From a virus (lineage: Duplodnaviria > Caudoviricetes), in the IMG/VR virus record IMGVR_UViG_3300009605_000095, positions 1 through 28,999 of that record: a DNA stretch of 28,999 bases; one strand, written 5' to 3'. A program made the translations under genes and the position numbers. Below, in pieces: positions 1 through 28,999 of the stretch (position 1 is its first letter; every line of letters begins with the position of its first letter). A model generated the notes under the pieces. It was not told where the DNA came from. It saw only the letters and a program-made list of their open reading frames with translations, and made no database searches.

Positions 1-300
1 CACGCTATTCTTAAAAAAACTGGGCTTCCTACTAAAGCTATTTCCAATGCAGTCTACTCATGTGGATATTGTCATAAGCTTTTCGCTAAAAAACCTACCC
101 GACGTTTTTGTAGAGAATGCTCCTCTTCTTATCTACTAGCTACGTATACCTGTGATGGTTGTGGTAATTCCTTTAAACGAAAACGCTCCCTACAAGAGAT
201 GAAAACGAATTCCCAAGGCCACAAACATATATTTTGTGGTAGACGCTGTTATCATGCATCCCGATTTTTAACTCATCCTGTAGAAAAAAGGTATTTTTGA
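1..300 (+). CDS. 5'-truncated zinc-finger protein (two Cys4 treble-clef/TRASH-like units)
   Basis: Manual translation, frame 1 open from window start to TGA 298-300: ...CGYCHKLF..RRFCREC...TCDGCGNSF...HIFCGRRC. Not in the ORF track because the start lies outside the window. Confidence 0.75.
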   Translation, partial: HAILKKTGLPTKAISNAVYSCGYCHKLFAKKPTRRFCRECSSSYLLATYTCDGCGNSFKRKRSLQEMKTNSQGHKHIFCGRRCYHASRFLTHPVEKRYF

Positions 301-306
301 TATTTA

Positions 307-335
307 TTGACAAAATCAATTAAATGGTTTACACT
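307..335 (+). promoter_or_regulatory. sigma70-type promoter upstream of Hsp20
   Basis: TTGACA (307-312), 17 bp spacer, TACACT (330-335). Confidence 0.8.
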
Positions 336-385
336 TAGTGTCAACTAATCAAGCAAAGATTAGAAAATATATAGGGGTGACAGTT

Positions 386-823
386 ATGTTGGCACGTAGA
401 AACAATAATCAGAGGTACAATCTCCTTCCGTTGATGGCACACTTCTTTCCCGAATATGGGGTTGAGTCATCTTTTTCAGATGAATCACGTAGTTATGTGA
501 TTCCAGTGGATTTAGTTTTCAATGACGAATATGTTACAGTTACAGCGTCACTACCGGGAGTATTGGTGGAGAATGTTGATGTGTCAGTAGAAAATGGAGT
601 TCTGACCATTAGCAACAAGACTGATGTTTTACCCACCGATACGCAAAAGGGGAGTTATGTTCTCAGGGAACGTGTTCAGGGTCTTTCCAGTCGTTCTATC
701 AGGCTACCAAAGGATGCTGATGTAGATAGTGCGGAAGTTTCTCTCAGGGAAGGGGTTTTAACCGTACAATTCAAGAATGGTCATCCACGGCAAGTGAAAT
801 CACTTCCAATTTCTACTAAGTAG
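386..823 (+). CDS. Small heat-shock protein (Hsp20/alpha-crystallin family)
   Basis: Motifs PVDL..., ASLPGV, DVSVENGVLTI, RER..G..SRSIRLP, GVLTV. ATG 386 follows AGGGGTGA and lies downstream of the promoter, so it is preferred over GTG 338. Confidence 0.9.
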   Translation: MLARRNNNQRYNLLPLMAHFFPEYGVESSFSDESRSYVIPVDLVFNDEYVTVTASLPGVLVENVDVSVENGVLTISNKTDVLPTDTQKGSYVLRERVQGLSSRSIRLPKDADVDSAEVSLREGVLTVQFKNGHPRQVKSLPISTK

Positions 824-826
824 AGT

Positions 827-852
827 ATAGGGGGATTTCTCCCCCTATTTTT
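827..852 (+). terminator. Rho-independent terminator after Hsp20
   Basis: Perfect 9-bp stem ATAGGGGGA / TCCCCCTAT, loop TTTC, followed by a T run. Confidence 0.85.
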
Positions 853-855
853 CTA

Positions 856-883
856 TTGACACCTAAATTTTTTATGGTATATT
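856..883 (+). promoter_or_regulatory. sigma70-type promoter driving the candidate ncRNA
   Basis: TTGACA (856-861), 16 bp spacer, extended -10 TGgTATATT (875-883). Confidence 0.75.
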
Positions 884-889
884 GTATCT

Positions 890-1235
890 AAAGGCACTTT
901 AAAAAGCTACTGCACACCCAAAACCCCGACAAGCACCCTGAAATAGTGGGTCACCTAAAACTCTGTGGGGCAGACCTAGACCTAAACAGAGAGGGTAAGT
1001 TGTTTAATAGCAGACCGTGGACGATGGGGAACTGGAGAATAGTAGAGTAATCTACACCTTGGTAAAGCGTCACCGGGGCAAGGCCAGAATTATCTGGATA
1101 ATCCAAAATGAGGCGGTTAAAACCTCAAATTGTTCCCAAAAACCTGATATAGCAGTAGCCTTTTTAAAGGAATATAAACTCTTTGGTTTTTCGTCAGGTT
1201 TTACAGGGGGGAACCTATGGTTAAAACCATATTAC
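890..1235 (+). ncRNA. Candidate large structured non-coding RNA of unknown class
   Basis: Own promoter and terminator; no convincing ORF; 17-bp closing helix 897-913 / 1152-1169 with one bulge; nested helices 961-966/986-991, 1027-1032/1132-1137, 1042-1055 (GUAA tetraloop), 1057-1078, 1084-1097, 1109-1127. Confidence 0.65.
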
Positions 1236-1240
1236 CTTAA

Positions 1241-1294
1241 TTAAAAAACTAGCTACTAATACTCAGTATTGTATTTTGGTAGCTAATTTTTTAA
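1241..1294. terminator. Probable bidirectional intrinsic terminator
   Basis: TTAAAAAA-C-TAGCTACTA ... TGGTAGCTA-A-TTTTTTAA imperfect inverted repeat with A and T tails. Confidence 0.65.
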
Positions 1295-1304
1295 ATTATG
1301 GATA

Positions 1305-1332
1305 TTGACAAAATAGTATTTCAGTTGATACT
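1305..1332 (+). promoter_or_regulatory. sigma70-type promoter for the small-ORF cluster
   Basis: TTGACA (1305-1310), 16 bp spacer, GATACT (1327-1332). Confidence 0.65.
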
Positions 1333-1359
1333 TAAAAATTAGAATTATAGGAACTACAA

Positions 1360-1524
1360 ATGTGGGATAAAAAGAAATGCTGTATATGTAATATAGACTT
1401 TGCATTACATCCTAAAGCCAAGACACTTTATACAAAACAATTATGTATAAAGTGTAGAAATATTAAGTGGACTATTCCAATGTGGAATAATGCTATTATA
1501 TCTGGAAAAAGACCTGTAATATAA
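1360..1524 (+). CDS. Small Cys4 zinc-finger protein (54 aa), not in ORF track
   Basis: MWDKKKCCICNIDF...QLCIKCRNIKW...; AGGA RBS at 1349-1352; stop TAA abuts the next ATG at 1525. Confidence 0.7.
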   Translation: MWDKKKCCICNIDFALHPKAKTLYTKQLCIKCRNIKWTIPMWNNAIISGKRPVI

Positions 1525-1857
1525 ATGAAAGTAGAAGTATATAGAAATTTACACAAGAATTGTTGGTCTATAAGAGACAATAAAACTGGTAGAGTGATAA
1601 GACATTCAAATAATATATCTTTAAAAGATGCTGAACTAGTGGTTAGGAAATCAGGTAGAGAGAAGGTATTATGTGAAAAGAGAAAAAATGTTCATGCTTT
1701 TATAAGAGGTACAATTGAATCTTACTCATACATACATAAGCAACAAATAGTATATAATCCGTACAAATATAAGTCCTTTGTGTTAATCGATTCATCAGAA
1801 CCTTTATTTTATGCAGACCATATTTATTTGAATGAGAAAGGAGAAGTTTGGAAATGA
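1525..1857 (+). CDS. Conserved phage hypothetical protein (VYRNLH..CWS...KRKNVHA type)
   Basis: 110-aa ORF coupled to neighbours; the motif pattern resembles a widespread uncharacterised phage family (recognition only). Confidence 0.8.
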   Translation: MKVEVYRNLHKNCWSIRDNKTGRVIRHSNNISLKDAELVVRKSGREKVLCEKRKNVHAFIRGTIESYSYIHKQQIVYNPYKYKSFVLIDSSEPLFYADHIYLNEKGEVWK

Positions 1858-2303
1858 CAACTGAAAAAAGAAGGGGCAGACCTAAAGGAAGCAAAAATAA
1901 ACCTAAAACATATAATCACGAATCCATTCAGAAAATTAAAGCTACCGTACCTGAAGAGTCTACTATAGTTAAAAAACGTGGAAGACCTCTAACTGAAGAT
2001 AAGAAAAATTTCATTCCTATTGATTCTGATGAAATAACTTTAGATATGTCCATTATCAGTAAACATATGGAAACTGGTGCTAAAAATTACATCAATTTAA
2101 CTAAAAATTTAGAGCTACATCCCTCAGACATCCCTATATTTGCAAGTTCTTATACTAAGTCGTATAATCACTCACCGGGATATGTGATAATAAACCCTAG
2201 AAATTACCATTTAATCTCTCACATAAAGAAAGAATTTCCTGATATTGGGGTAGGTTATTGTAAAGGAACTGCTTTATGGGAGTTGGTGTTTTGTTATAGT
2301 TGA
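1854..2303 (+). CDS. AT-hook DNA-binding protein
   Basis: KRRGRPKGSKNKPK and KKRGRP AT-hook cores; ATG 1854 overlaps the upstream TGA (ATGA) with AAGGAG upstream. Confidence 0.75.
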   Translation: MTTEKRRGRPKGSKNKPKTYNHESIQKIKATVPEESTIVKKRGRPLTEDKKNFIPIDSDEITLDMSIISKHMETGAKNYINLTKNLELHPSDIPIFASSYTKSYNHSPGYVIINPRNYHLISHIKKEFPDIGVGYCKGTALWELVFCYS

Positions 2304-2393
2304 CGTTTGAACCTAACTTCACTACAATATATACTAATTACCTTGCTAGGTAATAATTTTAGCTCACAATGTTTCTCGCTAGGAGACACTATT

Positions 2394-2618
2394 ATGGTAA
2401 ATGCTGGTGATAAATATACCCAATTAAAGTATCGGTGTATGAATTGTGACACACGATTCATAATTTGTACTACAACTCCTGAACTCTGGTCATCAAATTC
2501 AACTACTTGTCCAGATTGTTCTACCATTGGGAACTTTATAATTTGGCGTGAACTCAAAGACGGAGAAATCATTCAGGCTGTGCCGGGTGAAGGGGAATTA
2601 GTTTCTGTATCTGCCTAG
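2394..2618 (+). CDS. Small zinc-ribbon protein (74 aa)
   Basis: YRCMNC...TTCPDC; AGGAG RBS at 2381-2385 favours ATG 2394 over TTG 2307. Confidence 0.7.
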   Translation: MVNAGDKYTQLKYRCMNCDTRFIICTTTPELWSSNSTTCPDCSTIGNFIIWRELKDGEIIQAVPGEGELVSVSA

Positions 2619-2648
2619 TTTAAAAAATATAGTAAGTTTAAGAGTGTA

Positions 2649-2810
2649 ATGAGTAAAATTATTGAATTAACCTGTCCAAAATGTAATGAAAAACGTATGG
2701 GGTCTAAAAGAAATAAATATTCTTCCTCTTCTGTAATTTGCAAGAGATGCTGTCTCCTAAAGTCTAAAAGTGAATTTAAACTGGCTGGATATGGACGAGT
2801 AGCAGAATGA
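2649..2810 (+). CDS. Small Cys4 zinc-finger protein (53 aa), not in ORF track
   Basis: MSKIIELTCPKCNEKR...VICKRCCLLK...GRVAE*. Confidence 0.7.
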   Translation: MSKIIELTCPKCNEKRMGSKRNKYSSSSVICKRCCLLKSKSEFKLAGYGRVAE

Positions 2811-2829
2811 TTAATAAAAATAGAATCTA

Positions 2830-2858
2830 TTGACATATGTATTTTTTTAGTTTAGAAT
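2830..2858 (+). promoter_or_regulatory. sigma70-type promoter for the DUF932 gene
   Basis: TTGACA (2830-2835), 17 bp spacer, TAGAAT (2853-2858). Confidence 0.8.
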
Positions 2859-2892
2859 AATAAAAATAGAATTAGATGAAGGAGAGAAAAAC

Positions 2893-3918
2893 ATGCCAGC
2901 AAATTTAACAGTTAATGACCAAGGCCAAGCGGAGATGTTTTATACTGGGAAAGCCCCGTGGCATCGGATGGGAACTGCGGTTGAACATGCTCTTACAAGT
3001 GCTGATGCTATTACGGCGGCACATATGGATTGGAATGTACTGACCACCCCAATTCTTTATCGAGCTAGTTACACAAATATTCCTCAAGAAGTCCCTAATA
3101 AAGTTGCTGTAATTAGGGAAGATACTGGTGAAGTTTTCACAATTGCTTCTGATAGATATACTCCACTACCCAATAGGCAAGCGTTTGAATTTTTTGACTC
3201 TGTAGTTGGTGCTGGTCAAGCTATTTATCATACGGCTGGTACTATTAACGGTGGTCGTAAATTTTGGATTCTGGCTAAACTGGATGGAGAACTAAAAGTT
3301 ACCAATGAAGATATTCTTCACAAGTACATTTTGCTTGGTTCTTCCCATGATTCATCAATGCCATTATCAATGATGTTTACCACTGTGAGAGTTGTTTGCG
3401 ACAATACGTTTTCCCTAGCACTAAATCTAAACTCTACTGAAAATGAGATTAGATTCACAGCAAAACACACTCCAAATATTTCTCAGAAGGCGGTCAATGC
3501 TAGAAACACATTAGACCTAGCAAATGCTTATTTTGAGGATATGATGGTTGGGGTCAATAATCTAGTGGAACAGGAATGGGATTCATACGATATGCAGAGG
3601 TTTGTATATACCCTGTTTGACCTAGATGCTGAAAAATCAATTGATGAACAGCGTAGGGGTAAATCTTACTCCGCTGATAAAGTACTTAATCTATTCTCCA
3701 CTGGTAGAGGTAATGGATTGACTGGTGTGGCAAATACTAAATGGGCCGCTTTCAATGCTGTCACTGAATTTGCTGACTATAATCGCCCTGTTGGTCATAG
3801 AGTAGATTCTGGCGAAAGCCCTACTCTTGATGTTGCGGATAAGCGTCTAGATGATGCGTGGTACGGGCCGGGAGCCGCTTTGAAGCAAAGGGCTTGGGAT
3901 TTGCTTACTGTAAGGTAA
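2893..3918 (+). CDS. DUF932-family phage/plasmid protein
   Basis: PWHRMG, SDRYTPLPN, HTAG.I.GGR, SHD.S, VRVVCDNT, KHT, TKWAAFNAVTEFADY and K.RA motifs typical of the family; AAGGAG RBS. Confidence 0.85.
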   Translation: MPANLTVNDQGQAEMFYTGKAPWHRMGTAVEHALTSADAITAAHMDWNVLTTPILYRASYTNIPQEVPNKVAVIREDTGEVFTIASDRYTPLPNRQAFEFFDSVVGAGQAIYHTAGTINGGRKFWILAKLDGELKVTNEDILHKYILLGSSHDSSMPLSMMFTTVRVVCDNTFSLALNLNSTENEIRFTAKHTPNISQKAVNARNTLDLANAYFEDMMVGVNNLVEQEWDSYDMQRFVYTLFDLDAEKSIDEQRRGKSYSADKVLNLFSTGRGNGLTGVANTKWAAFNAVTEFADYNRPVGHRVDSGESPTLDVADKRLDDAWYGPGAALKQRAWDLLTVR

Positions 3919-3935
3919 TCTTTTTCCCATGTTCT

Positions 3936-3985
3936 TAGACTCATGGTGTAGGTATAGTTCACCTACACCATGAGTCTATATTTTT
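3936..3985 (+). terminator. Perfect 18-bp hairpin / terminator closing the early region
   Basis: TAGACTCATGGTGTAGGT (3936-3953), 7-nt loop, ACCTACACCATGAGTCTA (3961-3978), then TATTTTT. Confidence 0.8.
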
Positions 3986-4004
3986 GGGGGTATATCACTA
4001 ATAA

Positions 4005-5606
4005 ATGATACAGATTGATTACGATTGCCCACATTTTGTCTTAACCTTTCCATATAATCAATATGACCTTAAAACAGTTCGGGAATTACCATTACGAGAT
4101 TGGGTTAAATCTGATAAAGTTTGGAAAGTACCTCAACTAGCTGTTAAGACACTTGATAAACTTTCTGCTCAATGGACAGACGAAGCCCAAGCTGTAAGAA
4201 AATCTGTTGATGATGGTCTGATAGAGTTGATTGGGTATAAATTTGATGACTCTATTAAAGAACAGAGTGGTTCTCTTCTACGGCCCTATCAACAGATAGG
4301 AGTTAATTTTTTATCTAAGGCTAAAAAAGCACTTCTTGCAGATGAAATGGGATTGGGTAAGTCTCTCCAATCTATTAAAGTGATTGTAGACGCTAAATTG
4401 AACCGTAATCTTATTTTGTGTCCCTCAACACTGAAATTGAATTGGCTTAATGAGTTTGAGAAGCACTTTGGAATCAAGGCTGTGGTTATTTCGGGAACTA
4501 AGAAAAAACGTACTAAACAGTGGTCTAATAAAAAAATACGTTACGTAATCGCTAACTATGATTTGTTGAGACTCGATTGGGAAGTCATTCCGAAAGAGTG
4601 GGATTCTATAATTGCTGATGAGGTTGTTTATCTCAAACACAGTACATCGGCACGAACTAAATTAGCGAAGAAATTACAAAGTCCTATAAGATTAGCTTTA
4701 TCGGGGCTTCCATTGGAGAATAATTTAATGGAGTTCCAGTCTATAATGGAATGGGTTAGGCCCGAAATTGTACCCTCCGCATATAGATTTAAGCATCGAT
4801 ACGGTGTGTGGAATTATGGAGGTAAGTTAATCGGCTATAAAAATTTAGATGAACTCCATATGCTTACCAGTCCCTTTATTTTACGGAGAACAAAAGACCA
4901 AGTTCTACCTGAACTTCCACCGAAAATACATACTGACTTTCCATTGGAGATGACTACGGCAGTCTCTAAAGCCTACGATACTATTAAGAATGATTTTATA
5001 AAGTGGCTGAAGGGCGATGGTAAAGAAGCTTCAAATGTAAGTGTTTTAGAACAAACTATCCGTTTAAGGCAATTTGTTGAATTTCCTGAGAGTGTGGGGT
5101 TCACATCAGTTCCCAATTTAAAATTGGAGTGGGTGAAAGATACGTATCAAAATATACCCAAGATAGTTATTTTTACGTACTTTAAAGAATCTGTTAGATT
5201 ACTCCAAGAAGTCTTTGACGCTCAGTTTATTTTGACAGGGGATACGCCAGTAGAAGAACGATTCGATTTGATTGAGAGGTTTAATGCAGAACCTACTGGT
5301 ATGTTGATTATGACTGATGCTGGACGGTTTGGGCTGAATGTAACGGGTTGCTCGACAGTTATAAATTATGGAAATTATTATAATCCTGCAACGATGGCGC
5401 AACGTGAGGACAGGTTGCATAGATTAGGTCAAACTGATACTGTACATGTACTGAACCCTTATTTAGTAGGTACTGTGGATGAGGGTATAAGAAATATATT
5501 TTTGAAACGGGCTAACGATATTGAGGATTTTATTGAGGGTTCTGAAAGAGTTAGCATAGATAGAATGAATAGAACGGACTATGAAAGACTTGTGGTAGGG
5601 GGTTAG
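4005..5606 (+). CDS. SNF2-family (SF2) helicase/annealing ATPase with N-terminal HARP-like region
   Basis: LRPYQ, LLADEMGLGKS, ICPSTLKLNW, IIADEV, LSGLPLEN, FILRRTK, GLNVT, QREDRLHRLGQ. Confidence 0.92.
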   Translation: MIQIDYDCPHFVLTFPYNQYDLKTVRELPLRDWVKSDKVWKVPQLAVKTLDKLSAQWTDEAQAVRKSVDDGLIELIGYKFDDSIKEQSGSLLRPYQQIGVNFLSKAKKALLADEMGLGKSLQSIKVIVDAKLNRNLILCPSTLKLNWLNEFEKHFGIKAVVISGTKKKRTKQWSNKKIRYVIANYDLLRLDWEVIPKEWDSIIADEVVYLKHSTSARTKLAKKLQSPIRLALSGLPLENNLMEFQSIMEWVRPEIVPSAYRFKHRYGVWNYGGKLIGYKNLDELHMLTSPFILRRTKDQVLPELPPKIHTDFPLEMTTAVSKAYDTIKNDFIKWLKGDGKEASNVSVLEQTIRLRQFVEFPESVGFTSVPNLKLEWVKDTYQNIPKIVIFTYFKESVRLLQEVFDAQFILTGDTPVEERFDLIERFNAEPTGMLIMTDAGRFGLNVTGCSTVINYGNYYNPATMAQREDRLHRLGQTDTVHVLNPYLVGTVDEGIRNIFLKRANDIEDFIEGSERVSIDRMNRTDYERLVVGG

Positions 5607-5607
5607 A

Positions 5608-6120
5608 ATGATATTAAGTGATAGAGACATTAGAATTGCTATAGAGAGCAAAGAGATAGAAATATCCCCTATGCCTTTTGATGATGCGTTTCAACCGTCA
5701 TCTATTGACCTACGATTAGGAGAGGGGTTTCTTTCCATTAATGGCACTACGTTAGGTGATGAGACACTAACTGTGCAACCAAATTCATTTGTTCTTGCGT
5801 CTACCCTAGAAAATATTGAATTGTCTAGTAGTTTAGTTGCCAAATTAGAGGGCAAATCTTCTATCGGGCGAAAAGGTATTTTTGTTCATGTAACGGCTGG
5901 TTATGTTGACCCCGGTTGGAAAGGAAGATTGACTCTTGAGATTTATAATGCTTCCTCTGAACCATATGTCTTACAGAGTGGTAATAAGATTTGTCAGATT
6001 AGATTTATGAGACTCTCTTCACCTGTGGATAGAATGTATGGTGACCCTGCTCTAGAGAGTCATTATCAAAATAGTGAGGGTACACAAGCTTCCTATGCCG
6101 AAAGCAGAAAGAAAAAGTAA
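5608..6120 (+). CDS. dcd: dCTP deaminase
   Basis: MILSDRDI, QPSSIDLRLG, EGKSSIGRKG, TAGYVDPGWKG.LTLE, ICQ, YQ motifs. Confidence 0.92.
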   Translation: MILSDRDIRIAIESKEIEISPMPFDDAFQPSSIDLRLGEGFLSINGTTLGDETLTVQPNSFVLASTLENIELSSSLVAKLEGKSSIGRKGIFVHVTAGYVDPGWKGRLTLEIYNASSEPYVLQSGNKICQIRFMRLSSPVDRMYGDPALESHYQNSEGTQASYAESRKKK

Positions 6121-6541
6121 AGCTAAATCTCCAGATAAGTTTACCTCTAGGGATGTATTTGATTATTGGGGCGAGTGTTACGAAAAGTATTTTTCAACTA
6201 GTTATAATCCGCATGGATTTATTGGTCATGAGTTACAGCAATTAAAAGAAGCTATTGCTTTATATGAGGTATATCCTGTACTATTAGCAATAGAATCTGG
6301 TGTATTAAATGGAGAATCTTCTTTGGTATATTTTCTATCTCGATTAGAGGATTATATCCCATCTACTGAATACCCTAAATTACATTATTGGGTTCGGAGG
6401 AAAGGTGGTGTAGAGCAAAAAGACATATTGATGGATTTAATTTTGTTAGAATCTCGTTGGATTCCAGACCCATTGGATACTCGTAGAAAACAAGAGTTAG
6501 CTGAATCCTTAAATTCTTGGGTGGAGAAAATTACGTTATGA
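6095..6541 (+). CDS. Hypothetical protein in the replication module
   Basis: Long ORF overlapping both neighbours; ATG 6095 preferred to GTG 6074; no recognised motif. Confidence 0.7.
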   Translation: MPKAERKSKAKSPDKFTSRDVFDYWGECYEKYFSTSYNPHGFIGHELQQLKEAIALYEVYPVLLAIESGVLNGESSLVYFLSRLEDYIPSTEYPKLHYWVRRKGGVEQKDILMDLILLESRWIPDPLDTRRKQELAESLNSWVEKITL

Positions 6542-6873
6542 AGAAAATTGTGAAGCCGATTGAGTTGGTTATACCGTGGCTACCAAAAGGTATAGATGCG
6601 ATTACGTTATGGCCTTTTATTTTTTATCGCAAGGGTCAGGCTGAGAATATGGCATTGCGAAGCCACGAATATTTTCATTGGTATCATGCTACTAAATTTG
6701 GGGTTGTGCCTTGGTATCTCACGTATGCATTTTTGATGCTTGTTTATTGGGGTAAGCCAAGTTCATCCCATCCTCTAGAAAAACCAGCTTATGCTGAACA
6801 ACGTGAAGTTGAGCAATTAATTAAGTCTCACAAAAAGACCAGTGATTATTTAGAGAATAAATATTTTATCTAA
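6538..6873 (+). CDS. Small HExxH zincin-like metallopeptidase with a hydrophobic segment
   Basis: AITLWPFIF, LRSHEYFH (HExxH), hydrophobic helix, downstream PLEKPAY (third-ligand Glu pattern); ATG 6538 overlaps the upstream TGA. Confidence 0.7.
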   Translation: MKKIVKPIELVIPWLPKGIDAITLWPFIFYRKGQAENMALRSHEYFHWYHATKFGVVPWYLTYAFLMLVYWGKPSSSHPLEKPAYAEQREVEQLIKSHKKTSDYLENKYFI

Positions 6874-6888
6874 TATGAGAGTGAAGAA

Positions 6889-8112
6889 TTGGAAAGTTAC
6901 GGTTTCATAGAATCAGGGACTATATTTGGGTTAACCAGTTTATCTACATTAAAGGAGCTAAAATATACCTCAAAAGATTTTTCAGTACATTCTGATGCAT
7001 TAGATTTTGTCCTTGATTATTATGACTCGTATACGGAATTTCCGTCATCAGGACTTCTAATTGAGAAATTCCCTGATTTAGATTCTACGGCTATAGATGC
7101 CTCTCTAGATTATTGTTTAGATGCATTTCGCAAACAGGTCATATATAGAAATGTAGTCGAAGTTATCAATCAGCATAAAGGTCGTTTGACTGATGACCCT
7201 GAATCAGTTATAGGTTCATACCTAGAGGGTCTTGAAAAGATAACTCTTCAGCATGATGATGACCTTTTGATGTATGATAATGGGTCAGAAGACCGTCTAG
7301 AAGATTACCAGCATAAGAAATCTCAACGTTTATCTAAATTTGGGATAATTGGTATACCTACTCCTTTTCGGACAATTAACAATACTGGTGTTGGGATGCA
7401 ACCCGGTGAAATCTATTCTGTTTTTGCTCGCCCAACTGTTGGTAAAACTTGGATGTGCTGTAAATTTGCTTCAATCGCTTCCATGTGTGGGTACAAGACG
7501 TTATTCGTATCTGCTGAAATGCCAGTAAAAGAAATTATGATGAGATTGGATGTTATATCCGCTAATGCTATGAAATATCGTTTCACTCATGATAGTCTAC
7601 GTACTGGTAGTGGCTTGGATGAGGTGGAGTATAAAGAGTTCTTGTCCAAACTCAATCAAGAGAATTTGTTTGTTTGCGATAGCATTGACCAATCTACAGT
7701 GAGTCTAGCTGGTATATCTAGCTTGGTTCGTAAACATAAGCCCGATTTGATTGTTTTGGATAATATTGACCTAGTGGGTGTTCATGCATCCGGTAATCAA
7801 CCGCTATGGGAGAAAATGCACTCCCTTTTCTATGGTATGAAGAACATTTGCCTTGTTAATAAATGTTCATGTATTATTTCTACTCAGGCTAACAAGGGTG
7901 GTTTCGACGTTTTTTCCCCTCCACAGGCTCACCATGTCGCATTTGGGGATGCTTTGATTAGGGCTTCAGATGTTGCGTTCTCTATGTTTTGTGTTGAGGA
8001 TAATATTGGTAAACGTAGGCTTCAATTTCAAAAAGTTCGGAATAGTAGCTTAACTAATGATAAGGTCACACTTGATTGGAATGTAAATATAGGGCTAATC
8101 AAAGAAGAGTAA
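6889..8112 (+). CDS. Replicative DnaB-like (SF4) helicase
   Basis: Walker A ARPTVGKT, SAEM, Walker B IVLDNI, STQAN, QKVR. Confidence 0.9.
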   Translation: MESYGFIESGTIFGLTSLSTLKELKYTSKDFSVHSDALDFVLDYYDSYTEFPSSGLLIEKFPDLDSTAIDASLDYCLDAFRKQVIYRNVVEVINQHKGRLTDDPESVIGSYLEGLEKITLQHDDDLLMYDNGSEDRLEDYQHKKSQRLSKFGIIGIPTPFRTINNTGVGMQPGEIYSVFARPTVGKTWMCCKFASIASMCGYKTLFVSAEMPVKEIMMRLDVISANAMKYRFTHDSLRTGSGLDEVEYKEFLSKLNQENLFVCDSIDQSTVSLAGISSLVRKHKPDLIVLDNIDLVGVHASGNQPLWEKMHSLFYGMKNICLVNKCSCIISTQANKGGFDVFSPPQAHHVAFGDALIRASDVAFSMFCVEDNIGKRRLQFQKVRNSSLTNDKVTLDWNVNIGLIKEE

Positions 8113-8120
8113 TTTATGTA

Positions 8121-8149
8121 TTGTGTTTTGTTGAAACATCCGGTATAAT
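8121..8149 (+). promoter_or_regulatory. Possible promoter before primase
   Basis: TTGTGT, 17 bp spacer, TATAAT (8144-8149). Confidence 0.5.
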
Positions 8150-8156
8150 ATTGTAA

Positions 8157-9050
8157 ATGATTTCAGAAATGAGAATGAATAGAGATTGGGGAAAGGCATT
8201 AATTGAAGCGGGATTTGATGTCCCAAATAACAAAGTACAATTCAATATTTCTTGTCCGTTTCATGGCCCTGATAAGCATCCTTCGTTGTCAGTTAATTTA
8301 TTATTAGGAAAATGGATTTGTCATACGGGTTGCGGAAGCGGTTCAATTGCAGGATTTCTTTCCGATTATTTAGAGATTAGTTTGATTGCAGCAGAAAAAT
8401 TAGCCTTTGATGATTCTATGCATGAGGTTGACTTTTTTGATGCTATAGGGGATGATGATGGAACTCCGATTCCAGAAGTTATTATCCCTTATGATTCATC
8501 TTCTGTTCCAGAATGGATTTTTGATAGGGGATTCACCAAGGCTTCTCTGAAACGCTGGAGATGTGGAATCAATCCCAATATGGGGTCATTAGTAATTCCG
8601 GTAACGGATTCGTTTTCTAGAGATATTGGTTGGATTGAGAGGCATAGGCCAGATTCTACTTTTCGGTATCAATATTCAACAGGACTTCAGAAAAGTAAAG
8701 TTCTTTTTGGGTTACCTCAATCTCGCACACATAAAGAAAAATTTTTGTGTATTACTGAAGGGGCTTTGGATTGTATTTGGCTTGACCAACATGGGTTTCC
8801 ATCGGTAGCGTTGTTGGGTGTGTTTCTATCGAGTAATCATAAAGAGATATTGAAAAAAGTAGGAGTAAGTGAAATTATATTATGTTTAGACAATGATGAA
8901 GCTGGGATGAAGGCAACCGAATATGTTAGTCGAGAAATTAGTTATTATTTTCCAGTTAGTCGAATAACATTGGATGGTGTTAAAGATGTTCAAGACGTTA
9001 GAGATTCAAACAAATTGAAGCAGATATTAAATGAGAGGACGGTGCTATAA
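8157..9050 (+). CDS. DNA primase (CHC2 zinc finger + TOPRIM)
   Basis: CPFH...HPS...WICHTGC; ITEGALD; LCLDNDEAG; KD. Confidence 0.92.
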   Translation: MISEMRMNRDWGKALIEAGFDVPNNKVQFNISCPFHGPDKHPSLSVNLLLGKWICHTGCGSGSIAGFLSDYLEISLIAAEKLAFDDSMHEVDFFDAIGDDDGTPIPEVIIPYDSSSVPEWIFDRGFTKASLKRWRCGINPNMGSLVIPVTDSFSRDIGWIERHRPDSTFRYQYSTGLQKSKVLFGLPQSRTHKEKFLCITEGALDCIWLDQHGFPSVALLGVFLSSNHKEILKKVGVSEIILCLDNDEAGMKATEYVSREISYYFPVSRITLDGVKDVQDVRDSNKLKQILNERTVL

Positions 9051-9823
9051 TGGCTGGAATAGGAAAAATAACCCAACGTCGAAAAGATACTGTTAGTAAT
9101 TTTACTGGTGGAAGAGAGGTTTTTCTGAGGGACGGTGACCAAGTATTGTTGTCCATAATTCCTACTGGAGATGATGGGGATGAACGTTTAACTGATTTTT
9201 GGAGACATGCTGTTCAGAGTCAGAATGCTGATGGGGCAACTCGATGGACATATTCCCTCTGTGGGAAATCTGTAGATAAATATTGTGATGTTTGTGCCAG
9301 TGGTCAAAGGGCGCAACATCGATTCGCTTTTTGGGTATATGTTTATCATATATTGCATTCAGAGAAAAATCAGGATTCATGGACTGAAGTGAAATCAAAA
9401 GCTGGTTCTGATACACAGTATAAAGAAGATGTGAACGGCTTCCGAATGTTCAGTCAGGGATTTGGTCAACGAGACTATCTCTGGAATCAGGTTGTTGATA
9501 TTTATGAGGAGAACGGCAATCTGAATGATAAAATAATTAGGGTCAGGCGTCGTGGTTCTGGTATGCAAGATACTAACTATTCGATTCAACTCACTGGTAC
9601 TGACACTGCTATTCCTGAAGAATCCACTGATGAATTGAGTAGATTGGGAAATGCTATGACTTTCTTTACTGAGAGGGAAGAGAATTCACCCCCTAATCAC
9701 ACTAATGGCACTTCTAACATAGCGTCTACCAAAGCTGTTTCATTAGAGAGTTCAGATGATTCAGATTCTACTACTACTGTTGATACTCTAGATGAGCTAT
9801 TTGATAAAGATACATTGTTTTAA
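9050..9823 (+). CDS. Single-stranded DNA-binding protein (gp32-like)
   Basis: Follows primase; His/Cys metal-site pattern (H...C...CDVC), RRRGSGMQDTNY, strongly acidic C-terminal tail ending in LF. Confidence 0.7.
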   Translation: MAGIGKITQRRKDTVSNFTGGREVFLRDGDQVLLSIIPTGDDGDERLTDFWRHAVQSQNADGATRWTYSLCGKSVDKYCDVCASGQRAQHRFAFWVYVYHILHSEKNQDSWTEVKSKAGSDTQYKEDVNGFRMFSQGFGQRDYLWNQVVDIYEENGNLNDKIIRVRRRGSGMQDTNYSIQLTGTDTAIPEESTDELSRLGNAMTFFTEREENSPPNHTNGTSNIASTKAVSLESSDDSDSTTTVDTLDELFDKDTLF

Positions 9824-9835
9824 AAATGGTTAAAA

Positions 9836-10480
9836 ATGGTTAAAGAAATTTCTAAAAATGGCCCTAAATATTCTGATACTCTTTTGAAGGGGATGGAATG
9901 TTTGTGGTTAGGTTTTCACAGTGATTCCAATTATTACCTAACCATGCCTCTACATAATGATTTTTTTCAAAAACGGGTTTTGAATGGACGTATTGGTACA
10001 ATAAATCAAGCTGGTTTATATGGTGCTGAAGTTGAGTTTCCAGTAGATAATGAACGAGGATTTGTTAGATTGAATCTGAGCGTTAAAGAATTGTTACCTA
10101 TGACAACTCAACAGAGGGATATTTTAAGAGAATCTATATTAGGAGAAATTATAGTGAGTACTCAGACAAACAAAGTCACATACAGGTGCGTAGAAACAGG
10201 TTGTTCTTTTATTGCTGCTTCTCCGCAGGGGTTAGGGACGCATAGAGTAAAGACCCATAATTTGCAACCTCAGAAACGAGGGGGATTGAGGGTTAAGGTT
10301 AGTAGTATATCGTCAAAGCCCATTCTGGATACTGGTGATAAAACTACTACCAAAACTTCAGTTTCAACGAATTGGAAGGCCCGGTATGATGCTATGGTGA
10401 AGCGATACAATCGTTTAGCCAGTAGGCATGATTCTGTACTAAACACCTTGGAAAAGATTTCCAAGCTAAAAAAACTCTAA
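9836..10480 (+). CDS. Hypothetical protein with C2H2 zinc finger and C-terminal coiled coil
   Basis: YRCVETGCSFIAASPQGLGTHRVKTH fits C-x4-C-x12-H-x4-H; heptad-like C-terminus. Confidence 0.7.
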   Translation: MVKEISKNGPKYSDTLLKGMECLWLGFHSDSNYYLTMPLHNDFFQKRVLNGRIGTINQAGLYGAEVEFPVDNERGFVRLNLSVKELLPMTTQQRDILRESILGEIIVSTQTNKVTYRCVETGCSFIAASPQGLGTHRVKTHNLQPQKRGGLRVKVSSISSKPILDTGDKTTTKTSVSTNWKARYDAMVKRYNRLASRHDSVLNTLEKISKLKKL

Positions 10481-10540
10481 TTATAGAGATACTTTACAGA
10501 CATTAGATAGATAGACCCATTTTTTATTCTTGGTATTGCT

Positions 10541-10573
10541 GGATTGGGAGCGAGTGATTATCGCTCCCAATTC
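10541..10573 (+). promoter_or_regulatory. Stable hairpin immediately upstream of the DNA polymerase start
   Basis: ATTGGGAGCGA (10543-10553) / TCGCTCCCAAT (10561-10571), 11 bp perfect, no U tract. Confidence 0.55.
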
Positions 10574-10581
10574 TATCTTAG

Positions 10582-12354
10582 GTGTTTATGGTCGATGTTA
10601 TTTCCTATTCTTATGACGAATTAAGCAATATATTTAAACACCAAAAATATATTGCTGTTGATACTGAAACCACTGGGTTGCATTGGTGGCGTACTGAAGT
10701 CTGTGTAGTTTCTTTTGCATGGGCTGGAGGTTCTACGGCTTTGTGGATTCCAGTTGCGGAACGTAGGCCCGATAGTCCGATGGCAAGGTTGCTTACTGAA
10801 TTATTTAACTACCCTACTAATAGGGTTATTTTTTGGAATGCTAAATTTGATTTTCATCATATAAGAAGTACGTTTGGTGTGGAATCATCTTCATGGGATT
10901 CTTTTCATGATGCTATGATTATGTGTCATCTTCTGGATGAAAATCGACGCATGGCTCTCAAAGTTAGGGTTAAAGAAGACCTTGGAATTGACCCCATAGA
11001 AGAGAAGCAACTAAAGCTCCATATGCGCCGAAATAAATTGACTACGTATGATGAGATTCCATTGGATATTTTGCTTCCGTATGCTGTTAAGGATGCGGAA
11101 TTTACTTTGATGTTCTATGCTAAATATTTTTCAGATGTACGAGAGTATTTTTTAGAGGTTTATGACCTAGAACGAAAATCTCTTATGGTTTTGATGGAAA
11201 TGGAACGTCATGGTGTATTGATAGACAGACCATATTTAGAATCTGTTCAAGTTCAGTTGTTAACTGAGTTAGATGACTTGGATTTATCGATTAAGAATTT
11301 AATTGGTGATGAGTTAAATATAAATTCCCCTAAACAATTAGCTGATTTCTTCTTTAGAAAAGAAGGATTGGCTCCCATAAAAATGGGTAAGAATCATGAG
11401 AGTGTAGATGTATCTGTTTTGGAGCAATTGAAGCATCCGTTGGCAGAACAATTAGTCAGCTACAGGAAAAAGTTCAAATTAGCAAATACATATGTTGCTC
11501 CGATGTTAGAGATGTTGGATGATAACGGTAGGCTACATTGTTCCTATAATCAGGTTGGGGCTAAAACAGGTAGAATGTCTTGCTCTGACCCCAATCTACA
11601 AAATATACCTAGTGATAGGGAAACTTCATTGATTCGTCGGGCATTTGTTTCTGATACTGGAATGGTCTTTTTTGATTATTCGGGTATGGAAGCTAGGGTC
11701 TTTGCACATTATTGTGATGATAGAAAGTTACTTAACGCTTATAATGATAATTTAGACCCTTATATTATGGTCGGGGCTTCCATATTTAATCTTCCATATG
11801 AGGAAGTAGTATCTAAACTTGAAGCCGGGGATTCTGAGGCTAAGAATATTCGTTACATAGGTAAGACTACTTTTTTATCTACTATCTACGGGGTTGGGAA
11901 AAAGAGATTATCTGGTCAATTGGATGTGTCGATGGACGAAGCAGAATCTTTCTTAAAGAGTTTCTTCAAACTGTATCCCAAAATCAAATCTTTTATACGC
12001 ACTACTAGCGACCAAGCAAAAGTTAATGGACATATATCTACATTGGCTGGTAGATACAGACGATTGGAGTTTAAAGATAATTATAAGGCGGTGAATGCGT
12101 TAATACAGGGAACTGCAACAGGTGATATGTTGAAGGCATCTTTGATTAAATGCCATGATGCATTGAAAGAAATAGATGGCTCTCTATCTCTAGTTATCCA
12201 CGATGAAGTGTCTATTGAGGGGCTATCTACTGACGGTATACCTGTGATAAAATCAATACTAGAAGATTTTAAGGGTTTTAAAGTTCCGATACCAGTTGAT
12301 GTAAGTGTCTCTGATTATTCATGGGCCGATAAAAAGGAGTTGAGTGGGGTATAA
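10582..12354 (+). CDS. polA: Family A DNA polymerase (3'-5' exonuclease + polymerase, no 5' nuclease)
   Basis: ExoI DTETTG, ExoII NAKFD, ExoIII YAVKDA; TGRMSCSDPNLQNIP; motif A DYSGMEAR; motif B KTTFLSTIYG; motif C IHDE. Confidence 0.95.
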   Translation: MFMVDVISYSYDELSNIFKHQKYIAVDTETTGLHWWRTEVCVVSFAWAGGSTALWIPVAERRPDSPMARLLTELFNYPTNRVIFWNAKFDFHHIRSTFGVESSSWDSFHDAMIMCHLLDENRRMALKVRVKEDLGIDPIEEKQLKLHMRRNKLTTYDEIPLDILLPYAVKDAEFTLMFYAKYFSDVREYFLEVYDLERKSLMVLMEMERHGVLIDRPYLESVQVQLLTELDDLDLSIKNLIGDELNINSPKQLADFFFRKEGLAPIKMGKNHESVDVSVLEQLKHPLAEQLVSYRKKFKLANTYVAPMLEMLDDNGRLHCSYNQVGAKTGRMSCSDPNLQNIPSDRETSLIRRAFVSDTGMVFFDYSGMEARVFAHYCDDRKLLNAYNDNLDPYIMVGASIFNLPYEEVVSKLEAGDSEAKNIRYIGKTTFLSTIYGVGKKRLSGQLDVSMDEAESFLKSFFKLYPKIKSFIRTTSDQAKVNGHISTLAGRYRRLEFKDNYKAVNALIQGTATGDMLKASLIKCHDALKEIDGSLSLVIHDEVSIEGLSTDGIPVIKSILEDFKGFKVPIPVDVSVSDYSWADKKELSGV

Positions 12355-12357
12355 AAT

Positions 12358-12690
12358 ATGGATAAGCCCAATTGTTTAGAAGGACAGGCCCATCACTGGA
12401 TTTTTCCTACTGGAACTGGCTCCACTAAGATTTTTGGGCCTAGAAGGTCTGGTGGTGTGGGTTTTTACGATGCGAGTGCAATTAGTATAAATTATAAACG
12501 AACAGCTACGTGTAAAATATGTGACCAAACATATACTTTTGAAAATATTAAAAGTCCTTATGTCAGACCTTTGGACGCTTCAAAGAATGGTAGAAAAAGA
12601 AGGGCCAAACATAAGAAGTTTACGAATGATTGGATAATAGAGAGAAAAAAGAGCGAGCGTGAAGCAAAGAAAAATTTTGAACAAGGATAG
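12358..12690 (+). CDS. Hypothetical basic protein with Cys/His metal-binding pattern
   Basis: C....AHHW...CKIC; basic C-terminus; AAGGAG upstream. Confidence 0.65.
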   Translation: MDKPNCLEGQAHHWIFPTGTGSTKIFGPRRSGGVGFYDASAISINYKRTATCKICDQTYTFENIKSPYVRPLDASKNGRKRRAKHKKFTNDWIIERKKSEREAKKNFEQG

Positions 12691-12733
12691 AAATTTCTTC
12701 TCGCTATTAAAAATAAATCTATTGAGGTAAGTA

Positions 12734-12955
12734 ATGGCTAAAATAGCACAAAGTTTAAGTTTTACGTTTAGAGTAGGTCAGGCTTCTAATCAATATTGTA
12801 AAGTAAATCTTGAGGTATCTGATATTGATACTGAATTGCCTCTGGATGTTCAATTACAGAAAATTGATAACACTCTTGATGGTATCTGGAAGCATATTCG
12901 AGATAGAATTGATAATCAAATTGAAGAAGTTTTAAAGGAACAAGAGGCTGATTAA
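12734..12955 (+). CDS. Small hypothetical protein
   Basis: GAGG RBS; 73 aa; abuts the recA-like gene. Confidence 0.7.
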   Translation: MAKIAQSLSFTFRVGQASNQYCKVNLEVSDIDTELPLDVQLQKIDNTLDGIWKHIRDRIDNQIEEVLKEQEAD

Positions 12956-12956
12956 A

Positions 12957-13919
12957 ATGCCACGAAAAAAGAAAGACGATACAACTCCGTTAACCCTATC
13001 TGAATTAGGCACTAAATATAATGGTATTCTTAATGTAGGTTCCTCTGATGATTTTTTGTATGATAGAATTTCATTTGGAATACCAGCATTAGATAAATTA
13101 TTGGGCGGTGGAATACCTAAGAAACGCCTTACGCTTCTAACTGGTCAATCTAATGCTGGTAAGAGTTATCTGGCATCTCAGGCTGTTGTGAATGTTCAGA
13201 AAGCTGGTGGGACAGCAGTATGGCTGGATTCGGAGATGAGTTGGGATTCTGGGTGGATGCAAAAATGTGGGGTGGATACAGATAATATTTTATTGACACA
13301 ACCTCTTACTGGGGAAGATGCTTTCAACACCATTAGAGATTTGATGATTGATGGTGTAGACTTAATAGTTTTGGATTCCATTGCTGGTCTAGTTCCTTCA
13401 GCAGTTCATGAAGAAGATTTTTCATACAATCCTATGGCATGGCAAGCACGATTAGTTAACACTTCTTTACCAAGGCTTTTTCCGCACTTTAAAAATGGAA
13501 GTGCTTTGGTTATTATTAATCAAGTTCGCAGTAGCATGGGGCCAGTTTCTTTGGATGCAATGCCGGGGGGAGTGGGACAAGTATTTTTTAGTCATATGAT
13601 TCTACAGGCTAAACGGTCTGGTTGGATTGAGGATAACAAAGTAAAAGTTGGGTTTGATATTGAAGTACGTTTACGGAAAACAAAGGCTGGTGGTTTGCCA
13701 TTTGATTCCTGTACCATTCCATTTAGGCTAGATGGAGGATTTGATATTGTTGAAACGTGGATACGTGAAGCACTAGACATGGATATAGTTAAACAGTCAG
13801 GGCCGTGGTATGCCTTACCAGAAATGGATGAGAAATTAATGGGGATGAATAATGTGAAAACTTTTTATTTAAACAACCCAGATAAGTTTAAGCTCTTACA
13901 GGAATTGGTTGGTGTCTAA
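12957..13919 (+). CDS. recA: RecA/UvsX-like recombinase
   Basis: ISFGIPALDKLLGGGIP, Walker A GQSNAGKS, DSE, IVLDSIAGL, INQVR, PGG, G.WY. Confidence 0.92.
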   Translation: MPRKKKDDTTPLTLSELGTKYNGILNVGSSDDFLYDRISFGIPALDKLLGGGIPKKRLTLLTGQSNAGKSYLASQAVVNVQKAGGTAVWLDSEMSWDSGWMQKCGVDTDNILLTQPLTGEDAFNTIRDLMIDGVDLIVLDSIAGLVPSAVHEEDFSYNPMAWQARLVNTSLPRLFPHFKNGSALVIINQVRSSMGPVSLDAMPGGVGQVFFSHMILQAKRSGWIEDNKVKVGFDIEVRLRKTKAGGLPFDSCTIPFRLDGGFDIVETWIREALDMDIVKQSGPWYALPEMDEKLMGMNNVKTFYLNNPDKFKLLQELVGV

Positions 13920-14220
13920 CGGAATTACCTTGATAGATGTTCTTTCATGTCTTCCTGATGTGCGTTCTTTAGATAATTTACTATGTAAATTTTTAGAGTA
14001 CACTGAAAAAGACCTTGAGACAGTTGATTTACGTGATGATATTATGGCTCTTGCAGTTGGTTATCAGACTGTAAAGTTATTTGGTTTCTTATCTGAAGTA
14101 TTTTCTAAGGAACCATTTGATTCTTTGACCGGAAAAGAATTATCTGAGGTTATAAAACACAGTATGGATTATTTTCATAGTCGGCTAGATACAGAGGGAG
14201 GTGGTTATGATTACATATGA
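13909..14220 (+). CDS. Hypothetical protein
   Basis: 103-aa ORF overlapping both neighbours in operon context. Confidence 0.6.
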   Translation: MVSNGITLIDVLSCLPDVRSLDNLLCKFLEYTEKDLETVDLRDDIMALAVGYQTVKLFGFLSEVFSKEPFDSLTGKELSEVIKHSMDYFHSRLDTEGGGYDYI

Positions 14221-14569
14221 GTATAAATTTATAGACTTATCTTTGCTGGGTGGTTCTGCGTCAGTCATTGATGCATTTAATGAACAGGGCGGTATTGGGT
14301 GGGAATTGGTATCGGTTGTGGGTGGTGTTGGGTATTTTAAACGGTCATCAAATAATGGGTTTGATTCAACAACGGTTTCTGTTAGTGCTGGTGAAGATTC
14401 ATCTAGTATGACTATTATCACTACTGATAATGTATCGGGTGAAGAGGTTCTGTTGGAAGAGAAAGAACCACCAAAGCGTCGAATTGGAAGACCCCCCAGA
14501 GAAGACCGACAAGTCGGGGTTTTGTTAGCAGAAGATTCTATAATGCCTTCACCTGAAAGTATTCAATAA
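14207..14569 (+). CDS. DUF4177-like domain protein with C-terminal AT-hook-like motif
   Basis: YEYKF...FNEQGGIGWELVSV....YFKR; KRRIGRPP; GAGGGAGG RBS before ATG 14207. Confidence 0.65.
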   Translation: MITYEYKFIDLSLLGGSASVIDAFNEQGGIGWELVSVVGGVGYFKRSSNNGFDSTTVSVSAGEDSSSMTIITTDNVSGEEVLLEEKEPPKRRIGRPPREDRQVGVLLAEDSIMPSPESIQ

Positions 14570-14570
14570 T

Positions 14571-14861
14571 TTGAAACCCCGTGATTTTACGGTTCAAGAA
14601 AATAATATAGCGGAAATTCTATCTGACTTAGGTTTACGCTATGAGCAACAATACTCTATAGGCTCTAGAACAGTTGATTTTTATTTGCATGAAATGAACA
14701 GTGTTATCGAGGCTGATGGAGTATATGGTCATTTAAGAAAGTCTGATAGAAAAAGAGATTTAGAATTGATGAGTTTGGGTGTAAAGAATATTTTTCATAT
14801 AAGCGACTCTACTAAACCCAAAATACTTAATACATTGGCAGGTATATTTTGTCAGGGATAA
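14571..14861 (+). CDS. Vsr/DUF559-like endonuclease
   Basis: E..IAEIL..LG..YEQQ...VDFY....VIEADG.YGH...D.KRD..L...G. Confidence 0.8.
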   Translation: MKPRDFTVQENNIAEILSDLGLRYEQQYSIGSRTVDFYLHEMNSVIEADGVYGHLRKSDRKRDLELMSLGVKNIFHISDSTKPKILNTLAGIFCQG

Positions 14862-15550
14862 AATCAATACTACGTCAGAGGGAACATAGAGAACCTCTGA
14901 TAACAAAACATGATGAATGGCTAGTTAAAGAGATTGATAGGCATTTAACCTCTACCTCTGACCAACGACCTCCATCCAAACATATTTTTTATCCTTCGTT
15001 TTTAGGGTCTACGTGTGATAGGTTGCTATACTTACATTATAATGGTCTACTTCCAAACCCTAAATTTGATTCTAAAACCCTTAGAATTTTCGCTCATGGT
15101 CATGCGACTGAAGCTAGGTATAAGGATATTTTTTCCAAAATGCGAATTTTATCTGGTGATGAAATTCAGACTCGTTATGATAATCCTTGTATTCATGGGA
15201 GGGCTGATTTCATACTGAATTTTCCTGAGTTTGGTAGAGCTATTGTTGAGTTGAAAACTATTAATGAGAGAGGTTTTTCTAATTTATCTGTACCAAAATC
15301 AGACCATGCTATTCAAATTCAAATATATTTAAACATACTGAATATAGATAATGGGTTTGTCTTGTACGAATGTAAGAATGACCAACAATTAAAGTCCTTT
15401 CATATTAAACGGTCTTCCTCTGAATGGGACTCGATTATAGAAAGATGTATTAAAATACAAAATATGACTGTTGTTCCAAAATTAGCTACTATCACACATG
15501 AGAAATGGTGCAATTGTTTAGATGTAAAAGAAGAGTTAGAGAATGCTTGA
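14849..15550 (+). CDS. Cas4-like PD-(D/E)XK exonuclease (no adjacent CRISPR)
   Basis: PS...CDR, G...E, GRAD, VELKT, QIQIYL, C-terminal WCNC. Confidence 0.8.
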   Translation: MSGIKSILRQREHREPLITKHDEWLVKEIDRHLTSTSDQRPPSKHIFYPSFLGSTCDRLLYLHYNGLLPNPKFDSKTLRIFAHGHATEARYKDIFSKMRILSGDEIQTRYDNPCIHGRADFILNFPEFGRAIVELKTINERGFSNLSVPKSDHAIQIQIYLNILNIDNGFVLYECKNDQQLKSFHIKRSSSEWDSIIERCIKIQNMTVVPKLATITHEKWCNCLDVKEELENA

Positions 15551-16052
15551 GACACAACAAAATGACACACATCTAGGGGCTGTATTGCGACGAGTTGATT
15601 CGTATTTTGAAAAATTAGAACTCCCTAAATTAGAGGCTGATGTAGAAGCCCCTAAAGTCATCTATATATCCGATTTGGAAGATTGCACTAATAAAGATTT
15701 AGAAAATTATTTGCTCTTGTTTGGTGGATTTCGTTCTTATTTGGATGCGAAATTAGCTTCTGTTGAGTCTAAAAAAACTATATTGGAAGCGACTTTTGAT
15801 GAGGGTCTTAACCGTATGCTTTATACATTAGAAGAAAAATATGGAGAAGAGGGGCGTAGAAGACCCAATAAGGAATCTTTACGTGGGGAAGCTATTGCTA
15901 CTAATTCTGGGTTGAAGAGAACTCGCCAAGAGTTAATTGAGGAAGAAGGGTTATATATTCGATTGTCTGGAATTCGCAATGCTTATAAAAGTATGTATGA
16001 TGCTGTTAGCAGGGTTGTGGCTTTGCGTGTTAGTAGTCGAGAACAGATTTAG
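15543..16052 (+). CDS. Coiled-coil protein, possible UvsY-like recombination mediator
   Basis: Helical, charge-rich, ends in SR..ALR; lies between the nuclease and resolvase genes. Function is inference. Confidence 0.55.
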   Translation: MLETQQNDTHLGAVLRRVDSYFEKLELPKLEADVEAPKVIYISDLEDCTNKDLENYLLLFGGFRSYLDAKLASVESKKTILEATFDEGLNRMLYTLEEKYGEEGRRRPNKESLRGEAIATNSGLKRTRQELIEEEGLYIRLSGIRNAYKSMYDAVSRVVALRVSSREQI

Positions 16053-16054
16053 AC

Positions 16055-16534
16055 ATGGGGTTCTATATAGGTATAGATTGTAGTTCTCGCTCTGCTCATT
16101 TTGTAGTTCTAGATGTAGATGAGAAAATTATTTTGATGGATAAGTGTGTTGATACATCAAAAGATGTAGAAGCACGTTTTAACAGTGTTTGTACTCAATT
16201 CAATGATTATATACTTAATCAATTAGATTTATTTGTTGATAGTGTAGCCACAATTGAAAATCCAGTTATGATTCAAAATGTAAAAGCCACTATAACTATC
16301 ACGAATGTGATAGCTGGTGTTAAGCGAGAGCTTTTTAGAAATGATATTTCGTATTGGGCGGTAGATAATAAGTCATGGAAGAAAGATGTTTTGGCAAATG
16401 GGGCGGCTTCTAAAGAAGAAATTTTGAAGTTTGCTGAAATAAAATGGGGTAAGGTTTTTGTAGAGCAAGATTATGCAGATGCAGCTTGCATAGCTCTGTG
16501 GGGTCTTGTAAAATTTGGACGAACTAGGGTATAA
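16055..16534 (+). CDS. RuvC-like Holliday junction resolvase
   Basis: IGIDCSS, IENP, WKK...G.ASK, DYADA catalytic pattern. Confidence 0.85.
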   Translation: MGFYIGIDCSSRSAHFVVLDVDEKIILMDKCVDTSKDVEARFNSVCTQFNDYILNQLDLFVDSVATIENPVMIQNVKATITITNVIAGVKRELFRNDISYWAVDNKSWKKDVLANGAASKEEILKFAEIKWGKVFVEQDYADAACIALWGLVKFGRTRV

Positions 16535-16598
16535 TTTTAAGAATTGTTTTAGTGTATACAAAAATAGAATCCAAATTTATGCTTTAGGAGAAAAGACT

Positions 16599-17435
16599 AT
16601 GCTGGGTAATGACGAACTCCATACTAAAATTTTATATCCAGTCACAAGAGTTCGGGCAGGGAATGCTGGTGGTTCGGGGGTGGTTGTGTATTCAGAGCCA
16701 GACCCTAAAAAGCCTGATGAGTATATAAATATTGTTTTAACTTGCCAGCATGTGGTTGATGGGGCTATCAAAATGAGGGATGAGTTTGATAGTGTTCTGA
16801 AACGTAATCGAAAGACTGATTATTTTGAAGAGGTTGTTGTTGAGATTTTCCAGTATTTGGGTAGCAGACTTATTTCAAGCAACGCTACTACTGGTGATAT
16901 TATTGCATACGACAAGCACCATGACATTGCAGCTATAAAGTTACATAATCCAAATAAAATGGAACATGTGGCTTCTATAATCCCTGAAAACGAAGTTAAA
17001 GAGCTTCGTTTTTTTGAAAATGTTGTGACATGTGGTTGTAGTTTATTGCATGACCCATTTGGAAATATTGGTACAATAACTTCTTTGCGAGAAGTTATAG
17101 AGCAAAAGAATTATCTTATGGCTAATGCCCCAGCTATATTTGGAAATTCTGGTGGGGGATTGTTTCATGGTGATACTGGTCATTTATTAGGGTTGACATC
17201 GAGAGTTACTGTTACTCAATTAGGATTTGGGTTGGATGTTCAAGCATGGATGAATTTCAGTACGCATCCAGAGCGTTTATATGAGTTTTTTAATGACCAA
17301 GAACTTAGATTCCTAGTAGACCCCACAGATGATTTTCATAAGGCAATGTCTAGGAGGTTGGAACGGCGAAAAGACGCTATACGAGATTTATTTTTAACTG
17401 ATGAGAAGGAAGAGGAAGTGGTAGTTGATGGCTAA
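16599..17435 (+). CDS. Trypsin-like serine protease (no PDZ domain)
   Basis: GSGV, LTCQHVV (His), HDIA (Asp), GNSGGG (Ser); AGGAG RBS favours ATG 16599 over TTG 16515. Confidence 0.9.
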   Translation: MLGNDELHTKILYPVTRVRAGNAGGSGVVVYSEPDPKKPDEYINIVLTCQHVVDGAIKMRDEFDSVLKRNRKTDYFEEVVVEIFQYLGSRLISSNATTGDIIAYDKHHDIAAIKLHNPNKMEHVASIIPENEVKELRFFENVVTCGCSLLHDPFGNIGTITSLREVIEQKNYLMANAPAIFGNSGGGLFHGDTGHLLGLTSRVTVTQLGFGLDVQAWMNFSTHPERLYEFFNDQELRFLVDPTDDFHKAMSRRLERRKDAIRDLFLTDEKEEEVVVDG

Positions 17436-17865
17436 GAAAAAAACTGAGTCTAGAGAATGTTGTTTAGATAGTGCTGTGTCGTGTAAGTGCCAGTCTGATG
17501 ACCAGTGCATAGAAGTCTTGAAAAGGTATTCTAAAGTCGTTTATTGTAATGATGATAAATGCCTGTTTAATGTATCTTTACCTTATGAGTATTTTGTGAA
17601 TCGTGGTCTAAATCATAAGCCCTTTAAAGATGATTCTTTTCATGGGGTTTGTGGTAGGGCAGATATTGGCTTACGTCTAAAAGAAATTAACGTTACTGAA
17701 ACAGGTTCTAAAGTAAAGCACTCTAATACCATTTGCACTGTGCGTAGTGATAAGGGATATAAAGGTCATATGGACTTTTCTAAACTATTACAATCTGACG
17801 GTACTCCATATGGTGGAATAATACCGGGGCCAGTTGACCCCGGTACTGCTTATGGAGTTCGGTAA
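17428..17865 (+). CDS. Cys-rich hypothetical protein
   Basis: Nine Cys including CC....CKC and C....C.FN...C; overlaps the protease stop. Confidence 0.7.
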   Translation: MAKKKTESRECCLDSAVSCKCQSDDQCIEVLKRYSKVVYCNDDKCLFNVSLPYEYFVNRGLNHKPFKDDSFHGVCGRADIGLRLKEINVTETGSKVKHSNTICTVRSDKGYKGHMDFSKLLQSDGTPYGGIIPGPVDPGTAYGVR

Positions 17866-17876
17866 GGGTAAGTTTA

Positions 17877-18383
17877 ATGAGGTCACAGACATCTACTGAA
17901 GAGGAGCGCAAAAGAGCATTAGAGTTATATCTGGAAGGGAGTAAATCTTTTTCTAAAATGGCTGAGACTCTTAGTGATGAGTTTGGTCGAGATGTGAGTG
18001 TAAATGCTCTATATGCGTGGAAACGCAAATATGATTGGGAAGACTTGCGAGCCAGACAGCAAATTGTTGTTGTTCAAAAATTATCTGAATTGGATGAAGA
18101 TGAAATAGTAGTTGACCAGAAAAGACAACTGGACAGCTATAAATATCTCTCAGATAAAGGTAGGTCTGCTTTAGAGACATTGCAATTTGGTGATGCGATG
18201 GAAGCCACTAGAGCTATGGATATAGGTATTCAGGGTGAGAGGAAAGTTCGTGGTGGATTAATCAATTTAGAATTTGTGCAAGAATGTATGTCTATTATTT
18301 TAAACCATATTGATGATGAATCCACATTAAAGAATTTAGCTATAGATTTTAGGAAGTTGCTAGTGAAGTATAAAGATTCATAA
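17877..18383 (+). CDS. Probable terminase small subunit (N-terminal HTH)
   Basis: RALELYL..SFSKMAE.L...VSVNALYAWKRKYDW HTH; directly upstream of the large terminase. Confidence 0.75.
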   Translation: MRSQTSTEEERKRALELYLEGSKSFSKMAETLSDEFGRDVSVNALYAWKRKYDWEDLRARQQIVVVQKLSELDEDEIVVDQKRQLDSYKYLSDKGRSALETLQFGDAMEATRAMDIGIQGERKVRGGLINLEFVQECMSIILNHIDDESTLKNLAIDFRKLLVKYKDS

Positions 18384-18404
18384 ATTATTTATTGAGAGTG
18401 TTCT

Positions 18405-20075
18405 ATGCCCAGAACTTATAAGAAAAAGAATGATACATTAGTTACATTTGAAGATGGCTTACAGGAGATGATAGATACTCTCGATGATAGACAATCTATC
18501 GACACTGGGTCTTTTTGGGAATTCACACGAGATATTTGGAGTCAAGGATACGAGCATAAAAATTATTTTGATGCATGGCATGTTGGAGTTATATGTGATG
18601 ATGTAGATAGAGCAATGGCTGATGGTAAACATTATGTTGGTATACTTCCAAGAGGTCATATGAAATCGACTATCTTGGGGTATGCTTTTTGTGTTTGGCG
18701 TATTTTAAATTCTCCTCAAGATACGTCCATACTTTATCTCTCATATAGCGATGGTATGTCTCGCTATCATATTTCTGAGATGAATCGACATATACGTGGA
18801 AATCCTCAGTTAATGGACTGGATGACTGACCGTTCTCCTAATGCTGATTATTCGTTTAGATATTTAGTAAATGGTTCTCGTGCCGAAGTTATGCATGGGG
18901 GTCTTTTTTCCTTTAAGCGTGGTATGCATTTGAATGGCGCACTTGTTTGTGATGACCTTATGCGTGACCCTGAAAATCCATTGAATATCTCTAGCCTTAG
19001 TAAAATCGAAGAGTGGTTTTATACTGAGACTCTTTATATTCCCAATCGTGGTGTTCCCGTAATTGTTTTAGGTACTCCGATGTTACCGGGAGACTTGCTT
19101 TTTAAATTACAGGGGGATGAACGCTTTATTTCACGAGTTCTCCCAGCATTAGACCCAATTCCCGGTAGAAGGGTCTTGATGCCAGAATTATATACAGAAG
19201 CAGAATTATTGCATCAGAAGCAAATTAGACCGAAATCGTTTGCGTCGGAAATGATGTTAACTCCTTATTTAAGTACTGAAAGTTATTTGAATGATGAAGA
19301 TATTGGTAATTGTGAAAATGATGAACTTGAATCATTAGACCCATATAAAAAACATGATATAGAAGCTGATTTTACATTTGCGGGATTTGACGTAGGTAAG
19401 AAACGTCACCCATCACATTTAGCTATTTTTAAAATTAAAAATAAAGTTATTACTCAAATACACCAATCCTTTTTAGATAACTGGGATTATACAGACCAAA
19501 TTGCTCATTTAAATTTAGTTGCTGAAAATTTTGATTTGGATAGGGCTTATGTTGATAATTCTAGGGGGGAGTTAGAGGAACGGGGGTTGGGTGCTATTTG
19601 GAATCCTCTGACATTTACTTTGAAGCAAAAACGCAGAATGGCACAAGTTTTTGAGGAATATGTGAATTCTGGTAGACTTCAATTGATAGCTGATGAAAGA
19701 CAACGTTCACAAATAACTTGTGTTAATAACGATTTGAAAGCACCTGAAACACCTCTAGGACATGGTGACTCGTTTTTTTCTGTAGCTATGGCTTTACTTG
19801 CTTGTTATGAACAAGAAACTTCTTCTACTTCATTGATTGGGGATATGAATGATTTCACCCCAAAACCAAATGAAAATTCACTTGAACCCAAGTTCGATGA
19901 AGGGTATACTAATAATGAGACTAATGATGAAGTATGTCCTGATTGTGGCAGTAAAAATGCTTGGATTTCAGCGAATTCGCTATGTCTATCCTGCTATGCT
20001 GGCTCTCTTTCGTTAAAAAGAACTTCTAATTTAGGGAAACTTGATGAAGAGGTAACGGATTTCCCCTTTGGTTAG
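18405..20075 (+). CDS. terL: Terminase large subunit
   Basis: Walker A LPRGHMKST, Walker B LVCDD, GTP coupling motif, nuclease AGFDVG ... HGD; extra C-terminal CPDC...CLSC. Confidence 0.9.
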   Translation: MPRTYKKKNDTLVTFEDGLQEMIDTLDDRQSIDTGSFWEFTRDIWSQGYEHKNYFDAWHVGVICDDVDRAMADGKHYVGILPRGHMKSTILGYAFCVWRILNSPQDTSILYLSYSDGMSRYHISEMNRHIRGNPQLMDWMTDRSPNADYSFRYLVNGSRAEVMHGGLFSFKRGMHLNGALVCDDLMRDPENPLNISSLSKIEEWFYTETLYIPNRGVPVIVLGTPMLPGDLLFKLQGDERFISRVLPALDPIPGRRVLMPELYTEAELLHQKQIRPKSFASEMMLTPYLSTESYLNDEDIGNCENDELESLDPYKKHDIEADFTFAGFDVGKKRHPSHLAIFKIKNKVITQIHQSFLDNWDYTDQIAHLNLVAENFDLDRAYVDNSRGELEERGLGAIWNPLTFTLKQKRRMAQVFEEYVNSGRLQLIADERQRSQITCVNNDLKAPETPLGHGDSFFSVAMALLACYEQETSSTSLIGDMNDFTPKPNENSLEPKFDEGYTNNETNDEVCPDCGSKNAWISANSLCLSCYAGSLSLKRTSNLGKLDEEVTDFPFG

Positions 20076-20108
20076 ACTACTAGTACTATATTTTTTGAGG
20101 TTTATATA

Positions 20109-22400
20109 ATGGAGAATTTGGCATTGGATTATGTATCCCCTGTAACTGTGAATGGGTTGCAAATTTTAAAGAGTAGGTATTTTTTAAAGAATCCTGATGG
20201 TTCGTTGAAGGAAAACACTCCAGATGAATTATTTACACGGGTGGCGTTTGCTGTTTCTAATGCTGAAGAAGATTCTGAGTATTGGGGGAATCGCTATAAG
20301 GAAGAGTTACTGACTCCGCTTATTTTTCTTCCTAATTCTCCAGTGTTAATGAATATGGGAACTGGTGCTGGAACAGGCTCTGCATGTTATGTTGTGAACC
20401 TTGAGGACAGTATGAGTTCTATCATGCAAACGGCTTATGATGCTGCCATGATAGAAAAATATGGTGGTGGAATAGGTTTTTCTCTTTCTGATATTCGTCC
20501 TAAAGGATTTCCGATAACTACGACTCATGGAAAGGCGTGTGGCCCCATTGCTGTTTTGCGTATGCTTTCTGAGGTAGGCACGATGATTACTCAGGGTGGC
20601 AAACGTGATGGCGCACATATGGGTGTACTAGAGGTTTATTCTCCTGATATAGAAGAATTTATTGGTTGTAAGACTACTGAAGGTAAAATTCATAATTTCA
20701 ATATCTCTGTTGGTGTAGATAAGAATTTTATTGATGCTGTGAAGGCAGATGAATATTTGCATTTGACTTGGCCTATGTGTCGTGAACGGCATCCTGTGAA
20801 GACCTCTGAAAATGGTATGGGTCAGTCTATGGATTGGGATACGTGTGGTAGAGTTGAAGGGAAATTAATTCGGGCTAGAGAAGTGTTTTCTAAAATCATT
20901 CATGGGGCATGGTTAAATGGGGAGCCGGGTATGGTTTGGCTTGACCGTATGAATGAAGATAACACGACTCCAGAATTAGGAACTATCAAGGCTACAAATC
21001 CATGTGGAGAACAACCTCTCCTATCCTCTGAGTCGTGTAATTTGGGTAGTATAGACCTATCTAAATTAGTGGTTGATGGAGAATTTGATTTTGAACATTA
21101 TAGAGAAGTCATCCAGTTAGCGACTCGCTTTTTAGATAACGTAATAGATGTAAATATTCATCCCACTAAAGAAACTTCTGAGATGAATAAAAAGACCCGA
21201 AAAATCGGGTTAGGTGTCATGGGTTTTGCAGATATGCTAATCCAGATAGGTGTTCCGTATGATACTGAGGAATCCGTTGAGTGGGCTATGAAATTAGGGG
21301 CTATATTAGAGGAAGAGTCTGATGCTTCATCTTGTCTTTTAGGGAGAGAGAAGGGAGATTTTCCTGCGTTTGATGAAAGTCCATTGAATGTTAAGCATGG
21401 TGGGGAATGGGAACATATGCGTAATGCATGGCGAAGGTCGATTGCTCCTACTGGAACTATCTCCATGATTGCAAATTGTTCTTCTGGAATTGAGCCTTTG
21501 TTTGATTTGGCTTTTAAAAAGCACAATTTATCTGCTGCACTTGAGGGAGTAGAACTTTATTATATACACGAAGATTTGAAGAATCGTGTTTCTCATCTAT
21601 TTGATAACAATGGAAATTCTATTGAGAAATATATTTCTGAGGGTCATGATGTTAAAGATTTGCTCTCTGATTCCCATGAGCGAAGTTTATTTGTTACGTC
21701 TAGTGAGATTGATTATAAATGGCATATTAATATTCAAGCTATGTGGCAGAATTATATTGATTCTGGTGTAAGTAAAACCATTAATCTTCCCAATTGTGCC
21801 ACAGAGCAAGATATTTGGGATGCTTATATGATGGCTGGAGATTTAAAGTGTAAGGGAATTACAGTTTATCGTTCAGGTAGTCGTGAACGAGAAGTATTGG
21901 TTTCCTCTGTAGGAGATAATACTGGGACTTCTTCTAGTAATGATGTATTAGTTCGACCTGAATCAGTGCAAGGCGTGACTTCTAGGATTACCACAGGTCA
22001 TGGGAAACTTTTCATGACATTGAATTCTAACAACGGGAATCCATTTGAAGTATTTTCTCAAATAGGGAAATCTGGTCAATGCGATGCGGCCTATCTAGAA
22101 GCTATTTCACGATTGGTTTCGTTATGTTTGAGAAATAAAATAATGCCTGAAACAATTCATCAACAATTGAATGGCATAGTTTGTTGTCCTGTATGGAGTG
22201 AGGGAACACAAGTTCATTCTGTTCCTGATGCCATTGCTTTAGGGTTGAAAACTCATTTTATTGATATTCATGACGGTGTTTCTATATCTTCAAATGGTAA
22301 GCTAGGGTTTGGTAGCACATGCCCAGAATGTGGTACTACAACTGTATTTTCTGAGGGTTGCATAACATGCAATTCTTGTGGTTGGTCTAAGTGTAGCTAG
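20109..22400 (+). CDS. nrdJ: Class II (adenosylcobalamin-dependent) ribonucleotide reductase
   Basis: PNSP, SAC, GGGIG, TNPCGEQPL, SCNLGS, R.IGLGVMG, IAPTGTIS, SKTINLP, KGITVYR; C-terminal TSCPD-like domain and CPEC..C..C.WSKC. Confidence 0.95.
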   Translation: MENLALDYVSPVTVNGLQILKSRYFLKNPDGSLKENTPDELFTRVAFAVSNAEEDSEYWGNRYKEELLTPLIFLPNSPVLMNMGTGAGTGSACYVVNLEDSMSSIMQTAYDAAMIEKYGGGIGFSLSDIRPKGFPITTTHGKACGPIAVLRMLSEVGTMITQGGKRDGAHMGVLEVYSPDIEEFIGCKTTEGKIHNFNISVGVDKNFIDAVKADEYLHLTWPMCRERHPVKTSENGMGQSMDWDTCGRVEGKLIRAREVFSKIIHGAWLNGEPGMVWLDRMNEDNTTPELGTIKATNPCGEQPLLSSESCNLGSIDLSKLVVDGEFDFEHYREVIQLATRFLDNVIDVNIHPTKETSEMNKKTRKIGLGVMGFADMLIQIGVPYDTEESVEWAMKLGAILEEESDASSCLLGREKGDFPAFDESPLNVKHGGEWEHMRNAWRRSIAPTGTISMIANCSSGIEPLFDLAFKKHNLSAALEGVELYYIHEDLKNRVSHLFDNNGNSIEKYISEGHDVKDLLSDSHERSLFVTSSEIDYKWHINIQAMWQNYIDSGVSKTINLPNCATEQDIWDAYMMAGDLKCKGITVYRSGSREREVLVSSVGDNTGTSSSNDVLVRPESVQGVTSRITTGHGKLFMTLNSNNGNPFEVFSQIGKSGQCDAAYLEAISRLVSLCLRNKIMPETIHQQLNGIVCCPVWSEGTQVHSVPDAIALGLKTHFIDIHDGVSISSNGKLGFGSTCPECGTTTVFSEGCITCNSCGWSKCS

Positions 22401-22455
22401 TTTTTACATTAACTATATGTTAGAATATTCTATTATACAGTAAAGGAAAGATAAG

Positions 22456-22944
22456 ATGTTAGGAAGTTCATTACGTCAATTTGATAAACAGTATGTTTGC
22501 TCTAGGGATGATAAGGGTACTTGGAGAATAGTAGACCTGTGGCATAAAGAACTAGAGGGTTTAAATCTAGAGGATGATATTCCTGATGACCATCCAGCCA
22601 TTAAGATTTTAACTGAAGGCGAGTTTCTTGAGTTGATAAATGAGTCTAAACGGCTGGGTATGATGCAGAAAATGGAAGAGTCTGGGGAGTTTTCAATTTC
22701 CGCAGATGCATACGATTCAGTTTGTGAGGAACGGGATAATCTTAAAATGGAATTAGAAGAAAATACTACTTCTACAAATACTACAAAAATGTTGGTAGAG
22801 GCTGAAGTGTCAGAATCATTTCAACTTGCTAATAAAAAATTAGATACGTTGTTGAAATTGTCAAGTCTTGGGACGTTGAATGATGACTTAACCAAGGCAG
22901 TTTTATTATTGGGTGGGAATAGTGAATTAGGTTCTGGTGACTAA
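22456..22944 (+). CDS. Hypothetical protein (acidic, coiled-coil C-terminus)
   Basis: AAGGA RBS; 162 aa; lies between RNR and portal. Confidence 0.75.
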   Translation: MLGSSLRQFDKQYVCSRDDKGTWRIVDLWHKELEGLNLEDDIPDDHPAIKILTEGEFLELINESKRLGMMQKMEESGEFSISADAYDSVCEERDNLKMELEENTTSTNTTKMLVEAEVSESFQLANKKLDTLLKLSSLGTLNDDLTKAVLLLGGNSELGSGD

Positions 22945-22964
22945 CAATAATGTGGGTTATGTAA

Positions 22965-24950
22965 ATGAAAATAGCAGAACTTCTTCCTGAATTACCGGGC
23001 GTTTTACAGTATCAGCAAAAATTAAATGATTTGTCTAATATAGTTGATTTGATGAAAGCGTCTTCTGATGGGAGTCCTGAAACATATCGAGTACCTTCTC
23101 TTGGATTAGACCATGTTGTAAATCAATGGGTGCGTCAGCAAATGGCGTATCGAATGAATCTGGTTCAAGATTTATTTACAATTGCAATGACCGTAGAAGA
23201 GATTCGTGGCCCCATTAATCATATAATTGGTGAGGTTTTTAGAAGGGGCATTCAGTGGAAACCAAAATTTGCTGCAAAATGTGAGGCTTGTGAAATAGAG
23301 TTTCAGGATTATTTACAAGTTTGTTCGTCTTGTAAAGGGAAGGTTATTGAGCCTGATTTTACTCAGAGAACAGGTGTGGAGAAATTTCTATCTGATTCTA
23401 ATATTTTTGACCAATCTCTTGAAGAGGTTTTACGTCAATTTTGGTTTGACGTAAATGCCATTGATATTGGGTGGTTGTATATATCGAAGGAATATATTGA
23501 GGATGGCCCAGAGGGAGTGAGGTCTAAACCAATTGAGATACGCAGAATACATCCTTCTCTGATTGAATATGATTTAGATACTAATGGGCTTCCAAAAAAC
23601 TCTCATTGGTTTTGCTTTATCCATAGAGAACAGGTTTATCCAGAGGCTGGAGATTGTGATGAGTGTGGTAGAACATTAGTCCCTGCAATGTATAAAATGT
23701 ATCGCTATGGGGGTCAGGCAAATGCTACACGAGCAAATAATTATGCTAGTGAGGGTCAAAATATAACGTATTTATTGGACTCTGAAATCATTGCGTGTAG
23801 AAAATTTTACACTGATGAATTATATGGTTGGAGTCCAATCATGACTATACTAGACAAAGCCTTGACTTTGGTTGGTATGGATAAGAATCTGTATAGATAT
23901 TTTTGGGAACGTAATATGCCAGCTAGCATGATAATGGTATTTACTGATGACCCAGAATCTATGCGCCGTGAGAGAGAACATATAGCGTCTAGAATGAGGC
24001 AAGACCCTAATTATATCCCAATGGTTGCTGTATCGACTCGCCAAAGTCGTGGTAGAGTTGAGATGGTTAGGTTGTTCCATACGTTGCAAGAAATGGATTA
24101 TCTTCCGGTTCGTAATGAAATACGGGAAAGAATAGCTTCTCTTTGGGGGGTAACTCCAGCATGGCAAGGTTCTCCAGAAGCATATGGTGGCTTGAGTTCT
24201 AATACACAGCAATTGGCCGTAATGTCTCGTGTTGTGGAACATGACCAACGATTATTGGAACAAAAAGTTTTCCCTAATATTCTTGAGGCTTTTGGTGTTA
24301 CAGATTGGGTATTGGAACTACCATCACCTGAAGAGAAGGCCGAAGCCACTAAGATTTCATTTGCACAACAGAGAGCCAGCGTTGCTAACATGCTTTTCCA
24401 GATGGGGTTTGATGTGAAATCTCGTTCTTCTGGAGTTAGTGTTGATGATATTGACTTCTTAATCTCTGGTGAAGCGAAAGCTCCAGACCAGATGGGGGGC
24501 ATGGGTGGCATGATGGGCGGTATGGGCGGTATGGGTGGTGGTGATATGGGCGGTATGATGGGTGGTGGGGAAGCTCCACCAGAACAAGGTGGTGATGATG
24601 GCCCAGCAACTCCTACATTGGATTCTCTTGGTTTGTCATTGATGAAAAAATCTGGTGGGACATGGTATGAACAATTATTACAAAAGGGGTACTTTTCCCC
24701 TATTATAAAATCTGTTAGTGATGATGGTAAAACTGTACTTTTTAATAGTGCAAATGATGATTATGAAGCTACATTTATAAACGGCAATTTAATGCATATT
24801 GAGAAGTATTTACATCATCATGATGGTCATCCTCCACATGATGAGAATATAAAACATAATTTATCAGCTAATAGAAAGAGTCGAGTTGATACTGCTATGT
24901 ATGGCCCAGAAGAAGCTGAGGAACTTGATGACGAATTTCTTGGGGTGTAG
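22965..24950 (+). CDS. Portal protein with Cys4 insertions and a long C-terminal extension
   Basis: Position in the packaging module; portal-like segments EIRRIHPS, LYGWSP, YF....P, EMDY...R..IASLWGVTP. Confidence 0.75.
   Translation: MKIAELLPELPGVLQYQQKLNDLSNIVDLMKASSDGSPETYRVPSLGLDHVVNQWVRQQMAYRMNLVQDLFTIAMTVEEIRGPINHIIGEVFRRGIQWKPKFAAKCEACEIEFQDYLQVCSSCKGKVIEPDFTQRTGVEKFLSDSNIFDQSLEEVLRQFWFDVNAIDIGWLYISKEYIEDGPEGVRSKPIEIRRIHPSLIEYDLDTNGLPKNSHWFCFIHREQVYPEAGDCDECGRTLVPAMYKMYRYGGQANATRANNYASEGQNITYLLDSEIIACRKFYTDELYGWSPIMTILDKALTLVGMDKNLYRYFWERNMPASMIMVFTDDPESMRREREHIASRMRQDPNYIPMVAVSTRQSRGRVEMVRLFHTLQEMDYLPVRNEIRERIASLWGVTPAWQGSPEAYGGLSSNTQQLAVMSRVVEHDQRLLEQKVFPNILEAFGVTDWVLELPSPEEKAEATKISFAQQRASVANMLFQMGFDVKSRSSGVSVDDIDFLISGEAKAPDQMGGMGGMMGGMGGMGGGDMGGMMGGGEAPPEQGGDDGPATPTLDSLGLSLMKKSGGTWYEQLLQKGYFSPIIKSVSDDGKTVLFNSANDDYEATFINGNLMHIEKYLHHHDGHPPHDENIKHNLSANRKSRVDTAMYGPEEAEELDDEFLGV
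24492..24569 (+). repeat. Low-complexity (GGM)n coding repeat in the portal
   Basis: MGGMGGMMGGMGGMGGGDMGGMMGGG; ATGGG(C/T)GG(C/T) units. Confidence 0.9.
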
Positions 24951-25170
24951 CCCTCTCTTGTTATCTTTTGAAGCTAAGTTATGGATAGAAAATACTTTTG
25001 AGAGGGCTTTATTTAATGTGGTTTGGGAAAATGAGGAACCTGTTTCTCTTATTGTCACAGTACATAAGGGAGAAAAATTTTTCTTAAGTAAAGGTACAAC
25101 ACTTGTTGATATTCAACAGGATTTAGAAGAGTGGCAGAATAATGGTTGTCCTATAAGAGAAGTTGAGTAG
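24928..25170 (+). CDS. Small hypothetical protein
   Basis: Fills the gap between portal and polyprotein; GAGGA before ATG 24928; start uncertain. Confidence 0.5.
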   Translation: MTNFLGCSPLLLSFEAKLWIENTFERALFNVVWENEEPVSLIVTVHKGEKFFLSKGTTLVDIQQDLEEWQNNGCPIREVE

Positions 25171-25198
25171 TGTTTTTTAAGCTTTTTTGGGATGGCTT

Positions 25199-28100
25199 AT
25201 GCCACAAATACATAATATTCGGGTCAATAATTCCAGCTATAGGGTTGAAGTAGCAAACACTCCTCACCTCACTAGTCTTGGATTGTCTTTTAGAACGCAT
25301 CTCCCATCTAATGGAGGGATGCTTTTTGTTTTTCCAGATGAGGTTAATCGTATATTTCATATGAGAAATATGAAGATTCCTTTGGACATTATTTTTATTG
25401 GGGCTGATAAACGAGTCAAATGGATTATCGAGAATGCTCAACCTGATAATGAGCGTTTGGTTTCTTTGCGTCCATCTAAATATGTTTTGGAAGTTAATGC
25501 TGGAGATGTAAAGAAAAACAGTATCAGTATGCATTCAAAACTGGATACACTAAATAACCCTCTGATAAAGTCTTCAGATACATTAGAAGGATGGATACAG
25601 AAGCAAGATGGTGGTGGTGATGGTGGTGGTTTTTCTGGTACTGCACATACATCAGAAGGAACCAATACTTTCACTCGTACATTTGGCCCTAGTAAAGATA
25701 ATAAAAAACCGTGGGCAGGGAAGAAGAAAAAGAACTGGGCTAAGATTTTAACGTCTGCTCCTGATGAAGAACATATAACTGTAGCCATGCTTAATGAGTG
25801 GCTTGAGAAACAAGAAAGAGATATTCCTTCAGAGATGCGGAGAAGGGGATTAGAGCCGAAGACAGGGGATTGGGAGCATCCGTATCGGTGGGTTCGTAGT
25901 ATCGACTCGTCTACACTATCTCCACCTGAAAAGATACAGTCTATAATCGAATCTGCACCTGATTTGAAACATGTGTTGGATAGTTTATCTGAGGTCGGAC
26001 AACCTTATTTAGTTGGTGGTTGTGTTAGAGACATTTTGATAGGCAAGGATTGTAAGGACTTTGATATTGAGATGTATGGAGTCCCACAAGATGAATTAGG
26101 GGAACTCATACAGAGTAGATTTGGAGGAAGTTCAGAACAAGTTGGTAAGCAATTTGGTGTGTTTAAGGTTGGGGATTTTGATATTTCTCTTCCACGAACT
26201 GAGACACAAACTGGGGAGAAACATACTGATTTTGATGTAGTACCAGACCATACTCTTGACCCTATGACTGCTGCCAGACGTAGGGATTTCACCATTAATG
26301 CGATGATGTATGATGTAAAAGAGGGTACTATACTTGATTTCTTTGGAGGTGAAGAAGACCTTAGTAATGGGCTGATTAAACATATTGATGATGAGACTTT
26401 TGTAGAAGACCCATTGAGAGTTTATCGTGCCGCACAGTTTGCTGCCAGATTTGGGTTTAATATTGACCCATCTACCCAAGAATTAGCATCTCAAATGGAT
26501 TTATCTAAGCTCCCTATAGAGAGGGTTAACGAAGAATTCACTAAGATGTTATTGAAGTCAGACACTCCATCTATTGGTTTGGATGCTTTGAGTGAGATGG
26601 GGGTATTGTCAAGATATTTTCCAGAGATAGCTATTTTGGATGAGACTCCTCAACGTGATGATTATCATGCAGAAGGCGATGTATTCATACATACTAAGAT
26701 GGTGCTTGATAGGGCTACGGATGTTATAAAGAGGTTCCCTTCAGACAAAGAAAAAATTACTATCATGTTGGCATCATTATGTCATGACCTTGGTAAACCA
26801 AGTACTACAGAATACCATTCAGATGGGTCAGTTTCTCAACATGGGCATGAAGCGGCTGGTATAGACCCCACTAGGTCATTTTTATCTAAATTGACCAGAG
26901 AGGTTGATTTGATTAATGATGTTGAATTTTTGGTTGAGAATCATCTTCTTCCTCCGAATTATTTTAGGAGTAAAACATCGGATGCTACGTTTAGGAAATT
27001 AATCAATCGTTATGGTATGCGAAGGCTAAAACTTTTATCCGCTGTTTCTGAGGCCGATATTCTTGGACGTTTGAATCGGGCCGAAGATGGGGGAATAGAA
27101 GAACCCGATAATGATGCTACTGAATGGTTTAATTTGAGATTGGATGAAGTAGCTGAAAAATCTAACCTAACTCTTGAAGGTACTATAAAACCTTTGATAA
27201 CTGGTCATGAATTGAAAGACATGGGTTTTACAGAGGGGAGAGAATTAGGAGATATTCTCAGAGATATTAAATCTCATCAAGAGACAGGGCAAATAGCTGA
27301 TTCATCTGAAGCCACTGAGTATGTACGAAATAAATATATGAGTAAGGGTCTTGGTGATTTGGTGGATTGGCTATTCAAAGCTGTATCTTCTGAATCAATA
27401 GCAGAAGCAAAGAGGAAAGGTTTGGTTCCTCAGTCTGGTGACTGGATTCGTCCCAAACGGTGGGTTCGGCCTGAAGACGCTGATGTTGTTGTTGAGGAAC
27501 CAGATGCTCCACGAGTTTATTCGTATGATGAAGTTAAAAAATTTGTGGAAGATAAAGTCTCTATTAATTTTGATTTTAATGAAAAGCAAAAACAACACGG
27601 CACATGGGCTGGTAGCGAAGAGTATAAACTTGCCTATGACCAAATTGAGGACATAATAGAAGTAGTTGTTGGCTCTTTTGACGGAGGTGAGGAAGGCCCA
27701 ACTCCTAAACATGTTTATGAGGGATTTGGGGAACCTAAGAGAGATAGACTGCATAGGCCAGTTGGGGGGAGAGAAGGGAAAAGAAATATACCTAAATGGC
27801 AATTAGATAGGTTTATAGGTAATTTTCAGTTAGAGTGGGATGAATCTCCCGGCGATTCCGATATGAAAACGAGAACAGGTGGTGAGTTTAGTGGGGTTGC
27901 TGCTCATTGTGATGTAGATAGTAATATAGTTCTTTGGAGAACAAAAAATCATGTTACATATGGGCAACAATATCCTGCTACAAGACACCAACATCTTGCT
28001 GAAATTGTGGTACATGAGTTAGGTCATGCTATAGTTTCTGATATGAGAGATGATGTTCCATCTTGGGTTACGGCGCATTTACGAAATGCTTATTCTAATG

Positions 28101-28999
28101 CTGTTGAATCAGGAAAAGGGTTTGTATCTAAGTATTCTACAGTGGATTCAAATGAGTTTTTTGCAGAATCCTTTAAGACATATATATCAAAAACTGATTT
28201 ATTAGAACGGACTAATCCTGAGATATTTGAGTTACTAGAAATATTAAATCAAGCTGATTCATTGGACTCTTTGCATAGACCGTTTACTGAAGAAGAGTTT
28301 GATAAATACGATTTAAAAAATATGTTTTCTCTTGCTTCTAAAGAATTTAAGCTTGCTTTTGAGCGATTTGAATATCATCTTGGTAGAGATTCTAGAAATA
28401 CAGGAGAAGAAGACATTGAAAAACGAAGAAAGCAAGTTGTAATAAACCTTTCTAACAATGTTCGTAACTCTATTGGTATGGGCCTTACTAAAGAAGATTT
28501 GATGGGACACTTACAAAGTCGAATAGAGTCTCAAGAACAAGTTAATCAAAGCATGAAAGGAATGCAAGAAAGAATAGATACGCTACCAGAATCAATGAGG
28601 GAAGTGGTTGAGTCATGGGAATTTAAAACTTATGACGAATTTTATCCGAATGTTAGACCAGTATATGAAGAAATAATTGATTCGGTTATTTCTACGTATT
28701 ATCCAGATTATGGAAATGTAGAGCCGTGGATTTCTATGTATGGACGAAAAGATGTAGATATTAAGAAACAGTCTTCCCATACATTTAAACCAATGGAAAG
28801 AAAAGACCTAAGTAAAATTGATGACCCAATAGAGATTGGTAATCCTGTTGATGAAGAATCTATACGTGAAGCATCCGAATTTATTAGGGAGCAAAAAGAG
28901 AAACAACTTTCGGATGATGAGTCTCTAGAAAAAGCTGTTTCTACTGAATCCATTGCTTCTGCAAAACGTAGGGGTCTTATACCGCAGTCTGGTGACTGG
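25199..28999 (+). CDS. 3'-truncated multidomain polyprotein: DUF192 + CCA-adding tRNA nucleotidyltransferase/HD + anthrax-LF-like zinc metalloprotease, joined by repeated peptide linkers
   Basis: Manual translation: ATG 25199 (in-frame TAA at 25178), no stop through 28999 (1267 codons). DUF192: VEVANT...GLSFR..GMLFVF...HMRNMKIPLDIIFI...YVLEVNAG. CCA: LVGGCVRD, DFD, RRDFTINA, EDPLR, CHDLGK. Protease: HELGH...SKY...NEFFAESF. Confidence 0.9.
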   Translation, partial: MPQIHNIRVNNSSYRVEVANTPHLTSLGLSFRTHLPSNGGMLFVFPDEVNRIFHMRNMKIPLDIIFIGADKRVKWIIENAQPDNERLVSLRPSKYVLEVNAGDVKKNSISMHSKLDTLNNPLIKSSDTLEGWIQKQDGGGDGGGFSGTAHTSEGTNTFTRTFGPSKDNKKPWAGKKKKNWAKILTSAPDEEHITVAMLNEWLEKQERDIPSEMRRRGLEPKTGDWEHPYRWVRSIDSSTLSPPEKIQSIIESAPDLKHVLDSLSEVGQPYLVGGCVRDILIGKDCKDFDIEMYGVPQDELGELIQSRFGGSSEQVGKQFGVFKVGDFDISLPRTETQTGEKHTDFDVVPDHTLDPMTAARRRDFTINAMMYDVKEGTILDFFGGEEDLSNGLIKHIDDETFVEDPLRVYRAAQFAARFGFNIDPSTQELASQMDLSKLPIERVNEEFTKMLLKSDTPSIGLDALSEMGVLSRYFPEIAILDETPQRDDYHAEGDVFIHTKMVLDRATDVIKRFPSDKEKITIMLASLCHDLGKPSTTEYHSDGSVSQHGHEAAGIDPTRSFLSKLTREVDLINDVEFLVENHLLPPNYFRSKTSDATFRKLINRYGMRRLKLLSAVSEADILGRLNRAEDGGIEEPDNDATEWFNLRLDEVAEKSNLTLEGTIKPLITGHELKDMGFTEGRELGDILRDIKSHQETGQIADSSEATEYVRNKYMSKGLGDLVDWLFKAVSSESIAEAKRKGLVPQSGDWIRPKRWVRPEDADVVVEEPDAPRVYSYDEVKKFVEDKVSINFDFNEKQKQHGTWAGSEEYKLAYDQIEDIIEVVVGSFDGGEEGPTPKHVYEGFGEPKRDRLHRPVGGREGKRNIPKWQLDRFIGNFQLEWDESPGDSDMKTRTGGEFSGVAAHCDVDSNIVLWRTKNHVTYGQQYPATRHQHLAEIVVHELGHAIVSDMRDDVPSWVTAHLRNAYSNAVESGKGFVSKYSTVDSNEFFAESFKTYISKTDLLERTNPEIFELLEILNQADSLDSLHRPFTEEEFDKYDLKNMFSLASKEFKLAFERFEYHLGRDSRNTGEEDIEKRRKQVVINLSNNVRNSIGMGLTKEDLMGHLQSRIESQEQVNQSMKGMQERIDTLPESMREVVESWEFKTYDEFYPNVRPVYEEIIDSVISTYYPDYGNVEPWISMYGRKDVDIKKQSSHTFKPMERKDLSKIDDPIEIGNPVDEESIREASEFIREQKEKQLSDDESLEKAVSTESIASAKRRGLIPQSGDW
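25799..25897 (+). repeat. Polyprotein linker repeat, copy 1
   Basis: WLEKQERDIPSEMRRRGLEPKTGDWEHPYRWVR. Confidence 0.8.
27368..27469 (+). repeat. Polyprotein linker repeat, copy 2
   Basis: WLFKAVSSESIAEAKRKGLVPQSGDWIRPKRWVR. Confidence 0.9.
28925..28999 (+). repeat. Polyprotein linker repeat, copy 3 (cut by window end)
   Basis: LEKAVSTESIASAKRRGLIPQSGDW; CAGTCTGGTGACTGG identical at 27431-27445 and 28985-28999. Confidence 0.9.

Follow-up and report, generated by a model that had tools for sequence, protein, structure and literature searches.

EGFOA (RF02955) is a catalogued orphan RNA family for which the accessible papers hold two cryo-EM structures and no published function. The two RNAs oligomerize in vitro, as a trimer and as a strand-swapped dimer, and the available part of the report (bioRxiv 10.64898/2026.07.01.735769) calls EGFOA putative small RNAs in large gene-free regions. 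This was the one relevant paper retrieved for EGFOA or RF02955, and its available part gives no function; the string 'EGF' is absent from the main text of PMC5737381. ARRPOF is described as pseudoknotted and dimeric in the available parts of PMC5737381 and PMC12990946. According to the available portions of PMC4412123, PMC3167613, and PMC3640518, an rG/dC stretch is essential for the ColE1 R-loop, and RNase H and Pol I make and extend the ColE1 primer, exposing the PriA site, near which a DnaA box is located.

This study analyzed a stretch of virus DNA of 28,999 nucleotides (hereafter the window), a linear IMG/VR virus record that is 37% complete and whose DNA is present in marine metagenome runs. 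EGFOA was already known as an orphan family, of which the window copy is a long variant. New here are a corrected fold, a longer family extent, and a replication-primer hypothesis to which we give about even chances.

Genomic setting and assignment to EGFOA

The EGFOA element is flanked on one side by an Hsp20 gene and on the other by an arm with genes for an SNF2-type helicase, DnaB, a primase, a family-A polymerase, a RecA-like protein, a terminase, and a portal protein (Table 1). The family-A polymerase, DnaB, and primase of the window phage are encoded downstream of the RNA element on the same strand, and a terminator-like hairpin and a new promoter lie between the element and the next gene. 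Protein and pattern searches yielded eight distinct relatives, which together with the window form a clade of nine sequences. The near-consensus promoter proposed by the initial annotation was confirmed, its TTGACA being invariant in this clade; the promoter listing contained no minus-strand promoter within 890-1240. Elsewhere in the window, an ORF of >1,270 aa at 25187-28999 combines DUF192, a CCA-adding/poly(A) polymerase head, and an HD domain, a fusion unusual for a phage. A Rieske-like motif was recognized by eye in the ORF upstream of Hsp20 on the near-identical longer contig L002 (~3360-4490).

Table 1. Features of the window around the EGFOA element
Feature	Position	Strand	Basis
Hsp20 gene, separate unit upstream of the RNA	386-823	+	PF00011, E 4e-13; same synteny in relatives
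Terminator-like hairpin closing the Hsp20 unit	827-848	+	Sequence scan
Sigma-70-type promoter of the RNA (predicted)	856-883	+	11/12 consensus bases, with TG; -35 invariant in 9/9
Long EGFOA-family RNA, predicted transcript, conserved extent	890-1226	+	Identity 43-50% at 1227-1240
Outer stem, 5' strand, pairs with 1152-1169	897-913	+	Covariation count
Pseudoknot 2, 5' strand, pairs with 1074-1078	924-928	+	Double change in L327; six word variants among 85 listed loci
Clade-specific insertion: hairpin 935-951, stems 953-955/994-996 and 961-966/986-991	935-996	+	Helix model
Pseudoknot 1, 5' strand, bulged G at 1019, pairs with 1068-1073	1017-1023	+	Three double changes in L327
Multi-way junction	1027-1137	+	1027-1032/1132-1137, 1033-1036/1102-1105, hairpins 1042-1055 and 1084-1097, variable hairpin 1109-1127
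EGFOA signature stem-loop, stem 1057-1061/1079-1083; loop holds GUAAAG and both pseudoknot 3' strands	1057-1083	+	
10-bp long-range helix 1139-1148/1193-1202, crosses the outer stem	1139-1202	+	100% paired, 9/10 pairs invariant
G6 run; predicted R-loop nucleation site	1206-1211	+	G5-G6 in 9/9 clade sequences; G5 in 31/61 clusters
AT-richest 134-nt stretch of the window; possible unwinding element	1216-1350	.	GC 21%
Terminator-like hairpin, conserved arms	1241-1294	+	Clade alignment

The element at 890-1226 is a real structured element. Over segments from 895 to 1226, identity was 87-97% in six relatives, compared with 77-80% for the Hsp20 gene, and it was 75-95% in L327, the most distant relative. 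The earlier claim of a promoter-flanked, non-coding structured element, here one under selection, is backed by this difference in identity and by 12 doubly changed base pairs. In the six relatives, identity fell to 43-50% at 1227-1240; the conserved element extends beyond the outer stem to approximately 1226, which does not confirm the proposed span of 890-1235. The 75-aa ORF in the region had been dismissed as not credible, and its reading frame is broken in seven of the nine clade copies and intact only in the window and a 99.6% twin, which upholds the gene-free location. The element had also been described as GC-richer than its flanks; its GC content of 43% exceeds that of the promoter (24%) and of the sequence just downstream (22%), but not that of the Hsp20 gene (44%).

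The initial annotation regarded the RNA as an undescribed class. No family matched the window at gathering score in the Rfam search, and only a weak EGFOA match was obtained at 970-1097 (23.8 bits, E 0.039; gathering threshold 37.7 bits); the clade relative L327 scored 30.0 bits. As had been claimed, no signature of tRNA, tmRNA, RNase P, SRP, or 6S RNA was detected; neither these models nor those of GOLLD, ROOL, ARRPOF, and known ribozymes matched the window. BLAST of the window RNA or its homologues against cultured phages returned nothing real, and the L223 query returned no plasmid match. A model was then trained on 44 cores, none of them from the clade of the window, after 9 of 53 candidates had been left out of the alignment; its single match in the window was at 1012-1097 (37.4 bits, E 1.8e-8), and the next-best score was 5.9 bits. 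This region is the core of the catalogued family.

The EGFOA loop motif was searched in viral, genome, and metagenome collections. Among the 234 unselected motif matches listed, a partner complementary to the match's own loop triplet was found upstream in 30 and downstream in 2. Over all scans, among the matches listed, the pseudoknot 1 partner was present in 103 of 362 (3 in the control) and the second partner also in 85, two of these scans having pre-selected part of the upstream word. The 18 loci with pseudoknot 1 but no exact pseudoknot 2 were dropped, and a contig from run X15 with a changed loop triplet, whose pairing partner lies near the contig end, was left out of the counts. On these counts, the EGFOA loop makes two stacked pseudoknots. 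Pairing of pseudoknot 1 in the core alignment is 100% by selection, and the nearly selection-free evidence consists of the closing stem and the upstream/downstream count over the 234 matches. The EGFOA cut-off was passed by 12 of 20 such loci and by 2 of 20 and 5 of 18 in other batches, and the double-pseudoknot pairings of the window also occur in members above that cut-off.

The window contains the signature stem-loop GGUAAAGC-NNN-ACC-N-GGGC with its closing stem and, in order and complementary to the loop, the CCGU-x-NNNG and CCCNG segments (924-928 and 1015-1023). The window element is almost certainly an EGFOA member, and it is filed as a variant because its long 5' insertion is penalized in the Rfam score. 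It shares with EGFOA the CCGU-x-NNNG segment, the GGUAAAGC-NNN-ACC-N-GGGCA stem-loop, the gene-free site, and the stand-alone arrangement. It differs in its length (~335 nt, compared with the 108-position Rfam model) and in having an extra ~75-nt insertion, the outer stem, and a 3' G-run domain; the RF02955 consensus line shows neither pseudoknot.

Fold of the window RNA

The covariation that the initial annotation had proposed to look for among homologues was found. A 13-helix model was 98.8% paired over the nine clade sequences and contained the 12 doubly changed pairs, a number that none of 500 shuffles reached; 8 of the 12 come from L327 alone. The seven helices drawn originally were 96.4% paired with five doubly changed pairs, and most of them were retained. 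The 17-bp outer stem was 95.9% paired with one double change, and the CAC...AAAAA.CT motif of its 5' strand also occurs 5' of the core in 7 of 61 clusters. The CTCTGT/ACAGAG and GGGAAC/GTTCCC helices were both 100% paired and nearly invariant, and the GTAGA/TCTAC and CCAGA/TCTGG hairpins each showed two double changes. The remaining two helices did not hold. The TGAGG/CCTCA helix was just 79% paired, with a shifting hairpin register, and CCTTGGT/ACCGGGG was in the wrong register, its four outer pairs being present in only 16, 31, 28, and 7 of 61 clusters. The pairs of the correct closing stem, CCTTG/CAAGG, were present in 61, 61, 60, 49, and 40 of 61 clusters; the third of these, which no search pattern fixed, occurs as four pair types in its 60 clusters.

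Two covarying pseudoknots had been missed. The spacing of the pseudoknot partners is 92 nt in the window, compared with 11-20 nt in many members. The folding-energy check that had been suggested gave modest results: the z-score was -1.3 for 890-1235, where 9 of 100 shuffles did equally well, compared with -2.4 for 895-1172 and -0.3 in the interior. Support for the structure therefore comes from covariation and not from folding energy. The long-range helix 1139-1148/1193-1202 has no covariation support because nine of its ten pairs are invariant. A helix joining the 5' and 3' termini (891-894/1214-1217) looked compensatory in L003 and was rejected, being broken in L333, L279, and L327. Two GGTTTT copies in 1184-1202, nearly invariant in the nine sequences, can each pair with the A-rich strand 1138-1148; these copies may form a switch or a U-A-U triple helix.

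Downstream signals and carriers of the family

Conservation in the window ends where an A-run follows the G6 run at 12 nt, and 30 nt separate the G-run from the start of the terminator-like hairpin. This hairpin had been called a terminator. With its T tail, it is present in all eight clade sequences reaching it, but the terminator scanner did not list it. Its arm sequence is kept in eight relatives while its loop varies, and one arm repeats seven bases of the outer stem of the RNA; on this pattern, it may serve as a protein-binding palindrome or take part in an alternative pairing. The low GC content of 1216-1350 is also expected of a terminator-promoter gap. Neither a primosome-like hairpin nor a DnaA box was found in window positions 1-4000; the hairpin pattern for that scan was shaped on family hits, and weight was therefore put on the ColE1-derived tests. 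A likeness to the ColE1 origin was also seen at the 3' end of the window element (score 22, equaled by 2 of 2000 shuffles); because this comparison was picked after the likeness had been noticed and is not family-wide, little weight is given to it. GC skew showed no switch at the EGFOA site; it follows the gene strand and is uninformative.

Across the family, 31 of 61 clusters have a G5 run at a distance of 20-170 nt downstream of the core, compared with 5-8 of 46-60 in six other intervals, and 11 of the 61 clusters have no G4 run. The G5 run is usually located in the 3' arm of a pyrimidine/G-rich hairpin. Because a U-tract follows this hairpin in only 1 of 32 cases, the hairpin is not an intrinsic terminator. 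Positions 1326-1365 of ColE1, which we take to be the n'-pas primosome assembly site, were compared as a 40-mer; in 12 of 45 clusters, it reached a score of at least 18 in the downstream sense strand, compared with 4, 0, and 4 in three controls (p 0.015, 0.002), and one of 44 control 40-mers also reached seven hits of at least 20. The hairpin top of the ColE1 40-mer, GCGNAGC, was present downstream on the sense strand in 15 of 48 clusters (33 had none), compared with 3 on the antisense strand, 3 of 46 in the upstream sequence, and 5 of 43 farther downstream. Among clusters of low GC content, the corresponding counts were 7 of 27 and 0, 0, and 1. The sense strand is the one that an R-loop displaces.

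In the ColE1 record NC_001371.1, a G6 hairpin is located at 1175, an A-run at 1193, and a DnaA box at 1271, and GAGCGTAGC occurs once, at 1332. The ColE1 origin 34-mer was not enriched downstream of EGFOA (p 0.08, 0.25), nor were DnaA boxes enriched family-wide (3 of 48 compared with 0-2). The whole window RNA aligned with ColE1 no better than shuffles did, and the EGFOA core model had no match in ColE1. The ColE1 likeness is therefore an analogy and not homology.

A circular 29.8-kb Brevibacillus plasmid, NZ_CP144923.1, with no replicon type and no Rep match carries EGFOA (61.9 bits), a G6 run, GAGCGTAGC ~130 nt later, and a DnaA box, all upstream of traX and parA. Part of this region recurs in nine Paenibacillus plasmid records, four of which were examined. 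An alignment of five Paenibacillaceae plasmids shows a common module consisting of a G-tract, a hairpin whose stem covaries, and two DnaA-box-like sequences placed head to head; the same module was recognized by eye in a stretch of a P. larvae plasmid. In the Brevibacillus, P. durus, and P. urinalis plasmids, EGFOA (62-64 bits) is located immediately upstream of the module, and a different long RNA-like segment occupies the EGFOA slot in the plasmids of P. brasilensis (RepA) and P. peoriae (no Rep found). Of the three circular EGFOA plasmids, two had no Rep by annotation or Pfam, among them the 15-kb P. durus plasmid, which carries Zot, and the third had a Pfam RepA; the absent-Rep results rest on libraries that leave most ORFs unnamed, and an NCBIfam scan missed the RepA positive control. 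The P. urinalis plasmid (50 of 62 kb seen) has RepA with iterons. A GC-rich segment of ~650 nt is found in the EGFOA slot at L497 ~20450-21050 (+) and L495 ~14350-14950 (-) (NZ_CP045297.1, NZ_CP061174.1). It had no credible Rfam match and no EGFOA-core match, and this Paenibacillus plasmid segment may be an uncatalogued primer RNA.

In five Bacillales genomes, EGFOA was surrounded by integrases or resolvases in all five and by excisionase-type HTH_17 genes in four; no Rep or primase family was found among 94 ORFs near these chromosomal copies. One Peribacillus island contains two EGFOA copies 1.6 kb apart (L488 ~9317 and 10934). Neighbors of EGFOA in phages and related loci encode RNase H, DnaA N-terminal-domain proteins (three clusters), a polymerase exonuclease, a helicase, and Cas4-like nucleases; Pol III alpha is a neighbor in three related loci. 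Other phage neighbors are endolysins, a baseplate gene, and, in three loci, adjacent terminase genes. In a complete 46-kb phage, EGFOA, RNase H, and a DnaA_N protein follow in a row, and no primase, helicase, or polymerase match was obtained among its 48 mostly unnamed ORFs. A second complete EGFOA phage encodes DnaB and SSB and had no primase match among 46 ORFs, most of them unnamed. The complete 46-kb EGFOA phage G011 encodes a TROVE/Ro60-like protein at L502 5926-7371 (-). EGFOA variants in the large phage fragments L004, L014, L018, and L020 adjoin a T4-type baseplate gene (named in L004 and L018). Three cluster representatives of these variants have no G-run, and the variants are possibly a functionally different subtype.

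Candidate functions and comparison with known systems

The family layout, consisting of a core, a G-run hairpin, a primosome-like hairpin, and a DnaA-box pair, is that of the ColE1 origin, and the primer reading is based on it. In our preferred reading, which we put at even odds, the predicted window transcript (890-1226) would act as a ColE1-style primer that forms an R-loop at its 3' G-run and starts phage DNA replication. Taken separately, a primer role is somewhat favored for the EGFOA family and has at best an equal chance for the window copy. Host RNA polymerase would transcribe from 856-883, and the EGFOA core would fold co-transcriptionally, leaving the G-rich 3' end available for re-invasion of the C-rich template. 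An RNA 3' end ~12-20 nt past the G-run would then be produced by RNase H or by release of the polymerase; a family-A polymerase would extend this primer, exposing the non-template strand, onto which a helicase would then load. Loading in plasmids and islands would proceed through a PriA-type hairpin or DnaA boxes, and the DnaB and primase of the window phage would load at the AT-rich tract, as at T4 oriF/oriG.

Several findings were counted against the primer reading. The window has a hairpin after its G-run and its own primase, with neither a primosome-like hairpin nor a DnaA box; one EGFOA plasmid (P. urinalis) has RepA with iterons; terminases adjoin three phage loci; only a minority of clusters show the downstream signals; and no transcript was seen. 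On this last point, no RNA run was among those listed as carrying the DNA and one metatranscriptome gave 0 contigs, results that weigh in neither direction. The primosome-like hairpin and the DnaA box would be dispensable for a phage that encodes DnaB and primase itself, which is an excuse and not evidence. In its widest form, EGFOA would be a protein-free replicon, a double-pseudoknot primer serving Gram-positive plasmids, 5-7 kb islands, inovirus-like elements, and tailed phages, unrelated in sequence to RNA II and interchangeable with the uncatalogued ~650-nt RNA; we rate this slightly below an even chance. Literature searches for Gram-positive plasmids that are RNA-primed and independent of Rep, and for Paenibacillus replicons, which covered titles and abstract openings mostly outside subscription papers, returned nothing on this subject.

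Among the roles listed in the initial annotation, a scaffold is still a rival. A free trans-acting structured RNA, possibly oligomeric, that serves as a scaffold or protein decoy early in infection is unlikely but agrees with the window element having its own promoter and terminator-like hairpin, with the TROVE/Ro60-like protein of one EGFOA phage, and with the EGFOA trimer and strand-swapped dimer in the available part of the cryo-EM report (bioRxiv 10.64898/2026.07.01.735769). Such a role leaves unexplained the strand-specific downstream hairpins, the DnaA-box pairs, and the absent U-tail after the G hairpin, and the loci share no protein partner.

There is only a slim chance that the structure acts as single-stranded DNA, that is, as a single-strand origin. 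EGFOA does occur in conjugative plasmids and in Zot-bearing inovirus-like elements, which pass through single-stranded DNA, and its downstream hairpins resemble DNA signals; such screens cannot separate single-stranded DNA from RNA, as stated in the available part of PMC5737381. However, the promoter is conserved, and EGFOA also occurs in tailed double-stranded DNA phages. Among 49 tetraloops, 22 were GNRA and none was a reverse complement, which fixes the strand and favors RNA, and G-U wobbles are frequent. In two conjugative plasmids, EGFOA lies on the tra coding strand, presumably not the transferred strand by analogy with F.

More doubtful still is a role in phage packaging or in the cis-regulation of downstream genes. 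Terminase genes are adjacent in three phage loci, same-strand downstream genes of named function are DNA-metabolism genes, and EGFOA oligomerizes in vitro (bioRxiv 10.64898/2026.07.01.735769, available part); against this, some of the plasmids and islands that carry EGFOA have no annotated terminase, the gene that follows is frequently encoded on the other strand, and the next gene of the window is set apart from the element by a terminator-like hairpin and a new promoter. A self-cleaving or self-processing ribozyme with the GUAAAG loop and bulged pseudoknot as its active site is the least credible reading, since the invariant unpaired bases around a compact double pseudoknot are set against the lack of any ribozyme-family match and a bulged base that varies among the 85 listed loci (C 67, G 14, A 3, T 1); nothing found points to the ribozyme or antitoxin role suggested earlier, although ribozyme activity would be compatible with the primer model if it made the 3' end.

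The layout found here suggests a job for EGFOA. If true, the primer reading would place an RNA-primed replicon outside the ColE1 family, would account for circular Paenibacillaceae plasmids without a replicon type, and could make EGFOA a small vector origin that needs no Rep. Should the proposed function prove wrong, the family still has approximately three times the length of its Rfam model, along with two pseudoknots absent from the consensus line.

Compared with known systems, GOLLD and ROOL are likewise ornate phage-borne RNAs that oligomerize, but their solved forms are 550-830 nt and often lie within tRNA arrays (PMC12990946, available part), whereas the window has no tRNA and matched neither model. 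ARRPOF, GEBRO, and PAGEV are structured motifs of 223-349 nt tied to plasmid replication (PMC5737381 and PMC12990946, available parts); none of these models matched the window. T4 oriF/oriG resemble the window in combining a promoter with an AT-rich tract downstream of it, in a phage that encodes helicase and primase itself, and the G-run and AT-rich stretch at 1216-1350 would fit a promoter-plus-unwinding-element origin as for T4, but no folded RNA family is described at T4 origins in the available part of PMC4412123. The window differs from ColE1 in having no sequence or core homology, neither the downstream hairpin nor the DnaA box, an added terminator-like hairpin, and, in contrast to antisense control by RNA I, no antisense promoter listed inside the RNA. 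In common with ColE1 RNA II (NC_001371.1), it has a promoter-driven structured RNA (predicted here), a G6 hairpin, and an A-run 12-13 nt later, and its EGFOA relatives share with ColE1 a GCGTAGC-topped hairpin and a DnaA box on the same strand ~120-160 nt on.
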